A stretch of 64,000 bases of DNA from an uncultured Acidobacteriota bacterium (lineage in GTDB: Bacteria > Acidobacteriota > Thermoanaerobaculia > Gp7-AA8): contig CAWGHO010000003.1 of the NCBI GenBank assembly GCA_963822445.1, positions 704,001-768,000 of the forward strand. Direction: 5' to 3'. Numbering within the stretch: the first letter of the stretch is position 1; the number at the start of each line of letters is the position of its first letter. Made by a program: the position numbers and the translations under genes. The notes under the pieces were generated by a model. That model made no database searches. It had not been told where the DNA came from and worked only from the letters and a program-made list of their open reading frames with translations. This document shows, one piece after another, positions 1 through 64,000 of this stretch.

Positions 1-1
1 G

Positions 2-2005
2 ACTTCGGCGAAGCTCGTCGTCGCCCAGACCGGCTGGGTGCGCGTCACCAAGCAGCAGCTCGTCGCCGCCGGCTGGGATCCGGGCACGAACAGCAAGGCC
101 ATCTCCGTCTTCGTCGACGGCATGGAGATCCCTGTCGAGATCCGGCAGGCCAATCCGAACCGCTTCGACGCGAACGACACCATCGAGTTCTTCGGCTCGG
201 GCATGGACACCGCCACCAGCGGCGCCCGCATCTACTTCGTCACCCTCGGCAAGGGCAAAGGCCTGCGCCTGAAGTCGAACAGCGGCGCGAAGAAGGGGAG
301 CGCGGCACCGGCCAGCTTCCGCTACACCTATTCGCGCAAGACCCGCACGGTCTTCTTCAGCTCCCTCACCAACAACGGCGACCGCGACAACTTCTTCGGC
401 GCCATCGTCAACACCAAGGTCTCCACCGACTCGGTCTACGTCGAGAACCTCGACCCGGCAGGCGCGCCCGCGGAGCTCGAGATCGTCCTGCAGGGCGGCA
501 TGGAGAAGTGGAATCACGTCGTCTCCGTGAAGCTCAACGGCAACGAGCTCGGCCCGGTGCGCTTCTATGGACTCGATCGCCACGTCTTCAAGACCACCGT
601 TCCGCTGACGATGCTCGTCGCCGGCAAGAACACCCTGACGTTCAAAGCGACGAATACGTCGAATGACATCAGCGTGGTCGAGGCGGTCAGCATCAACTAC
701 CCGCATCTCTATCGCGCCGACAACGACGCGCTGGCCTTCACCGCGCCGAGCGGCTCGGAAGTCGTGGTCGGTGGACTTACGACCGACGCGGTGAGCGCTG
801 TTGACGTCACCGACGCGCTCGATCCGATCCGTCTCGAGGTGAAAACGGTTGCCGGCAACGCCACGGTCGTCGTCCCCGACGGTCAGCAGCGCACGGTCCT
901 CGTCTACGCCGACTCGCGCGTTTCGGCGCCGGGTCAGGTCGTGCTCAATCAGGCCTCGACCTGGAACGACGCGAAGAACCGCGCGAACCTGGTGATCATC
1001 ACCAACCGCGCCTTCCTCGACCAGGCCACGACGCTCAAGGCCGCACGCGAGGGCGCTGGAATCGCAACGGCCGTCGTCGACGTGCAGAACCTCTACGACG
1101 AGTTCTCGTTCGGACATCACGGCCCGCAGCCGATGCGCGACTTCCTGAAGCGCGCCCAGGGCTGGGCCCTCGCGCCGAAGTACGCGATCCTCCTCGGCGA
1201 CGCGAGCTTCGACCCCCGCAATTACCTCGGCACCGGCAACTTCGACTTCGTGCCGACGAAGCTCATCGCCACCGACTGGATGAAGACGTCTTCCGACGAC
1301 TGGTTCGCCGACTTCGACGACACCGGCATCCCGGCGATGGCCATCGGCCGCATCCCCGTGCGCACCGCGGCACACGCCGCGAACGTCGTCAACAAGCTCG
1401 TGCAGCGCGGAGTCGCGCCGCCGTCAGCAACATGGACCTCGACGATCAGCCTCGTCACCGATCGTCCGGACAAGAACGCGCCGTTCGACAAGAGCAGCGC
1501 GTACCTCCAACAGGCCGTGCCCTCGTCAATGACGATCGCGCCGGTCGACTACAGGAACTTCCCGAGCAACGCCGCGACCGCGACGGCCGTGAAGAACGCG
1601 TTCAACAACGGCAGCCTGGTGATGAACTACGTGGGCCACGGCTCGGTCGAGAACTGGAGCCGCAACGCCATGACCTCGGCCATCGTCCCCACGCTCACGA
1701 ACGGCACGAAGCTTCCCTTCGTGATGTCGATGAACTGCCTCAACGGCTACTTCCACGACCTCTACAGCAATAGCCTCGGCGAAGTGCTCCTGCGCCACGC
1801 CACCGGCGGTGCCATCGGCGTCTGGGCCTCGTCCGCAACGACCTCCGCCGATCAGCAGACGCTGATGAACGCCGAAGCCCTTCGCCAGATCTTCGCCGGC
1901 GCGACGATCGGCGAAGCCGTCCTGAAAGCCAAAGCCGCCACGACGGACAAAGACGTGCGCCGCACGTTCATCCTGATGGGCGACCCCACCATGCGCCTCA
2001 AGTAA
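2..2005 (+). CDS. C25 family (gingipain-like) cysteine peptidase, 5'-partial
   Basis: Frame is open from the window edge. Motifs LLGDA, GRIP, catalytic His in YVGHGS, catalytic Cys in MNCLNG, terminal LMGDP. Confidence 0.9.
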   Translation, partial: TSAKLVVAQTGWVRVTKQQLVAAGWDPGTNSKAISVFVDGMEIPVEIRQANPNRFDANDTIEFFGSGMDTATSGARIYFVTLGKGKGLRLKSNSGAKKGSAAPASFRYTYSRKTRTVFFSSLTNNGDRDNFFGAIVNTKVSTDSVYVENLDPAGAPAELEIVLQGGMEKWNHVVSVKLNGNELGPVRFYGLDRHVFKTTVPLTMLVAGKNTLTFKATNTSNDISVVEAVSINYPHLYRADNDALAFTAPSGSEVVVGGLTTDAVSAVDVTDALDPIRLEVKTVAGNATVVVPDGQQRTVLVYADSRVSAPGQVVLNQASTWNDAKNRANLVIITNRAFLDQATTLKAAREGAGIATAVVDVQNLYDEFSFGHHGPQPMRDFLKRAQGWALAPKYAILLGDASFDPRNYLGTGNFDFVPTKLIATDWMKTSSDDWFADFDDTGIPAMAIGRIPVRTAAHAANVVNKLVQRGVAPPSATWTSTISLVTDRPDKNAPFDKSSAYLQQAVPSSMTIAPVDYRNFPSNAATATAVKNAFNNGSLVMNYVGHGSVENWSRNAMTSAIVPTLTNGTKLPFVMSMNCLNGYFHDLYSNSLGEVLLRHATGGAIGVWASSATTSADQQTLMNAEALRQIFAGATIGEAVLKAKAATTDKDVRRTFILMGDPTMRLK

Positions 2006-2011
2006 CGCGAA

Positions 2012-2093
2012 GGGGAGCGGGCGTCCCGCCCGCCCCGCGCTCGCTGCCGGGCGGAGACGCCCGGCAGAAGGCGGCCGGGACGGCCGCCGTACG
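2012..2093. repeat. REP-like multi-hairpin palindrome, family A
   Basis: GCGGGCGTCCCGCCCGC ... GCGGCCGGGACGGCCGCCGTAC. The same modules recur at 24895-25241. Confidence 0.8.
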
Positions 2094-2107
2094 GTTAAAA
2101 TGCCAGC

Positions 2108-2278
2108 GTGGCCGAGCAGGAACAGCAGCGCGTACCAGTCAATCAGAAGCCGGGTACCGGCATTGATCGAACGGTCATTCGCGACCTTCTCGTGCTCACG
2201 CCCGCGCAGCGTCTCGAGTTGATGGTCCAATCAGCTCGCAATCTCGCCGACTTCCTCGCCAAGACGCGCAGGCCGTGA
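2108..2278 (+). CDS. small 56-aa protein, putative partner/antitoxin of the downstream nucleotidyltransferase
   Basis: Hand translation MAEQEQQRVPVNQKPGTGIDRTVIRDLLVLTPAQRLELMVQSARNLADFLAKTRRP. TAAAAT lies 6 nt upstream and the stop overlaps the next start (GTGA). Confidence 0.7.
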   Translation: MAEQEQQRVPVNQKPGTGIDRTVIRDLLVLTPAQRLELMVQSARNLADFLAKTRRP

Positions 2279-2775
2279 ACAGGCCTTTCGATCCGAACGC
2301 CATCCTCCGCGTTCTGGCGCGACATCAGGTTCGTTTCATCCTGATTGGAGGTTTGGCCGGTTCATCGCTTGGCTCACCCACGATCACCATCGACCTCGAT
2401 ATCTGCTACGACCGCGAGCGATCCAATTTCTCTCCGCTCGTTGCGGCACTTCGAGAACTCGAGGTCTCCCTTCGCGGCGCGCCCCCGGGGCTCCCGTTTC
2501 AACTCGATGAGCGAACGATCGAGCTGGGAGACTCGTTCACGTTCAACACGCCTTTCGGTCCGTTCGACTGTCTCGGCACGCCATCGGGCACGAACGGCTA
2601 TGCGGATCTGCGGAAAGCCGCGACCGAGCTCACCATCGACGCCGACACGCGCATCCTCGTCTGTTCCCTCGATGACCTCATGCGCATGAAGCGTGCGGCC
2701 AACCGTCCCAAGGACCGCATCGAGCTCGAGATCCTTGCCGCCGTCAAAGAAGAGCGCGAAAAGCTCGGGCTGTGA
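2275..2775 (+). CDS. nucleotidyltransferase-fold protein (AbiEii/DUF6036-like)
   Basis: IGG-x-A...G...TIDLD and C-terminal KRAANRPKD motifs. Confidence 0.75.
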   Translation: MNRPFDPNAILRVLARHQVRFILIGGLAGSSLGSPTITIDLDICYDRERSNFSPLVAALRELEVSLRGAPPGLPFQLDERTIELGDSFTFNTPFGPFDCLGTPSGTNGYADLRKAATELTIDADTRILVCSLDDLMRMKRAANRPKDRIELEILAAVKEEREKLGL

Positions 2776-2790
2776 GTACCATTCGCGCTC

Positions 2791-5700
2791 ATGACGCGAA
2801 AGACGCTGCTGCTCTTCCTCACGCTCTTCGCCTTCACCTCCCTCGCCGCGACGTTCGATCCCGCGCAGTACAAGGCCATGCAATGGCGCGAGGTCGGGCC
2901 GTATCGCGGCGGGCGCTCCGCGGCGGTCGAGGGGATCGCGTCGCAGCCCGAACGTCTACTACTTCGGAGCGACCGGCGGCGGGGTCTGGAAGACCGTCGA
3001 CGGCGGCGAGAGCTGGAAGCCGGTCTCCGACGGATTCTTCGGCGGCTCCATCGGCGCGGTCGCCGTCGCCGAATCCGATCCCAACGTCGTTTACGTCGGC
3101 ACCGGGGAGAAGACCGTGCGCGGCAACGTCTCCCACGGCGACGGCATGTGGAAGTCCCTCGATGCCGGGAAAACATGGAAGCACATCGGTCTCGCCGACT
3201 CGCGGCACATCCCGCGCGTCCGCGTTCATCCGCGCAATCCCGATCTCGTCTACGCCGCCGCCCTCGGCCATCTGTTCGGTCCCAATCAGCAGCGCGGCGT
3301 GTACCGCAGCAAAGACGGCGGCAAGACCTGGGAGCGCATCCTCTTCGTCAACGAAAACTCCGGCGCGATCGATCTCATCCTCGATCCCGCCAACCCGCGC
3401 GTCCTTTACGCGTCGACGTGGCGCGTGCGCCGCACGCCGTATTCACTGGAGAGCGGCGGCGAAGGCTCGGCGCTGTGGAAGTCGACCGACGGCGGCGACA
3501 CCTGGATCAATCTGTCGAAAAACAAAGGCCTGCCCAAAGCGCCGCTCGGCATCATCGGCGTCAGCGTCTCCGCGTCGAATCCGCAGAACGTCTACGCCAT
3601 CGTCGAAGCAGCGGAAGGCGGCGTGTTCCGCTCGCGCGACGGCGGCGAGACCTGGGAGAAAACCAACGACGATCGCAACCTTCGCCAGCGGGCCTGGTAC
3701 TACACCCGGATCTACGCCGACCCGAAAGAGGAGGACACCGTTTACGTCCTCAACGTCGCGCTTCCACAAATCGAAAGACGGCGGCAAGACCTTCACCACC
3801 ATCGCCACGCCGCACGGCGACAATCACGACCTCTGGATCGCGCCGAACGATCCGCAGCGCATGATCGAATCGAACGACGGCGGCGCGAACGTCACCACCG
3901 ACGGCGGCCGCACCTGGACTGCGCAGGACAACCAGCCCACCGCGCAGTTCTACCGCGTCTCCACCGACAACGCCTTCCCGTACCGGCTCCTCGGCGGACA
4001 GCAGGACAACAGCGCGGTGCGCATCCGCCATCGCTCCGGCGGCAGCGGCATCGGCTTCCGCGATTGGGAAGAAACCGCAGGCGGCGAGAGCGGCCACATC
4101 GTCGCCAAGCCCGACGATCCCGACGTCGTGTTCGGCGGCTCGTACGGCGGCTATCTGACCGTGGCCAACCATCGGACCGAGGAGTTCCGGGATGTGAATC
4201 CGTGGCCGGATAATCCGATGGGGCACGGCGCGGAAGGAGCGGTCGAGCGCTTCCAGTGGAACTTCCCCATCCTCTTTTCACCGCATGACGCCAACACGCG
4301 TCTACGCCGCGTCGCAGCATCTCTTCCGCTCCACCAATGGCGGCGGGAGCTGGGAGCGCATCAGCGGCGATCTGACTCGCAACGACAAGACGAAGATGGG
4401 GCCGTCCGGCGGTCCGATCACCAAAGACAACACCTCCGTCGAGTACTACGGAACGATCTTCGCCGTCGCCGAGTCCTCACTCGAAGAGGGGCTGATCTGG
4501 GCCGCGTCCGACGACGGATTGATTCACGTCTCCCGCGACAACGCGAAGACCTGGACGAACGTCACTCCGAAAGCTGCACCCGCCGCGATCATGTGGAACT
4601 CCGTCGATCCCGGCGTCTTTGACAAAGGCGTGGCTTACGTCGCCGGCACGCAATACAAGCTCGATGACTTCCGCCCGTATCTCTTCAAGACCACGGATTA
4701 CGGCGCGACCTGGACGAAGATCGACAAAGGCATCCCTACCGATCACTTCACCCGCGTCGTGCGATCCGACAAGCGCCGCAAAGGGCTGCTCTTCGCCGGA
4801 ACCGAGCGCGGGATGTACGTCTCCTTCGACGACGGCGCGAACTGGCAGTCGCTGCAGCTCAACCTGCCGATCGTTCCGATCACCGATCTCGCCGTGCGCG
4901 ACGACGATCTCCTCGCCGCGACGCAGGGCCGCGGCTTCTGGATCCTCGACGATCTGTCACCGTTGCAGCAGGAACCGAAATCGACACGCGTTCATCTGTT
5001 CGAGCCGCGCCCGTCATGGCGCACGGGCGGATCGACTCCCGAGCGCACGCCCGCGAAGCAGGGCAAGAATCCGCCGCAGGGCCTCGTCGTGAATTACTGG
5101 ATCGGCAAGGACGTCAAAGCCGGGACGCCGGTCAAGCTCGCCTTCCTGAACGCCGACGGCTCGGTCATCCGCGAGCTCGCGGGCGAGGTGAAGCCGGCGC
5201 CGGCGAAGGTTGAAGCCCGCGAACAGAAGGACGTCGTGAAGGAAGAACCGCCCGCCGACGAGCCGAAGACCATCGGCGTGAAGAGCGAGGGAGGGGAGGC
5301 CGAGGAGAAAGATCCGAAGGTCGAGAAAGAGAAAGAGAAGAACAAGCTGCCCGATGCCCAGTACGGCCTCAATCGATTCGCGTGGAACCTGCGCTATCCC
5401 GAGGCCGCGAAGTTCGAAGGGCTGGTGCTGTGGGGTGGGGGGACGGATGGTCCGCGCGTTCCGCCGGGCACGTACAGCGTTCGCCTCACCGTCGGCGAAG
5501 AATCGCAGACCACGACCGCGCAGTTGAAGCAGGACCCGCGCACGTCCGCGTCGCAGCAAGACCTGCAGGCGCAGTTCGATTTCCTGCTGGCCGCGAATCG
5601 CAAGCTCACCGAGATCCACGAACAGATCGAGCGCATCCGCGAGGTGCGCACACAGCTCGCCGGCATCCGCAAACGCGCCGGCAAGGACGAAGCCGCGAAA

Positions 5701-6009
5701 CCGCTCGTCGACGCGGCGAAAGACCTCGACAAGAAGATGACCGCGATCGAGGAAGCGCTCTACCAGACGAAGAATCGCAGCTCCCAGGACCCGCTCAATT
5801 TCCCGATCCGGCTCAACGACAAACTGGCCAGCGTGGCCGACTCCGCATCGTCGGGCGACGCGGCCCCAACTGCCCAGCAGCGAGCGGTTTACGCGCAGCT
5901 GGTGACTCAGATCGATGCCGAGCTGGCGAAGCTCCGCGAGCTCTGGGAAAAGGACCTCCCGGCACTCAACACCATGGTCAAAACCTCGGAGGTGCCGGCC
6001 ATCAAATAA
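2791..6009 (+). CDS. secreted VPS10/BNR-repeat glycosyl-hydrolase-like protein, three frameshifts (~2950, ~3760, ~4290)
   Basis: Signal peptide, WREVGPYRGGRS, repeated SxDGGxTW Asp-boxes continuing across four ORF segments, coiled-coil C-terminus. Confidence 0.85.
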
Positions 6010-6032
6010 CTGTGTAGACTCTCCCGGTACCC

Positions 6033-7628
6033 ATGGGCCCGATCCTCGTTCTCCTCGCTCTCATCGCCGTCACCGACCCGCCGCCCGACAATCTGAAGGT
6101 CACGTTCGCCGCGCCGCCGGCGCCGTCGCGTGATCAGCCCGTGACTTGGCGGGTGAAGATCGAAAACATCTCGGGCGCCGAGCTCCCGCCGACGAAGATC
6201 TACTTCCGGTTCTATCCCGGACGCATCCAGTCGCTCGATCCAGAGCTTCCGTGCTCGCCGCAAACCGACGGCGGGTATAGCTGCGACTTTCCCACGTTCG
6301 AAGCAGGCGGCTCGAGAGAGTTCGTCGCCTCCGTGCAGCATCCGTTTCGCTACGGACGAACCTCGGCTTCCGTCGGCGCCTCCTATGTCTATGTCTACGG
6401 GATGCCCGAAAGCCACAGCAGTGTGGTGACCTACTGGCTGGATTTTCCCGTGACCACGAGCGCGGACGCCGGTCCTGGTTCGCTCCGCCAGACCATTCAC
6501 GACGTCAATTCCTCGCGGGATTGCCGCCTGGCCTGGCCGGAGTGGTCGAACCCTTGCCGGGTCGTGTTCGACATCGCCGATCCGCTTCCGTCAGAAGGTT
6601 GGTACACGATTCGGTTGCGCTCTCCTCTGCCTCCGATGCTGGCGTACGACATGGGGATCGACGGCACGACCCAGACCTCGAGCAGGCCCGGTCCGGCGAT
6701 CTTCATCGACGGCTCCTCGCTCCCCTCGGGTCACGGCCTCGTCGCCGACTCCGCGGGCATTGGTTCGCACGCGGAGATCCGTGGTCTGGCCATCGGCGGA
6801 TTCCCCGGCGACGGCATCCACGTCACCGTGCGATCCGAGGCTCTGGTCGAAGGTTGCTACGTCGGTGTCGATCCGACCGGATCGCGCGCGCATCCCAACG
6901 GCTTGCGCGGAATCTCCAGCGAGACCATGCGAGGTTGGATCAGCAACAACGTGATCAGCGGCAACCGTCGCAGCGGCGTGTTTTTCATGGGCCAGCCGAG
7001 TGTCGGTCCGCAGATCCGCGACAACCGGATCGGCGTTGCCGCGCACGACGACACTCCCATCGGCAACGGCGCGAGCGGCATTTTCATCGCCGACTTCTGG
7101 GGCGCGTACAACTACCCGAGCATCGCCGGCAACGTCATCGCCAACAACGCGGACTTCGGCGTCGCGCTCACGGCCAACGCACCGATGTTGATTCTCGCGA
7201 ACTCGATCAGGAACAACGGTCAGGGTGGAATCGACATCGGACTCGATGGTCCGACGCTGTCCGCCCCCGGCGTTCCGGGCGTGGAGCGTGGTGTCATTCC
7301 GGTGCCGGTGATTCAGTCCGCGATCTACAAGGACGGCGTGACGACGATCAAAGGCATCGCGGACGCGGGAAACAATCGACGCGAGGTTTATCTGTACGCG
7401 AATTCCACGCTCGAAGCGGACGGCTTCGCGGAAGGGGAGCAGTTCCTCGGCAAGACCTCGGTCACCCACCGCGAGAACACGGGCTTCACGTTCGAGTATC
7501 CGGGCGACCTGCGCGGCAAGTTCATCAACGGCAACGCCGTCGCGGTCACGTTCTGGGGCTGGGACGAGTACGCGTACACGAGCTCGGAGTTCGGACGGGC
7601 CGTGCCGGTTGAAGATGGTATGCGGTAG
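6033..7628 (+). CDS. secreted right-handed beta-helix repeat protein with N-terminal Ig/DUF11-like domain
   Basis: Signal peptide, DAGPGSLRQ motif, NVISGN/GNVIANN repeats, terminal TSSEFG. Confidence 0.75.
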   Translation: MGPILVLLALIAVTDPPPDNLKVTFAAPPAPSRDQPVTWRVKIENISGAELPPTKIYFRFYPGRIQSLDPELPCSPQTDGGYSCDFPTFEAGGSREFVASVQHPFRYGRTSASVGASYVYVYGMPESHSSVVTYWLDFPVTTSADAGPGSLRQTIHDVNSSRDCRLAWPEWSNPCRVVFDIADPLPSEGWYTIRLRSPLPPMLAYDMGIDGTTQTSSRPGPAIFIDGSSLPSGHGLVADSAGIGSHAEIRGLAIGGFPGDGIHVTVRSEALVEGCYVGVDPTGSRAHPNGLRGISSETMRGWISNNVISGNRRSGVFFMGQPSVGPQIRDNRIGVAAHDDTPIGNGASGIFIADFWGAYNYPSIAGNVIANNADFGVALTANAPMLILANSIRNNGQGGIDIGLDGPTLSAPGVPGVERGVIPVPVIQSAIYKDGVTTIKGIADAGNNRREVYLYANSTLEADGFAEGEQFLGKTSVTHRENTGFTFEYPGDLRGKFINGNAVAVTFWGWDEYAYTSSEFGRAVPVEDGMR

Positions 7629-7707
7629 GCAGTAGGCGGTAGGCGGGAGAACGATCATCCACCGCCTACCGCCTACCGCGAGCGGCGAAGCCGCGAACCG
7701 CCTACCG
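7624..7707. repeat. heptamer tandem-repeat hairpin (GGTAGGC)n/(CCGCCTA)n
   Basis: Three forward 7-mers and three reverse-complement copies. Supplies the TAG of the upstream gene. Confidence 0.7.
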
Positions 7708-8436
7708 ATCCGTATCGGGCTTTGCGGCTGGACCATCAACGCCGAGGAGTACTTCGCGTCGTTCGATACGCTCGAGGTGCAGCAGACGTTTTATGAACCG
7801 CCGTCGCGCGAGACCATGTCGCGCTGGCGTGACGCGGCGCCGCCCGGATTCATCTTCACCATCAAAGCGTGGCAGCTCATCACCCATCGCTCCACGAGCA
7901 ACACCTACCGGCGATTGAAGAGCGAAGTGAATCGCGACGAAGTCGGCGCGTTTCAGGTCAACGACACCACAATGCGCGGCTGGAAGGTCACTCGCGACTG
8001 CGCGAAGCTGCTGCGGGCGAAAGCGATCCTCTTTCAATGTCCGGCGAGCTTCCGGGCGACCGAGGAGAACGTCGCGAACATGCGGCGCTTCTTTGCGAGC
8101 ATCGAGCGGCTCGAAGGCGTCGATTACCTGTGGGAGCCGCGCGGGCCGTGGCCCGATGACCTGCTCGTCGAAGTCTGCAGCGAGCTCGATCTCGTCCACA
8201 CGGTCGATCCCTTCCTGCGCGATTCCGTGACGCCGGAGCTGACCTACTGGCGGCTGCACGGCATCAAGAATCACTACCACACCTATACCGACGACGAGTT
8301 GCGCTCGCTGGCCGTGCGCGTTCCGCGCGCAGGGGAGACGTACGTGATGTTCAACAACATCCCCCGCGCCGGCGACGCGAAGCGTTTCGCGACGTTCATG
8401 CACCAGACCGGACAACCTCCCGCAACGCAGCCGTGA
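7708..8436 (+). CDS. DUF72 family protein (start uncertain)
   Basis: IRIGLCGW...LEVQQTFY, FTIKA...ITH, YWRLHG, YVMFNN. Homology extends upstream of the 7777 GTG. Confidence 0.85.
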   Translation: MRIGLCGWTINAEEYFASFDTLEVQQTFYEPPSRETMSRWRDAAPPGFIFTIKAWQLITHRSTSNTYRRLKSEVNRDEVGAFQVNDTTMRGWKVTRDCAKLLRAKAILFQCPASFRATEENVANMRRFFASIERLEGVDYLWEPRGPWPDDLLVEVCSELDLVHTVDPFLRDSVTPELTYWRLHGIKNHYHTYTDDELRSLAVRVPRAGETYVMFNNIPRAGDAKRFATFMHQTGQPPATQP

Positions 8437-8493
8437 ACGCCATTGCTGTCAGAGATGGACGGACCAACGTTGCTGCAGCAAGGGAGGTAATCA

Positions 8494-8627
8494 ATGTCCA
8501 TTGTTCTGGTTCTGTTGCTCACGTTCTTTGGCGCTTCCGTCGACGACGGCAACGGTTTCGATCCCCTCGGCGGACCGCGCATCGGCAGCACGGGTGACGA
8601 GGGAAACGGCTTCGATCCTCACGCTAG
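8494..8627 (+). CDS. small secreted peptide with duplicated D-[DE]-GNGFDP motif (stop shifted by one base)
   Basis: Strong RBS AGGGAGGT, hydrophobic leader, DDGNGFDPLG and DEGNGFDPH, out-of-frame TAG at 8625 followed by a REP hairpin. Confidence 0.55.
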
Positions 8628-8629
8628 CC

Positions 8630-8680
8630 GTACGGCGAGCGTCCCGCTCGCACCGCGCCGGGCGTCCGCGCCCGGCGCTC
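8630..8680. repeat. REP-like palindrome, family A variant
   Basis: GTACGGCGAGCGTCCCGCTCGC and GCGCCGGGCG-TCCG-CGCCCGGCGC hairpins. Confidence 0.65.
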
Positions 8681-8697
8681 TTGTACACTCGCTGGCG

Positions 8698-9201
8698 ATG
8701 TTTCATAGCGCCTCCCACAGTCTCAACCGCCTTCGCTCCCAGCTCGCGCAAATGCGCACCCTCGCCGAAGCCGGCGATCCGCAACTCTTCGCAACCGCAC
8801 AATGCTCCGCGTGGTGCGCATCGGAGCATCTCGATCACATCGTGAAAGTCTCCGCGTCGATCGTGAACCGTCTCCTGCAGGTGGACGCGCCGGCCTCCGC
8901 GGGCGTATCGCCGCTCGGCCGGATCATCCTCGCCGTCGGGCGGATTCCACGCGGGAAAGGCAGAGCGCCGGAGCGTCTGCGCGGCGAACGCGTGGCCGCC
9001 GCGGAGTTGCAGGCGTCCCTGGCGAAACTGGAGGAGAAAATCGCGCTGCTTTCCGACGTTCATCTCGCCGAAAAGCGCGGAGCGATCGTCCCTCATCCTC
9101 GCTTCGGTGGCCTGCGCCCGGGACAGGCCCTGCGCTTCGCGGCGGTCCACAACGACCACCATTTGCGGATCATCCGGGATATTTTGAGGAAGAGTGATTA
9201 G
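8698..9201 (+). CDS. DinB/DUF1569-like metalloprotein
   Basis: WCASEHLDH, HPRFG and HNDHH motifs. TACACT lies 8 nt upstream of the ATG. Confidence 0.75.
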   Translation: MFHSASHSLNRLRSQLAQMRTLAEAGDPQLFATAQCSAWCASEHLDHIVKVSASIVNRLLQVDAPASAGVSPLGRIILAVGRIPRGKGRAPERLRGERVAAAELQASLAKLEEKIALLSDVHLAEKRGAIVPHPRFGGLRPGQALRFAAVHNDHHLRIIRDILRKSD

Positions 9202-9288
9202 TGGTTAGTGATTAGTGGTTAGTGATTAGTGATTAGGAGAACCGAGCACGCTACCTTCCTAATCACTAACGACTAACCACTAATCACT
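9193..9288. repeat. heptamer tandem-repeat hairpin (AGTG[AG]TT)6/(AA[TC][CG]ACT)4
   Basis: Directly visible inverted arrays; probable terminator. Confidence 0.8.
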
Positions 9289-9332
9289 TCGTCAGTGCTA
9301 TTCTCCCCCGCCTGTTCTTTCCCAACTTCGTT

Positions 9333-9485
9333 CTGAAGTGGTGTACGGGAAGCCGGTGTGATACCGGCGCGGCCCCCGCCACTGTAACCGGCGACGAATC
9401 ACGCTGAGGCATCGACCCCCACTGCGAAAGCGGGAAGGGCAGCGCGACGAGGACGACCCGGAAGCCAGGAGACCGGCCACTTCAG
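9333..9485 (+). ncRNA. cobalamin (B12) riboswitch
   Basis: GGGAA, GCCCCCGCCACTGTAA, CCACTG...GGGAAGG and the B12 box AGCCAGGAGACC. Closing stem CTGAAGTGG/CCACTTCAG. Lies upstream of a TonB receptor. Confidence 0.93.
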
Positions 9486-9571
9486 AGCCCACAGAGTTCC
9501 TCCGGGGTGTGAGGAGCGGCTGGCGTCGACTCTTCACGCCTCCGCTTCGGAGGGAAGCGAAAGGAGTCGTC

Positions 9572-11404
9572 ATGAAGCGTGTGGCCCTGGCAGTCCTGTT
9601 TCTCATCATCACCCCCAATTCATTCGCGCAAACCGACCCGCAGAAGGTGTCCGCGGAGATCGTCGTCACCGCGTCGGCGATTCCCGAGCGGGTCGATGAA
9701 ACGCCGGCGACGGCGACCGTCGTCACGCGCGAGGAGATCGAGGCCCGCGAAGCGCGCGACGTCGCCGACGTCCTGCGCGAAGTCCCCGGCCTGACCGTGA
9801 ACCGCACCGGCTCGAACGGCAAAGCCACCTCGCTGTTCATCCGCGGCGGCAGCTCCAAGCAGGCCCTCGTGCTCTGGAACGGAGTCGAGCTGAATTACCC
9901 CTACCACTCCGGCTACAACTTCGGGCAATTGTCTACCGCTGGTGTCGAGCGGATCGAGGTCGTCCGCGGTCCCTTCTCGGCGCTGTACGGCTCCGAAGCG
10001 GTCAGCGGAGTGGTCAACGTGTTGACCGAGCGGAAAACCAACGGCGGCACGCTCGATCTGTCCGTCGGCGAGCGCGGTCTCTTCAACGCCGGCGTCAGCG
10101 GGGCGCTCTCGCTCGACAAGTGGTCGGTCAACGCCGCCGTTGAGCGCCGCCAGGACAGCGGGTTCGCCGCGAACGACGACTACAAAGGCACGTCGATCGG
10201 CGGCGGCGCCACGTATCGCGCCACCCCGCGGCTTTCTCTGGGATTCCTGGCCCGGCGCAGCTCGTACGACCTGGGCATTCCGTTCAACGCCAATGCTGCA
10301 GGCACCGCGTTCGTCCCCAGCCCCAGCCGCCGCGAGGAGGGGATCGAGACCTCCTTCGCCCTGCCCATTCACTTCGATTCCGGCCGGATGTCCTATGAAT
10401 TGCGCGTCTCGGAGAGCCGCCGCGATGAAGACTTCCGCGATCCGGAAGGAACGTTCGGTCCCGAGCGCAACCTCACCGATTCGCGCGTGCGCACCACCCG
10501 CGCCACCGCCCGCACGACCACCCGCGCCGGCACGATCACCATCGGCGGCGAATACGAGGAATCGCTCGTCGATCACCAGAGCGCGTTCGCGGTGATCGAT
10601 TCGCGTGACCGCACCAGCCGCTCTGCATTCGTCGAGGATCGCCTGTCGATTCCCGCCCGTAACTCGTCGGTCGAGATCACCGCCGGTCTGCGCCTCGACG
10701 ACTTCGATACGTTCGGCAGCCAGCTCTCGCCGCGCATCGCCGCGGCCTGGGTTCGCGAAGGTCACAAGATCCGCGCGGCGTACGGCGAAGGATTCCGCGC
10801 GCCCGGCATCGGCGAGCTCTACACCCCGTTCTACGGCAATCCCGATCTTCAGGCCGAGCAGAGCCGCACCGTCGAAGTCGGTTACGAGCGCTGGTTCGAT
10901 GACAACGGCAGCGCGTCGATCACCCTCTTCGACAGCCAGTACGACGACCTGATCTTCTTCTCCAGCGCCTTCCGCTACGACAACATCAGCGCCGCGAGCG
11001 CGCGCGGTATCGAGCTTTCCGGCCGCCGCCGCTTCAACGCGTTCAGCGCCGCCGCGTCGTACACCTGGCTCGATGCCGAGGACGAGACCACCGGTTCGCA
11101 GCTGGTCCGCCGTCCGGAGCACTCCGGCTCGATCACCCTCGGATACGACGCCGGCGCGGCCTCGGCCCTCGTCGTCCTCAGCCACACCGGCTCGCGCGAC
11201 GACGTTACCGATCTCCTCCCTTACGGAATCGTCCGAAACGGGGCGTACACGACAGCCGACGTGGTGGTGCACTACCATCGTGGTGCTTTGCGGCCGTTCG
11301 TGAAGATCGAAAACGTCACCGGCGAGAGGTACGAAGAGGCTTTCGGGTACCGCTCGCCGGGCCGGCGCGCCGTCGTAGGAGTTCGGTACGGAATCAGCAA
11401 TTAG
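9572..11404 (+). CDS. btuB: TonB-dependent cobalamin receptor
   Basis: RBS AAGGAG, signal peptide, IVVTAS TonB box, ERIEVVRGPFSALYGSEA plug motif, downstream of the B12 riboswitch. Confidence 0.85.
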   Translation: MKRVALAVLFLIITPNSFAQTDPQKVSAEIVVTASAIPERVDETPATATVVTREEIEAREARDVADVLREVPGLTVNRTGSNGKATSLFIRGGSSKQALVLWNGVELNYPYHSGYNFGQLSTAGVERIEVVRGPFSALYGSEAVSGVVNVLTERKTNGGTLDLSVGERGLFNAGVSGALSLDKWSVNAAVERRQDSGFAANDDYKGTSIGGGATYRATPRLSLGFLARRSSYDLGIPFNANAAGTAFVPSPSRREEGIETSFALPIHFDSGRMSYELRVSESRRDEDFRDPEGTFGPERNLTDSRVRTTRATARTTTRAGTITIGGEYEESLVDHQSAFAVIDSRDRTSRSAFVEDRLSIPARNSSVEITAGLRLDDFDTFGSQLSPRIAAAWVREGHKIRAAYGEGFRAPGIGELYTPFYGNPDLQAEQSRTVEVGYERWFDDNGSASITLFDSQYDDLIFFSSAFRYDNISAASARGIELSGRRRFNAFSAAASYTWLDAEDETTGSQLVRRPEHSGSITLGYDAGAASALVVLSHTGSRDDVTDLLPYGIVRNGAYTTADVVVHYHRGALRPFVKIENVTGERYEEAFGYRSPGRRAVVGVRYGISN

Positions 11405-11407
11405 AAA

Positions 11408-11433
11408 GGGTGGGCAGGATGGTCTGCCCACCC
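11408..11433. terminator. stem-loop after btuB
   Basis: GGGTGGGCAG/CTGCCCACCC perfect 10-bp stem. Confidence 0.55.
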
Positions 11434-11438
11434 TATTC

Positions 11439-12125
11439 ATGCCGGCTGCGATCCTCGTCGTTGAAGACGATCTTCTGACCAGACGGTTGCTCCAGGCGAT
11501 CCTGGAGCGCGACGGCTGCATGGTGACGCCTGTTGGCAGCGCGGCCGAGGCGATGGGGGAGGTCGGGCGGCGCGGGTATGACCTGGTGCTGCTCGACCTC
11601 GGCCTCCCCGACGGCGACGGCCTCGACGTCTGCCGCCGCATGCGCGAGCGCCACCAGATGCCCATTATCATCGTCAGCACCCGCCGGGAGATCGAGGACC
11701 GCGTGGCCGGCCTCGATACCGGCGCGGACGACTACATCGTCAAGCCCTTCGAGCCGCGGGAAGTCGTGGCCCGCGTCCGCGCCCACCTGCGGCGGGCGAG
11801 GGAGATGACCGGCGCGGAATCGGTCATCCATCTCGGTCCGGTGGTCGTCGACGTCGCCCTGCGCGATGCCATCGTCGACGGCCGGCCGGCCGGCCTCACG
11901 CAGAAGGAATTCGAGCTCCTGCATCTGCTGGCGTCACGGCGCGGCCGGTCGGTGAGCCGCGAGTACCTCATGGAGCAGTTGTGGGGCGACGACGAGCTGG
12001 CCTCGGAGAAGAATGTCGCGGTTTATGTGAGGCGGCTGCGCAGCAAGATCGAGCGCGACCCGGACAAGCCCGAGATCATTCTCACCGTGCGCGGCTTCGG
12101 CTATCGCGTCGGCGGGGTGAGGTGA
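11439..12125 (+). CDS. OmpR/PhoB family response regulator
   Basis: VEDD, LLDLGLP, GADDYIVKPF, winged helix ending TVRGFGY. Confidence 0.95.
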   Translation: MPAAILVVEDDLLTRRLLQAILERDGCMVTPVGSAAEAMGEVGRRGYDLVLLDLGLPDGDGLDVCRRMRERHQMPIIIVSTRREIEDRVAGLDTGADDYIVKPFEPREVVARVRAHLRRAREMTGAESVIHLGPVVVDVALRDAIVDGRPAGLTQKEFELLHLLASRRGRSVSREYLMEQLWGDDELASEKNVAVYVRRLRSKIERDPDKPEIILTVRGFGYRVGGVR

Positions 12126-12140
12126 TATATCGCGCCCTCC

Positions 12141-12647
12141 ATGTGGACCGCCCGACGCATTCTGAAAGAGATCGCCGACCCTGACCGCCGCCGCGACATC
12201 CTCGCCGCGTTCTGGAAGCACGGCGACGACCAGTCGAAGTTCATGGCCCAGATGCAGCTGGCCAAAGCCCTCCATTTCCGCGACGAGACCATCCGCAAAA
12301 TGGCACCGCAGAAGAGGGCGGAACTGCTCGCGTCGCGCATCGGCGTCGCCGAGTTCGATCAGTTCCTCGAGATCGGCCTGATGGCGTATCACACCCATCA
12401 CAAGAACGAGATGATGGCCGCGTTCCTCGATCGCTGGAACGTGCCGCACGAGAACGGGACCATCGAAGCCGACGAGTACCCGGTGCCCAGCGCCGACCAG
12501 GTCCGCGATGCGGTCAAGGCGCTGGAGGGGGAGTACGACCGCCGCGACACCGCCATCTATCTCGCAACCGCGGGATTGCTGATGGGGGATGAATGGCGGG
12601 AGTCGACGTGGCCGGTGGTGAATGAGTTGATTGCGGAAAGTCGTTAG
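12141..12647 (+). CDS. hypothetical protein
   Basis: 168-aa ORF with host-like codon usage. Confidence 0.75.
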   Translation: MWTARRILKEIADPDRRRDILAAFWKHGDDQSKFMAQMQLAKALHFRDETIRKMAPQKRAELLASRIGVAEFDQFLEIGLMAYHTHHKNEMMAAFLDRWNVPHENGTIEADEYPVPSADQVRDAVKALEGEYDRRDTAIYLATAGLLMGDEWRESTWPVVNELIAESR

Positions 12648-12714
12648 TCGTTAGTGATTAGTCGTTAGTAGCTCGGCGGTTCTACTAACGACTAGCGACT
12701 GACGACTAACCACT
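12639..12714. repeat. heptamer tandem-repeat hairpin between convergent genes
   Basis: (AGTCGTT)n and (AACGACT)n inverted arrays, same family as 9193-9288. Confidence 0.8.
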
Positions 12715-12719
12715 CAGTT

Positions 12720-13286
12720 CTAGCGCCGATCAATCCTCAACACCCCCCACCCCGTCCCATCGTGCAGCAGCGTGGCCGTGGCCTGTTGCGGCGCGGCGAA
12801 GCGGTCGTGAACCGCGCCGGTCTTGAAAGCCGCTCCGACCTCATTCGGGATCCAGCGCCAGGTGAAATCGACGGTGACCTCGCCTTCGCGATCGCGGACG
12901 GCGACGACGTCGCCGATCTCCTTCTTCGCCAGAGGCACGACGTCGAGGATGCCGTTCGGCCGCAGGAGGAAGCGTTTGTCGTTTCGTGATTTGTCCGCGA
13001 GCATCACGTCGCCCGTGCGATCGAGGGCGATCCATCCCGCTTCCGCGAGCTGACGGGCCTCGTCGCGGACCGGCGTGCTCATCGACACGCCGCTCACCGG
13101 CGTCGTCCAGCCGGCGTTCGTGAATTCGAACTCGCTGAACTCCGGCGCGTTCGCGATCAACGTCTTCGCGTCGGCGGCGCTCGGCGCAGCGGGGCGCGGC
13201 TGTTTCGCCACCGTCGCGGTGGTGTCGGTGACCGGCTGTTCGGCGGCACACGCGGTAAGCAGAAGAGCAATCAGGATACGGCGCAT
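12720..13286 (-). CDS. hypothetical lipoprotein
   Basis: Lipobox LTAC. Confidence 0.75.
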   Translation of the reverse strand: MRRILIALLLTACAAEQPVTDTTATVAKQPRPAAPSAADAKTLIANAPEFSEFEFTNAGWTTPVSGVSMSTPVRDEARQLAEAGWIALDRTGDVMLADKSRNDKRFLLRPNGILDVVPLAKKEIGDVVAVRDREGEVTVDFTWRWIPNEVGAAFKTGAVHDRFAAPQQATATLLHDGTGWGVLRIDRR

Positions 13287-14038
13287 GCGCGCAGTAAACC
13301 CGCGACCTCGTCCCGCGTCAATTCGCGAGTCTTGCCGCTCTCGAGATTTCCGAGGTCGATTCCGGCGATTGCGGTGCGGGTCAGTGAGATCACTTTGGCG
13401 TCCAGCGCCTCCACCATCCGCCGCACCTGCCGGTTCCGCCCTTCGGTGATCGTGATCTCGAACACCGTCTTCCCGCCCGGCTCGCGCAGGCGCGTGATCT
13501 TCGCCGGACGCGTCGGACCGTCGCGCAGCTCGATCCCGTTTCGCAGGCGATCGAGCTCCTCCTCGCTCAGACCGCGCGACGCTTTCACCTGATACGTCTT
13601 CGGCACGTGGTAGTCGGGATTGGTCATGCGCTCGGCGAAGGCCGTGTCGTTGGTGAGGATCAGCAGGCCGCTGGTGTCGAGATCGAGCCGGCCGACGGGG
13701 AACAGGTAGCGCTGAAGATCAGGAAGCAGGTCGAAGATCGTCGGCCGCCCTTCCGGATCGCGATACGTGGTCAGGTAGCCGGCCGGCTTGTTGAGGAGAA
13801 GGTAGAGCGGCTCCGCTTTTTCGAGCGGCTTGTCGTCGAAGGTGATGCGATCGCGCTCCAGATCGACCCACCGGTTCGGATCGCCCTCCACCCGCCCGTT
13901 CACCTTCACCCGCCCTTCGCCGACCCAACGCCGCGCCTCGGTCCGCGAGCCGACGCCGGCTTTGGACAAGACTCGCTCCAGCGTTTTCAGTGGACGGTCG
14001 CCGGCCGGCGGCGCTTTGACCTGCCTGGCCTTGCTCAT
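13271..14038 (-). CDS. RsuA/RluB-family rRNA pseudouridine synthase
   Basis: S4 domain, LNKP, catalytic GRLD, EGRNRQVRRM. Confidence 0.95.
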   Translation of the reverse strand: MSKARQVKAPPAGDRPLKTLERVLSKAGVGSRTEARRWVGEGRVKVNGRVEGDPNRWVDLERDRITFDDKPLEKAEPLYLLLNKPAGYLTTYRDPEGRPTIFDLLPDLQRYLFPVGRLDLDTSGLLILTNDTAFAERMTNPDYHVPKTYQVKASRGLSEEELDRLRNGIELRDGPTRPAKITRLREPGGKTVFEITITEGRNRQVRRMVEALDAKVISLTRTAIAGIDLGNLESGKTRELTRDEVAGLLRACAVS

Positions 14039-14592
14039 CTCGGGTCTGTGAGCCTGATCCAGAAACTGTTGTCGATCCTGATCTCCGTGATATGCCCGGC
14101 GTCGTCGACACCGACGTTGTGAACCGCGCCTGTGTTCGCATCAGTGAAGCGGTAATGTCGCGGTCCGACGAGTTGGGCGTTGCCTTCGCTCTTCTCCGGG
14201 TCGAAGGCGATGGTCACCCGCTGGAAAACGCGATTGCCCCATTCCGGCGGCGCGACCTCTTCTCCGCCGCGCTGCCAGACCACGCCTTTCGCGCCGGCTT
14301 TCGCAGTCCACTCCTCGGCATTGACGGTGACCCGGAGTTCCTCCGCGCCGACAGTCGGGCGGGTCATCTCCCCCTCGGCGCGCACGCCGCCTTCTTCGAG
14401 GCGGAAATGAAAGCCGGGCGTGGAGCGGAACCAGCGGACCGCATCTTCATAGCGCGTGGACGCCGGCGCCGTGGCAACGCTGGTGATCGTCGGCGCACTT
14501 TCCGTCGTCGTCGACGGAGCGGGCGTCTCGCGCGAACAGGCGGCGACGAACACAATCAGAAACGCGTACTTAGGAAAACGTTTACATCGCAT
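14035..14592 (-). CDS. hypothetical lipoprotein
   Basis: Lipobox VAAC; stop overlaps the start of the next gene. Confidence 0.7.
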   Translation of the reverse strand: MRCKRFPKYAFLIVFVAACSRETPAPSTTTESAPTITSVATAPASTRYEDAVRWFRSTPGFHFRLEEGGVRAEGEMTRPTVGAEELRVTVNAEEWTAKAGAKGVVWQRGGEEVAPPEWGNRVFQRVTIAFDPEKSEGNAQLVGPRHYRFTDANTGAVHNVGVDDAGHITEIRIDNSFWIRLTDPR

Positions 14593-14631
14593 CGGAACAG
14601 GCGAATGCTACCCTGACGTTCGATACCAATC

Positions 14632-15885
14632 ATGCGGAAAAACTCGTGGTGGTGGGTTGCACTGGGAGTGGCGCTTGCCAGCATCGCGCTTGGAGTGTCG
14701 CAGCTGCCCTACGACGACCCGATCGTGCAGGCGAACATGTTTGCGCCGCCGCACCGCCCCGCGCCCCAGCCGGTTTACATCCCCGAGCCACCGCCGCTTC
14801 CGCCCGCCGAGCCGTCGCGTGAAGTTCCGACCCTGGTCAAGGCCAGCGAGGAGCAGATCGAGCTTCGCGTGAAGGCCCTCGCGCACGAGATGGCCGACAT
14901 GTGGACGCGCAACCCGGAAGAGCTCGTGGTCGTGATCGACGACGCGGCCCGCTCCGTTCCCAGCGCGCCGTCTGTGACGTTGCTGCTGGCCATCGCTCAC
15001 GCCGAAACGAACGGGAAGATTCTCGATGTGTCCGAGGCGGGGGCGGTTGGTCTTGCGCAGGCGACGCCGGTCGCGTATCGCCAGGAAAATCTCGACGGCA
15101 AGCTGTTCGTCACCGCCGACTACCTGATCGGCTCCCGCGCCTACATCATGAAGAAGCCCCTCGGCGACGCGGACACCATCGCCTCGCTGGTCGTCGGCAA
15201 AGACACTCCCGCGACGCGGAAGAAGGCCAAGCGCCTCCTGCGCGCGGCGAAGGAGCTCCGCCGCGAAGGCATCGACGAGCTCGATCTCCTCGCGCCGTAC
15301 GCCTCGAAAAAGTACTACGCCGACATCGCCCGCCGCGACAAACACAACAAGGAAGTGCTCGTGCGTCTCGGGAAGCTGCTCGAGTCCGGATCGCGCGCGC
15401 AGCTGAAGTCGTTCCGCGATGCGACGCGCAAGGAGTACCGCGCGCTCAAGCAGACCCAGCTCGCGTCGTGGAAGGAATACCAGAACGATCTCATCGCCAA
15501 ACGCGATCGCATGCTGGAGCAGCACTTCGGCGTGAGCCACAAGGAAGTGAAACGGACCATGGCCTACGAGGCCAGCGAGTACCTCGGCGAGCACCTCGAC
15601 GACCGCTTCTCCGCGAAGAGCATGGCCCGCTTCCTCGTCCACCACCTCGACCGCAAAGCCAGCGAAGCGCGGAAACTCGGCGCGACCGACGAGAAGGTCG
15701 AGCAGATGACCGCCGCGCTCTACAACGGCGGCTCGCACAACGTGAAGCGCATGCTTGCCGGCCTCATTCGGACATTGCCGGAGACTGAGAAGTACATGAA
15801 GAAGGTCCCCGCGACGCGGCGCCGCCTCGATGGCGTGATCGCCGGCGTGCCGATGAACGAGTCGGGCGTGCGCACGCTGCGCTGA
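14632..15885 (+). CDS. lytic transglycosylase (SLT-like) with large insertion
   Basis: AHAET (catalytic Glu), SEAGAVGLAQ, ALYNGG and ETEKY motifs. N-terminal membrane anchor. Confidence 0.75.
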   Translation: MRKNSWWWVALGVALASIALGVSQLPYDDPIVQANMFAPPHRPAPQPVYIPEPPPLPPAEPSREVPTLVKASEEQIELRVKALAHEMADMWTRNPEELVVVIDDAARSVPSAPSVTLLLAIAHAETNGKILDVSEAGAVGLAQATPVAYRQENLDGKLFVTADYLIGSRAYIMKKPLGDADTIASLVVGKDTPATRKKAKRLLRAAKELRREGIDELDLLAPYASKKYYADIARRDKHNKEVLVRLGKLLESGSRAQLKSFRDATRKEYRALKQTQLASWKEYQNDLIAKRDRMLEQHFGVSHKEVKRTMAYEASEYLGEHLDDRFSAKSMARFLVHHLDRKASEARKLGATDEKVEQMTAALYNGGSHNVKRMLAGLIRTLPETEKYMKKVPATRRRLDGVIAGVPMNESGVRTLR

Positions 15886-15892
15886 TCCCGCG

Positions 15893-16987
15893 TCACGCCA
15901 GTGCGAAATCGACCCGCAGCACGAACATCGTCACCATCCACCCCAGGAGGATGATGAAAGTCGCCGTCACCAGCCGTTCCCGCTGTCGCGTCTCCGCCCA
16001 CGTGGCCAGCCAGAGAAACGTGGGAAACACGACCATCGAATAGCGCGCGATCGATTGCACAGTCCCGGTGCTGAGCGGAACGGCCACCGCCGCGAACGCG
16101 TACGCGGCGAATGCCCACTGACGGCGGCGGAGCATCCCCACGGCGGCGATGATCAGGAAGAGCGCGGCGGCACCGTTGAGGAGCACGAAGTTCCAGGGCC
16201 GGCTCACCGCGAACGACTTCGTCCACTGCCCGCGATCCCAGAGCGCTTGCGCCTTCACGAATGCCAGCGCGTCGCCGGTCAGTTGATGGAGGAAAAGCAT
16301 GAACGCGGCGGTGCTCATCGGGATCAACAGAAGCCAGAGTTGCCGGCGCGACAACTTTCCGCGTTGCTGCAGTGGCAGAAGGATCAGCGCGGGAAGGAGC
16401 AGGATGCCGATGAAGCGCGTCGCGGCCGCGAGCGCGCCGGCGATTCCGGCGGCCCACCAGCGGTCCCTTGCCGCGAAATAGAACGACGCTGCCGAGAGAC
16501 AGAGGAACAGCGACTCGGTCAGCGGCAGCGAGAAGAAGTAAGTCGTGGGGAAGAAGGCCATGAAGAACACCGCCCGCTCGACCTGCTCGTTCGTCGCGCC
16601 CAGTCGCATGCCTGCCGCGGCAACGAACAGAAGTCCGGCCACGCAGGCGAGATTCGACACGAGCAATGCCGCGATCGGATAGTCGACAGGCATGACCCGC
16701 ATCAGCAGCGGATAAAGCGGGAAGAACGCCCAGGTGCTCCGCGGTCTGCCATCCGCGCCCGGCGCCTCGTATCCCTCGCGCGCGATCCGCTCGTAATGCC
16801 AGGCATCGCCGACCATGGTTATGCGGACCAGCTCCGGCACCAGCCGTTCCGCCGACAACACGACTTCCGTCCGCCAGATCGTGTTCGCGTATTCCTTGCC
16901 GAGGAAGGTGATCTGCGAGCCGATGACCAGGAGGGAGAAGACGAGCAGGCGGCTCAGCAGAATGGTGGCGAGGACGTTCCGGAGCAT
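15893..16987 (-). CDS. GT-C membrane mannosyltransferase (PIG-V-like)
   Basis: DAWHY..IA..GY, AFFPLYP, TESLF, ARY; multiple TM helices. Confidence 0.85.
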   Translation of the reverse strand: MLRNVLATILLSRLLVFSLLVIGSQITFLGKEYANTIWRTEVVLSAERLVPELVRITMVGDAWHYERIAREGYEAPGADGRPRSTWAFFPLYPLLMRVMPVDYPIAALLVSNLACVAGLLFVAAAGMRLGATNEQVERAVFFMAFFPTTYFFSLPLTESLFLCLSAASFYFAARDRWWAAGIAGALAAATRFIGILLLPALILLPLQQRGKLSRRQLWLLLIPMSTAAFMLFLHQLTGDALAFVKAQALWDRGQWTKSFAVSRPWNFVLLNGAAALFLIIAAVGMLRRRQWAFAAYAFAAVAVPLSTGTVQSIARYSMVVFPTFLWLATWAETRQRERLVTATFIILLGWMVTMFVLRVDFALA

Positions 16988-16992
16988 CGCCG

Positions 16993-18249
16993 CTACGTCC
17001 GCAGAACCTTCCCGGTCTTCCCCGTGATCAGCCGCGCGCCGCGTTGGTAGGTGAGGTAGGCCCACGCCCATTGCGTGATCACCAGGAAGCGGTTGCGGAA
17101 GCCGATCAGGAAGAAGATGTGGATCGCCAGCCAGGCGAACCACGCGAGGAAGCCGCTCAGTTTGAACTTGCCGAAGTCCGCGACGGCGGCGGCGCGACCG
17201 ATCGTCGCCAGCGAGCCTTTGTCTCTGTAGCGAAAGGGCCGCAGCGGCTGTCCCGCGACCGCACGCTCGACATTCAGCGCCGTGAATTGCCCTTCCTGAA
17301 TCGCGGCGGGCGCGACTCCGGGCACGAACGAGCCATCGGCCTGTTTCACCGCGGCCAGATCGCCGATCACGAAGACGTTTTTGTGCCCAGGTACGGTGAG
17401 ATCGCGCTCGACGAGCACGTGACCGGCGCGATCGAGCGGGACGCCGAGGGATTTCGCGAGCGGCGACGCCTGCACGCCGGCGCCCCACAGCACGGTCCGC
17501 GTCGCAATCACCCGATCCCCGATCCGAACCTCCCGCTCATTGACCACGGAGACCATCGCGCCGGTGATCACCTCCACGCCCAACTCCACGAGCTGCTTGC
17601 GCGCTTTCTCGGACAGATCGGGCGGATACGTTGGCAGGACGCGATCTTTTCCTTCGATCAGAATCACCCGCGCGCTTTCGGACTTGATCCGCCGGAAATC
17701 GCGGACCATGGTCTGCCGCGCGATCTCGGACAGCGCGCCGGCCAGCTCCGCGCCGGTCGGTCCCGCACCGATGATCGCGAAGGTCAGCCACGCCTGCTGT
17801 TCGACGGGATCGGTCTCCCGTTCCGCCGCTTCGAACGCGAGGAGGACGCGGCGCCGGATCTCGAGCGCGTCGTCGATGGTCTTCAGACCCGGCGCGTTGC
17901 GCTCCCATTCGTCGTGACCGAAGTACGAATGCGTGGCGCCGGTGGCGATGACCAGGAAGTCGTACGCTAGCTCGCCGTCGAGCAACTGGACGCGCTTGCG
18001 GTCCATGTCGACGGCCACCGCGTCGCCGAGGATGACCGTGGCATTTTTCTGCTTGCGGAGGATGCCGCGCATGGGAGCGGCGATGTCGCTTGGATTCAGC
18101 GCTGCCGTGGCCACCTGGTAGAGCAGGGGCTGAAAGAGATGGTAGTTGTGCCGGTCGACGACCGTGACCTGCGCGTCGACGTGTTTCAGTCCGCGGGCGC
18201 AGTAGAGGCCGGCGAACCCACCGCCGATGATGACCACATGTGGAGGCAT
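16993..18249 (-). CDS. ndh: type II NADH dehydrogenase
   Basis: GGGFAG, FQPLLYQVAT, GAGPTGAELAG, GDLA, YRDKGSLATIGR. Confidence 0.93.
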   Translation of the reverse strand: MPPHVVIIGGGFAGLYCARGLKHVDAQVTVVDRHNYHLFQPLLYQVATAALNPSDIAAPMRGILRKQKNATVILGDAVAVDMDRKRVQLLDGELAYDFLVIATGATHSYFGHDEWERNAPGLKTIDDALEIRRRVLLAFEAAERETDPVEQQAWLTFAIIGAGPTGAELAGALSEIARQTMVRDFRRIKSESARVILIEGKDRVLPTYPPDLSEKARKQLVELGVEVITGAMVSVVNEREVRIGDRVIATRTVLWGAGVQASPLAKSLGVPLDRAGHVLVERDLTVPGHKNVFVIGDLAAVKQADGSFVPGVAPAAIQEGQFTALNVERAVAGQPLRPFRYRDKGSLATIGRAAAVADFGKFKLSGFLAWFAWLAIHIFFLIGFRNRFLVITQWAWAYLTYQRGARLITGKTGKVLRT

Positions 18250-18279
18250 TTCAGGCGCGACTCGCGCCGTACTCTACCC

Positions 18280-18588
18280 CTACTGCAAGGTCTCATGGCC
18301 GCTGAACCGGATCGCGAACGCGTCGATGATCCGCCGCATGTCGGCCAGGAACCCCGGATCTTCGGCGATGCGCTGTTTCATCACCACGAGAAACGGCACG
18401 TCCGCATCATCGTCGGCCGAACCGTCTCCACGCTCGATGAGATCCAGCCACTTGTCCGGATCTCCGTCGAAGAGGGTCAACAGCATCTGCATCCGCGCGA
18501 AATTCGCGGCGACCGCACCCAGGCTCCAGCGGGGGGTCCATTCCAGGACCTCAACAGAGACATCTCCAGCGAGAGTTGACGTCATCAC
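18280..18588 (-). CDS. hypothetical protein
   Basis: RBS AAGGAG upstream; 102 aa. Confidence 0.65.
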   Translation of the reverse strand: MMTSTLAGDVSVEVLEWTPRWSLGAVAANFARMQMLLTLFDGDPDKWLDLIERGDGSADDDADVPFLVVMKQRIAEDPGFLADMRRIIDAFAIRFSGHETLQ

Positions 18589-18680
18589 AATAATTCACTC
18601 CTTTAGCGGGACACTCAACTAAGGAGTGACGGCGGGACGGAATTCCCTACCCACGATGTTGGCGAAAGGGAACGACGAGG

Positions 18681-18806
18681 GCGCCTCCGGCGGGCGGCCA
18701 CGGGCCGCAGCGCTGGTTTTGGCGTGAACGCGATTCGTACAGCTTGCGCGGGTTTTGGCAGAAGGCACAACCAGCGCCGCGGCCCGTGGCCGCCCGCCGG
18801 AGGCGC
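18681..18806. repeat. REPIN/MITE-like element: 38-bp inverted repeats around a 50-bp spacer
   Basis: 18681-18718 is the reverse complement of 18769-18806 with one mismatch. Confidence 0.85.
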
Positions 18807-18812
18807 TCTCGG

Positions 18813-19214
18813 TCAGTCCTTGCCAATCTTCGCGAGCTCCGGCTTCCCCACCCACCGCCCCCAGGAAAAGCAGCGGATGCAGGTGAACGTGTAGTCGGTC
18901 ACCCCCGTCTCGCCGTTCTCCTTGGCGTTCACCTCGATCTTCGACTGGCAGCGGTAGCAAAGGATCGCGTCGCCGCGCTGGAGGTTCTCCACGAACCCCT
19001 CCACCGACTGATCCTGAAACTCCATCTGCTTCGGGCGCTGGCCGATCTGGATCGTCTCCTTGCCGCGGGGGCAGGTCAGGAAAATGTGGTCGGCGAACGT
19101 CGTCTGCACGAAGCTGCCGGTCAGCGTGGCGCCGGGGTGGCGGGGGCAGGGGATCGGCTTCCCGGCCCAGTAGGCGCGGGCGAGCTCTCGCATCTGTTCG
19201 ACTTCGGTCGGCAT
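18813..19214 (-). CDS. hypothetical Zn-ribbon-like protein
   Basis: MPTEVEQ start; CPRH, C, CYRC, CIRC. TACAAT upstream. Confidence 0.7.
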   Translation of the reverse strand: MPTEVEQMRELARAYWAGKPIPCPRHPGATLTGSFVQTTFADHIFLTCPRGKETIQIGQRPKQMEFQDQSVEGFVENLQRGDAILCYRCQSKIEVNAKENGETGVTDYTFTCIRCFSWGRWVGKPELAKIGKD

Positions 19215-19231
19215 GCGCGGCGAATTGTAAG

Positions 19232-20074
19232 TCAGGGGGCCAGCGACGCCGAAGGGACCGGCGCGCGGCCGTCGACGCGGTCCTGCCAGTCGTCGCGCTG
19301 GCGGCGGAAAGGCGTCATCAGGATCCGGCCGAGGGTCACTTCGCGGTCCGATTCGTAGGCCGGGACGCCGATCGTGACTTCCTGCTGCGGCACGGCCAGG
19401 CAGATCGTGCGATGCAGGTAGTCCCACGCCGAGAGCAGGCTCGAGTAATTCGTGAACGACTCTCCCCGGCGATCCGAGTGATGGATTCCGTGCATCCGCG
19501 GCGTGACCAACAGCCGGACCAACGCGGATTCCATCCGCGCGGGCAGACGGACATTCGAATGATGGAAAAGGATCGACGCAAAGAGGATCAGTTGCCACAG
19601 CCAGACCGCTTCCAGCGACGCGCCGAAGGCCACGATCTGCGCGGCGCGGTAGAAGAACGAGATCACATGCTCGCCGAAGTGGAAGCGCAGGGCCGTCGAG
19701 GCGTCGAGGTCGCGGTCGATGTGATGCACGAGATGAAAGCGCCACAGAAACGGCACGCGATGGCTGGCCCAGTGCCACCACCACAGCGTGTAGTCGAGGA
19801 GCACGATCGCGATCGCGATCTCCATCCAGCTGCGCATCTCGAACAGGTTGAGCAACCCGAAGCGATGGACCTCGGTCCAGCGCGCGATCGGAATCACCAG
19901 CACCGCCTGCATGCCGATGCCGGCGAGGAGCGAAAGCACACTCAACGTGAGATTCCGCGCGGTGCGGCGCAGCTTCGGCTCGACGGTGCGGCGAAGCGGT
20001 TTGCGCAGCTCGAAAAACAGCAGCGCGCTCCAGGTGACGGCGATTACGCCGATGGTGATGAGTTGCGCGCGCAT
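19232..20074 (-). CDS. sterol desaturase/fatty acid hydroxylase family protein
   Basis: His boxes HWASH, HLVHH, FHH, HGIHH; NY motif. Confidence 0.9.
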   Translation of the reverse strand: MRAQLITIGVIAVTWSALLFFELRKPLRRTVEPKLRRTARNLTLSVLSLLAGIGMQAVLVIPIARWTEVHRFGLLNLFEMRSWMEIAIAIVLLDYTLWWWHWASHRVPFLWRFHLVHHIDRDLDASTALRFHFGEHVISFFYRAAQIVAFGASLEAVWLWQLILFASILFHHSNVRLPARMESALVRLLVTPRMHGIHHSDRRGESFTNYSSLLSAWDYLHRTICLAVPQQEVTIGVPAYESDREVTLGRILMTPFRRQRDDWQDRVDGRAPVPSASLAP

Positions 20075-21174
20075 CGCTCGACTTCCTCGAACACGCGCAT
20101 GAAGTTACCACCCAACACCTTCTCCAGATCGACTTCGCTCATGCCCCGCTCCAGCAGGCGCGCGGAAAGCGCCGGGAGATTGGCCGCCGTCGTCAGGCCC
20201 GCCGGCAAAGCAGGAACGCCGTCGAAGTCACTGCCGATGCCCACGTGATCGATCCCCGCGACCTCCGCGGCATGAAAGATGTGGTCCGCGACCTGGTCGA
20301 GCGTCGCCGTCGGGCATCCGAGGGTCTGGAACCATTCGAGGTAGGTATCCCAGTCCATCCGATCATCCGGCATCTCCTCGGTGCCCCCGGTCGGATCGCC
20401 GTTGTTCTTTTTTCGGCCTTTCTGGGCGTGCATGATCACCTGCGCGACCTCGTCGCTGATGAACGCGGAGAAGAAGTTGATCATGCACACGCCGCCGTTG
20501 CGGGCGAGCTCGCGGAGCATGTCGTCGGTCATGTTGCGCGGATGGCGGCAGAGCGCGCGGCAGGACGAATGCGTGGCCACGATCGGCACCCGCGTGGTCT
20601 CGATCGTGTGAAAGAAGGCCTTGTCCGAGACGTGGGAGATGTCGACGATCATTCCCAGATCGTTCATGGTGCGGACGACGTCGCGGCCGAAGTCGGTGAG
20701 GCCGCCGTGGCGCTCCGCGTCGCCCGACGAGTCGCACCAGTTGTTCGTGTTGACGTGAGTGAGGGTGAGGTAGCGCGCGCCGCGGTCGTACAGCTCTCGA
20801 AGGATGTCCAGCGAGTCCTCGATGGCGTGACCGCCTTCGACTCCGATCATGATCGCGATCTTGTCCGCGGCTTTCGCCGCGCGAATGCCGGCGCTGTCCG
20901 TGACCAGCGAGAGCTCGAGCGGCTTGCGCTTCGTCTCGTACTCGATGAGATCGATCAGCTTGCGGGCGAAGTCGGCCGCGCCACGATTGGCGTAGAACGG
21001 CGGGACGTACGACGCGAAGAACGTCGCCGTGATCCCGCTCTCCTGCAGCGACCTGAGATCCGCCTGCGCCTCGGTGTCATGTTCGTCGAGGTGGACGTTG
21101 TGCCGCAGCAGGCGGTAAGGCGTGTCGCAGTGGCCGTCGACGATGATGGCGCGCTTATGAACGTCGTTACTCAC
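20044..21174 (-). CDS. membrane dipeptidase (M19)
   Basis: DGHCD, VEGG, DISH, HSS, HPRN, GSDFDG, GGNF. Confidence 0.92.
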   Translation of the reverse strand: MSNDVHKRAIIVDGHCDTPYRLLRHNVHLDEHDTEAQADLRSLQESGITATFFASYVPPFYANRGAADFARKLIDLIEYETKRKPLELSLVTDSAGIRAAKAADKIAIMIGVEGGHAIEDSLDILRELYDRGARYLTLTHVNTNNWCDSSGDAERHGGLTDFGRDVVRTMNDLGMIVDISHVSDKAFFHTIETTRVPIVATHSSCRALCRHPRNMTDDMLRELARNGGVCMINFFSAFISDEVAQVIMHAQKGRKKNNGDPTGGTEEMPDDRMDWDTYLEWFQTLGCPTATLDQVADHIFHAAEVAGIDHVGIGSDFDGVPALPAGLTTAANLPALSARLLERGMSEVDLEKVLGGNFMRVFEEVERCARNSSPSA

Positions 21175-21835
21175 CGGCAAAGTACTCATCGATCCGATCG
21201 AGCTCCTTCACCATCGAGGGGATGTCGTCGAAGAGGAACTCCGCTTTGGCGAGGAGCTCGCGGTCGAAGCCGCCGCACAGCAGCGCGGCGATGGCCAGAC
21301 CGGCGCGATGCGACGCGAGGACGTCGTACGGCGTGTCGCCGGCGACGAGGGTGTTCTCCTGCTTCGTCCCCACACGCTCCAGCGCGGCCTGAAAGATCTC
21401 CGGCGACGGTTTCGAAAACTGCGCATCTCCCTTCGATGTCGAGCCCTCGAGCATGTCTTCCGCGCCGAGGAGCGAGACATAGTACTCGACCTCGTTCTCG
21501 TTCGATGACGAGGCGAAGGCGAGCTTCAACCCGCGGTCGTGGAGCTCTTTCAGCGCGTCGATGATGCCGGGAAAGGGCTGGACGGATTTCATGTATTTCT
21601 CCGTCCAGAGCTCGCCGCGATACTTCTGCAGCTTCTCGCCGATCTTCCGCATCTCCCGCGCGTTCAGGAGGTCGGGAACGAGCAGGTCGCCGCCCTTGCC
21701 GATGTGCTCACGGACCACATCCCATTCGACGTTCTTGCCGAAATGCGCGAAGGCCTCGACCCAGCAGTCTGTGTGTTTGTCATTCGAGTCGACGAGCGTG
21801 CCGTCGATGTCCAACAGGATTGCTTTCAGGTGCAC
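21167..21835 (-). CDS. HAD family hydrolase
   Basis: DIDGTLVDS, KPSP, GDTPYD. Confidence 0.92.
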   Translation of the reverse strand: MHLKAILLDIDGTLVDSNDKHTDCWVEAFAHFGKNVEWDVVREHIGKGGDLLVPDLLNAREMRKIGEKLQKYRGELWTEKYMKSVQPFPGIIDALKELHDRGLKLAFASSSNENEVEYYVSLLGAEDMLEGSTSKGDAQFSKPSPEIFQAALERVGTKQENTLVAGDTPYDVLASHRAGLAIAALLCGGFDRELLAKAEFLFDDIPSMVKELDRIDEYFAGE

Positions 21836-21913
21836 GGGGGGCGGGGTAGCAAGCGGCGGGCCTTCGCCGCAGAATAACGACACATCCACCCCCCGTTAAT
21901 CGTCCCAAGTCCG

Positions 21914-22633
21914 ATGTTCGTAACCCTGACCGTCCTCGCCCTGGCTGTGCTCATGCTCGCCGTCGAGCGGTGGAAGCCTGGCCGAACGTTTCCGGCCGTG
22001 CGCGGGTGGTGGTGTCGGGCCATTGCGTTGAACGTGGTGCAGGTCGGGATCGTGTTCGTGGCCGGGACGACCTGGGACGGGTGGCTGATTCGCAATCGGC
22101 CCTGGTCCGCGGATCCGCTGGGGCTGGTCGGCGGCGCGATCGTCGGTTACGTGGTGATCACCTTCATTTACTACTGGTGGCATCGCGCGCGGCACGCCAG
22201 CGACTTCCTGTGGCGCTGGTTCCATCAGTTTCATCACAGCCCGCAGCGCATCGAGATCATCACCAGCTTCTACAAGCATCCCTTCGAGCTGGTGGTCAAC
22301 GGAATTCTGTCCAGCGCGATCGTCTACTGGCTGGTTGGACTCGATCTGAAGGCGGCGACGCTCGCGGTCACGCTCACCGGGATCGCGGAGCTCTTCTATC
22401 ACTGGAACGTGAAGACGCCGTACTGGATCGGCTTCGTCATTCAACGTCCGGAGAGCCATCTCGTGCATCACGAGCAGGACCTGCACGCCTTCAACTTCGG
22501 TGACCTGCCGCTGTGGGACATGCTCTTCGGCACGTTCCGGAATACGAAGGCGTGGGATGCGAAATGCGGATTCGCCGAAGAGCGCGAGTTGCGCGTCGGC
22601 GATCTTCTTCTGGGACGCGACGTCAACACATGA
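21914..22633 (+). CDS. sterol desaturase/fatty acid hydroxylase family protein
   Basis: HRARH, HQFHH, YH, HLVHH, WDMLFGT. Confidence 0.9.
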   Translation: MFVTLTVLALAVLMLAVERWKPGRTFPAVRGWWCRAIALNVVQVGIVFVAGTTWDGWLIRNRPWSADPLGLVGGAIVGYVVITFIYYWWHRARHASDFLWRWFHQFHHSPQRIEIITSFYKHPFELVVNGILSSAIVYWLVGLDLKAATLAVTLTGIAELFYHWNVKTPYWIGFVIQRPESHLVHHEQDLHAFNFGDLPLWDMLFGTFRNTKAWDAKCGFAEERELRVGDLLLGRDVNT

Positions 22634-23076
22634 AGGCCGCGGGCTTCCTCCTCGTCCTCGGACTGGCCCAGATGCTGGGCGATGTCACGCATCTCCTCCC
22701 CTTGAAAGCCGTCGCGGCCGCGACCGGCGCATCGCCCGCACCGAAAGTGTTTTCCGCGGTGCAGGGCCTCGAAACCTACTCGACCCGTTTCTTTCTCGAC
22801 CTCGGCCACGAGCGCGTCGAGCTCACACCCGAGATGTACGCGCGAATCCGAGGGCCGTACAACCGGCGCAACGTTTACGGTGCGGCGCTGGCGTACGGGC
22901 CGGTGCTGCCGGAGTCGTTGCTTCATCCGGTGATGAAGCATGCGCTGTGTGGTGATGCGCCGCTGCTTCGCGAGCTGCGATTGCGCGCGACGCGGACGCC
23001 GGCCGTCGAGCTCGAGCCGTTGCCTGGCACGTCCCTCGGCACACTGCGCACGCGCTTCGAGGCTCCCTGCGAATGA
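22630..23076 (+). CDS. hypothetical protein
   Basis: ATGA overlaps on both sides; SPAPKVF and GPYNRRNVYGA segments. Confidence 0.75.
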   Translation: MKAAGFLLVLGLAQMLGDVTHLLPLKAVAAATGASPAPKVFSAVQGLETYSTRFFLDLGHERVELTPEMYARIRGPYNRRNVYGAALAYGPVLPESLLHPVMKHALCGDAPLLRELRLRATRTPAVELEPLPGTSLGTLRTRFEAPCE

Positions 23077-24257
23077 AGAACGGCTGGACGGGCGGACAGT
23101 ACTCGCTCTATCGCATCGTCTTTGGCGTCTACCTCTTCATTCATTTCTTCGCGCTTGTTCCCTGGGCCGATGAAGTGTTCCACCAGATCCTGCCGCGCGA
23201 CGCCAGTCCGCTGCTGCATCTCTTCCCGAACATCCTCGCCTTCGCCGACGTGGCTTTGCCGATGCTGGTGATTGCCCAGGCCGCGGCGATCTTCTTCGCC
23301 GCCGGCTATCACGACCGCATCGCCGCTGTGGTGATGTGGTACGTCCTCGCGTGTCTCTTCGGACGCAATCCGCTGATCGCCAATCCGTCGCTGCCGTTCG
23401 TCGGATGGCTGTTGCTCGCGCACGCGTTTCTGCCGCGAGCGCCGTTCTGGTCGTGGGACGCGCGCGGCCGCGTCGATCCGCGCGGAAACTGGTCGATGCC
23501 GCCGCAGATCTTTGCCGTCGCCTGGATCGTGATGTCCCTCGGCTACTCCTACAGCGGCTACACGAAATTGATCAGTCCCTCGTGGACCGACGGGACGGCC
23601 TTCGCGCGCGTCCTCGCCAATCCGCTGGCGCGGCCGTCGTTCATTCGCGATTTCATGCTCGGCTTACCTCCGATCGCGCTCAGCGTTGCGACGTGGGGCG
23701 CGCTCGCACTGGAGTTGTTGTACGGGCCGCTGGCGCTCTTCCGCCGGGTCCGTCCCTGGCTGTGGCTGGCCATGCTGCTCATGCACCTCGGGCTGATGGT
23801 GCTGATCGACTTCGCCGACTTGAGCTTCGGCATGTTCATCCTGCATTTCTTCACCTTCGATCCCGCCTGGATTCCGCGGCGCGCGCCGGCGACCACCGAT
23901 CGCGTGCTGTACGACGGCTCGTGCGGCCTCTGCCACCGCTCGGTGCGATTTCTCATCGCCGAGGATGGGCCGGGGACGTTGTTCACGTACGAGCCGCAGG
24001 AAGGCGGCGGATCGACGGTCGTCGTCGAGACCGCGTCCGGCGAGCGTTTCACCCGATCGACCGCCGTCATTCACCTGCTGCATCGCCTCGGCGGGCTGTG
24101 GCGGGTGATCGCGATCGTCTTCGCGCTCGTGCCGCGCAGGTTGCGTGACGCGGCCTACGACTTAGTCGCGCGCGTGCGCTACCGGATTTTCGGCAAGACC
24201 AAGGATGCGTGTCCGCTCATGCCGCCGGAGCTGCGGTCGCGTTTCACGCATTCGTAA
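23073..24257 (+). CDS. HTTM-domain membrane protein fused to a DCC1-like thiol-disulfide oxidoreductase
   Basis: Multi-TM region with KL..PSW.DG and MHLG; C-terminal YDGSCGLC and RYRIFGK...C. Confidence 0.8.
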   Translation: MKNGWTGGQYSLYRIVFGVYLFIHFFALVPWADEVFHQILPRDASPLLHLFPNILAFADVALPMLVIAQAAAIFFAAGYHDRIAAVVMWYVLACLFGRNPLIANPSLPFVGWLLLAHAFLPRAPFWSWDARGRVDPRGNWSMPPQIFAVAWIVMSLGYSYSGYTKLISPSWTDGTAFARVLANPLARPSFIRDFMLGLPPIALSVATWGALALELLYGPLALFRRVRPWLWLAMLLMHLGLMVLIDFADLSFGMFILHFFTFDPAWIPRRAPATTDRVLYDGSCGLCHRSVRFLIAEDGPGTLFTYEPQEGGGSTVVVETASGERFTRSTAVIHLLHRLGGLWRVIAIVFALVPRRLRDAAYDLVARVRYRIFGKTKDACPLMPPELRSRFTHS

Positions 24258-25000
24258 ACCGCATGCCCTTTCGGGAGCCGGCGCGATCCGTACGAGCGCC
24301 GCACCTTCACGCGGAATCCGTTCTCGCGCAACAGCGCGAGCATCGCCTCGCGGTCGTGCAGCCAGAGCTGATGCACTTCCTCGGAACGCCGCACTTCGCC
24401 GTCGATCTCGCGGAAGGTGAGGATGCGGCGGGCGTTGCCTTCCTGGATGGCGATGACCGTCCAGTCGTCACCGCCGATGCGGCTCTCGTGATCGACAGCG
24501 GACTCGGCGACGTCGAAGAGCAGCAGGCGCGCGCTCATGTTGCTGATGAAGGTGCGGACCTCGTCGAACGGGGCGTAGTTCAGGACCTCGCCGATGGAAA
24601 CGACCGCGTCGCTCGCCGGCAGATCCGCCTCGGCGAATCGTGCGACTTCGAACCGCGCGTCCGGCGCGTTTGCGCGGGCCAGCTCGATCATCGCCGGAGA
24701 GGCATCGAAACCGATGACGTCGAAGCCGGCGCGAGTCAGCTCACGCGACAACACGCCGCTGCCGCAACCGATGTCGAGGACGAGCCCTTCGCGGATGTCG
24801 TGGCGCCAGAGGGTTTCGATGACGCCGATGCTCGCGGCTTCGGCGAATTCGGAGAAGCCGGCGTGGTGGATGAACGCGAGGTCTGCACCGTAATGTACGG
24901 CGGGCGTCCCGCCCGCGTCGCGCCGGGCACCCTGCCCGGCGCTCTGACGATCGGGCGACACGCCCGATCGATGCGGCCGGGACGGCCGCTCCCCGGTCAT
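24179..25000 (-). CDS. class I SAM-dependent methyltransferase with REP-derived N-terminal insert
   Basis: LDIGCGSG, GFDAS, GEVLNY. RBS GAAGGAG before the ATG at 25000. Confidence 0.85.
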   Translation of the reverse strand: MTGERPSRPHRSGVSPDRQSAGQGARRDAGGTPAVHYGADLAFIHHAGFSEFAEAASIGVIETLWRHDIREGLVLDIGCGSGVLSRELTRAGFDVIGFDASPAMIELARANAPDARFEVARFAEADLPASDAVVSIGEVLNYAPFDEVRTFISNMSARLLLFDVAESAVDHESRIGGDDWTVIAIQEGNARRILTFREIDGEVRRSEEVHQLWLHDREAMLALLRENGFRVKVRRSYGSRRLPKGHAVYECVKRDRSSGGMSGHASLVLPKIR

Positions 25001-25241
25001 CGCTGCGCTCCTTCAGGATCGCGGAACCTTGCGGCCTTGCAGCGTACTGCGGGCGTCCCGCCCGATCGGAGCGGCCGGGACGGCCGCCGTACGGTCATCG
25101 CTGCGCTCCTTCAGGATCGCGGAACCTTGCGGCCTTGCAGCGTAGAGCGGGCGACTCGCCCGCGGCGATCGGGCGTCGCGCCCGATCGGATGAGCGCCGG
25201 GCAGGATGCCCGGCGCGATGCGGCCGGGACGGCCGCTCCCC
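24895..25241. repeat. BIME-like array: three family-A REPs separated by two identical 53-bp direct repeats
   Basis: 24994-25046 is identical to 25092-25144; flanking units end in GCGGCCGGGACGGCCGC. Confidence 0.85.
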
Positions 25242-25243
25242 TT

Positions 25244-25747
25244 TCACCGCTCGGCTGCCTTGCGGATCGCCCGCAACATCAATCTGCGAATCAACCCACT
25301 GAACGGCCGCACCACCAGCCAGTACGCGCGAAACCTCCAGTTCGCGCAGAGCACGCGCGTCTCGGTCGAGACAAGACTCCCATCCTCACGCGGCTCGATG
25401 GCGAAGTTCCACGCGGCGCGTGCGGAATCCGGAGGCACTGGCCGACGAAACGACTCGACATCGACAGGCGTCAGCTTGCAGGCCGGTTTCCAGAACGGGC
25501 CTTCGATGCCGAGGACGATCTCTCGTGGTGGATCTTCGGCGAGCAGGCAGAAACCCTGCCGAAGAAAGAGATCGAGTGAAAAGGCGGTGGACGACATGCC
25601 GCGCAGTCTCAGGAGCATCCGCACGATCGGATGCGTGGTCAGCTCGCCGTGACGGATCACCTCGTAAATGCGGTCCGGCGTGGCCCGCACGAATGTCGAG
25701 TGATACTCGTGATAGTCGGAGTGGGGGAGCAGCCGGTCGATCAGCAC
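25244..25747 (-). CDS. DUF2867-like hypothetical protein
   Basis: EIVLG..G.FW, AWNF, TETRV, FRAYW..VRPFSGLIRR. Confidence 0.7.
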   Translation of the reverse strand: MLIDRLLPHSDYHEYHSTFVRATPDRIYEVIRHGELTTHPIVRMLLRLRGMSSTAFSLDLFLRQGFCLLAEDPPREIVLGIEGPFWKPACKLTPVDVESFRRPVPPDSARAAWNFAIEPREDGSLVSTETRVLCANWRFRAYWLVVRPFSGLIRRLMLRAIRKAAER

Positions 25748-25751
25748 GACA

Positions 25752-27171
25752 TTACAAGTCGTCGTGCGCGCGGAGGAACGTGTTCGGCTTGGTAAAGGTC
25801 TTGGCCATGCCCAGGCCGCGATTCAACTCGCCGAGCGAAACCCGTCCCGTGGCCACGGCCGCGCCGAGCTGCACGAACGTGCGGAACTTCCCGCGCGTCT
25901 TGTAGCGGACGTCGAGCGAGTGCTGCCAGAGCGCCGAATACTCCGTGTAGAACTCGTCGAGCGGCAGGCGCGTCGGCAGCACGGTGTGGACGATGTCGTA
26001 CATCTCCCACTTGTGCGTGGTCACGTTCTGCTTCGCGGCGTCCCAGAGGTCGGTGCCGGGCAGCGGGGTGAGGATCGAGAAGCCGGTGTTGTACGCGCCC
26101 ATGTGCTCGATCCAGTCGCGCAGCCGCTTGAAATCGTCGCGGTCCCAGGCCGGATCGACGATGAAGTTCGGGGTGAATCCGACGCCGAGCTCCTTGAGGA
26201 TCTCGATCGCCTTCACGTTGTTGTCGGCGGAGTTCTTCTTGTTCACCGCGCGCAGACCTTCGTCGGTCACGGATTCCAGGCCGAGGAAGATCGCCAGGTT
26301 GCCGCAGTCCTTCCACATCTCGATGAGATGGGGGAACTTGCAGATGATGTCCGTGCGGGTCTGCACGGTGAAGTATTTGTGGATTCCCGCGGCCTTGATC
26401 TGTTTGGCCATCTCCTCGCCGCGTTTCACGTTCATCCAGAAGATGTCGTCGGTGATGAAGATGTTCGGCGCGGTGATGTCGCGCAGTTCCTCGACCACGC
26501 GCGCCGGCGATTTCTCGCGGAAGGTCGATTCGTGAAACTTCCAGACCGAGCAGAAGTTGCACTTGAACGGGCAGCCTCGCGCGGTTTCCATCAGCGCCAG
26601 CGGCTTGCGGAAGTTGATGTAGTAGTGATCGGCGTACTGAGTGATCAGATGCCGCGCCGGCATCGGATAGTCGTCGAGCCGCGGCCGCGTCGGCGCGTGC
26701 CCGGTGTTCATCCAGCCGCTGCCGTCGCGTACTTCAGAGTCCGGGGATCTTCTTGATGTCCCCCGAATCGGCGAGGGCGTTCACCAGCGGTGGCATGACC
26801 TCTTCGCCGTCGCCGATGGCGATGACGTCGATGGCCGGATCGCGGAACCAGTCCGGATCGCGGGAGGCGTCGTGGCCGCCGATGACCACGAAGGCTTTCG
26901 GCATCTCCCGCTTGATCCGCTGGGCCAGCCGGATGGTGCGGTTGCGCTCGGTGGTGAAGTTGCACTGCAGGCCGACCACGTCCGGATCGAACGCGCGGCA
27001 GGCGGCCATGCCCGCTTCCTCCCCGTCGATGCGGAGGTCGATGACTTTGCAGACGTGGCCGTCCTGCTCGAGGCAGGCTGCCACGCAGATCGGTCCGAGA
27101 GGCTCGACGAAGGTGAGCATCTCCAGTCCGAGGATTCCGCCCACGGGAGGTTTCAGGAACGCGACTTTCAT
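25752..27171 (-). CDS. B12-binding radical SAM methyltransferase, HpnR-like; frameshift at ~26730
   Basis: N-terminal EPLG, GGH and GDGE cobalamin domain; RGCPFKCNFC; FLGLES; TPLPGT; HTVLPTRLPL. Confidence 0.85.
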
Positions 27172-27198
27172 GTGTGTGGGCGAAACCTTAACAGATTC

Positions 27199-27280
27199 GG
27201 TTACGGGGTTGCGGGGTTCCGAGGTCACGGGGGTGAGAAAGGGCTCCGAGGCGCACCTCGAAACCCCGTAACCCCGTAAC
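27199..27280. repeat. octamer tandem-repeat hairpin (GGGGTTAC-like)
   Basis: GGTTACGGGGTTGCGGGGTT ... AACCCCGTAACCCCGTAAC. Confidence 0.7.
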
Positions 27281-27282
27281 TG

Positions 27283-30021
27283 TCACAGCCCGAATCTCAC
27301 TCCCAGCTGCAAGGTCGAGAAGGTGATGTTCCCGCCGGTGGCGTTCATGGTGTGCACGTTCCAAAGCCCCTCCACGCCCCAGCGCGGCGAGATGTCGTAA
27401 AGCAGGCCGGCGCCGGCGTTTCCCCCGGCGAGGATCTTGGTCCCCAGGTAATCCAGGCGATACACCCCCGCCGAGGCGCCGAGGAACGGGTGCACCTTCC
27501 CCGATCCGAACCACCGTTTGCCGCCGATCGTGAACTGCACGAGCTTCGGATCGGTAGAGCTGCTCCGCTGGAACGTGTGGATTCCTGCGATGAGCTCGGC
27601 CGACCAGTTCTGCGAGAACCGCCGTTCGATTCCGGCGTTCGCGCTCAACACGCCATCCGAGCTGCTCAGGCCGTCGTGGAGGGCGTTGGGGCCGACATCC
27701 AGGAACAGGCGCCATTTGCCCGCGACCGACCCACCGCCCGAAGAACCATCGATCGGAATGCCGTCGACGACGACGTCGACATCCGGCGTGGTTCCCACGG
27801 GCAGATCACTCACCGTGTAGACGTACGTTCCGGTCTGATCGCGATCGATCGGCGTGCTGCTGATCGTCCCCGGGCCGGTGAGTGTCGCCCGAACCTTCGA
27901 CGCGTATCCGGGCCCGACGTAGTTGCCGAACCGGTCGCGCGGCGTCACCGCGACCAGCGCGGTCCCATCATCGCCCGCGCGACTGATGCTGATCGTCGTC
28001 GCGATCGGATCCGGCTGTACTTTCAGATGCCGCTCCAGCCGCTCCGTGCGTCGCACGTGACCGGTGCGCGGATCGTCCCAGTCGAGCAGCACTTCGAATA
28101 CGTACAGACCGGGCACCGTCGTGCCGCTGAACGTGCCGGTGTAGAGACCGTCGCCGTTGCCCGAATCGCTCAGGGTGATGGTCTCGACGTCGCGCGGCCT
28201 GATGCGCGCGAGCAGCGCCGTGTCGGTGATGCGGTCGACTTTCCGCTGATACGGCGTGGCGGTGTCGCCGCTGGGAGTCGTGGTCGTGCCGGTGTTCGAG
28301 TCGGTGGAGGGTGTGTCGTGGAGAATCGTGCCGAGGCCTTCCGCGGGGCGCTGAATGCGGACGCGGATCGCATCGCTGGGGAGCTTCGCCAGCGGCCGGC
28401 CGGCGAACGAAACGTTGACCTGAATCGGGAGCGTGTCGCCGGTCGCCGGCGAGAGCTCTTCGAGACGCACGCGGTACTCGAGGTCCTTCTCGACCAGGAA
28501 CGCGTTGAGCGTGTAGGGAATGGGCCGGTTCGCATCGGACTGCGCGCGCTTCACCCGCACGCTCCAGTCGCCGGCTGCTTCCGGCCGGATGTCGAATCGC
28601 TGAATGACTGCCTGGCCCGTCCGCGAGATCGAGGTCGGAGTCATGACCGTGCCGTCGCCGCCGAGGACTTCGAGATCGAGCACGCGTTCCAGAGGTGGCG
28701 CCCATTGCAGCGAGACGACCACGCGCGGAACGGAGCGGTCGACGATCAGCGGCTGCGGCGCGCTCGGACCGGCACCGGTGAGGGTGTCGCTCCGGCGCAA
28801 TGCCGAGGAGATGGTGTTGCCTTTGAGGATGTTCACCAGCGTCTGGCCGAACGCGTCGAAGAGCGTCTCGGCGTTGATGGCGATGAAGGACAGTCCGTTG
28901 GTCTGCAGCGAGATCCGCTCCAGCAGTTCCTGATCGACACCGGCCGGAAGTCCGAAGCCGACCGTTTGAATCGGCGTGAAGCGCTTGCGCAGCTCCGACT
29001 GCAGGCCGGCGATCGGCTCGAGCGTGAGGATGTCGTCGGCGATGGTGTTGATCAGCGGCGCCGTGTTCTGCTTGCCGTCGGTGACCACGACCACGACCAG
29101 ATCGTTGTCCGGATCGTCCAGCCATTCCCGCATGGCCTCGTTGATGCCGCCGCCGATCGACGTCGAGCCGGTCGGCGTCAGCGTGTCGATGTGCGCGCTG
29201 ACCGCCGTCCATTGATGACCGGAGCCCGGCTCGTTCGCGCCGCGCTGCACGAAGAAGTTGTCCGGCGCATCGGCGCCCGGGATCGACTGCACGGCGGCGG
29301 TGGAGTTGAAGAAGACCACGCCGATGCGATCGCCGCTCAGATCGATCTGGCTCTCTTCGAGCGGAGCATCGATCTGCTGCCACTGGGCGATGAACGCGGC
29401 CAGCGCCGACTTCAGGATGGCCGCCTTCGACGCGCCGGAGGCGATGCCCGGCGGCAGCTCGTTCATGCTGCCCGACCGGTCGAGGACCAGCACGACGTCG
29501 AGGAAGTGTCGCGACCGGAAGATCGCGCTCAACTCGGGGGCGACGGCGTCGGCGATTCCGAGGATCGTCGCCGGGAAATCGCCGACGCGCTTGAAGACTT
29601 TCGAGCATTCCACCTCCGAGCCGACGGAGTAGGAGGACATGCGGTACTCGACCACATCCTGCGGTCCCGAAAACCGCATCATCACCTGGGTCACCCCCGC
29701 GTTCGGGCTCAGGCAGAAGTTGCCCGGATTGAATTTCGACAGCGGCTTGTAGGTGATCTTCGCCGAGTTGCCGGCGCCAGCTTCGAAAGTGACCGAGTCG
29801 CCGTTGACGGTGGCGGTCTGGCCGAGATTGATCGTCGTCGTCTCCGCGACGACCAGTTGCGCGCCCGCCGGCGGTGCGTCGAGTGCGAAGGTGATCCGCA
29901 CCTCGCCGATCTGATGGGGCGAGCTCTCGCGGATCGGAATCGTGAGCTCGAAACTCTCGCTCGCTGAGAGGGCGGATGCAAAGCACACCAGGATCACCAG
30001 CGAGACTGCGAATCGTTTCAT
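27283..30021 (-). CDS. secreted VWA-domain protein with C-terminal outer-membrane beta-barrel
   Basis: Signal peptide; MIDAS LDRSGSM, T and TDG; C-terminal amphipathic strands ending LGVRFGL. Confidence 0.8.
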   Translation of the reverse strand: MKRFAVSLVILVCFASALSASESFELTIPIRESSPHQIGEVRITFALDAPPAGAQLVVAETTTINLGQTATVNGDSVTFEAGAGNSAKITYKPLSKFNPGNFCLSPNAGVTQVMMRFSGPQDVVEYRMSSYSVGSEVECSKVFKRVGDFPATILGIADAVAPELSAIFRSRHFLDVVLVLDRSGSMNELPPGIASGASKAAILKSALAAFIAQWQQIDAPLEESQIDLSGDRIGVVFFNSTAAVQSIPGADAPDNFFVQRGANEPGSGHQWTAVSAHIDTLTPTGSTSIGGGINEAMREWLDDPDNDLVVVVVTDGKQNTAPLINTIADDILTLEPIAGLQSELRKRFTPIQTVGFGLPAGVDQELLERISLQTNGLSFIAINAETLFDAFGQTLVNILKGNTISSALRRSDTLTGAGPSAPQPLIVDRSVPRVVVSLQWAPPLERVLDLEVLGGDGTVMTPTSISRTGQAVIQRFDIRPEAAGDWSVRVKRAQSDANRPIPYTLNAFLVEKDLEYRVRLEELSPATGDTLPIQVNVSFAGRPLAKLPSDAIRVRIQRPAEGLGTILHDTPSTDSNTGTTTTPSGDTATPYQRKVDRITDTALLARIRPRDVETITLSDSGNGDGLYTGTFSGTTVPGLYVFEVLLDWDDPRTGHVRRTERLERHLKVQPDPIATTISISRAGDDGTALVAVTPRDRFGNYVGPGYASKVRATLTGPGTISSTPIDRDQTGTYVYTVSDLPVGTTPDVDVVVDGIPIDGSSGGGSVAGKWRLFLDVGPNALHDGLSSSDGVLSANAGIERRFSQNWSAELIAGIHTFQRSSSTDPKLVQFTIGGKRWFGSGKVHPFLGASAGVYRLDYLGTKILAGGNAGAGLLYDISPRWGVEGLWNVHTMNATGGNITFSTLQLGVRFGL

Positions 30022-30057
30022 GTTCCCTCCGATGCCGGAGGATTGAAGCATGGACGG

Positions 30058-32154
30058 CTATTTCGCGTCGATGGCGAGACGCTTTCCCGGCAACAGCAGC
30101 GCAACCAGCGCCGACACGAACAGCACCGCCGGAAAAATCATCAGCCGGTTGTCGCGGGCCAGGCTTCCGCCGGCGATCAGCGCGACCAGGCCGCTGCCGA
30201 TGACGCCTCCCACGTAGCGCATCGTCGACAGCGCGCCCGAGGCCACGCCTGCTTCCGACGCTTCGACGGCGCTCATCGCCGCTGCTTGCGCGGGGCTGGT
30301 GGCCATCCCGATTCCGGCGCCCATCATGATCAGCGACACCAGGAGGTCATTGCTGACGACGAACATCGCCGCGCCCGCTGCCGCGAGGAGCCCGCCCGCC
30401 AGCGACACGACGCGCGCGCCGATCGCATCCGACAATCGTCCGCCGAACGGCGCGACGACGACCATCCCCGCGGTGAACAGCAGCAGCACGCGTCCCGTGT
30501 CGGCGGGATTCTTCGCCAGAAAGAACGGCAGCAGAAAGAGCATCGCGTACATGGCCAGGTTCTGCAGGGCCACGATCGCGCTGCCGGCCGCGAACGCGGG
30601 GCGAGTGAACAGATGGACGTCGAGGACGGGGTCGCTCGCGCGAAGCTCGCGCAGGACAAAGGCGATGAGCGCGACGAGCGCTGCGGACGCGAAAGCGAGG
30701 TTCGTCGTCTCGATCGCTGCGACGAGCAGGAGCACGGCGATGCCGAGAATCGCGCTGCCGGCGAAGTCGAACGACGCGACGCGCTCCGACTTCGGCGAGC
30801 GTCGCGGCCGCTCCAGCAGAAACGAGAGCAGGACGACGGGCACGTTCACGATGAAGACCGAGTGCCAGCCGAAACGCGCCGTCAGAAATCCGCCGAGAAT
30901 CGGACCGACCGCCGCGGCGCCTCCCATGATCGAGCCGAACACGCCGAACACGCGGCCACGCTTGTCCGCGGGAACGCTGTTGCGTAACACCGCGAAAACC
31001 GTGGGGATGGTGAACGCGCCGCCCAGGGCCATCAGCACGCGACCGGCGCCGAGGACTTCGAGGGAAGGGGAGAAGGCCGCGAGTAACGCGCCAAGGCCGA
31101 ACATCGTCCGGCCCAGCGTGAGGACGCGCGACGCGCCCCAGAGATCGGCGAGTTTGCCGGCCGGACTCTGGGCCACGATCGTGACGACGAGGTATCCCGT
31201 GACCAGCCAGCGCGTGACCACCGCCGGGCTGACCGCGAACGAGCCGGCGATCGACGGAAGCGCGACGGCGATGATCGTCGAGTTGAGCGGCGCAAGCAGC
31301 GCCGCGAGGGCCAAGCCCACGAAGCTCGCCGGTGTAGTGTGGGCCTCCGGCCTACCCTCGGGCGGGAGGACCACACCCGTCGTAATCGGCCGCGACTGCA
31401 GCAGATACACCTCATCCCCTTCAAACGCCCACTCCAGATCCTGCGGCCCATCGAAGTACCTCTCGCACTCCCCGGCCAGCCGATGCAGCGCCATGACCTG
31501 CACATCGCTCAACGAAAGCCGCCACACATCGTCCGGCGCGACGGCAGCTTTCACCGTCCCGCCGTCCGCCGCGAACCGCACCATCACGTCCTTGCGCCCG
31601 GCCCTCCGCTCGAGGATCTCGCCGTCCGTGCTGACGCGAATGAAGTCCGGCATGACCAGCCCGGCCACCACGGCTTCGCCAAGTCCCCAGGCGCACTCGA
31701 TCACCCGCTCGTTTGCGGCGGTGATCGGATTCCGCGTGAAGAGCACGCCCGCACAGTCCGCGTTGACCATGGCCATCATCACCATGGCGATGCGTGGCTC
31801 CCCGGCGACGCCCATCTTCCTGCGATAAGCCAGCGCACTCTCCGCGCGCGCCGACTCCCGAATCGTCCGTACCGCCTCGAACAGCATCTCCTCGGAGGTC
31901 ACGTTCAGCACGGTCACGTGCTGCCCCGCGAAGCTCGCGTCGATCGAGTCCTCACCGACTGCCGAGGAACGTAATGCGACCCTTTCGCCGGTTTCGTGAA
32001 ACGCGGCGATGATCGACGCGTCGTCGTTGTGATCCCAGGAAATGGCGACGCCTTTCGGAACGGGCAGCCCCGCGCGGATCGCCCGCGCAAGCGAAGCCGC
32101 TTTCCCTCCGAACCGCTCCTCGGAATCAGCGTCGCTGAGCCGGACGATCGTCAC
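30058..32154 (-). CDS. PEP-synthase/PPDK ATP-grasp domain fused to an MFS (DHA2-like) transporter
   Basis: GGKA, RSSAVGEDS..ASFAGQH, DLEWA, LQSRPIT, then about 13-14 TM segments with GKLADLWG. The GTG start overlaps the upstream stop. Confidence 0.85.
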   Translation of the reverse strand: MTIVRLSDADSEERFGGKAASLARAIRAGLPVPKGVAISWDHNDDASIIAAFHETGERVALRSSAVGEDSIDASFAGQHVTVLNVTSEEMLFEAVRTIRESARAESALAYRRKMGVAGEPRIAMVMMAMVNADCAGVLFTRNPITAANERVIECAWGLGEAVVAGLVMPDFIRVSTDGEILERRAGRKDVMVRFAADGGTVKAAVAPDDVWRLSLSDVQVMALHRLAGECERYFDGPQDLEWAFEGDEVYLLQSRPITTGVVLPPEGRPEAHTTPASFVGLALAALLAPLNSTIIAVALPSIAGSFAVSPAVVTRWLVTGYLVVTIVAQSPAGKLADLWGASRVLTLGRTMFGLGALLAAFSPSLEVLGAGRVLMALGGAFTIPTVFAVLRNSVPADKRGRVFGVFGSIMGGAAAVGPILGGFLTARFGWHSVFIVNVPVVLLSFLLERPRRSPKSERVASFDFAGSAILGIAVLLLVAAIETTNLAFASAALVALIAFVLRELRASDPVLDVHLFTRPAFAAGSAIVALQNLAMYAMLFLLPFFLAKNPADTGRVLLLFTAGMVVVAPFGGRLSDAIGARVVSLAGGLLAAAGAAMFVVSNDLLVSLIMMGAGIGMATSPAQAAAMSAVEASEAGVASGALSTMRYVGGVIGSGLVALIAGGSLARDNRLMIFPAVLFVSALVALLLPGKRLAIDAK
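31331..31356. repeat. GTAG-type REP, family B, inside a CDS
   Basis: GGTGTAGTGTGGGCCTCCGGCCTACC, identical to the reverse complement of 57681-57706. Confidence 0.85.
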
Positions 32155-33809
32155 GCCAGAATTTCGACAGTCCCGGCCGCGCCATCGACTCGCACGCGCA
32201 TGCCGTCGCGAATCACCTCGGTGGCGTTGCCCGTGCCGACCACGGCCGGGATGCCGTACTCGCGCGCCACCACCGCGGCATGCGAGAGCGTTCCGCCGCG
32301 ATCGGTGACGATGCCGCTGAGCAGCGGCAGCAGCGCGTTGTACGACGGCGCGGTCGAACGTGTGATCAGCACATCGCCTTTGCGAACGCGGCCCATGTCC
32401 AGCGGATCGAGCACAAGCCGCGCGATTCCCGAGACCTGTCCCGGACTGGCCGCGAAGCCGCTGACCGTCGCCGCCGCCTTTGCCTGTTCGCGGGCGGCGA
32501 ACATCTCGCCCATGACGATGCCGACCGCACGTTCGGCGCGTGCCGCATCGGGCGGGAACCAATCCGCCGGCGGGGGACCGGCAGGGGTGCCGCCGAGGAA
32601 CTTCGGCGCGTCGCGGAAGGTGTGCGTCATCCGGAACTTCGCGTCCGCCGCCGCCTGATCGGCAGTGCGATCCGTGCCGCCGCGCAGCATCGATTTCAGT
32701 TCGTCCGGCGTGAGCTCGACCGCATGCTCGGCATCGTGCAGTTTGCCTTTCGCGGCAAGCCGCCGGCCGGCTTCGAGAATCGCGCGGCGGGCGATTCCGG
32801 CGGACCACATGTCGTTGTAGTACGTCCGCTCGTCGCGGATCCGATAGGTCAGCCGCGCTTCACCGAGCAGCTCATCGAACTGCGCGCGATGCTGCGGCGG
32901 GACTTTCTCGCGAATGGTGGTCTCGCGCTGCGCGACGTCGTTCGCACTCACCACCGACTTGCCGTTCACCGCGGAGCGGATGTTTTCCACGAGCAGCTCC
33001 GGCATCTCGCCGATGGTGACGTCGGCGAAGTCGTAACCGGTGGCGATGCGCACCGAGGCCGCGTCGATGTAGCGGCGGGCCGCGGCGCCGACGGCGTCGG
33101 TGCGGGCGATGAGGGCGTCGATGCTCTCGAACGGCGCACCGCTTTCAACGATCGCAGCCGCCAGCGCATCCAACTCGTCCGTCGCCCCCTGCGAAACACG
33201 GCTCGACCCCCGAAACAGCGGCAACACCTCGGCCGGCGCGAGGCCGGTCCACTCCTTCACGTGCACGAGGAAGTCGCCGAGGGGGAGCATCGCTGTTGCG
33301 TTGAGACTGTGGTGGAGCGTCACCGCGCGGCGCACCGCGTCGAAGCAGCGGTCGAGATGCGCGATCAATTCGTCGTCGCTCAGCGCGGCGAGGTTGACGT
33401 TCTGCAGAGCCGTGTTTTCCCTGGCGATGGCGGGTTTCACCTCCGAATCCCAGCGCTGCACATCCTCGCGCCAGCGTTTCGTCCGCCAGACCTCGGCGAC
33501 GGTCCTGATCCGTTTGCGCATTTCCGGGTGGAGCTTCGTCAGCAGCTTGAAGATCGCTTTCGGCGGCGGACCTTTCGCGCCTTTCGGCGCGCCGACCGGA
33601 CGCGCGCAGATGTAGATGAAGCGGTTGACGACGGCGAACTCGAGATAGTCGAGGAGCATGCCGTAGCGGGCCATGCCTTCGCGGAAGCCGGCCGTTGCCG
33701 CGGGCGGAAGGACCGCGGCCATCGACCGCGACACGGGCCGCATCATGTGCGTGGATTCGACCTCCCAGACACCGGGTCCGGGAGCGGTGAAGTCGCTGGT
33801 TTCGAGCAT
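32151..33809 (-). CDS. PEP-utilising enzyme: substrate domain + phospho-His swivel domain
   Basis: GFAASPG, TDRGGTLSHAAVVAREYGIPAVVG, VDGAAGTV. Confidence 0.9.
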   Translation of the reverse strand: MLETSDFTAPGPGVWEVESTHMMRPVSRSMAAVLPPAATAGFREGMARYGMLLDYLEFAVVNRFIYICARPVGAPKGAKGPPPKAIFKLLTKLHPEMRKRIRTVAEVWRTKRWREDVQRWDSEVKPAIARENTALQNVNLAALSDDELIAHLDRCFDAVRRAVTLHHSLNATAMLPLGDFLVHVKEWTGLAPAEVLPLFRGSSRVSQGATDELDALAAAIVESGAPFESIDALIARTDAVGAAARRYIDAASVRIATGYDFADVTIGEMPELLVENIRSAVNGKSVVSANDVAQRETTIREKVPPQHRAQFDELLGEARLTYRIRDERTYYNDMWSAGIARRAILEAGRRLAAKGKLHDAEHAVELTPDELKSMLRGGTDRTADQAAADAKFRMTHTFRDAPKFLGGTPAGPPPADWFPPDAARAERAVGIVMGEMFAAREQAKAAATVSGFAASPGQVSGIARLVLDPLDMGRVRKGDVLITRSTAPSYNALLPLLSGIVTDRGGTLSHAAVVAREYGIPAVVGTGNATEVIRDGMRVRVDGAAGTVEILA

Positions 33810-33826
33810 GGGCGGGGATGATAGTT

Positions 33827-33895
33827 TAGGAGTGCGGCGGCAGAGCTGCCGCTTTGGGACGTACCAAAGCGGCGGCTACGGCCGCCGCACTCCTA
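33827..33895. repeat. REP doublet (GGAGTGCGGCGG... family)
   Basis: TAGGAGTGCGGCGGC ... GCCGCCGCACTCCTA inverted arms; contains the kinase stop codon. Confidence 0.8.
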
Positions 33896-36515
33896 AACTT
33901 TCGGTCCAGTTCGTGACCAGCGTGATCGGCACCGGCTCCAGCTTTTCCTCGTGGATCGACAGAATGCGCGAGCCATCCCTTGAGAAATCGCCGTTCACCA
34001 GCTCCGGCGGGATCTTTCCGATCACTTCCGGTGCGCTGAACGTATCTCCCGTCACGCGAACGCGCAGGTGGGTCAGATCGTTCGTGACGATGCGCAGCTC
34101 GTTGCTGTCGCGCAGCCAGAGCGCGCCGCCCGCTCCCATGTTGGTGAGCTGCTTCTTCGCGCCGCGTTTCGGAAACGACACCGCATAGATCTCGCGACGT
34201 CCGGTCTCGTCCGACGTGTAAACGACCCAGCGGCCGTCCGGCGAGAATCGACCCCACTGTTCATCGAACTCGGTCTCGATGAACGGGTACGGTTTCCCGC
34301 TTCCATCCATCGGCACGACCCAGATGTCGCCGTTGTCGTCTTCACTCTCGAAGACGCCTGCGAGCACGAACTTGCCGTCGCTCGACCAGTCGGTGGCCAG
34401 GCAATCCCTGTCCTTCAGTTCGAACGCGAGGGTCTCCCGGGTCAGGCCGTCGACCGGCTTGACCATGACCGTGACGCGGCGCTGCCTGCCCGTCGAGAAC
34501 AGCAGCCTGCTCCCGTCCGGCGACCAGACCGGGGAGAACTCTTCCAGCGCGTCGGTGGTGAACCGGGTCGGCGTTCCACGCGCGAGATCGATGATCCAGA
34601 GGTCGGCCGGGTCGCCGACGAGGACCACCGCCTGTTTGTCATCCGGCGACAGTTGAATCTCGTCCTGGACGTCGACGTCGGCGACGTGGCTCAGCTCTTT
34701 CCCGCTGATGTCCATCCATCGCAAAGAACGCTTTCCCTGCGGCGGCCCGGTGAAGTAGACCAGGCTTCCTTCCGCCGAAGCGCCGAACAGCGCGCGGAAG
34801 AAGCCCGGGACGGTGGTTACGTCCTGGGCGATGCGAATGGGCTCACCGGTGAACTTCCGTCGGTCCGGGTCGAACGGCTGGGCGAGCAGGTGGTTCTCAC
34901 GGACGAACAGCACGTGCCCGTTCGCGTAGATGGCGTTCGACCTCGCGCGCAGCAACAGCGTGCGCTCGGGCGAATCGAGCGATCCGATGTAGATCGCGTT
35001 CACGTCGCTGTCCGCGGGAACCTTGTGGCTGCCGGCGAGATAGAGGAAGTGCTTGCCGTCGGGGAGGAACCACGGCCAGCGATGCGTGGTCTCGGCCTGC
35101 GACGCGTCGAGCTTCGTCACGGGGACGCTCTTGCCGCCGTTCGCGGATACGCGATGCAGGGCGTCGCGCCAGTTGGGCTCGAACACGATCGTGCCGTCGG
35201 CGTTCCACGTTCCGCCGCGGCCGCTGCCGCTGTCGGTAATGGTGACGGCCGGTCCGCCGGCGACGTCGATGCGGCGCAGTTTTGCGCCGCCCCAGAAGGC
35301 AATCGACCGGCTGTCCGGCGACCAGAACGGCGAGTGGCCCGTTCCGATCTTCCGGCTCTCGCCGCTCTCGAGATCGCGGAGCCAGAGCTCTTCGGGACCG
35401 GGGAAGGTCGCCGCGGAGTAGGTCACGTACCGGCCGTTGGGAGAGATGGTCAGCGCGGATGCTTCGAAGCCCGCCAGATCGAACGCCGCTCCCGGCTGCG
35501 GAACGAGTGATGACTTGCGCGTCGCTACCGGTTTGGAGCGCTCGCGCCAGAGCGCCCATCCCAGTCCGGCCGCTGCGAGCAGAAGCAACAGCGTCGACGC
35601 CGCGAAAAGCCGCTCGCGATTCTTGCGACGCGCGACCGCCGGCGCAGATACGCCGACCTGCGAGCCCGCTTCGCTGATCCAGCGCAGCTCCTGCGCGACG
35701 TCGTGCGCGTTCTGCCAGCGATCCTCCCGCTCCTTGGCCAGGCAGCGGGCGATGACATGCTCGAGTGCGGGCGGCGTCATCGGCTGGATCTCGCTCACCC
35801 GCGGCGGGTCACCGCCGACGATCGCGCCGATCAGCGAGGTTTTGGTCTTGCCCTGGAACGCCCGGCGGCCGGTGAGCATCTCGTACAGCACCGCGCCGAA
35901 CGCGAAGATGTCCGTGCGGGCGTCGGCGTCTTCACCGGCCAGCTGTTCGGGAGCCATGTACTGAAACGTGCCGACGATCGTGCCCTCGGCAGTAAGAGGC
36001 ATGTGCTCGGTCGGCGTGTCCGGCGTTGCGACCGACGCCGTTGCCGCGCGGGCCAGGCCGAAGTCGAGGAGCTTCGCCCCCGACTTCATGATCATCACGT
36101 TGCCCGGCTTGAGATCGCGATGGACGATGCCGCTGCGATGCGCGCGATCGAGGGCCTCGCCGATCTGGATGCCGTAGCGAAGGACGTCGGCGAGAGGAAG
36201 CGGACCGCGGGCGAGGCGCTGGGCGAGCGACTCGCCCTCGAGCAGCTCCATGACCAGGTAGTCGGTACCGTCCTCGCTGCCGACATCGTGGATCGTGCAG
36301 ATGTTGGGATGGTTGAGTTGCGAGATCGCCCGCGCCTCACGCTCGAAGCGCATGCGGAACTGCGCGTTCTGCGCGAGCGCAGCCGGAAGGATCTTCACCG
36401 CGACGGAGCGATCGAGACGCGTGTCCTTGGCCTGCCACACTTCCCCCATCCCCCCGGCGCCGAGCTGCGAGACGATCTCGTAGGGGCCGAGGCGCGTTCC
36501 CGAACCTACTTGCAT
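33876..36515 (-). CDS. Hanks-type Ser/Thr kinase with TM and TolB-like beta-propeller
   Basis: GAGGMG, VAVK, HRDLKPGN, DFG, APE; SPDG repeats. Confidence 0.95.
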   Translation of the reverse strand: MQVGSGTRLGPYEIVSQLGAGGMGEVWQAKDTRLDRSVAVKILPAALAQNAQFRMRFEREARAISQLNHPNICTIHDVGSEDGTDYLVMELLEGESLAQRLARGPLPLADVLRYGIQIGEALDRAHRSGIVHRDLKPGNVMIMKSGAKLLDFGLARAATASVATPDTPTEHMPLTAEGTIVGTFQYMAPEQLAGEDADARTDIFAFGAVLYEMLTGRRAFQGKTKTSLIGAIVGGDPPRVSEIQPMTPPALEHVIARCLAKEREDRWQNAHDVAQELRWISEAGSQVGVSAPAVARRKNRERLFAASTLLLLLAAAGLGWALWRERSKPVATRKSSLVPQPGAAFDLAGFEASALTISPNGRYVTYSAATFPGPEELWLRDLESGESRKIGTGHSPFWSPDSRSIAFWGGAKLRRIDVAGGPAVTITDSGSGRGGTWNADGTIVFEPNWRDALHRVSANGGKSVPVTKLDASQAETTHRWPWFLPDGKHFLYLAGSHKVPADSDVNAIYIGSLDSPERTLLLRARSNAIYANGHVLFVRENHLLAQPFDPDRRKFTGEPIRIAQDVTTVPGFFRALFGASAEGSLVYFTGPPQGKRSLRWMDISGKELSHVADVDVQDEIQLSPDDKQAVVLVGDPADLWIIDLARGTPTRFTTDALEEFSPVWSPDGSRLLFSTGRQRRVTVMVKPVDGLTRETLAFELKDRDCLATDWSSDGKFVLAGVFESEDDNGDIWVVPMDGSGKPYPFIETEFDEQWGRFSPDGRWVVYTSDETGRREIYAVSFPKRGAKKQLTNMGAGGALWLRDSNELRIVTNDLTHLRVRVTGDTFSAPEVIGKIPPELVNGDFSRDGSRILSIHEEKLEPVPITLVTNWTESLGVRRP

Positions 36516-36544
36516 GCGTGGGCGGTATTGTAGGCGCCCAGCGC

Positions 36545-38077
36545 ATGCAGAGAGTTTCCCTTCTCCTCCTCCAGGTCGGCGCGATCGCGGTGGTCGTCGC
36601 CGCGACGACGCATCGCGGGTTCGATCTCGATCGCTTTCTGATCCCGAAAGAGCTCGTGCTGCACGCGACGGCCGCGCTGGCAGGTCTGCTGGCCATCGGC
36701 GCGATCCGCAACAGCAAAACTACGAGGGTCGACTGGCTGCTCACCATCTATCTATTGCTCAGCGCGATCTCGGCGTTGTTCGCCACGAATCCCTGGCTGG
36801 CCGTGCGCGCGCTGGCGATCAGCATTTCCAGCGCGCTCCTTTTCTGGGTCGCGCGATCGGCGCGCAATGCCGGACCGTTCCTGAATGCGATCGCCATCGC
36901 CGTCGTGATCGCCGCGCTTCTCGCCCTGGCCCAGGCATACGGAATCTGGATCGATCTCTTTTCCACGAATCGCGCGCCGGGCGGAACGCTCGGCAATCGC
37001 AATTTCGTCGCGCATGCAGCGGCGTTCGGGATGCCGGTCGTGCTGCTCGCCGCGTTCCGCGGTCGCATGCTCGCCGCGGCCGGTGTTCCGATTCTCACGG
37101 CGACGCTCGTGTTGACGCGCTCGCGCGCGGCGTGGCTGGCCTTCGCCGCGGCCGCCGCCGTCTTTCTCATCGCCATGCTCTCCTCGGCCGCCCTGCGCCG
37201 AGACGCGCGAACCTGGCGCCGGCTGCTGCTCGTTCTCGTGCTCGTCGGAGTGGGTGTTGCGGCGGCACTGCTCATCCCGAACGAATTGCGCTGGCGCAGC
37301 GACAACCCCTACCTCGAGTCCGTGCAGGGCGTGGTCAATTACCAGGAGGGGAGCGGCCGCGGACGGCTCATCCAGTACGAGCGCTCCCTGCGCATGGCCG
37401 CGCGGCATCCGCTCTTCGGCGTCGGGCCGGGCAACTGGGCGGTGGAGTATCCCGATCACGCGCCCGGCAACGATCCCTCCATCGATACGAGCGAAGGCGG
37501 GATGACCTTCAACCCCTGGCCGAGCAGCGACTGGGTCGCCTTTGCGTCGGAGCGAGGTTTCGCGGCGGCGATCGTTCTCGCGGCGGTCTTCATCGGCCTC
37601 GCCGTTTCCTCGCTCAGACGGCTGAAACGTGCGATCGACAGCGATGACGCGCTGCTCGCGGCGACTCTGCTCGCGACACTCGTCGCCGCCTGTGTTGCTG
37701 GCGCCTTCGACGCCGTGCTGATGCTCGCCCTGCCGGCATTCATCGTCTGGGTGACGCTCGGCGCACTCCTGCCGCGAGACATTCCCGCCGAACCGGTAAT
37801 GCCGTCGCGATCGCGCACCGTGCTGGTGCTGACGCTGAGTGTTGTGGCGGCGCTCGCCGCCGCTCGATCGACCGCGCAGATCGTGGCCATGGAGCTCTTC
37901 ACGCGCGGCGATCGACCATCGCTGCGCCGCGCCGCCATCCTCGATCCCGGCAACTATCGCGTGCACATGCGCCTGGCCCGCGGAGGGAAGGGGAGATGCG
38001 AGCACGCCCTCGCTGCGCGCGACCTTTACCCGAACGCCGACGCCGCAAAGGCCGCCGCCCGCGGCTGTCCGGACTAA
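36545..38077 (+). CDS. O-antigen ligase family membrane protein
   Basis: GTLGNRNF, TRSRAAW, GR...HPLFGVGPGN; multiple TM helices. Confidence 0.8.
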   Translation: MQRVSLLLLQVGAIAVVVAATTHRGFDLDRFLIPKELVLHATAALAGLLAIGAIRNSKTTRVDWLLTIYLLLSAISALFATNPWLAVRALAISISSALLFWVARSARNAGPFLNAIAIAVVIAALLALAQAYGIWIDLFSTNRAPGGTLGNRNFVAHAAAFGMPVVLLAAFRGRMLAAAGVPILTATLVLTRSRAAWLAFAAAAAVFLIAMLSSAALRRDARTWRRLLLVLVLVGVGVAAALLIPNELRWRSDNPYLESVQGVVNYQEGSGRGRLIQYERSLRMAARHPLFGVGPGNWAVEYPDHAPGNDPSIDTSEGGMTFNPWPSSDWVAFASERGFAAAIVLAAVFIGLAVSSLRRLKRAIDSDDALLAATLLATLVAACVAGAFDAVLMLALPAFIVWVTLGALLPRDIPAEPVMPSRSRTVLVLTLSVVAALAAARSTAQIVAMELFTRGDRPSLRRAAILDPGNYRVHMRLARGGKGRCEHALAARDLYPNADAAKAAARGCPD

Positions 38078-38114
38078 AGCCGCGTTACCATTTACGCCAG
38101 GAGGTCAACTGACC

Positions 38115-38177
38115 ATGGCCAAAGGAAACAACGCCCGCAAGAAAGAAACGAAGAAGCCGAAGAAGGACAAGAAGTAG
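38115..38177 (+). CDS. 20-aa lysine-rich small protein
   Basis: MAKGNNARKKETKKPKKDKK with RBS AGGAGGT, upstream TACCAT and a downstream hairpin. Confidence 0.7.
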   Translation: MAKGNNARKKETKKPKKDKK

Positions 38178-38180
38178 TTT

Positions 38181-38282
38181 CGGGGTTACGGGGTTACGGG
38201 GTTACGAGGAGGTTGTGGCGTTGCGAGATGGAAAAGCGTTTCGGTCCACCCCGCAACCTCGTAACCCCGCAACCCCGTAACC
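38181..38282. repeat. octamer tandem-repeat hairpin between convergent genes
   Basis: (GGGGTTAC)3 ... (GTAACCCC/GCAACCCC)n. Confidence 0.8.
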
Positions 38283-38283
38283 G

Positions 38284-40629
<2,346 letters not shown>

Positions 40630-40655
40630 CGCGACAGGATACAGTAGCGCTCGCC

Positions 40656-41351
40656 ATGCGCTCACTGCTCGCCGTCTCTCTGCTCGTCGCACTCACCGCA
40701 CACGCCGGAAATCAGGAGATGGAGAAAGCGCTCGCGCGCATCAATGCCTCTACGGAGGCGGCGGATGCGCTGGCGCCGTTTCTTTACATCATGGCTCACG
40801 CGTCCGAGGCGCCGGCGCTGCAGCTTTTCGTTGCGTCGACGGTTGCGATGGGGAACGAGCGTCTGGCAGATGCGGGATTTCTCTTTTACGCCGCGCAACT
40901 GCGCGCGCGATTCGATCTCGCCCGTTATCCGCCGAAAGGCACCGGCGGCAACAGCCCGGCCGCGCTCCTCGGCGCGCTGAATCAGCAGATCGGCGAAGCG
41001 GTCAATCCGGCGATCATGCGCGACCCGGTGGCGTTCGAGAAAGCGGTGAAGCGCGTCGCGGCATACGCGCCCGCGACGCCGGCCGATTATTCGCCGGGCT
41101 GGGAGTTCGCAACCACCGATCCCGCGGCGGCGACGAAGCTCTTCACCGAGCAGGCCGCCGAATTTGCCCGCACGATGGGCGGCATCGCGACGCTCCTCAG
41201 CGACCCGCAGTACTTCGCCGCCTTCAAAACCCTGCAGGACTTCAACTTCAACCCCGACCCGAAGGGGCTGAAGGCGAAGAACGCCGCGGAAGCGAAGATG
41301 CTGGCGATCGAGAAGAAGCGGGGGATCGAGGGGCTGTACTACAAGAAGTAG
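40656..41351 (+). CDS. secreted hypothetical protein
   Basis: Signal peptide ending AHA; host codon usage. Confidence 0.75.
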   Translation: MRSLLAVSLLVALTAHAGNQEMEKALARINASTEAADALAPFLYIMAHASEAPALQLFVASTVAMGNERLADAGFLFYAAQLRARFDLARYPPKGTGGNSPAALLGALNQQIGEAVNPAIMRDPVAFEKAVKRVAAYAPATPADYSPGWEFATTDPAAATKLFTEQAAEFARTMGGIATLLSDPQYFAAFKTLQDFNFNPDPKGLKAKNAAEAKMLAIEKKRGIEGLYYKK

Positions 41352-41468
41352 CCGCCGAGGGCCGGCGGGACGCCGGCGGACCAGATGAGATGAGAAGGCC
41401 AACCTCCCACGCAGTCGCAGGAATCTGCGCTGCAAGGAATGCGTCGAGCGCAAGAAAGGAGATTGGCC

Positions 41469-42575
41469 GTGAAAAAGTCTACCAGCGTCGTCACGTGTAC
41501 GAGCATGCAGAGCAATATCCGTGAAGCCGAGGTGATCGGGATCGATCTTGGAGATCGCGCATCGCACTTCGTGGGTCTGAACAGAAGCGGCGAAGTAGTG
41601 GCCACAGGAAGGGCGACGACGACAGCGACGGCGATCGCCAACGAGTTCGGCGCGATCGGACCAAAGTTGATCGCCATCGAGACAGGTACCCACTCTCCTT
41701 GGGTCTCGAGACTGCTCACGCAGTTGGGCCATCGCGTAGTCGTGGCCAACTCCCGAAAGCTTCGTCTGATCTACGAAAACCGCCGCAAGAACGACCGCGT
41801 TGACGCCGAGTACCTGGCACGGCTGGTGAGGATGGACCCGAAACTGCTCGAGCCGATCACGCATCGTTCCGAGCGCGACCAGCAGCATCTGGCACTTCTG
41901 CGTTCGCGCGACAAGCTGGTGCGGACTCGCACAGGTCTGATTACGCATGTTCGGGGCACGGTCAAGTCGATCGGTCTGCGGCTGCCGGCTTGCTCTGCAG
42001 AGGCGTTCGTAAGTCGGGCGATGCCTCTGATCCCGAAAGAGCTGAAAGCTGCTCTTGACCCTGTTCTTCGCAACGTCGAGCAGCTGAACAAAGACATCGC
42101 CGGCTACGACCGCAAGATCGAGCAACTCGCCAGGACCGAGTACCCGGCCGCGAAGCTGCTCATGCAGATCACCGGTGTGGGACCCGTGACGTCGGTGGCG
42201 TTCGTGGTCACGGTGGGCGACCCGGGCCGGTTCAGGAAAAGTCGCACGGCGGGAGCGTGGGTCGGTCTCACGCCGGGCCAATCCGCCTCGGGTCAGCAGG
42301 ACCCCCAGATGAGGATCACCAAAGAAGGAGACAACTATCTGCGACGGCTACTGGTCAGTTGCGCGCAGTACATCCTCGGGCCGAATCGACCAGACTCGGA
42401 TCTGCGCCGGCACGGGTTGGCGCTGGCGGCGCGAGGCGGAAAGAACGCGAAGAAACGAGCCGTGGTCGCGGTCGCACGAAAACTCGCGGTGCTCATGCAC
42501 AGGCTGTGGCGTACGGAAGGCGTGTACGAACCTCTGTTCAACGCCAACAGGAGTGCCGAGCACTCAGCAGCTTGA
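41469..42575 (+). CDS. IS110-family DEDD recombinase/transposase (start 41469 or 41504)
   Basis: GIDLG, IETG, KNDRVDA (DEDD); GVGP; GLTP.QSASG (catalytic Ser); AVARKL. Confidence 0.95.
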   Translation: MKKSTSVVTCTSMQSNIREAEVIGIDLGDRASHFVGLNRSGEVVATGRATTTATAIANEFGAIGPKLIAIETGTHSPWVSRLLTQLGHRVVVANSRKLRLIYENRRKNDRVDAEYLARLVRMDPKLLEPITHRSERDQQHLALLRSRDKLVRTRTGLITHVRGTVKSIGLRLPACSAEAFVSRAMPLIPKELKAALDPVLRNVEQLNKDIAGYDRKIEQLARTEYPAAKLLMQITGVGPVTSVAFVVTVGDPGRFRKSRTAGAWVGLTPGQSASGQQDPQMRITKEGDNYLRRLLVSCAQYILGPNRPDSDLRRHGLALAARGGKNAKKRAVVAVARKLAVLMHRLWRTEGVYEPLFNANRSAEHSAA

Positions 42576-42599
42576 GAACCAGGTAGAACCGATCAGCAA

Positions 42600-42810
42600 A
42601 GAAAGAAACTCGACTCGATCCCTCATCCGGGTGACTGCGAGCGGCGGCTTGGTCGGCAGCGATGCCAGACCGTGGACCAGATGGCAGCACCCAGTTGAAT
42701 CGGACCTCAGCATGCACCGAGCTCGATCGAGCTCACCAAGAGTGCGAATGGAAGCAAGGTCAGGACGAGCGGCGAGAGACAAAGGAGGGCGGCGCCACGT
42801 CGCCGCCCCT
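42600..42810 (+). ncRNA. putative bridge/seek RNA of the IS1111-type element (boundaries approximate)
   Basis: Segments matching the target flanks (42642-42650, 42674-42683) and the element ends (42622-42627, 42748-42755); terminal hairpin 42787-42808. Confidence 0.7.
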
Positions 42811-42866
42811 TGACAGGATCAGGCCTTCTCATGGAAGCCGCCGAGCCGGCGGCGCTCCAAGCGGCC

Positions 42867-42912
42867 GGAGCGCTGGCGTCCTCGCCGGCTGTACCGCTGG
42901 CGTCCCGCCGGC
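42867..42912. repeat. intact REP, inverted partner of the IS-interrupted copy
   Basis: Reverse complement GCCGGCGGGACGCCAGCGGTACAG|CCGGCGAGGACGCCAGCGCTCC aligns with 41361-41384 + 42838-42858. Confidence 0.8.
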
Positions 42913-42960
42913 TCACTGTCGACTTTGTTGCGCAAAGCCCTTTGTGCTATGTTGCAGTCC

Positions 42961-43560
42961 ATGCCGCGATCCTCCACCGCTCCTGCCTCCATTCACGAGA
43001 AGGCCCTGGCCGACCTCCGTTACATCCGCTCCGCCGTCGAAAACGCCGGTGAGTTCACCGCCGTCTCGGGACGCGGCGGCGTGGCCATGGGAGTTACGGG
43101 ACTCGTTGCTGCCGTCGCCGCGGCGACGCAGACCAGCTTCCCCGTGCGCTGGCTCGCCATCTGGCTCAGCGCGGCTGTCGTCGCCACCACCGTCGGCATC
43201 CTCTCGATGGCCTGGAAGAGCAGGCGCCTCGGAACCTCGCTGGTGTCGGGACCGGCGCGGCGATTCGCGCTCGCATTCTTTCCAGCCGTCGCCGCGGCCG
43301 CCGCGTTGACGATCGTTCTCGTCAGCCGCGCCGAGTTCGACCTTCTCCCGGCCATCTGGCTTCTGCTCTACGGCGTCGCGATCTCGGCCGGCGGCGCACT
43401 TTCCGTCCGCGTCGTTCCGTTCATGGGCCTGGCGCTGCTGCTGACCGGCGGCGCCGCGCTGCTGGTGCCGTTCGCGACCGCGAACCTTCTTCTCGGCCTC
43501 GGCTTCGGTCTCATCCAGATCGGCGGCGGCCTGGTGATCATCCGGAGGTACGGTGGCTAA
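42961..43560 (+). CDS. hypothetical multi-pass membrane protein
   Basis: About six TM segments; TGnTATGTT 7 nt upstream. Confidence 0.8.
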   Translation: MPRSSTAPASIHEKALADLRYIRSAVENAGEFTAVSGRGGVAMGVTGLVAAVAAATQTSFPVRWLAIWLSAAVVATTVGILSMAWKSRRLGTSLVSGPARRFALAFFPAVAAAAALTIVLVSRAEFDLLPAIWLLLYGVAISAGGALSVRVVPFMGLALLLTGGAALLVPFATANLLLGLGFGLIQIGGGLVIIRRYGG

Positions 43561-43891
43561 GTCCTCAACGGCGCTGAAGCTCGACGCGCATGCCGGCGGC
43601 GCAACACAGTTCGAGCCGCTGATCCACGAACGCCTCCGCCTGGGCATCCTCTCCGCGCTCGCGGTGAACGAGCCGCTGACGTTCACGGATCTCCGGGCGA
43701 TGCTCGCCACCACCGACGGCAACCTGAGCGTGCACGCGCGCAAGCTCGAGGAAGCCGGCTACATCAAATGCACGAAAACATTCGACGGGCGGGTCCCCAG
43801 GACCGTCTACAGCCTCACCGGCGCCGGTCGCAAGGCGCTGGACCGTTATCTCGACAGCATGGAGGCGCTGATCCACACGATGCGTGGATGA
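43553..43891 (+). CDS. winged-helix transcriptional regulator (ArsR/MarR-like)
   Basis: [33 protein letters not shown]. Confidence 0.9.
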
Positions 43892-44604
43892 GCGACATGG
43901 TTATGCCGGACATGCAATGCACCTTTCACGTTGCCATCATCATGGACGGCAACGGGCGCTGGGCGACCGAGCGAGGGCTGCCGCGAACGGCCGGCCATCG
44001 CGCCGGCGCGGAAGCCGTTCGGCGGGTCGTCGAGGCCGCGCCTCCCGCCGGCATCGATCTCCTCACGCTTTACGCTTTCTCCGCCGACAACTGGAACAGG
44101 CCGCACTATGAAGTCGACGCTTTGATGACCCTCCTGCAACGGTTCCTGGCCACGGAGACGGCACGATGCGTCGCCTCGGGCGTCCGGCTGAACGTGATCG
44201 GCCGCCGCGATCGCCTCTCGAAGTCTCTCGTTCGCCTCATCGAATCATCGGAAGCAGCCACCGCCGGTTGTCAGAAGCTGCGCCTGCGCCTGGCCATCGA
44301 CTATTCGTCACGCGACGCGATCGCTCGTGCGGCCTGTGACAAGTGCTCGGAGCGCTCGTTCCGCCAACGCCTTTCGCTGGCCGTCCACGCCGATTCGATC
44401 ATCGAAGACGTGGACCTGCTCATCCGCACGGGACGCGAAAAGCGGCTCAGCGATTTTCTTCTCTTCGAAGCCGCGTATGCCGAACTGAGTTTCAGCGATC
44501 GCCTCTGGCCCGACTTCGACGCGACGGACCTCGCCAGCGCGGTCAGCGACTATCGAACGCGCGAGCGCCGCTTCGGAGCCATCGCCGAGGAGCGGGTGTC
44601 GTGA
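43888..44604 (+). CDS. uppS: cis-prenyltransferase (UppS-like)
   Basis: [44 protein letters not shown]. Confidence 0.9.
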
Positions 44605-45368
44605 GTGACTTCGTCGATCGAGGGTCCGTCGTGCGGAGGATCTGGGGAAACGGGGACATGGTGCTGCTGGTCTTCGCCGGCTCAGCCGCGGAGTTCGCGC
44701 TGAACCGAGCGGTGGACTGGTTGTTCTTCACCGGAAAATTACCGGGCGATCCGATCGGCCGCCTCTTCTCCACGGCCAGCTATGCACAGCACATCGTCTT
44801 CGCCGACGTCGCGACCGCGTCGCGCACGCTCGATCGCATCCGCGCGGTTCATCAGACCGTCGAGCATGAGCGCGGTCAACAGATCCCTGACTGGGCCCAC
44901 CGTGATGTGCTCTACATGCTCATCGACTACTCCGAACGAGCCCACGCGATGCTCGCTCGGCCTTTGAGACCGGAAGAGCAGAGCGAGCTCTACGACGTGT
45001 TTTACCGCGTTGGCACAGGCCTCGGAATCCCGGACCTCCCGCGGACTTACGCCGATTGGAAAATCGACCGCGAGCTCCACCTGCGCCGCGATCTGCTGAA
45101 CAGCGATGGCACAGCCGCGCTGTACGCCCAGTACCGCAATCACCTCGGCGCCTGGCGCCACCACCTTCTGCTGAGGGTTCAGTCGATCCTGGCTCCGGAG
45201 CACGTGCGAGGCCTGCTGCGGCTGAAGCGCGCGGAGTGGCTGCGACCTCTCCTGCGGCTTTATCCCGTCCTGGTGCGGGCGGGATTGCGCCCGATCATCC
45301 TGCACGCACTCATGCCCTCGCGTTATCTCGCCCCGGTGCGAGCGCTGGATCACCCCACCGCGGCCTGA
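44601..45368 (+). CDS. DUF2236 / MpaB / Lcp-like oxygenase
   Basis: [30 protein letters not shown] pattern; GTGA overlap with uppS. Confidence 0.7.
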
Positions 45369-45428
45369 AACTACACCTGCCGCTGCGACGTATGACGCCC
45401 TGGTCCGAGGCGCTCCGATACGTCTGAC

Positions 45429-45480
45429 AGGAGACAACCATTGGAACTACACATTCGCGACGTATCGAAGACCTATCCCA
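45429..45480 (+). pseudogene. 5' remnant of an ABC ATP-binding gene
   Basis: RBS AGGAG then TTG GAA CTA CAC ATT CGC GAC GTA TCG AAG ACC TAT CCC (LELHIRDVSKTYP), similar to MLELHDVSHLYP at 53983. Confidence 0.5.
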
Positions 45481-45605
45481 AGAAAAAACACGTCCTGCCC
45501 AGCTCGATACCGAGGATCTCGCACGGACTGTTTTGACGCCTTGACAGAACGAGGCGCTTCAGCGCCGGGCGCGGCGAACGGCTCGCCGACAGCTCCTGGC
45601 AGTAG

Positions 45606-46313
45606 CTAGGCGCCGGCCCAGCCGACAAAGCAGCCAACGACGATTGCCCCGACGACCGCAGGTAACCACAACGACGATGGTGGGTCATGGCGATATACGG
45701 CGACGTACATCTTGCGCCATGCGCGCATGGTGTTCCTGTGAAGGACACCTGTCACCAGGCCTGAAATGACGCTCACTGTTGGCACGACCATGCCTCCCTC
45801 GAGAGCCAATCGTCCAGTTACGACGACGGTACCCCACGTCACTGTAAGCCATAAAAAGATCGACGTAGCGGCATAAACGTCGAATCCGTCCTTAGCCAAT
45901 GGAAATGGATTCAAGAACCACGGGTGGGTTTGAATTTTGATGGCCGCCTCTACCTGGCGAGCGCCGACCATGTCCCAGGCGTGACGCAACGTCGCAAGCA
46001 GCCGACGTACTTGTAACGCGACGAATGGAGAGATCACAACCAAGACGAGGCCGGCAGATTCGCGGGATATCCCAATCGCGGCGAAGAGCTTGAATTCACG
46101 AATGTTCGGGCTCAGAAACATCGCGAGGATGCTGCCGAGCGTTATCGCGCTGACCGTGGTGACCTTTGCAAGCGCATCTAACTGGCGCTCGACAACCGAG
46201 ACGCCCTCCCCTTCAACGATTCTAGTGAACTCCAGCCATTGCGCCGTAGGGGTCTCATCAGTCGGTGATATCACCGGGGCTGGTGCCTCGTCCGAAACTT
46301 TGTCGTTAGCCAT
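45606..46313 (-). CDS. hypothetical membrane protein (lower GC)
   Basis: 235-aa ORF with about five TM segments and atypical codon usage. Confidence 0.6.
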   Translation of the reverse strand: MANDKVSDEAPAPVISPTDETPTAQWLEFTRIVEGEGVSVVERQLDALAKVTTVSAITLGSILAMFLSPNIREFKLFAAIGISRESAGLVLVVISPFVALQVRRLLATLRHAWDMVGARQVEAAIKIQTHPWFLNPFPLAKDGFDVYAATSIFLWLTVTWGTVVVTGRLALEGGMVVPTVSVISGLVTGVLHRNTMRAWRKMYVAVYRHDPPSSLWLPAVVGAIVVGCFVGWAGA

Positions 46314-46498
46314 CGCTCTGTGGTGGGACTGTCTGGATCATAGCTGATATCCCGCTGCCTGCTGTTGCGGATCGCGCAATCACGGGAAAGCGGAGTCCCG
46401 AGCGCCTAACTGGTAGGCGAGTCAATGAACCCCTTTTGGCTGATTCTCGTATAACCGAGTAGACGACGCCGTCGCGCTACGACACGGGAGGAGGCTAC

Positions 46499-47254
46499 AT
46501 GACTCAGCACCGTCTCTCGGCTCATGGTTCGCTGAACTGGCTGATTCCTCATTTGAAGGGCCACGCACTCCTCTTCGACACGAAGTTTCTAACCACATAC
46601 AACGCCTCCAGCGGCGTTAGGTTGCTGCTCATCTTTCTCTTGCTCGAAGGGGTGATCGGCCCGCGGCTCTGGTTCTGGCACATGGTCCAGCTTTCAATGC
46701 CGCCTCCGTGGATTCGCGTGCCGGTCCTGCTTGTCCTCGCTTTGATCTTGGTGCGATTTGCAGCCGAAGTTAGGCTGACGGACATCGGGCTTCGGCCGTG
46801 GAAGGAGTGGAGTACGACAGAACGGTCTTATCTCTTCCAGGTCCTAGTCCTTGCCAACGTCGTCTTCTGCTTCCTTTTCGCGAAGCGACTCGGTCGAGTT
46901 CTCACGGATCCGACGACCCGATCAACTGCATGGGTTGTACTAGTCACGTACTTGCTCTGGGGTTTCTACCAGGAAGTCATCTATCGCGGAATACTCCAGA
47001 CGGAGCTCATTAGGCGCTGGGGCGCAATCGTGGGCATCCTTGTGAGCAATGTTCTGTACACGTTTGGTCCGTTGCACTTCTACCATTTCTCGGCCGGCTC
47101 GCCGGTTAGCAGGCTCATGATATTTGCCGCAATTTTCTTCATCGGGCTTTTCTTTGGAGTGTTATTCAGAAGGTCAGGCAATCTTTGGATCGTCGGCATT
47201 TTTCACGGCGTCGGCGACAGCTACATCACGGGCCTTGGCCAGCTGACAAGCTGA
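46499..47254 (+). CDS. CPBP (CAAX/Abi) intramembrane metalloprotease
   Basis: RBS GGAGG; QEVIYRG, FGPLH, HGVGD motifs. Confidence 0.85.
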   Translation: MTQHRLSAHGSLNWLIPHLKGHALLFDTKFLTTYNASSGVRLLLIFLLLEGVIGPRLWFWHMVQLSMPPPWIRVPVLLVLALILVRFAAEVRLTDIGLRPWKEWSTTERSYLFQVLVLANVVFCFLFAKRLGRVLTDPTTRSTAWVVLVTYLLWGFYQEVIYRGILQTELIRRWGAIVGILVSNVLYTFGPLHFYHFSAGSPVSRLMIFAAIFFIGLFFGVLFRRSGNLWIVGIFHGVGDSYITGLGQLTS

Positions 47255-47409
47255 CGTCTCGGTTGCCGGGCGAAGTCGGTCCTTTGACGATGGGGGCTGC
47301 CGCTGTGGCCCCGTTAGCGAAGACGTCGAGCATCGCTTCGTTGTAATGCTGTCTTTCCTTTTGACCCGCGACCACGACCCACCGGTGGAACGAGTGATCG
47401 GAGACGGCG

Positions 47410-48177
47410 CTACGCCACGTCAATCAGAAACGTCGGGCGGTATTTCGGCGAGCGCGTCTCCAGCTGCACGTTCCAGGAAAATCGCCCGTCGCTGGTGTCG
47501 ATCACTGGAATGGTCGTCGTAATACGAAACGTGATGTCGTCACCATCCCTCGTAATGGCGATGTCTCCGGACGCGCGGGCGATGACGATCAATTCCGAGT
47601 AGCGGTGGGCGCGAAACGTTTGGAGCGCGATGAGCTCGAACGTCGCATTGAGGGCGTGGCCGGTCTTGGCCCAGGCCGAGCCGGATGTCGTGATCACCGC
47701 GCGCAACGGGTCGCCGCGGCGCGCCGGGGCGTCGAGCTCCAGACGCGCGCGGCCGTATTGAACCTGCCGCCAGATCATCACACCCGCGCCGGCCAGGACG
47801 CCAACTGCGATGGCCGCAATTACCAGCACGATCGGTTGGCCGGGCGCGGCGCTGAGGCTCGCCGCGAGAAAAATCGCGCCGATGACGAGCATGACGTTGC
47901 GCGACATGGTGCTGTCATCGCGATAGGAAGTCCGGCCACGAACCTGATCGAGCGGCGGAATCTGGATTGGCGCGTTGGGGTCTTTCGGCTTCGACGGCCA
48001 GATCAGGCTGACCAGCAGCGACCCGCCCATGTACAGCGTCAGCAGGCCGAAGCCGAGGGCGAAGTAGCGTTCCGGTTTCTCCATGTCCCGGAAGCTGACC
48101 AACACGACGACGGTGAGCCCGAGACAGAGCGCGCTCAAGAGCAGAACGATCGCGAACGCAATACGCCTCGGCCACAT
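47410..48177 (-). CDS. hypothetical membrane protein
   Basis: Four TM segments and a beta-rich C-terminus. Confidence 0.65.
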   Translation of the reverse strand: MWPRRIAFAIVLLLSALCLGLTVVVLVSFRDMEKPERYFALGFGLLTLYMGGSLLVSLIWPSKPKDPNAPIQIPPLDQVRGRTSYRDDSTMSRNVMLVIGAIFLAASLSAAPGQPIVLVIAAIAVGVLAGAGVMIWRQVQYGRARLELDAPARRGDPLRAVITTSGSAWAKTGHALNATFELIALQTFRAHRYSELIVIARASGDIAITRDGDDITFRITTTIPVIDTSDGRFSWNVQLETRSPKYRPTFLIDVA

Positions 48178-48207
48178 GCCGGGGCGTAGGGTAGCAGTTC
48201 GCGCGTG

Positions 48208-49500
48208 TCACCTCGCGGGCGACACGCCGCGCATACGCGCCCAGGGCGCCACATTCGCGGTGAATGCTTTCATCTCGTCCTTCGTCAACGGCATTCTGCG
48301 GCGAAAGTTGTCCCATGCATCTTCCGGCTCCGTATCCGAGCCGAAGTAGATGCGATGCAGGCCGATCTGACGCATGCGGCGCACGAGCGTCTTCATCATC
48401 TCCTCATCGCCGTAGACGGAGGAGGCTTCGAAGTAGAGGTTTTTCGCCGCGGGGTTACCGCTCGAGATTGCATCGGCGAAAACGCCCAGGGCCGGCTCGT
48501 TGTAAAACGCTCCGCCCCAGAGGTGTGCAACGACGACCTGAACGTCCGGCGCCGCGGCGACGAGCTGGTTCAGAAAGATCTCGGCCTGTTCGTTCCCCCA
48601 GCGCGGACTGCCCGACGTATGGACGAGCAATGGAAGCCGCAGCCGGTTCGCGGCCTCGAACACGTGGCGCGTCTTCGCAACGTGCTCCGGATCGTCGAGG
48701 TCCACCGGCGACGTACCGAAGTGCAGCTTCACGCCGGTGAACGCTTTGTTTTTCGCACAGCGCTCCATTTCCGCCACTGCGTAATCTTTGGTTGGATTGA
48801 AACTGCACAGTGCAACGAGCCGGTCGGGGTGGCGCATGACCTGCGCGGCCGTCCAGTCGTTCTCCGCCCGCACCATTGCGTAGCGGTCGCCCTTGCCGAC
48901 GGGAACGAGCCCGTCGAAGAAATAGGCGTTCGACAAAACGACCGCGCGCTGGATCCCGGCCTCGTCCAGGCGCGCGATCAGATCGTCGGCAAAGATCGGT
49001 TTCTGCACCGGCGGGATCGGGAACGACGGCGTCTCCGACGTGATGAGCAACTGACCGCCGGGCATCTCTTCGACGGTCAGGTGGAAGTAGCCGAGATGCC
49101 GCTGGTCCTTGCTGCGTGTGTAGTAGCCGCCGATGTTGCTGGTCGAGCCATTCGTGCGTAAAAAGACGGGCGTCAATTGGTCGTGGCTGTAGAAAACGGT
49201 TTCCAGGCTGCTCAATGCCTCGTCGCCGCGGCCCCAACCGGGCATGCTGTAGCGGAGAACCCAGGCGTCGTGCGTGTAAAGCTGCCTCAGCGCGTCCAGG
49301 TCTTTCACCCTTTCCCCTCGTTGCTTCAGGAGCAGGGCGAGGTCCGGGGGCAATTTCACGGCGGGCAGCGGTGGTGGGCTGTACACCGCGGTTGCGGCAG
49401 GGCTCATCAGGTGCTGATGATGGTCGGCGACCGGCGCGATTTTCCCGCAAGCGGAAATCACCATCATGGCCACCGCCGCAAACACGAGATTCGCCTTCAT
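48208..49500 (-). CDS. amidohydrolase family lipoprotein
   Basis: Lipobox ISAC; DHHQH, GVKLH, VH, AH and FGSD metal ligands. Confidence 0.85.
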   Translation of the reverse strand: MKANLVFAAVAMMVISACGKIAPVADHHQHLMSPAATAVYSPPPLPAVKLPPDLALLLKQRGERVKDLDALRQLYTHDAWVLRYSMPGWGRGDEALSSLETVFYSHDQLTPVFLRTNGSTSNIGGYYTRSKDQRHLGYFHLTVEEMPGGQLLITSETPSFPIPPVQKPIFADDLIARLDEAGIQRAVVLSNAYFFDGLVPVGKGDRYAMVRAENDWTAAQVMRHPDRLVALCSFNPTKDYAVAEMERCAKNKAFTGVKLHFGTSPVDLDDPEHVAKTRHVFEAANRLRLPLLVHTSGSPRWGNEQAEIFLNQLVAAAPDVQVVVAHLWGGAFYNEPALGVFADAISSGNPAAKNLYFEASSVYGDEEMMKTLVRRMRQIGLHRIYFGSDTEPEDAWDNFRRRMPLTKDEMKAFTANVAPWARMRGVSPAR

Positions 49501-49503
49501 TGA

Positions 49504-52500
49504 TCACCCCACGGGCAGCACGTTGTCCGCCGAATTCCGATCGATGTAGAAGTTGTACGGATCGACTCCCGCGTAGTTTGGCTTTTTTTCGGTCACGAAC
49601 TTCAGCACCTGCCGCCCCGACTTGATGGGCTGGCGCTCCATCAGCAGCACGTGGGATTTGTTGAACGCGTCGCGGCCCGGCTCGGCGGTGAAAAGGCCGA
49701 CTTCGATGCGCTCGGCCAGCGGCGTCTCGGTCTCCACGGCCTGGCCGGTGACGTAGACCTTCCTCGCCTCGACCGGCACCGTCACGTCCCACTTCCCGTC
49801 CGCGCGGCGCACGGCGGTCGGCGCGTCGACTTTCAGGTCGTAGAGCGTGACGCGCTCGAAGAGATCCGTAATCAGCGCCTGATCCTCCTCCGTCTTCGCC
49901 TCGGCGCGAAACGCGGCGATCAGGTCGAGCGACCGTGGGTACGGCGCGCCCTTCAACCTGTAGCGCGCCAGCATGTTGCGCAAGGCGCGGTTGACTCCGT
50001 CCTCGCCGATCCGCTTCGTCAGGAGGTACATGACCATCGCGCCCTTGCGGTAGCTGATGTGGTCCTGACCGAGGACGCGTGCGAGCGGCGGTTCCTCCTT
50101 CGGTGACCAGGAGCGGCCGCCGAGATAGCGGTGGAGCTCGAACTGCATGTAGCGGCGGATCTGATCCTCGCCGCGCATCTTCTTCATCACCATGTGCGCC
50201 GAATACTGGGCGAGGGTCTCGACGAACATCGTGTAGCCCTCCATCTCCGCGCCCATCATCTGGTTCGGCCACCACTGATGCGCAAATTCGTGGGAGGTGA
50301 TGCCGGTGACGAAGTCCATCGTGTCGGGCTCGTCGTAGTCGGCGATGAATCCGACCGACTCCGAGAACGGAATCGTGCCGGCGAATGCCTGAGCGTAGCC
50401 CTTGTATCCCGGGAACTCGACGACGCGGAAGTGATCGAACTGGTACGGACCGAAGTTGGCCTGGTAGTAGTCGAGCGAGGCCGCCATCGCGTCGAGCATC
50501 CGATCGACGTTCCATGCGTGGCGCGGGTGGTAGTAGACGCCGAGGTCGATCCCGCGGTGCAGGCGGTGCCTCTCCGCATAGCGCGCGGACTGCACCGAGA
50601 AGCGCACGCGAATCGGCACGGTCGTTACGAAACGGGCCGTGCGCCTTCCGTTACGAGTCACATCTGAGACCTTCCGTCCCGGCGCAATAGGCGTCTGATC
50701 GGCGTCCGTCGACAGAGTGATGTCCGCCTTCTTCATCAATCCATTGCCGAATGAGATCTTCGTCGTCGCGGAGAGATCTTCGAGCTTCGGCGGGCCGGTC
50801 ACAGTCGGAGGGAGGCCGTACTTGCGGCGGGTCTCGGGTTCCTGAAGCAGGCCGCCGTTGCTCATGCCGAGGATCGGCATGAGGTCCGTGTCGGTGACGA
50901 AGGAGCCGTTCTCGACGAGCGTCGTCGCCTGCTCTTCGTTGAGGAAACCGCGATGCCACCGCCGCGTCTCGAACGTGAGGAGACGCTCGTCGCCCGGCTG
51001 CATCGGGCGCTCGAGACGGTAGATGCGGTAGTTGTATCGCTTGTCGTCGAGGATCAGCCGCGCGCCCGGGACGGCGGCATTCGTCAATTCGAGACCCCCC
51101 TCGGTGGCCAGGCGGACGTGAAGGTCGGTAATCGGCTGCGCGGTCCGGTTGCGGAGCAGGTAGCGGCCCTTCGTCACGGCCCGGCGCTCGCTCGGATAGA
51201 GGTCGATGGTGAGCGTCAGCTCCTCGACCGCCGGCTGCGGCACGCCCTTGTATTTTCCGAATCGCTTTTCGTACTCGGCCATCGACGCCTGGAGGTCTTC
51301 CTGCGTCTGATACTCATTGAGGATGTTGGTGTTGTAGAACGCGTACGCGCCGGTTGCGGTGAAGATCAGCAGCGTCGCCGCGGCCACCCATCCCGCGGGT
51401 CCCGCCAGACGGCGCCGCGCCAGCGCGAGCCGCGGTTTCAGCCGGATCTCGGTGCCGCGCCTCCACAAGAGATGCGCGGCGAGCAGCAGCAGGACGGCGA
51501 ACGCTCCCCAGTACAGACGAAACGTCCACGGCCCGAGCCAGAAGGAGCCGGCTCCGTTGAGATCACTGAGCGGCATCTCCGGCGTCCCTGCGAAATTGAG
51601 GAGATTGTGTTTGATGTATTGGTTCACCTCCCGCCACGCGACGAACAGGGTCATGACTCCCCAGCCCACGGCCTTGTGGGGGCTGAGCGCCTGAATGAAG
51701 ATCGCCATCGCCGCGAGGATCAGCGAGTCGAAGCTCGCCGGCAGGACGTACCAGAGCAGGTACTGGCCGGGCTGCACGTCGGTGAACCCGAGGGAGAGTT
51801 GCAGCACGACCGCCGCGACGACGTTCAGGATGAGCATCGCCACGAACAGGAGCGCCAGCGCGCTGGTCTTCGGAATGACGTAGGCCCAGTTGGGGAGCGG
51901 GGAGGCGTCGACGAGCTCGTGGACCCTGCGGTCGCGCTCGCGCCATACCAGCTCGCCTGCGTAGTAGATGGCCACGATCAGCGGAATGATCCTGAACGCA
52001 TCCTCGATCTCCGGAATGAGCGACAGCGTGGTCGGGTACTCCGGCAGGTAGTCGGGGAACCGCTGGGTCATCAGGACGAAGACCGTGACGTACATCCCCC
52101 ACACCATCAGGACCGGAAAGGCGGGGCTCATGACGACCTGCCGGAACTCGAATTTCGTGCGCATCCAGAGGAGGGCACGCAGCGCGGCGTGGCCGTGCCG
52201 TGGGTTGGGGAGCGCTGAAGGTGTGATTCCTTGATCAAAAGGCAGGCCGGAGGCCTGCACCACACGCTGCTTTTTCCGCTCGCGTTTCGACATCCCCTGG
52301 TCGGTGAATCGGTAGACGGCATACGTGGCCGCCAGGAAGAGGATGGCGACAGTGATCCACAGCAGCCGGTTGTAAAGCAGGGCGCCGCTGAAATCGGGCA
52401 GCAGGATGTTCCGTTCGGCGATCGTCCAGTAACGCGCCGCGTCTTTCAGCGCGCGCAATGCGAACGGCTCCGCGACGGCGACGACGGTCTCGAGTTGCGG

Positions 52501-53091
52501 CCGGCGGAACGCACCATCAGCGTGAAAAAGCCGGCGATGAAGCCGATGACGCCGAGGTACGTGGCCATCATCGAGCGGGTAATCGTGGCCAGGGCGAAGA
52601 AGATCGCGGAGTGCATGAGGACATTCGGCAGCGCGATCAGGAAATAAGCGTAGAGATGGTCGGTGATCCGGTTGGGCCCGAGGTTCGCCGCATTGGCCCA
52701 CGGCATCAGCGCGCCGAGCAGGCTTCCGACCGGCACGGCCGCCATGCACAGCGCCGCGATGGCGAAGGCGCCGAGGAAGCGTCCGAAGACGTAGTCGAAC
52801 TTGGTGATCTTGCGTCGATCGGATGATCGGGCCGAAGCCGGTCTCGTCGTCGCGAATGACCGCGTTCGCGACGAACGACGTCGTCACGAACATGGCCAGG
52901 ACCGAGAACATCACCGTGTTGCGCAGCGTGGCGTACGCGGCGTTCCGGACCAGGCCGCCCTCGGAGCCCAGCTCCCAGAACTCGACATTCATCGACAGGA
53001 ACACCATGGCGAACATCAACGCGGCCGTCAGCCACAGAAGCGGGTTCCGGAGCAGATAACGGATTTCGAATCGGGCAATGGCGATGATCAT
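49504..53091 (-). CDS. ABC-2 permease / M1 aminopeptidase fusion (compensating frameshifts ~52810 and ~52515)
   Basis: Multi-TM N-half; AQAF, HEFAH...E, Y.KG zincin motifs. Confidence 0.9.
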   Translation of the reverse strand: MIIAIARFEIRYLLRNPLLWLTAALMFAMVFLSMNVEFWELGSEGGLVRNAAYATLRNTVMFSVLAMFVTTSFVANAVIRDDETGFGPIIRSTQDHQVRLRLRTLPRRLRHRGAVHGGRAGRKPARRADAVGQCGEPRAQPDHRPSLRLFPDRAAECPHALRDLLRPGHDYPLDDGHVPRRHRLHRRLFHADGAFRRPQLETVVAVAEPFALRALKDAARYWTIAERNILLPDFSGALLYNRLLWITVAILFLAATYAVYRFTDQGMSKRERKKQRVVQASGLPFDQGITPSALPNPRHGHAALRALLWMRTKFEFRQVVMSPAFPVLMVWGMYVTVFVLMTQRFPDYLPEYPTTLSLIPEIEDAFRIIPLIVAIYYAGELVWRERDRRVHELVDASPLPNWAYVIPKTSALALLFVAMLILNVVAAVVLQLSLGFTDVQPGQYLLWYVLPASFDSLILAAMAIFIQALSPHKAVGWGVMTLFVAWREVNQYIKHNLLNFAGTPEMPLSDLNGAGSFWLGPWTFRLYWGAFAVLLLLAAHLLWRRGTEIRLKPRLALARRRLAGPAGWVAAATLLIFTATGAYAFYNTNILNEYQTQEDLQASMAEYEKRFGKYKGVPQPAVEELTLTIDLYPSERRAVTKGRYLLRNRTAQPITDLHVRLATEGGLELTNAAVPGARLILDDKRYNYRIYRLERPMQPGDERLLTFETRRWHRGFLNEEQATTLVENGSFVTDTDLMPILGMSNGGLLQEPETRRKYGLPPTVTGPPKLEDLSATTKISFGNGLMKKADITLSTDADQTPIAPGRKVSDVTRNGRRTARFVTTVPIRVRFSVQSARYAERHRLHRGIDLGVYYHPRHAWNVDRMLDAMAASLDYYQANFGPYQFDHFRVVEFPGYKGYAQAFAGTIPFSESVGFIADYDEPDTMDFVTGITSHEFAHQWWPNQMMGAEMEGYTMFVETLAQYSAHMVMKKMRGEDQIRRYMQFELHRYLGGRSWSPKEEPPLARVLGQDHISYRKGAMVMYLLTKRIGEDGVNRALRNMLARYRLKGAPYPRSLDLIAAFRAEAKTEEDQALITDLFERVTLYDLKVDAPTAVRRADGKWDVTVPVEARKVYVTGQAVETETPLAERIEVGLFTAEPGRDAFNKSHVLLMERQPIKSGRQVLKFVTEKKPNYAGVDPYNFYIDRNSADNVLPVG

Positions 53092-53101
53092 CGGTTGGCC
53101 C

Positions 53102-53983
53102 TCAGGCCGCGCGCCGCGATTCTGCGAGCGTGGAGAAGTAGACGTCCTCGAGTCCGGCGTCGACCGGCGTGAAGCCGTTGCCGGGATCGCGGTCGGAGAG
53201 GATGTGCACCACCGTCCGTCCGGCGAAGAGGCGCGTGGAGAGCAGCTCGTACTGCTCGCGGTGGCGGGCGAGCTCGCCGCGCTCGACCACCTTCCTCCAG
53301 ATTCTGCCGCGGGTGGCGTGGACGAGCTCCTGCGGCGCGCCTTCGCGCTGCACGCGCCCGTCCGCGAGGACGGCCATGCGATGGCAGAGATCCGAGACGT
53401 CCTCGACGATGTGGGTCGAGAGGATCACCACCACGTTCTCGCCGATCTCCGCGAGCAGGTTCAGGAAGCGGTTCCGCTCCTCGGGATCGAGGCCGGCGGT
53501 CGGCTCGTCGACGATGATCAGTTCCGGGTTGCCGATCAGCGCCTGGGCGATGCCGAAGCGCTGGCGCATGCCGCCGGAAAAGCCGGAGAGCATCTTCTTG
53601 CGGACGCTCCACAAGATTCGACCTGCTGCAGCAGCGTTTCGACGGTGGTCTTGCGGTCCGCCGGCGAGGCGACGCCTTTGAGCACCGCCATGTGGTCGAG
53701 CATCTCGTACGCGGAGACGCGCGGATAAACGCCGAAATCCTGCGGCAGATAGCCGAGCGTGCGGCGCAGCTTTTCCGGCTCGGCGATGACATCGACCTCG
53801 CCGAAGCGGATACGTTCCTTCGGTCGGCGTCTGCAGCGTGGCGATCGCGCGCATCAGCGTCGATTTGCCGGCGCCGTTCGGGCCGAGCAGGCCGTACATG
53901 CCGCGCGGAATGGACAGCGTCACGTGATCGAGGGCGCGGGTTCCGTTGGGATAGAGATGGCTTACGTCATGAAGTTCGAGCAT
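53102..53983 (-). CDS. ABC transporter ATP-binding protein (compensating frameshifts ~53810 and ~53620)
   Basis: GPNGAGKS, FSGGMRQR, VDEPT, STH. Confidence 0.9.
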   Translation of the reverse strand: MLELHDVSHLYPNGTRALDHVTLSIPRGMYGLLGPNGAGKSTLMRAIATLQTPTEGTYPLRRGRCHRRAGKAAPHARLSAAGFRRLSARLRVRDARPHGGAQRRRLAGGPQDHRRNAAAAGRILWSVRKKMLSGFSGGMRQRFGIAQALIGNPELIIVDEPTAGLDPEERNRFLNLLAEIGENVVVILSTHIVEDVSDLCHRMAVLADGRVQREGAPQELVHATRGRIWRKVVERGELARHREQYELLSTRLFAGRTVVHILSDRDPGNGFTPVDAGLEDVYFSTLAESRRAA

Positions 53984-54017
53984 CGAGGGGTCTCCTTGGT
54001 GATTGGGTGAGTTGAGG

Positions 54018-54758
54018 TCAGTGGCGCCGGCTCTCGCGGTGTCGCGAGATGGCGATCCAGAGCGCGATCAGGCCGGCTCCGAACCAGAGGAGGGTGGCGA
54101 TGGCCCACTGTGCGAGCTCAGGCAACGTCAGCAAGGCCGCCGCGCTCTTCTGGACCGTGGCAAAGAAGAGTTGTGCGCCGGGGACGTAGCGCCACTCGCT
54201 GTCGTCGGGCTGGTTGAGCAGGTCACCGAGTCCGCCCATCAGCAAAAGCACGCCGGCGGCGCCGAAGAGCCAGCGCATTGGATGGCGCAGGCCCAGCACC
54301 AGCGCGCTGCCGAGGAGATACAGGGCCATCGTCGCGACGACCGGGACGCGCGCGAGCTGCTCCGCGGGGGACGCGCCGGCAATGAGCGCCAGCGCGAGCA
54401 GCCAGGTGACGAAGAACGTCACGGCAGCGATCAGCCACACCCCGCCCGCGAACACTTTCGCGAGTGCCAATCGCTGCCGGTTCACGGGGAGGGTCCAGAG
54501 GAAGGAAGGCCCGAATCGCTTCTCACTTCTCCAGACGGCGAAGGGATAGAGGAAGGCGATGAGCGGGAGCGGGAACATGTCGTGGGCATCGAATCCCGGA
54601 CCGCCGCTGATGATCTCCTTCACGACCATCAACGTGCCGATGCCGAGGACCGCGGCAACGACGAGCGCCGCGGGGCGGAGATTCAGGCCGACGATCCGGA
54701 TCTGCTCGAGCACGACGTCGCGCCAGCGCGGCAGCGGATGAAGAGTCACTTCAGTCAT
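54018..54758 (-). CDS. ABC transporter permease-like membrane protein
   Basis: About six TM segments, LPV.R motif, ATGA overlap with the ATPase. Confidence 0.7.
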   Translation of the reverse strand: MTEVTLHPLPRWRDVVLEQIRIVGLNLRPAALVVAAVLGIGTLMVVKEIISGGPGFDAHDMFPLPLIAFLYPFAVWRSEKRFGPSFLWTLPVNRQRLALAKVFAGGVWLIAAVTFFVTWLLALALIAGASPAEQLARVPVVATMALYLLGSALVLGLRHPMRWLFGAAGVLLLMGGLGDLLNQPDDSEWRYVPGAQLFFATVQKSAAALLTLPELAQWAIATLLWFGAGLIALWIAISRHRESRRH

Positions 54759-55667
54759 CGCGGTTCCTCCTCGGCCAGAAAGGCAAGGGCCGCGTCTTCC
54801 AGCGCCAGCGACGTGACGTCGCGAACCGTCGCGCCGGCGGCGGCGAGCCGCGCGGTCACGTCGCGCTCTTCGCCGATCAGCGTCCACTGCACTTCGCGGC
54901 CGCCGCGCGAGCGCCGCAGACTCGGAGTCCGAAGCTCAGGCGGCGCTTCCCATCCTTCGGGCACTTCGACGCGGTAGCGGAGGACGGTCCGCCGCAGCTC
55001 ATCGCGGGACATCTGCGCGACCAGGCGGCCCGCGTTGAGCACGCCGATGTGATCGGCGAGGCTATCCACCTCGCCGATGTGGTGCGTCGCGATCAGGACC
55101 GTCGTCGGTGTGTCGGCCAGGTGCTCGGCGAGTTGCGTGAGCGTGCGATTGCGCACGACGGGATCGAGGCCATCGGTGGGCTCGTCGAGCAGCAGCAGGG
55201 AAGGGCGATGCGCCAGGGTGAGCACGAACTGCAGCCGGCGGCTCTCGCCTTTCGAAAGCGTGCCGATCTTCCGCTCCGGACGGACGCCGAAGATCTCGAT
55301 GAGACGCGCGGCGTACGCGTGATCCCAGGCCGGGTAGTGCGCGGCGACGTGCCGGATCAACTGCGTGCCCGTCAGCCATGAATAGGCGTGTTCGTGCGAC
55401 TCGGGCATGTAGCCGATCTGCGCCCGCACCTGGGGACCGTCCGTGGCGGTGTCGAGCCCGAAGACTTCCGCACGTCCCTCGTCCGGGCGCTCGAGATTCA
55501 GCAGCACTTTCATCGCGCGTGCTCTTGCCGGCGCCGTTCGATCCGATGAGCACGTAGACCGCGCCCTCGGGGACGCGAAGGTCGACGGCGTTCAGGGCCG
55601 GCTGTTTTCCGTAGCGCATCGACAATCCATGCGTCGTTACCGCGAATGACTCCGGCGAGCGGCTCAT
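54755..55667 (-). CDS. ABC transporter ATP-binding protein (frameshift ~55517)
   Basis: GSNGAGKS in one frame; LSKGE, LLDEPT and ATH in the next. Confidence 0.88.
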
Positions 55668-56041
55668 TCGTCCTCCTTCGCCGCCAGCTTCTCGATCATC
55701 GTCACCAGCTCCTCCACGCCTATGCCGTTCCGCCGCGCTTCCAGCAGCGCGCGTTTGGCCACGGCCATGGCCAGGCTGCGCCGCTCTCCGGCGCCGCGGC
55801 GGACGGTGGGGGAGACGAACGTTCCCTGTCCGCGCCGCACGTAGATGACGCCCTCGCGCTCGAGCTCCTGGTAGGCCTGCGACACGGTCCGGGGATTCAC
55901 GACCAGCTCCGCGGCGAGCTCGCGCACGGAAGGAAGCGGATCCTCGGCCCGCAACGTGCCGACGACGACCGCCCGCCGCACCTCATCCATGATCTGGAGA
56001 TAGAGCGGCCGCGCGTCCTGCGGTTCGAGGTTCACCAGCAT
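55664..56041 (-). CDS. GntR family, YtrA-type regulator
   Basis: PLYLQI, LPSVRELA, NPRTV..AY..LE..G, GQGTFV; short C-terminus; heads the ABC operon. Confidence 0.93.
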   Translation of the reverse strand: MLVNLEPQDARPLYLQIMDEVRRAVVVGTLRAEDPLPSVRELAAELVVNPRTVSQAYQELEREGVIYVRRGQGTFVSPTVRRGAGERRSLAMAVAKRALLEARRNGIGVEELVTMIEKLAAKEDE

Positions 56042-56050
56042 CAGGCCGCC

Positions 56051-56084
56051 GTGGCAGTGTTGTACACAAGCGCAACACTACCAC
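56051..56084. promoter_or_regulatory. putative YtrA/GntR operator
   Basis: Imperfect palindrome GTGGCAGTGTTG-N10-CAACACTACCAC just upstream of the GntR start. Confidence 0.55.
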
Positions 56085-56120
56085 ACTGCTGGCGGGTCAT
56101 GGAAGTGACGACGGTGTGAC

Positions 56121-56192
56121 GGTGTGGTGCAGGCCTCCGGCCTGCCTCTGGGCGGGGGAATCGAAAGGCAGGCCGGAGGCCTGCACCACACC
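56121..56192. repeat. REP family B doublet (REPIN-like)
   Basis: Perfect 26-bp inverted repeats at 56121-56146 and 56167-56192; the same sequence occurs at 52241-52265. Confidence 0.85.
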
Positions 56193-56205
56193 GTAGAATC
56201 CTCCA

Positions 56206-56664
56206 ATGGAAAAACTCCAACAACGCATCTTCATCAACGCACCGCGCGAACGGGTGTGGGACGTCATGCTGGCCGACGACACCTACCGCCAGTGGACGAG
56301 CGCCTTCCACGCCGGCTCGTACTACAAAGGCGATTGGAGTCAGGGCTCGAAGATCCTCTTCCTCGGCCCGAGCGACGACGGCTCCGGCGAGGGAGGAATG
56401 GTCAGCCGGATCAAGGAAAACCGGCGCCACGAATTCATTTCCATCGAGCATCTGGGCATCGTTCGCGATGGCGTCGAAGACACGGAAAGCGCCGAGGCCA
56501 AGAAATGGGCGCCGGCGTACGAGAACTACACGTTCGTGGAGAGAGACGGCGGGACTGAGCTGAGCGTCGAGATGGACATCGACTCGAAAGCGCGCGAGAC
56601 CTTCGAGAAGATGTGGCTGAAGGCGCTGGCAAAGCTCAAGGAGATCGCGGAGGCAGGCTCATGA
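56206..56664 (+). CDS. SRPBCC/AHSA1-like domain protein
   Basis: INAPRERVW, W..AL.KLKEIAE. Confidence 0.85.
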   Translation: MEKLQQRIFINAPRERVWDVMLADDTYRQWTSAFHAGSYYKGDWSQGSKILFLGPSDDGSGEGGMVSRIKENRRHEFISIEHLGIVRDGVEDTESAEAKKWAPAYENYTFVERDGGTELSVEMDIDSKARETFEKMWLKALAKLKEIAEAGS

Positions 56665-57122
56665 AACGCACCCGATTGCTGCTGTTCACCCTCTGCTTCG
56701 TGCTGACCTGCCCGGTCCTGGCTGAAGAGCCCGCGTTCGATCCCGAGCTCGCGAAGAAGCTCGGCGCCGATGAGCGCGGCATGCGCATGTACGTCCTCTG
56801 CATCCTCAAGACGGGGCCGAAGGATGCCGAGATCAAGGGTGATGAACGGAAAGCGATCTTCGCCGGCCACTTCGCGAACATCGGCAAGCTCGCCGATGAA
56901 GGGAAGCTTGCCGTGGCCGGCCCGTTCGGCAAGAACGACAAGTCCTATCGCGGTCTCTACATCTTCAACGTGTCGACTCTCGAAGAAGCGGAGAAGCTGG
57001 TCACGCTCGATCCGGCGGTGAAGGCGGGAGTGTTCGTCCACGAGCTCACGCCCTGGTACGGCTCGGCCGCGATGATGGTCGTCAACGACACCCACAAGCG
57101 GATCGAGAAGCCGAAGGAGTAA
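56661..57122 (+). CDS. secreted YciI family protein
   Basis: Signal peptide; GHFANI, AGPF, DPAV.AG. Confidence 0.85.
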   Translation: MKRTRLLLFTLCFVLTCPVLAEEPAFDPELAKKLGADERGMRMYVLCILKTGPKDAEIKGDERKAIFAGHFANIGKLADEGKLAVAGPFGKNDKSYRGLYIFNVSTLEEAEKLVTLDPAVKAGVFVHELTPWYGSAAMMVVNDTHKRIEKPKE

Positions 57123-57140
57123 TGTCTCGACGCGTCAAAT

Positions 57141-57665
57141 TCACGCGTCGTAAACGATGTCGTATTCGAGACGCACCGTGCCCGACTTCTCGTAGACGCG
57201 CTGGTTGCGAAGGGCCAGCTTCGTGCGCGGTGCGGGAGAAGGCAGGAGAGGGATGCCGCCGCCGAGGAGCACGGGAACCACCGCGACCTCGATCTGATCG
57301 ACGAGCCGCGCCGCGAGCAGACTGCGAAACAGCTCCCCGCCTCCGAACAGGGCGATGTCCTTTCCGGGCTGACCGCGCAACTCCCGCACGACCCGCTCGG
57401 CATCGGCTTCGATCCTGAATTTCGGGAAGTCCGCTGGTCTCATCGTGCGCGAGAAGATGATGTTGCGAATGCCCGGTGCTTCCTCTGCCATGCCCATCTG
57501 CCGCATCGCGTCGAACGTCTTCCGCCCGATCAGGAACGTGTCGTACCGGCTCATCATCGCGGCGAAGTCGACGTCCGGATCCATCACGATCCAGTCGTAT
57601 TCGCCGTCCGGACCGGCGATGTACCCGTCGAGGCTGACCGCGCCACCAAAGCGGACGAGACGCAT
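57141..57665 (-). CDS. dihydrofolate reductase / RibD C-terminal family protein
   Basis: SLDGYIA, GRKTF, GGG, PVLLGGGIPL. Confidence 0.9.
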   Translation of the reverse strand: MRLVRFGGAVSLDGYIAGPDGEYDWIVMDPDVDFAAMMSRYDTFLIGRKTFDAMRQMGMAEEAPGIRNIIFSRTMRPADFPKFRIEADAERVVRELRGQPGKDIALFGGGELFRSLLAARLVDQIEVAVVPVLLGGGIPLLPSPAPRTKLALRNQRVYEKSGTVRLEYDIVYDA

Positions 57666-57680
57666 GGGTGGAAAGGATAA

Positions 57681-57706
57681 GGTAGGCCGGAGGCCCACAC
57701 TACACC
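57681..57706. repeat. REP family B copy
   Basis: Identical to 31331-31356 (reverse complement); supplies the TAG of the histidine kinase. Confidence 0.85.
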
Positions 57707-58779
57707 GGGAAGGCCACGCGAAAGATCGAGCCCCGCCCTTCGTCGCTCTGCACGTCGATCGCCGCGTGGTGCATGTGCGCGAGCTGTTTGACGATGGCCA
57801 GGCCCAGGCCGGTGCTTTTCTCGTCGCTCGTGCCCGCGGCTCCCAGCGTTCGGAACGGCTCGAAGATCTCGGCGAGCTTGTCCCTGGGGATGCCGATTCC
57901 CTGGTCCTCGATCTCGACGACCGCGCGCTCTGCTTCCTTGCGCACGCGGATGGTGACGTTGGTGTTGCTCCGCGAGAACTTGATGGCGTTGACCACCAGG
58001 TTGTTGATGATCTGCCGGAGCTTGACCGGATCGGCGCGGATGATGGCCCGGTCGGTGAGAGGCTCGAAGGTGATGGTGATCTGCTTGCGGTCCGCGCGCA
58101 GCCGGTTGATCACCGCGGCATGAGCGGCGGCGTTGACCAGGTCGACGTCCTGCAGATCGACGTCGACGTGTCCGCTCTCCAGCCTCGCCGAGTCGAGCAG
58201 CTCCTCGACCAGTTCGGCCATGAACCGGGAGGACGTGGAGATCTCGTCGATGAACAGCAGTTGTTCCTCGCGGCGAAGGTCGTCCGCTTTGAGCAGGTCG
58301 GCGTACGAGGAGATCACGGTGAGTGGATTGCGCAGGTCGTGTGCGGCGATCGCGAGCAGGCGGGATTTCTCCGCGGACAACCGCTCCAGGGAAGCGCTCT
58401 TGCGAGCGAGCTCGCGCTCGCGGTTGATGACCTCGTTGTTCAGCCGGGACAGCTCTTCGTACACGCCCGGATTCATTCCGGGCGATGCCGGTGCGGCCAG
58501 GATCAGCAGCCCTTCTCCCCGCAAGCCGGCGAAGGTCAGCGAGCGCACCGTCCCGCCGGCGGGCACGTCGAGCTCCCAGCCCGCGGCGAAGCCGGTTGCC
58601 TCGACCGCGGCGATGAAGTGCTCCGCTTTCCGCGCCGAGCCTTCATCGACGAGCGCGCTGAGGGTCACGCCGGCGCGCGCCACGCCGAAGTCGTCGCCGT
58701 GGACTTTGACGACCGTGCCGTCGGCGGCGCAGGACAGCGCTAACCACTGCGTGGCTCCCGAGTAGCGAGGGTCAGCCAT
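57700..58779 (-). CDS. cytoplasmic histidine kinase with short PAS-like N-terminus
   Basis: AHDLRNPL H-box, NLVVNAIKF, DQGIGI, GLGL; no TM segment. Confidence 0.92.
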   Translation of the reverse strand: MADPRYSGATQWLALSCAADGTVVKVHGDDFGVARAGVTLSALVDEGSARKAEHFIAAVEATGFAAGWELDVPAGGTVRSLTFAGLRGEGLLILAAPASPGMNPGVYEELSRLNNEVINRERELARKSASLERLSAEKSRLLAIAAHDLRNPLTVISSYADLLKADDLRREEQLLFIDEISTSSRFMAELVEELLDSARLESGHVDVDLQDVDLVNAAAHAAVINRLRADRKQITITFEPLTDRAIIRADPVKLRQIINNLVVNAIKFSRSNTNVTIRVRKEAERAVVEIEDQGIGIPRDKLAEIFEPFRTLGAAGTSDEKSTGLGLAIVKQLAHMHHAAIDVQSDEGRGSIFRVAFPV

Positions 58780-59818
58780 CGATCAAACTGTTTCCAAGCG
58801 CCACCGCCTCGGCGGCGTCTGTGGCCGCTCCGTCCGCTCCGAGAAAGCGCCACAGGTCGGGCCGTTCATGAAACACGTAGCCGCCGACGATCACTTTCAC
58901 GTTGGCGCAGCGCGAATCGGAACGGAGACGCGCCACGAGGTCGCGGGCCGTGCCGAGGTGGTAGGTCATGGTGATGCCGAGGGCCACGAGGTCGGGGCGT
59001 TCGCGGCAGACGAGGTCGACCAGCGCGGCGGCGGGCGTGTTCGCGCCGATGTACAGGCCGTCCCATCCTTCCATCTCGAAAAAATCGGCGACCATCCGCG
59101 TGCCGATCTCATGCAGCTCGCTGCCGACGCAGGCCACGACGACTTTTCGCCCGGTCCGCGGCGTCGCCAGGATCTGCGGGTAGAACTGGGCCATCAAAGC
59201 CTGCGTCGACGCGGTGCAGTAATGCTCCTCGGCCACGCTGATGACGTTGTTCTGCCAGAGCCGTCCGACCTCGCGTTGCGCGGGCTGGAAGACCTGCAGG
59301 TAGAGATCGCGGATGGCAACACCATCGCGCACCGCACTCTCGATGATCGCCACGGCTTCGCGCCGGTTTCCCTGGAGCAACGCGGTGAGGTACGTGTGTG
59401 CGAGGGGCGCCCGCGGTGAGGCGTCGAGATGCGAGTGCGCTTCCGACGGCTCGCTTTCGATGGCCGCGTCGATGTAACTCCGCACGGTTTGGGCTTCCGC
59501 ATCACCGAGCGAGCGGATCACTTCCTCGCGCAGGACCTCGAGGTTCGTCTTCAGGTCGGCCCAGGGGATTTTGCGCGATTCGAGCATCTGGCGCGCCCAC
59601 TGGGTGTAGGCGACGAAGAGCGAGGGCGTCTCGAAGCGAAGCGCGTGGCCGAGGTATTGGAGGTGAAACTCCGCGTCCTCGAGGCAGCGCACGCGTCCGA
59701 CCTCGCCCCAGCGCTCCGCGAATTCCGGATGCCGCCGCAGATGCTCGGCGGCGATGCGTGCCGCGAGCTCCCGGCGGCCCGATTCCAGATGAGCGGCCGC
59801 GGCTTCGAAGGGTCCCAT
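58772..59818 (-). CDS. globin (phycobiliprotein-like) + CarH-type cobalamin-binding protein (photocobilin-like)
   Basis: RCLEDAEFHLQYL in the helical N-domain; W-x9-EH (WQNNVISVAEEH); ELHEIG; IGANTP; VGG. Confidence 0.8.
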   Translation of the reverse strand: MGPFEAAAAHLESGRRELAARIAAEHLRRHPEFAERWGEVGRVRCLEDAEFHLQYLGHALRFETPSLFVAYTQWARQMLESRKIPWADLKTNLEVLREEVIRSLGDAEAQTVRSYIDAAIESEPSEAHSHLDASPRAPLAHTYLTALLQGNRREAVAIIESAVRDGVAIRDLYLQVFQPAQREVGRLWQNNVISVAEEHYCTASTQALMAQFYPQILATPRTGRKVVVACVGSELHEIGTRMVADFFEMEGWDGLYIGANTPAAALVDLVCRERPDLVALGITMTYHLGTARDLVARLRSDSRCANVKVIVGGYVFHERPDLWRFLGADGAATDAAEAVALGNSLIDG

Positions 59819-59826
59819 GTGTGCCT

Positions 59827-60138
59827 TCAATCCGTGATGTAGCGGAAGGTGAGCATCTCCGTCGCTTCCGGCACGAGCTTGAGCCCTGCCGGGATGCCCG
59901 CGTGCGACTCGCGATAGAGATGACTGCGGTGCCACTCCCGGAAGCTGTCTTCATCACGCCAGTAAGTGAGGAGCCAGAACTCCGCCTCGTCCGCGGTGGG
60001 GGAGACCACGTCCATGCGCACGAACCCGTCGGCGCCGTCGACAAGGTGCGGACGGGCCAGAAACGCGTCGCGGACATCCGCGGCGCGTCCGTTCTTGACT
60101 TTGAATTTGGAGAGGGCGAGGAAGGCCGGGGCAGGCAT
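59827..60138 (-). CDS. antibiotic-biosynthesis-monooxygenase fold, IsdG-like heme-degrading enzyme
   Basis: F..R...VD...GF and W.....F..W..S..Y...H pattern. Confidence 0.75.
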   Translation of the reverse strand: MPAPAFLALSKFKVKNGRAADVRDAFLARPHLVDGADGFVRMDVVSPTADEAEFWLLTYWRDEDSFREWHRSHLYRESHAGIPAGLKLVPEATEMLTFRYITD

Positions 60139-60212
60139 CGGGCGAAGATTGTACGGCGCCATTCTCGCGGCGGCCGCACTCCGTGCGGAATCCAGCCGTG
60201 CTCGGCCGCCGG

Positions 60213-61125
60213 CTATTTCCTGCTGGCCGCCTCCGCGCGCCGACGACGATCGTCGAAGATAGCGTGCAGGCGCCGTTCGTTGAAGCGCAGAAAGTCGTCG
60301 AGGCGCGTCTGCCAGTCCTTCAGCAAGACCTGCTTCCGTTGGCGTGATCCTCGGCGAAGTCGAGGAACATCTCGTCGTCGTGCAGGTAATTCTTGGCGAC
60401 CGTGACGTCGCTCTTGCGTACGACGTCGCCCTTCCAGGTGGTGAGACCCATGTTCGGCCGCGTCGCTTTGGCGCGCTCAGATCAATTCCGGGGCGGTCTT
60501 TCCCGTCACCGCGAAGTGCAGCTTGTTCTGGGCAATCTGGAAGAACTGCTGCGCCTCGGCGTCCTTCGGATCGTAGTCGGCGGCCAGCGCGAGGATCTCG
60601 CGCACGCGCAGGTACATCCGGCGCTCGCTGGCGCGGATATCGCGGATGCGCGCGAGCAGCTCATCGAAGTAGTCGGGCACACCGGGCCCGGGCGGGTTCT
60701 TCAGCCGCTCGTCGTCGAGGACGAAGCCTTTGACCAGGTACTCTTCCAGGCGTGCGGTAGCCCATTGTCGGAACTGCGTTCCGCGAGCCGACCGGACCCG
60801 ATAGCCGACAGCAAGGATCACCGGCAGGCTGTAGTGCTTGAGGTTGCGACGGATCTGGCGTTCCCCTTCGCGGCGAACTTGTAAGTAATCCTTACAAGTT
60901 GAGCTTTCCTCGAGCTCGCCCTCTTCGTAAATGGCGGCGAGGTGCATGGTGATGTTCTGGGGTGTCGTCTGGAACAACTCAGCAATGTCCGCCTGCGTCA
61001 GCCAGATCGTCCCTTTGGCGAAGCGGCACTCGACCGCGTCCGTCCGTCCTCCGTCCGGTACAGCACCAGATCGCCACCAGGGGGAATCGTCAGCTCGCCG
61101 TCGCTCACGCGGGGACCTCGTTGAC
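60213..61125 (-). pseudogene. RhuM family (virulence/DNA-binding) pseudogene
   Basis: WLTQ, VGYRVRS, FRQWA, KGFVLDDERLK, IRDIRASE, MGLTTW, AKNYL. Several frameshifts and apparent internal deletions in the 3' part. Confidence 0.8.
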
Positions 61126-61182
61126 CAAGTTCGGATGGTAACAAACGTGCCGGGCCGGCCTACCCACGGTAGAAAATTCAAA

Positions 61183-61207
61183 GGTAGGCCGGAGGCCCAC
61201 ACTACAC
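61183..61207. repeat. REP family B copy
   Basis: GGTAGGCCGGAGGCCCACACTACAC, with a partial inverted mate at ~61155-61164. Confidence 0.8.
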
Positions 61208-61242
61208 GGGCGCGTATCATCTGCCCACGGGAGCAAGTTCAA

Positions 61243-63606
61243 CTGGAGCGCTCGTCCGAAGCGGACCGCTACACCATCATCGCGCCCATCGGCAAAGGCG
61301 GGATGGGAGAGGTCTTCCGTGCCCGCGATAACCGCCTCGAGCGCGACGTTGCGTTGAAGATCCTTCCCGCGGCGTATGCGAGCAATCCCGATCGCCTTCG
61401 CCGGCTGGAACAGGAAGCGCGCGCCGCCGGTCAGATCAACCATCCGAACGTCGTCGCGGTCTACGACGTCGCGACGGTCAACGGCGCGACCTGCATCGTT
61501 TCAGAATTGCTGGAAGGGGAGACTCTTGGTCAGCGCCTCGCGCGAGGCAGGATTCCGGACTCACAAGCGATTCGCTACGCCGTTCAGATTGCCGAGGGGC
61601 TGGCCGCGGCGCATCGGCGCGGGGTGGTTCATCGCGATCTCAAGCCGGACAACATCTTCCTCACCACCGATGGCGATCGCGCCAAGATTCTCGACTTCGG
61701 CCTGGCCCAGTCGTTCGAGCCGGTGCTGGACGGACCGACCGTGCCTCATCCGACTCAGCCGGGCATGGTGGTGGGGACGGTTGGCTACATGGCTCCGGAG
61801 CAGGTCCGCGGAGGAGCGGCGGATCAGCGTTCCGACATCTTCTCGTTCGGCGTCGTGCTCTTCGAGATGCTCAGCGGCCGGCGCGCGTTCCACCGCGGCA
61901 GCGCCGCCGACACGATGGTCGCCATTCTCAACGAGGAGCCGCCGGAGCTTTCCAGCGAACAACCGGGACTTCTGCCGATTCTCCGCCGCTGCCTGGCCAA
62001 GAATCCCGATGGGCGATATCAGTCGGCGCGCGATCTCGCGTTTCATCTCGAACAACTCGCATCGCTTTCGGGCTCGGCGTCGGTGCACAGTCACGCGGGT
62101 TCGCCGAAGTGGTCGTACGCCGTAGCGGCCATCCTCGCCGCGCTCCTCCTCGCGGCCTTCGTCTGGTACCTGGTCAACCAGCGCCGCGCGAGCATGCCCG
62201 CCCGCAGAACGAATTCGATTGCCGTCGTGCCGTTCGTCAACATGAGCCGCGCGCCCGATGCCGAATACTTCAGCGACGGGATGACCGAGGAATTGATCAC
62301 GGCGTTGTCGCGCGTCGAGGGGTTGCGCGTCGCGGCACGAACGTCCTCCTTCGCGTTCAAGGGAAAGCAGGGCGATGCGCGCGACATCGCAGGCAAGCTC
62401 GGCGTCGATCATCTTCTGGAAGGAAGCGTTCGCCAGACCGGCAATCGGTTGCGCGTCACGGCTCAATTGATCGACGGAAAGAACGGCTATCACGTCTGGT
62501 CGGAGACGTATGACCGGGAGATGCTGGACGTCTTTCGGATCCAGGAGGAAATCTCCCGCGAGATCGTCACCAGGCTCACGTCCGCGGCAGCGGCGCCGGC
62601 GAAAATCGAGCGCGCTTCGGCCGCAGAGTTCGCGGCGTACGACCTCTATCTGAAAGGAAACTTCCGGTTCAATCAGGCCCTCAACACGGGATCAGAAACA
62701 CAGTTGCAGCAAGCCGTCGGCCTTTACGAGCAGGCCATCGCCCGCAATCCGCGCTCTGCCGCTGCGTACTCCGGTCTGGCCAAGGCCTACACGCACTTCG
62801 AGCTCATGGGCGTACATGTCGAGGAACATCACCAGAAGGCGGAAGTAGCGGCGCGGCGCGCACTGCAGCTCGATCCGAACCTCGCCGAAGCGCACATCGC
62901 GCTCGGGGACGTTTTCTTTCATCACGGGAACAATGTCGCCGAAGCGGAACGTGAGTTTCGGCGGGCCATCGAGCTCGACCCCAACTCTGCCGAAGCGCAC
63001 TCCTACTACGGCTACCTGCTGCTACGCGAGTGTCGCGTCGACGAGGCCGGCGTGCAGGGCCGGCTCGCGGTGCAATCGTCGCCGCTCGACCTTGTCGCGA
63101 ATGTCTTTCTCGGTCACGCGCTGGTGTACGCGCGACAGTACGACGAAGCGATTCGCCATCTCGAGAACGCATTGCAGATCGACCCTCAGTCGGCCGGAAC
63201 CCTTCACATGCTCTCCGTCGCTCAGTCGATGCGCGGCGATCATGACAGGGCCATCGATGGATACAAGCGCGTGGCAGCGATGATCCCGAAGGATCCGCAA
63301 GTTCGGATCATGCAGGCCTGGCTCAACGCGCGCGCCGGGCGCGGTCAAGAGGCGTGGAAAATCGTCAATGAGGTGCTGGCCTTGCCTCCCGAGGAGCGCG
63401 TCAAAAGGAGTCACGTCCTCGGCGGGACGCACATCGTCCTGGGCGAGCACGAACGGGCTCTGGAGTGGCTGAAGAAGGGCGTCGAGACGGGGTACGTGAG
63501 CTGGTTCGATCTCAAAGCATCGCCGTGGTTCGACGCATTGCGATCGGATCCGCGCTTCACCGCACTGATCGAGCAGGCAGCGACGAAGGAAAAACGCAAG
63601 GCCTGA
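61243..63606 (+). CDS. Ser/Thr kinase with TM, TolB-N-like and TPR domains (start uncertain)
   Basis: GKGGMG, HRDLKPDN, DFG, APE; SIAVVPF, DGMTEE, LEGSVR; TPRs; SDPRF end. Confidence 0.93.
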   Translation: MERSSEADRYTIIAPIGKGGMGEVFRARDNRLERDVALKILPAAYASNPDRLRRLEQEARAAGQINHPNVVAVYDVATVNGATCIVSELLEGETLGQRLARGRIPDSQAIRYAVQIAEGLAAAHRRGVVHRDLKPDNIFLTTDGDRAKILDFGLAQSFEPVLDGPTVPHPTQPGMVVGTVGYMAPEQVRGGAADQRSDIFSFGVVLFEMLSGRRAFHRGSAADTMVAILNEEPPELSSEQPGLLPILRRCLAKNPDGRYQSARDLAFHLEQLASLSGSASVHSHAGSPKWSYAVAAILAALLLAAFVWYLVNQRRASMPARRTNSIAVVPFVNMSRAPDAEYFSDGMTEELITALSRVEGLRVAARTSSFAFKGKQGDARDIAGKLGVDHLLEGSVRQTGNRLRVTAQLIDGKNGYHVWSETYDREMLDVFRIQEEISREIVTRLTSAAAAPAKIERASAAEFAAYDLYLKGNFRFNQALNTGSETQLQQAVGLYEQAIARNPRSAAAYSGLAKAYTHFELMGVHVEEHHQKAEVAARRALQLDPNLAEAHIALGDVFFHHGNNVAEAEREFRRAIELDPNSAEAHSYYGYLLLRECRVDEAGVQGRLAVQSSPLDLVANVFLGHALVYARQYDEAIRHLENALQIDPQSAGTLHMLSVAQSMRGDHDRAIDGYKRVAAMIPKDPQVRIMQAWLNARAGRGQEAWKIVNEVLALPPEERVKRSHVLGGTHIVLGEHERALEWLKKGVETGYVSWFDLKASPWFDALRSDPRFTALIEQAATKEKRKA

Positions 63607-63609
63607 GAT

Positions 63610-64000
63610 TCAGTCTTTCTCAGGGGTCGTCGATGCCGACGGCGACCACAAAACCAGCCGCTCGCCGCCGATCTCGATCTCATCGCCCTGCTTCAGCTCC
63701 ACGGCGCCGGTCAACGGCTGCCCGTTGACGCGCGTGCCGTTCATGCTCCCGAGATCCTCCACGGTCACGGTTTCTCCGGCCACACGAACGCGTGCGTGAT
63801 GGCGCGATGTGAGCGCGGTGAAGAGCGGGATCTCCACCTCCTCGCCGCGGCCGATCAGCTGATCTCCTTCGCGAAGCGGATACCGCCTGGTGTCGTGGAG
63901 GAGCGTGAACGGCGATGAGCTCTCGACCTTCGGCGCCGCCCTGATCTCTTCGACCGGCGCGACGAATTTGTAGCCGCGCTTTCGGGTCGTCTGCACGTAC
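63610..64000 (-). CDS. winged-helix + FHA domain regulator, 5'-partial
   Basis: T.RKRGY end of wHTH; IGR, SRHHA, DLGSMNGTRVNG FHA motifs. Confidence 0.88.
   Translation of the reverse strand, partial: YVQTTRKRGYKFVAPVEEIRAAPKVESSSPFTLLHDTRRYPLREGDQLIGRGEEVEIPLFTALTSRHHARVRVAGETVTVEDLGSMNGTRVNGQPLTGAVELKQGDEIEIGGERLVLWSPSASTTPEKD

Follow-up and report, generated by a model that had tools for sequence, protein, structure and literature searches.

The RNA-guided mechanism of IS110-family recombination has been in print since 2024, when the guide was described as seekRNA (Siddiquee et al. 2024, PMC11187229) and as bridge RNA (Durrant et al. 2024, PMC11208160). In seekRNAs described from the IS1111 group, the complement of the target top strand lies 5′ of the complement of the bottom strand, and the target stretches that they match overlap (PMC11187229). 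The bridge RNAs of this group are located in the right end of the element, with target and donor loops predicted (PMC11208160). Other described features include subterminal inverted repeats of 7-17 bp with short terminal extensions in IS1111 elements (PMC11208160), a GL-P----S(t)G motif with a conserved serine in the IS110-family C-terminal domain and, as stated for ISEc11, a promoter at the circle junction (PMC11187229). The window studied here (the whole stretch of DNA analysed, 64,000 nucleotides) contains an active-looking IS1111-group element with a DEDD/Ser recombinase that is very probably directed by an RNA encoded in the 3′ non-coding region of the element itself. The preliminary description had proposed an RNA-guided recombinase with readable guides, and comparative sequence evidence now bears out that main inference.

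The insertion sequence occupies 41385..42837 on the plus strand (1453 bp) and is intact. Given the AG at each junction, 41383-42835 is an equally valid reading of its extent. The genome holds three copies that are mutually 100% identical, and the identity between them ends exactly at 41385 and 42837. An 11-bp subterminal inverted repeat lies 5 nt from each element end, an arrangement that fits the IS1111 group. The left repeat, ATGAGAAGGCC (41390..41400, plus strand), is kept in homologues and follows directly on the 5-nt terminal extension ATGAG (41385-89). The right repeat, GGCCTTCTCAT (42822-32), forms with its extension GGAAG the segment 42822..42837, the final two bases of which are the core AG. 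Both the 11-bp repeats and the AG at each junction are thus as first described, and the strings and positions originally given for the guide segments, CGGCGGCTT at 42642-50, GGACCAGATG at 42674-83, ATGGAAGC at 42748-55 and CTCATC at 42622-27, are all correct. The non-coding ends are unequal, with 262 nt 3′ of the transposase gene and 84 nt 5′ of it, as in the IS1111 group. The transposase (recombinase) gene itself (41469..42575, plus strand) encodes 368 aa from a GTG with AAAGGAG 7 nt upstream, while an alternative in-frame ATG at 41439 would yield a 378-aa protein.

A related-locus search with this protein returned three loci only, and a phylum-wide genome search was therefore carried out in which 24 of 401 genomes, the element's own (G000) included, had a transposase match at E <= 1e-40. 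The comparative set derived from it comprises 19 distinct homologous elements with 44-83% protein identity. Seven loci were left out as second copies of one element (L002, L003, L007, L031, L032, L033 and L034), and L006, L012, L015, L017, L019 and L027-L030 were left out where both repeats were not in reach. L001, L004, L005 and L008 have nearly one common target, and permutation counts throughout overstate independence because the homologues are related. In 19/19 homologues D26, E71, D109 and D112 are unchanged, and judged by their spacing they are presumably the DEDD residues. The GLTPGQSASG motif is present, with its serine (S274) found in 18/19 homologues and its glycine in 19/19, and this serine aligns with the ESG serine of IS621 (8wt6), to which the C-terminal domain alone aligns in a phmmer comparison (E 3.8e-07). 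The N-terminal-type domain matches PF01548 (E 5.9e-17) and the C-terminal domain PF02371 (E 2.2e-21), and the whole protein scores 228.9 bits against a cutoff of 140 for the NCBIfam model NF033542, 'IS110 family RNA-guided transposase'. Judged from these features, the insertion sequence is a member of the IS110 family, IS1111 group. Both domains, the NF033542 match, the conserved residues and the three identical copies uphold its initial designation as an intact IS1111-type element.

Removal of 41385-42837 rebuilds a REP-like repeat, as had been proposed, and the restored 46-nt sequence is identical at 46/46 positions to an uninterrupted copy in the same genome (C3:175468-175513). The left half of the interrupted repeat lies at 41360..41384 on the plus strand, its last 8 nt, CGGACCAG (41377-84), being the left target half plus core AG. 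The right half lies at 42838..42858 on the same strand and opens with CCGCC, the conserved right target half. The inverted partner is found where the preliminary description placed it (42867..42912, minus strand) as a diverged copy that has 38/47 identities to the rebuilt repeat and lacks the target sequence. The same paired-repeat arrangement as in the window is seen at the empty paralogous locus. The genome contains at least 18 uninterrupted copies of the ~46-nt repeat, each with two hairpins, and the copy in the window, the one for which intergenic position was examined, lies between two ORFs as expected of a REP. All three copies of the element are inserted at CGG(A/T)CCAG^CCGCC, with flanks of CGGACCAG|CCGCCG, CGGACCAG|CCGCCT (outside any REP) and CGGTCCAG|CCGCCG. 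Insertion into unrelated sequences, which would have counted against a guide, is not what the copies show: 3/3 share the consensus site. The three copies and the empty site together describe an insertion that is site-specific, without target duplication and with a shared AG core, as in the family. The earlier suggestion that the element is programmed against a host REP family holds for the window in that the insertion there lies in a REP-like repeat. The programmed target, however, is a 13-14-nt sequence, CGGACC-AG-CCGCC(G) (written CGGACCAGCCGCC / CGGACCAGCCGCCG), and not the REP itself, since copy 2 lies outside any REP and copy 3 is bordered by half a REP on its left side only. This target sits in the linker joining the two hairpins of the repeat and is present elsewhere too, with four exact copies of the 13-mer in the genome as predicted free sites remaining.

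An RNA scaffold common to the 19 distinct elements is found within the 262-nt 3′ non-coding region. We place the predicted seekRNA/bridge-RNA scaffold at 42601..42776 (plus strand), the region spanned by alignment A3 and its model R1; L021 was left out of A3 as a scaffold without the anchor. Across helices P1-P3, 96.0% of cells are paired and the covariation score was reached by 0/500 shuffles, with slid controls for the three helices paired at no more than 48.3%. P1 joins 42629..42638 (GGGTGACTGC) with 42684-42692 (GCAGCACCC) on the plus strand and closes the target-binding loop, and its 9 pairs are 98.2% paired with three of them changed on both sides. P2 (42651-54 with 42668-71) is the stem of a variable hairpin at 42651..42671 (plus strand) that separates the target guides; its 4 pairs are 86.8% paired, again with three changed on both sides. 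P3 (GCAC/GUGC) surrounds a variable inner hairpin at 42714..42745 (plus strand) and separates the donor-loop strands, and covariation is silent on it because all 4 pairs are invariant in 19/19. The guide segments lie within the internal loop bounded by P1 and P2, as in seekRNA and bridge RNA, and the check originally proposed for them, that they should sit in internal loops, thus returns the target guides in a loop of a conserved, covarying scaffold. The single-sequence fold of 42576-42837 is no better than shuffles (z -1.08), and the minimum-energy structure includes P1 and P2. A simple outer helix of 4 bp that would close the donor loop was considered and left out of the tested structure, most rows being unpaired in register. 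An outer helix formed by the CTCATC segment and the 3′ tail is suggestive only, with a mean z of -0.83 and 6/19 homologues below -1.5. A search of Rfam 15 with E up to 10 gave no credible family, which indicates that no curated family covers the predicted RNA. Orphan RNA copies sought in the genome with model R1 were not found, the three matches being the three element copies.

The two strands of the target loop read the two halves of the insertion site. The T guide, CGGCGGCU (42642..42650, plus strand), is the complement of the top strand AG+CCGCCG, that is core plus right flank, and the U that follows it is complementary to the A ahead of the core at the right end. The B guide, GGACCAG (within 42674..42683, plus strand), has the same sense as left flank plus core and continues with AUG, the first 3 nt of the element. 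One segment is thus assigned to each target strand, the two overlap at the core and T lies 5′ of B, as expected of a seekRNA. Among 1000 dinucleotide-shuffled versions of the 246-nt non-coding stretch, the 10-nt left-junction match arose in 13/1000 and the 9-nt reverse-complement right-junction match in 23/1000, and on these counts the two target segments are the only ones above chance in the single sequence. The homologues carry the argument further. The longest T-guide run averages 7.1 against an element's own flank and 3.45 against other flanks, the B guide in fixed register averages 4.68/7 identities against 1.79, and the combined T-then-B score, from which L023 was left out as it has only 5 nt of left flank, averages 13.05 for the own target and 9.38 for others. 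None of these differences was reached by permutation (0/20000 each), and by the combined score the own target is strictly best in 12/19. In the elements with an AA core, L020 and L036, the B guide has AA too and the donor guide reads ATAGAAA. Among hold-out loci, T-guide matches to the right flank span 8 nt in L027, 9 nt in L028 and 8 nt in L006, and B-guide matches span 7 nt in L019 and 10 nt in L021. The fit is poorer elsewhere: T matches are at most 5 nt in L008, L018, L023, L024, L026 and L036, L029 performs poorly as a hold-out and the T loop of L021 is deviant. The T-guide register moves one position either way (offsets 1-3). A reversed T/B order is still in excess (11.5 against 9.4), as expected because the targets are palindromic and G+C-rich. 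Guides that change with their flanks in 19 homologues, and in hold-out loci too, are the covariation that the preliminary description had called for.

The B guide extends past the core into AU(G), the element's first bases, in 17/19 homologues, and in the L001 clade the T guide continues into a U compatible with the right end of the element. Read in this way, the junctions of the integrated element (10 + 9 nt here) would match the target loop better than the empty site does (7 + 8 nt), and the loop might be tuned for excision, or for a handshake on the bottom strand in addition to the top. We regard such tuning as unlikely. As to the post-exchange pairings suggested in the preliminary description, the U behind the core complement agrees with the donor in 5/19 homologues only, and no covariation is possible past the B guide because its AU and the left-end AT are near-invariant. 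The accounts of IS621 drawn on here place handshake bases beside the top-strand guides only and describe neither excision tuning nor a bottom-strand handshake.

By extension from the published family mechanism, the RNA from the 3′ non-coding region would bind the recombinase and pair with DNA. In the target loop closed by P1 and P2, the 5′ strand CGGCGGCU would pair with the top strand of core and right flank, while the 3′ strand GGACCAG, being identical to left flank and core, is complementary to the bottom strand. In a second loop, CUCA would lie against left-end positions 2-5 and AUGGAAG would represent the right end plus core, such that the circle junction ...CATGGA-AG-ATGAG... would be bound by this loop. 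With recombination at the common AG core, the element would then insert without duplication. The candidate right-end donor guide AUGGAAG (42748..42754, plus strand) has the same sense as the element's last 7 nt including the core, and the candidate left-end donor guide CCUCA (42705..42709, plus strand), on the 5′ strand of the same loop, contributes CUCA, complementary to TGAG at positions 2-5 of the left end.

It is conceivable, if unlikely, that the target loop alone is the guide, the ends being recognised by the protein via the 11-bp subterminal repeats and AUGGAAG and CCUCA being scaffold that resembles the ends. Long subterminal repeats define the IS1111 group, and an 82-nt ISEc11 seekRNA with two target matches only is described as giving more efficient movement of a mini-IS than the long form did (PMC11187229), from which a donor loop may be dispensable in this group. 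The element ends also vary little. The 8-nt right-end match arose in 141/1000 shuffles and is not beyond chance in the single sequence, and because the right ends have three variants only, donor-loop covariation rests on few events. The right-end guide nevertheless follows each of those variants (ATGGAAG, ATAGAAG and ATAGAAA), agreeing with its own right end at 7/7 positions in 17/19 homologues and at 6/7 in the other two. The CUCA-type guide agrees at 4/4 positions in register in 11/19 homologues (0/20000 permutations) and follows changes in the left end, as in the pairs ATGGT-ACCA (L023), ATGGA-UCCA (L026) and, in a shifted register, ATAAGG-CCUUA (L014). The two segments face each other on opposite sides of one loop with the polarity of the target loop, and donor loops are among the published predictions for IS1111 members (PMC11208160). 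The case for a second, donor-reading loop is therefore one of 17/19 (AUGGAAG) and 11/19 (CUCA) matches, to be read with little-varying ends, an invariant P3 and an unaligned outer helix. One detail of the right-end match falls away: the final C of ATGGAAGC, which had been counted as a flank match, is the trailing C of GAAGC in 16/19 homologues whatever the right flank.

The left-end guide originally put forward was CTCATC (42622..42627, plus strand), just 5′ of P1, which would pair with the left end GATGAG so that the donor guides bracket the target loop. We find this very unlikely. The segment is a 6-nt exact complement here and a 5-nt one in L004, and in L005, L008 and L009 it agrees at 4/5 positions with a G.T wobble at the odd position. 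Such a match is, however, expected by chance (590/1000 shuffles), is 5/5 in only 1/19 homologues and at most 3 in 14/19, and its excess in permutation (765/20000) comes from close relatives. L013, L014 and L016 have CGAGT or CCAGT against left ends of ATGGG or ATAAGG, and some homologues would allow the segment to base-pair with sequence lying downstream of the donor loop. Support for CTCATC as the left-end guide is thus lacking, and the segment may form part of an outer helix, leaving CCUCA at 42705-09 as the better candidate for the left-end guide. That the protein instead reads REP hairpin structure to choose its target, with incidental non-coding matches, is hardly credible: 2/3 copies touch REP-like hairpins, the site lies between two hairpins and G+C-rich palindromic sequence gives many short matches, but copy 2 is outside a REP and still carries CGGACCAG|CCGCC, matching segments occupy the same loop positions in homologues whose flanks are unrelated and non-palindromic, and RNA guidance has been shown experimentally in relatives (PMC11187229).

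Expression of the guide RNA would probably depend on a promoter formed in the circular element. A -35-like box, TTGACA (42810..42815, plus strand), lies 22 nt from the right end, and on circularisation GAAG|AT would fall 18 nt downstream of it as a -10-like hexamer. TTGAC is found 21-22 nt from the end in 20/20 homologues, with GAAGAT, GAAAAT or GAGGAT at a spacing of 17-18. The predicted -10 is weak, with 3/6 agreement to TATAAT, and the RNA would probably be transcribed from this predicted circle-junction promoter, TTGACA-N18-GAAGAT. A sigma-70-type promoter scan of 41300-42950 returned none in the integrated element. A G+C-rich hairpin (42787..42809, plus strand), terminator-like on the minus strand, directly precedes the -35-like box, and a hairpin of other sequence occupies the same place in L004, L005, L008, L009 and L021. 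Among public sequencing runs, none of RNA was listed as containing this sequence, and one soil-metagenome DNA run contained a small share (0.11) of the sequence words.

Our results describe about 20 related elements in one little-studied soil phylum in which a fixed RNA scaffold is retained and the loop segments alone are rewritten for different sites. This natural series reveals loop positions that are tolerant of mismatch, such as G.U pairs, shifts of the T register by one position either way and the fifth base to the left of the core, and these tolerated positions are useful background for guide design. For annotation, an intergenic 1.45-kb insert is explained and the remaining free sites are predicted; no new question is raised. 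A literature search judged by title and abstract found no relevant paper linking Acidobacteria with bridge RNA or IS1111.

The closest described relatives are ISEc11, ISPa11 and ISKpn4 (PMC11187229), which as described share with this element a DEDD recombinase, the GL-P----SG motif, subterminal repeats and a long downstream non-coding region. They also share the order of T 5′ of B with overlap at the insertion point, and natural retargeting among relatives through change of the guide segments only. A promoter formed at the circle junction only, here predicted, is likewise reported for IS1111 seekRNA elements, and ISPa11 also targets a REP (PMC11187229). Differences from these three elements are an apparently Acidobacteriota host, judged from nearest relatives, and another target sequence. 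The recombinase has 368 aa if the GTG start is used, against the 330-350 aa quoted for the family, and a second, donor-reading loop has comparative support here, whereas the account of the short seekRNA consulted here describes none (PMC11187229). IS621 (PMC11208160, PMC11208158, PMC13626964), in the accounts consulted, resembles this system in its two internal loops for target and donor with one strand per DNA strand, in a shared core dinucleotide and in REP targeting, and the U after the T-guide core complement resembles an IS621 handshake base. Unlike the present element, IS621 belongs to the IS110 group, with its RNA in the left end upstream of the gene and the guide order reversed. Its core is CT rather than AG and its subterminal repeats are of 2-3 bp only. 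ISPpu9 and ISPpu10 of Pseudomonas putida are also IS110-family elements in REP sequences (PMC12288879, PMC11208160), and in ISPpu9 the transposase gene is followed by a small-RNA gene, Ssr9 (PMC12288879). By its published description (PMC12288879), ISPpu9 has extra solo copies of that RNA gene, whereas the RNA here occurs only inside the three element copies. Set beside these systems, the element adds a new case, clear-cut but ordinary, to the seekRNA/bridge-RNA mechanism known since 2024.

The IS1111-type insertion sequence at 41385-42837 carries two segments in its 3' non-coding end that follow the sequence flanking its insertion site. The element is 1453 bp long and is present in its genome as three copies that are 100% identical; they cease to match precisely at the left boundary ...CCAG|ATGAG and the right boundary GGAAG|CCGCC. 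Inverted repeats of 11 bp, ATGAGAAGGCC and GGCCTTCTCAT, each lie 5 nt from an element end. Between a 5' end of 84 nt and a 3' non-coding end of 262 nt, the transposase gene (41469-42575) begins at a GTG, preceded at a distance of 7 nt by AAAGGAG, and its product of 368 aa has matches to both Pfam DEDD_Tnp_IS110 and Transposase_20. Against NCBIfam NF033542, 'IS110 family RNA-guided transposase', it scores 228.9 bits (cutoff 140). The C-terminal domain can be aligned with the structurally solved transposases of IS621 and ISCro4, with the GLTPGQSASG serine opposite the IS621 ESG serine. This serine is kept in 18 of 19 homologues, and none of the 19 departs from D26, E71, D109 or D112. The element is flanked by two ORFs that share a strand (40584-41351 and 42925-43560): one has 255 aa and begins with a signal-like stretch, the second has 211 aa and is hydrophobic.

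A scan of species genomes for homologues returned three loci, in Acidobacteriota and Thermoanaerobaculia, and a search of the same phylum gave matches in 24 of 401 genomes at E <= 1e-40, the element's own genome included. Removal of repeat copies and truncated loci left about 20 distinct elements with both ends in reach and 44-83% protein identity. These have in common the repeat ATGAGAAGGCC, ends of the form AG|ATGrG... and ...CATrGAAG|, and, within the 3' non-coding end, a scaffold; their flanks are widely different. In an alignment of 19 scaffolds (42601-42776) the consensus fold has three helices, P1 (42629-38 with 42684-92), P2 (42651-54 with 42668-71) and P3 (42714-17 with 42742-45). This structure pairs 96.0% of 323 cells with six pairs changed on both sides, its covariation score and share paired are reached by 0/500 shuffles, and sliding the partners by 1-3 columns as a control leaves 24.5-48.3% paired. 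P3 never varies and is therefore uninformative by covariation. No Rfam family covers this RNA.

P1 and P2 bound a loop whose 5' and 3' strands are each 12 nt long, and these strands carry the two target strings of the preliminary description: the T guide (42642-50), complementary to core and right flank, and the B guide (42674-83), of the same sense as left flank and core. That description named four strings, all of which are present at the coordinates it gave. Among 1000 dinucleotide-shuffled versions of the non-coding stretch, 13 equalled the 10-nt match (B), 23 the 9-nt match (T), 141 the 8-nt match (42748-55) and 590 the 6-nt match (CTCATC, 42622-27); judged on the single sequence, the target matches are the only two to stand out. 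Covariation between guides and flanks, which it named as a check, is recovered among the homologues. A combined score, taking a reverse-complement match to core and right flank followed 12-60 nt on by a direct match to left flank and core, averages 13.05 for an element's own target vs 9.38 for targets taken from the rest of the set; in 12/19 the own target outscores all others, and the own-target sum is reached by 0/20000 permutations. Within the alignment the longest T-guide run is 7.1 for own and 3.45 for other flanks, and B-guide identities over seven flank positions, core excluded, are 4.68 and 1.79, each with 0/20000 permutations, counts that overstate independence because the homologues are kin. 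The register of the B guide is constant while the T guide shifts one position either way (offsets 1-3), and the two loci with core AA instead of AG (L020, L036) also have AA in their B guides. At loci outside the set used to build the RNA model, the T guide agrees with the right flank for 8 nt in L027, 9 nt in L028 and 8 nt in L006, and poorly in L029, and the B guide matches over 7 nt (L019), 10 nt (L021) and 8/9 (L017). Weak cases, with T runs <=5, are L008, L018, L023, L024, L026 and L036.

Several loci look like decaying copies. In L016 (G259:C2) the catalytic Ser is replaced by Leu, the right core is GG and the donor guide deviates; L006 (CAVTGG010000005.1) has a frameshifted gene and lacks the left repeat; L019 (G352:C1) has the RNA and no right repeat within 420 nt. 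At L021 (G266:C38), where the T loop mismatches the flank, ~30 nt after the right end recur inside its own non-coding region, a duplication that may point to a partial copy, nested or in tandem, or to an artefact of assembly at a contig end.

A second loop is the candidate donor loop. Its 3' strand adjoining P3 is GAAUGGAAGC, in which AUGGAAG repeats the element's final 7 nt, identically in 17/19 and at 6/7 in the other two, tracking the right-end variants ATGGAAG, ATAGAAG and ATAGAAA. The C that follows is present in 16/19 whatever the right flank, and so belongs to the scaffold rather than to a flank match. On the 5' strand, the last four bases of CCUCA (42705-09) give the complement of positions 2-5 at the left end, in register in 11/19 (permutations 0/20000), and the segment changes with the left end: ATGGT (ACCA), ATGGA (UCCA) and ATAAGG (CCUUA, in shifted register). 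CTCATC, just 5' of P1, had been put forward as the left-end guide and gains no support in that role, matching 5/5 in 1/19 and <=3 in 14/19 (permutations 765/20000). There are faint signs that in some homologues it can pair instead with sequence 3' of the donor loop. No outer helix for this loop could be aligned among the scaffolds.

In IS621 (PMC11208158), strand exchange is followed by pairing of two bases beside the top-strand guides with the other DNA, and the preliminary description took matches running past the core here as possible post-exchange pairings. U at 42650 complements the A that precedes the core at the right end, not the C of the target, which fits this idea, and U is found in only 5/19 homologues. 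Behind the B guide comes AUG, identical to the first bases of the element; the AU of this triplet is near-invariant (17/19, with left end AT in 19/19), so no covariation is possible.

The three copies have the flanks CGGACCAG|CCGCCGAG, CGGACCAG|CCGCCTAC and CGGTCCAG|CCGCCGCA. Joining the flanks at 41385-42837 gives a 46-nt repeat with two hairpins, identical at 46/46 positions to an uninterrupted copy elsewhere in the genome (C3:175468-175513), which the same inverted partner adjoins; the partner at 42867-912 is 38/47 identical. Uninterrupted copies number at least 18, as 18/37 BLAST pieces span positions 12-40. The 13-mer CGGACCAGCCGCC is still present, exact and unoccupied, at four places in the genome, three of them within REP-like repeats. 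Copy 2 lies outside any repeat, and the element therefore selects a short sequence, not the palindrome as such. This qualifies the proposal of an element programmed against a host REP family. Exact or near-exact 12-13-nt targets also occur outside repeats (C1:1580398, C3:14187 and others), all unoccupied and some apparently within coding sequence. The closest relatives, in other Acidobacteriota genomes (L004, L005, L008), are inserted at G(G/A)GCCAG|CCGGCGAG between the two hairpins of a similar REP-like repeat, and REP targeting is therefore common to a small clade; more distant relatives lie in unrelated sequences.

Beyond the sequence anatomy, we infer each step of the mechanism. Excision most likely yields a circle, by analogy with published relatives. 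The circle junction would bring TTGACA (42810-15) within 18 nt of GAAG|AT, a layout kept in 20/20 homologues that resembles the junction promoter named for ISEc11, an element in which no other promoter was seen (PMC11187229). No internal sigma-70-type promoter was found in the element. A junction-promoter transcript would carry both gene and RNA, with shorter forms presumably cut from it. Both strands of CGGACC-AG-CCGCC(G) would then be paired by the target loop, the donor loop would pair with the circle junction, and AG would be the point of recombination. A G+C-rich hairpin (42787-42809) directly precedes the TTGACA box and has a terminator-like score on the minus strand; a differently sequenced hairpin occupies the same place in L004, L005, L008, L009 and L021 and none is present in L013, L016 and L020. 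This hairpin may terminate the long RNA or keep out transcription coming from outside.

No publication on elements of this sort in Acidobacteria came up in our literature search, though supplementary tables may list them. As far as sequence can show, the element has all the features that define the IS1111 group. The order of T before B and their overlap at the insertion point are as described for ISEc11, ISPa11 and ISKpn4 (PMC11187229), and bridge RNAs with predicted target and donor loops are placed in the right end of IS1111 elements in PMC11208160. REP targeting is likewise known for IS621, for ISPa11 (PMC11187229), for ISPpu9 (PMC12288879) and for ISPpu10 (PMC11208160). Because the IS1111 features are present and its guide order, right-end RNA and REP targeting have all been reported before, the element is a further example of an already described kind.

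Follow-up and report, generated by a model that had tools for sequence, protein, structure and literature searches.

A candidate photoglobin-B12 light-sensing operon with a Ser-type IsdG-like protein and a PAS-domain histidine kinase in an uncultured Acidobacteriota bacterium

The window analysed here is a 64,000-nucleotide stretch of DNA from an uncultured Acidobacteriota bacterium, in which three genes follow each other on the minus strand. In the 5′ to 3′ order of that strand, they encode an IsdG-like ABM protein (59827..60138; 103 aa counted from the second Met, the longest open reading frame beginning at 60162), a photoglobin-B12 sensor (58772..59818; 348 aa, assigned by Pfam, PDB sequence search, an AF2 model and VIA-align), and a soluble histidine kinase (57700..58779; 359 aa, composed of a PAS-like domain, a coiled-coil linker, HisKA with His147, and HATPase_c). 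The ABM and sensor genes are separated by 8 nt (59819-59826), and the sensor and kinase genes overlap by 8 nt (58772-58779), exactly as given in the first-pass annotation. No hydrophobic segment was found in any of the three proteins (highest 19-residue Kyte-Doolittle mean 1.12). A terminator-like stem-loop located directly past the kinase stop codon (57682..57698, minus strand) is a weak hint, the pattern scan having returned 3 sites against 2.0 ± 1.5 expected by chance. The promoter scan of positions 56900-60600 returned 0 sigma-70-like sites, a result that is not informative for this organism. In the sequencing-run search, no RNA runs and two DNA runs were listed, the latter with a 0.05 share of words.

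The C-terminal part of the sensor comprises a B12-binding_2 four-helix cap (residues 140-211; 59186..59401, minus strand; PF02607, E 1.9e-16) and a Rossmann B12-binding domain (residues 225-339; 58802..59146, minus strand; PF02310, E 5e-22). The closest PDB sequence matches of the sensor were the photocobilins 8j2y/8j2w/8j2x (E ~1e-23), and VIA-align superposed its B12 part on photocobilin structures with Z scores of 26.4 (8j2w) and 26.0 at 29-33% identity, in agreement with the CarH/photocobilin-type domain proposed earlier. Both motifs on which the CarH adenosylcobalamin (AdoCbl) signature had been recognized, W188-x9-E198-H199 and E234-x-H236-x-x-G239, are present, and Pfam matched no DNA-binding domain or HTH in the sensor, in which a globin fills the N-terminus. 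CarH (5C8D) and CtMerR (8JBS) share with the sensor the four-helix cap, the Rossmann cobalamin domain, W-x9-EH and the His-on ligand, but carry a MerR DNA-binding domain in place of the globin. The signature of light-responsive cobalamin-binding domains has been given as GxxW, EH, GxxH and GxxxP (PMC11796333, as excerpted). Of these four motifs, the sensor matches G185-R-L-W188 and E198-H199, the AdoCbl photoreceptor signature of the cap domain, as well as G258-A-N-T-P262; its GxxH is shifted relative to CarH and CtMerR, reading G232-S-E-L-H236 and thus one residue longer throughout the family. The residues W188, E198, H199, H236, G239, G258 and P262 are invariant in sensor alignment A1, and W188, E198-H199 and H236, which align with W61, E71-H72 and the ligand His of SasPcob, where the Trp stacks on the ribose, were found in all 80 of the best 80 of 294 related loci. 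This residue pattern leads us to infer that the C-terminal module holds AdoCbl, with His236 of the Rossmann domain as the predicted lower axial ligand below the cobalt, and W188 and E198-H199 around the adenosyl group.

Some automatic annotations would make the sensor a corrinoid methyl-carrier of the MtbC/MtaC kind, as NCBIfam corrinoid-protein models match it at E 1e-15 to 1e-8 and some database entries carry the name ‘methanogenic corrinoid protein MtbC1’. We find this identity scarcely credible and rejected it, because every NCBIfam score falls far short of its cut-off (56.7 vs 370 bits), no methyltransferase gene is a neighbor, and the protein combines a fused globin with the W-x9-EH signature and has photoreceptors as its nearest structures. 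The B12-binding fold also resembles AerR (7te2, Z 21.4) and the AppA SCHIC domain (4heh, Z 19.9) in VIA-align. This resemblance would suit a dark chemical sensor, in which the module reports cobalamin, heme or bilin availability, redox or oxygen to the kinase and light has no physiological role, and so would the possession of a separate PAS domain by the kinase and the labels of the relatives, the closest named of which are MAGs labelled Thermoanaerobaculia, while Syntrophaceae, Desulfobacteraceae and Promethearchaeota are among the record labels of the related loci. We nevertheless judge a dark function unlikely, considering that the adenosyl-pocket W-x9-EH is invariant and belongs to a signature tied to light-responsive cobalamin domains (PMC11796333, in its excerpted part), that the closest solved relatives are photoreceptors, and that the globin retains the biliverdin and corrin contact residues.

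The globin (photoglobin) domain occupies residues 1-124 of the sensor (59447..59818, minus strand; PF00502 and VIA-align), and the Pfam architecture reads Phycobilisome (PF00502, residues 7-121; 27.4 bits, cut-off 22.2), B12-binding_2 and B12-binding. The AF2 model of the sensor has a pLDDT of 93.8. In the VIA-align wide search, from which the fold of the N-domain was taken, residues 1-124 matched allophycocyanin 8or7 (Z 16.0, rmsd 2.2, 123 residues aligned), phycoerythrin 1b8d (Z 15.2), the ApcE bilin domain 4xxi (Z 14.7) and the RsbR globin (Z 12.5), so that the suggestion of a globin- or phycobiliprotein-like N-domain held under a structural check. Foldseek with the whole sensor model returned B12 domains as the only matches, because the reversed domain order blocks a joint alignment.

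Within this domain, RCLEDAEFHLQYL begins at sensor residue 44 and contains the pocket motif C45-L-E-D48 (59675..59686, minus strand), which was placed by alignment to 8j2w/8j2y together with the excerpted text of PMC10979010. The chromophore-attachment motif is CXRD in phycobiliproteins and CXQD in photoglobins (Rockwell 2023, PMC10151467). The first-pass annotation had likened the site to C-x-R-D; its Cys and Asp are there, whereas the third residue is Glu, which makes the motif C-x-E-D, and membership of the phycobiliproteins was rejected on the absence of CXRD. Cys45 corresponds to the bilin-attachment position of phycobiliproteins, while D48 and W74 align with Asp270 and Trp296 of SasPcob (PDB alignment, chain index + 6), of which the former contacts biliverdin and the latter bridges bilin and corrin (PMC10979010, as excerpted). 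Both D48 and W74 are invariant among 65 sensor homologs, and L79 is conserved in at least 90% of the 65 sequences. The pocket set of photoglobins, namely a distal Cys/Ser/Thr, an Asp on helix 3 and a hydrophobic residue (Leu) on helix 4, is reported as C46/D49/L80 (PMC8717448, excerpted text) and is complete in the window sensor as C45/D48/L79. In the solved photocobilins biliverdin is bound without a Cys, according to the same excerpt of PMC10979010. As far as these residues tell, a bilin may be held by the N-terminal globin, possibly with a thioether link to Cys45.

The photoglobin-B12 family and its kinase and ABM neighbors are already in print, and the window locus is a further family member. 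In the excerpted text of Schneider et al. (2022; PMC8717448), a computational study, photoglobins are fused before or after B12 domains and encoded in operons with histidine kinases and receivers, ‘ABM monooxygenase, hemeoxygenase’ appear in the list of neighbors, and the authors state that no experiments had yet been done on any of the loci. Zhang et al. (2024; PMC10979010, likewise in excerpt) reported that photocobilins, which are B12-first relatives, bind AdoCbl and biliverdin; simultaneous binding of the two and a response to green and red light characterise that family. The first-pass view that the arrangement was uncharacterised thus overstated its novelty, as the fusions, kinase operons and ABM neighbors are described in the former source and binding in relatives in the latter. 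The published photoglobin-B12 fusions have in common with the window a phycocyanin-related non-heme globin joined to B12-binding_2 and B12-binding, and a kinase operon. The ABM protein was read there just as possibly ‘sensing and degrading’ chemicals, and the Ser-for-Asn IsdG-like clade, its link to the sensor, and its mutual exclusion with heme oxygenase go beyond what the excerpted text of that study contains. The photocobilins SasPcob and AbPcob/AbDPcob (8J2W, 8J2X, 8J2Y) also possess a CarH-type AdoCbl domain and a globin and lack a DNA-binding domain; however, in 8j2w/8j2y the B12 part (~7-214) precedes the globin (~220-340), whereas in the window sensor the globin (1-124) precedes the B12 part (134-348). 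The photocobilins also have no Cys at the position of Cys45, and in place of a separate kinase as output they are fused to a diguanylate cyclase or stand alone. The globin sequences on the two sides are barely alike (14.2 and 5.9 bits).

The protein encoded upstream of the sensor contains an ABM domain (PF03992, E 1.3e-14) and matched IsdI, IsdG, MhuD and HmoB in the PDB (E 2.5e-7 to 3.2e-5). It shares the ferredoxin-like ABM fold of ~100 aa with IsdG/IsdI, MhuD, HmoB and HmuQ, and alignment to IsdI/IsdG/MhuD showed that Trp60 and the ligand His79 are kept, but that Ser10 (codon 60109..60111, minus strand; IsdG Asn7 position in the alignment to IsdI 2zdp and TT1380 1iuj) falls on the catalytic Asn, as had been noticed at first pass. 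In contrast to the IsdG family, the gene adjoins a photoreceptor gene and not iron/heme uptake genes. The 47 operon-linked homologs have the Ser in 46 cases, the ruffling Trp in 46 and the heme-ligand His in 47, and they are additionally conserved at W69 (46/47), H70 (45/47) and H73 (44/47). At the sequence level, these Ser-for-Asn IsdG-like proteins are a distinct clade. A review, cited here from excerpts (PMC6018153), names Asn7/Trp67/His77 as the catalytic triad of IsdG, describes Asn7 as critical for IsdG activity, and states that Asn7-to-Ala lowered MhuD activity. The best NCBIfam score of the window protein, to HmuQ, was 41.3 bits and lies far under the cut-off of 130, and the IsdI model likewise stayed below its cut-off; names assigned automatically in databases are ‘heme-degrading monooxygenase HmoA’ and ‘heme oxygenase (mycobilin-producing)’.

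Neighborhoods were counted in the best 80 of 294 related loci. In 46 of these 80 loci the sensor gene is immediately preceded by an ABM homolog on its own strand, and 1 further locus has a divergent one; a kinase lies directly downstream in 68, and 50 of these kinases are orthologous at E < 1e-50. Both genes flank the sensor in 40 of the 80 (38 of the 72 loci with room on both sides), which answers affirmatively the earlier question of whether the trio co-occurs elsewhere. Among 401 genomes sampled from the phylum to which the window belongs, five carry a Ser-type ABM gene, all five followed by a sensor gene, whereas 0/15 Asn-type ABM matches were so followed (this set includes L089, from the unpublished genome G049); on this count the Ser-type ABM is dedicated to the sensor. 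The linkage of the trio exceeds chance, because it recurs across many phyla and because of this 5/5 versus 0/15 difference. Two Ser-type ABM genes, L106 and L108, are distant from any sensor gene.

In the same best 80 of 294 loci, pocket residues of the sensor vary with the presence of ABM: a Cys45 equivalent occurs in 36/46 ABM-linked loci vs 10/34 others, Leu79 in 44/46 vs 9/34, and Arg47 in 0/46 vs 16/34. A tree-based test of Leu79, non-Arg47 and Cys45 against ABM presence found 4 independent pairs with support (sign test p ~1). With just these 4 pairs, the raw association is inseparable from shared ancestry and is therefore not evidence of co-adaptation.

Heme oxygenase of the PF01126 type was found in 0/49 genomes with a Ser-type ABM vs 6/31 without one among the 80 sensor-bearing genomes (Fisher p 0.0025, uncorrected for kinship), and in four ABM-less loci its gene adjoins the sensor gene, upstream on the same strand at L079 and divergently at L064, L066 and L078. 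The window's genome (94.7% complete) carries one Ser-type ABM and a PduO-type adenosyltransferase, and gave no match to PF01126 or to the phytochrome PHY domain. Since the Ser-type ABM gene lies upstream of the sensor (5/5 in the phylum sample; 46 of the best 80) and was never found together with PF01126 among the 80 genomes, its product is, on sequence grounds, the likely source of the sensor's bilin. Neither gene was found in 25 of the 80 genomes, many of which are incomplete MAGs, so that the operon need not encode a bilin source; heme oxygenase here denotes PF01126 only, as distinct from other heme-degrading families such as HugZ/HutZ, ChuS and ChuW. Bacteriophytochrome operons likewise place the heme oxygenase gene bphO beside a bilin photoreceptor kinase. 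The logic is the same, with a heme-opening enzyme beside a bilin photoreceptor and a histidine-kinase output, but they use a PAS-GAF-PHY sensor and a canonical heme oxygenase, whereas the window has a globin-B12 sensor, a separate kinase and an IsdG-type enzyme.

The ABM protein might instead be an accessory that binds heme or bilin, acting for example as a chaperone, as a loader resembling a lyase, as an oxygenase that modifies bilins or as a sensor of heme. The bilin would then come from elsewhere, or the globin would bind another ligand. The replacement of the critical Asn by Ser in nearly the whole clade, the residues W69-H70 and H73 peculiar to it, the sub-cut-off scores to the NCBIfam heme-oxygenase equivalogs, and the 25 genomes with neither gene all lean this way. 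On the other hand, the clade retains the His that ligates heme as well as the ruffling Trp, PF01126 adjoins the sensor in four of the ABM-less loci and never co-occurs with the ABM, and the window's genome gave no PF01126 match. We estimate an accessory role to be unlikely.

In Pfam the kinase matched HisKA at E 3.5e-15 and HATPase_c at E 5.7e-29, and its PDB matches were of the HK853 type (1e-29). Its H, N, G1, F and G2 boxes are represented by H147, N264, D292/G294/G296 and G324/G326, none of which varies among 29 orthologs. Residues 1-125 were modelled by AF2 with pLDDT >90 over 11-90 and a topology of two strands, helices and three strands. The top Foldseek matches of this N-domain were PAS domains (prob 1.00, TM 0.56-0.62 on query), including ARNT PAS-B 2b02 (TM 0.66 on target) and FixL, whereas the Pfam PAS models did not match the kinase. 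According to the model, then, the kinase N-terminus (residues ~9-100; 58480..58755, minus strand) is a previously unrecognised PAS domain. It is conserved in the orthologous partner kinases, with K51 and W68 invariant. The first-pass description of a soluble, sensor-less kinase was right as to solubility but wrong as to the sensor, given the PAS fold.

The PAS domain is a likely docking site for the sensor. When a complex between the sensor and the PAS domain of the kinase was predicted from alignments A1 and A3, respectively, the score was 0.01, ‘no answer’, which counts neither for nor against binding. A PAS domain could itself bind a ligand, and the kinase might accordingly sense its own signal and be merely co-transcribed, the sensor acting on another target; the 12 of the 80 loci without an adjacent kinase, where a GGDEF protein (L074) or other genes are found, would fit such independence. 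Yet the kinase gene directly follows the sensor in the other 68, across many phyla and often with overlapping stop and start codons as in the window, and 50 kinases share the same unusual N-terminal domain, which renders an independent kinase rather improbable.

Taken with the neighborhood data, these features make it somewhat probable that the three genes form an operon for a cytoplasmic light sensor that uses two chromophores, B12 and a bilin, and belongs to the photoglobin-B12 (photocobilin-type) family. In the mechanism we propose, the IsdG-type ABM protein would open heme and yield a linear tetrapyrrole, which the N-terminal globin of the sensor would take up through contacts with Asp48 and Trp74, Cys45 possibly adding a thioether, while the C-terminal CarH-type module would take AdoCbl. 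If the sensor behaves like the published photocobilins, its Co-C bond would be cleaved under green light, or under red light via the bilin, and its conformation or oligomeric state would change. This change would be relayed in trans to the soluble kinase, most likely via its PAS domain, and set autophosphorylation at His147. A more specific version is doubtful at present: the Ser-for-Asn clade would be a dedicated synthase whose product is a bilin different from biliverdin IX-alpha, such as a formyl-oxobilin of the mycobilin or staphylobilin type made without CO release, and this bilin would be linked to Cys45 by a thioether, optically coupled to AdoCbl and read out in trans by the PAS kinase.

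Photocobilins, new as of 2024, are sought as building blocks for optogenetics. To our knowledge, the form studied so far is solely the B12-first, Cys-less one. The locus is a compact natural test set, with enzyme, sensor and kinase within 2.4 kb, and it offers two testable leads, namely the Ser-type IsdG-like clade as the likely bilin source and the kinase PAS domain as the likely docking site. Should the IsdG-type enzyme make something other than biliverdin, the chromophore would itself be new, and a dedicated synthase would imply a new photoreceptor chromophore as well as a way for non-phototrophic bacteria to obtain sensory bilins independently of heme oxygenase.

The receiver for the kinase would be encoded elsewhere in the genome, no receiver gene being found beside the kinase in the window or in two same-family genomes. 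In other loci, 19 of the 28 genes that follow the kinase gene encode a protein with a receiver domain at its start.

The operon consists of three genes on the minus strand, namely an ABM-domain gene at 59827–60138 (103 aa if translation starts at the second Met; the longest ORF begins at 60162), a sensor gene at 58772–59818 (348 aa) and a histidine kinase gene at 57700–58779 (359 aa). An 8-nt gap separates the ABM and sensor genes and an 8-nt overlap joins the sensor and kinase genes, which confirmed the linkage described in the first-pass annotation. No membrane-like segment was found in any of the three proteins. The neighbourhood was scanned with one genome per species, giving 294 related stretches, of which the best 80 were kept. 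These 80 loci come from Acidobacteriota, Bacteroidota/Balneolales, Chloroflexota, Gemmatimonadota, Planctomycetota, Verrucomicrobiota and Desulfobacterota, and also include a Heliorestis isolate and a Promethearchaeota MAG. In 46 of them the gene immediately upstream, on the same strand, encodes an ABM homolog, and in one more (L077) the ABM homolog lies divergently; a histidine kinase follows immediately downstream in 68, with 50 being orthologs at E < 1e-50. The trio, which had been proposed as a self-contained module, does recur: all three genes stand together in 40 of the best 80 of 294 loci, or in 38 of the 72 with sufficient flanking DNA on both sides.

Pfam analysis of the sensor identified a Phycobilisome domain (PF00502, residues 7–121, 27.4 bits against a cut-off of 22.2) followed by B12-binding_2 and B12-binding. 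By sequence, the closest relatives of known structure are the photocobilins 8J2Y, 8J2W and 8J2X (E ~1e-23), in which the globin follows the B12 domains, whereas the sensor has the reversed order. An AlphaFold2 model was built with 65 homologs (pLDDT 93.8). When the whole model was submitted to Foldseek, only the B12 part was matched (CtMerR 8JBS, photocobilin and CarH). In exhaustive VIA-align searches, residues 134–348 matched photocobilins with Z 26.4 and 26.0, and residues 1–124 matched allophycocyanin 8OR7 (Z 16.0, rmsd 2.2 over 123 residues), phycoerythrin (Z 15.2), the ApcE bilin domain (Z 14.7) and the RsbR globin (Z 12.5).

The sensor carries the full adenosylcobalamin signature (G185-x-x-W188, W188-x9-E198-H199, E234-x-H236-x-x-G239 and G258-x-x-x-P262); the signature residues are invariant across the 65-sequence alignment and present in all of the best 80 of 294 loci. 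Compared with the light-responsive motifs GxxW, EH, GxxH and GxxxP, as set out in the available text of PMC11796333, three fit exactly and GxxH is one residue longer. On the bilin side, Asp48 aligns with Asp270 of the photocobilin SasPcob and Trp74 with its Trp296 (alignment chain index + 6 = paper numbering), and both are invariant in the same alignment; Asp270 is described as the key biliverdin contact and Trp296 as the bridge between bilin and corrin (PMC10979010, available text). Cys45 stands three residues ahead of Asp48 in the motif C-L-E-D, a placement that agrees with the photoglobin pocket C46/D49/L80 (PMC8717448, in part) and with the photoglobin motif CXQD of Rockwell et al. (PMC10151467, in part). 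Among the best 80 of 294 loci, Cys45 is not universal, being found in 36 of the 46 ABM-linked loci; Leu79 occurs in 44/46 ABM-linked loci versus 9/34 others, and Arg47 in 0/46 versus 16/34. The uncorrected link of these pocket residues to ABM presence failed an independent-pairs test, in which only 4 pairs were supported.

The ABM protein matches PF03992 (E 1.3e-14) and aligns with IsdI, IsdG, MhuD and HmoB (E 2.5e-7 to 3.2e-5). Of the IsdG triad Asn7/Trp67/His77 (review PMC6018153, in part), it keeps the Trp (W60) and the His (H79), and carries Ser10 at the Asn position. Alignment of the 47 ABM homologs beside related sensor genes showed Ser and Trp in 46 each and His in all 47. Because Ser is found in 46 of the 47, the substitution is, as judged from the alignment, a feature of the whole clade and no local accident. 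A further pattern, W69-H70...H73, is specific to the sensor-linked clade. The absent catalytic Asn does count against ordinary IsdG chemistry in these proteins. NCBIfam heme-oxygenase models match the ABM protein far under their cut-offs (HmuQ, 41.3 versus 130 bits), and its relatives bear the database pipeline names ‘heme-degrading monooxygenase HmoA’ and ‘heme oxygenase (mycobilin-producing)’.

The tie between this Ser-type ABM and the sensor was examined in 401 genomes of the window's phylum. At a threshold of E <= 1e-30, Ser-type ABMs were found in five genomes, the window's included, and in all five the ABM gene was followed by the sensor gene. The 15 weaker ABM matches in this sample, one of them (L089) from the unpublished genome G049, all have the canonical Asn, and none has a sensor gene nearby. 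The genomes of the best 80 of 294 loci were all searched for canonical heme oxygenase (PF01126), which was found in six, each of them with an ABM-less locus. Its gene adjoins the sensor gene in four of the six, directly upstream on the same strand in L079 and divergently in L064, L066 and L078. Of the 34 genomes in which no ABM gene adjoins the sensor gene on the same strand, three have a Ser-type ABM, divergent in L077 and as unlinked copies in L106 and L108. In total, 49 of the 80 genomes have a Ser-type ABM, 6 have PF01126, none has both and 25 have neither; Fisher's test of this exclusion gave p = 0.0025, with related genomes not being independent. In the window's genome, which is 94.7% complete, neither PF01126 nor a phytochrome PHY domain was matched; the Ser-type ABM and the sensor are encoded once each, and a PduO-type cobalamin adenosyltransferase is present. 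This comparative evidence fits a role of the Ser-type ABM as a stand-in for heme oxygenase as the bilin source.

Only two ABM homologs lack a key residue, with Trp60 replaced by Arg in L016 (Gracilimonas sp. Q87) and Ser10 by Arg in L043 (Fodinibius sp. SL11); in both adjoining sensors Cys45 is replaced by Tyr (Y-Y-E-D), and the enzyme and the attachment site may have decayed jointly. The L048 sensor likewise has Tyr at position 45, yet its ABM is intact.

The kinase has an ordinary catalytic core (HisKA and HATPase_c). Its N-terminal ~100 residues are also conserved in the kinases encoded after the sensor gene at other loci, with K51 and W68 invariant, and were predicted with high confidence to fold as a PAS domain, for which the best Foldseek matches were ARNT PAS-B, FixL and other PAS domains. 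The description of this kinase as ‘sensor-less’ was thus wrong. The coiled-coil linker between PAS and HisKA (58405–58480, residues ~100–125) is ~35 residues, or five heptads, shorter than in the ~400-aa orthologs, which may alter signal transmission or register. Among the genes after the kinase in other loci, 19/28 have a receiver domain at the start; in the window and two same-family genomes, the trio is present with no receiver gene adjoining.

In the related locus L005 (3047–3400), a gene for a KaiB-domain protein directly follows the partner kinase gene, and a link of the light sensor to clock-like proteins is possible. In L074 (5034–6776), the place of the histidine kinase after the sensor gene is taken by a PAS-GGDEF diguanylate cyclase; this separate protein echoes the fused cyclase of the photocobilin AbDPcob. 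The Asgard-archaeon MAG L051 (Promethearchaeota) and L039, from the heliobacterium Heliorestis acidaminivorans, have the sensor followed by the kinase and no ABM. The sensor family crosses domains of life.

We propose that the ABM protein would open heme and that the resulting bilin would be held in the sensor globin beside the corrin, by analogy with photocobilins, whose contact residues the sensor shares; a thioether link to Cys45 is possible. As in published photocobilins, light would cleave the Co–C bond and alter the sensor. This change would presumably reach the kinase through its PAS domain, and the phosphoryl group would pass to a receiver encoded elsewhere.

Parts of this system have been described. 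According to the accessible text of PMC8717448, Schneider et al. (2022) reported photoglobins fused before or after B12 domains in operons rich in kinases, with ABM monooxygenase and heme oxygenase in the neighbour list. Zhang et al. (2024) showed that the B12-first form binds AdoCbl and biliverdin and is activated by light (PMC10979010, in part), and further ‘BBD-CBD fusion proteins’ are mentioned in the available text of the SignatureFinder paper (PMC11796333). In the accessible main text of the photocobilin, photoglobin and IsdG literature, no experiment was found on sensors with the globin first, on their partner kinases or on the Ser-type ABM. The first-pass interpretation was largely right on the parts, the kinase apart, and overstated the novelty, since photoglobin–B12 fusions, kinase operons and ABM neighbours had been published. 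Two leads are new, an IsdG-like clade of Ser-type ABMs that is tied to the sensor, and the PAS domain hidden in the partner kinase.

Downstream, a weak terminator-like hairpin lies directly 3′ of the kinase stop codon, and a RibD_C/DHFR-like reductase gene (57141–57698, minus strand) starts no more than ~35 nt from that codon. In two same-family genomes no counterpart was recognised behind the kinase gene, so the reductase gene probably does not belong to the operon module. Just upstream of the operon is a broken RhuM-family gene (60216–61220, minus strand), in which the ORF at 60477–61220 spans only Pfam model positions 1–139 of 252 and positions 150–195 lie in a separate frame at 60323–60451; it looks like a frameshifted pseudogene. 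To judge by the translation alone, the plus-strand stretch 60931–63606 encodes a large Ser/Thr protein kinase that has a transmembrane segment and, at its C-terminus, TPR-like repeats; the next gene after it, on the opposite strand, is a fragment with FHA-like sequence.
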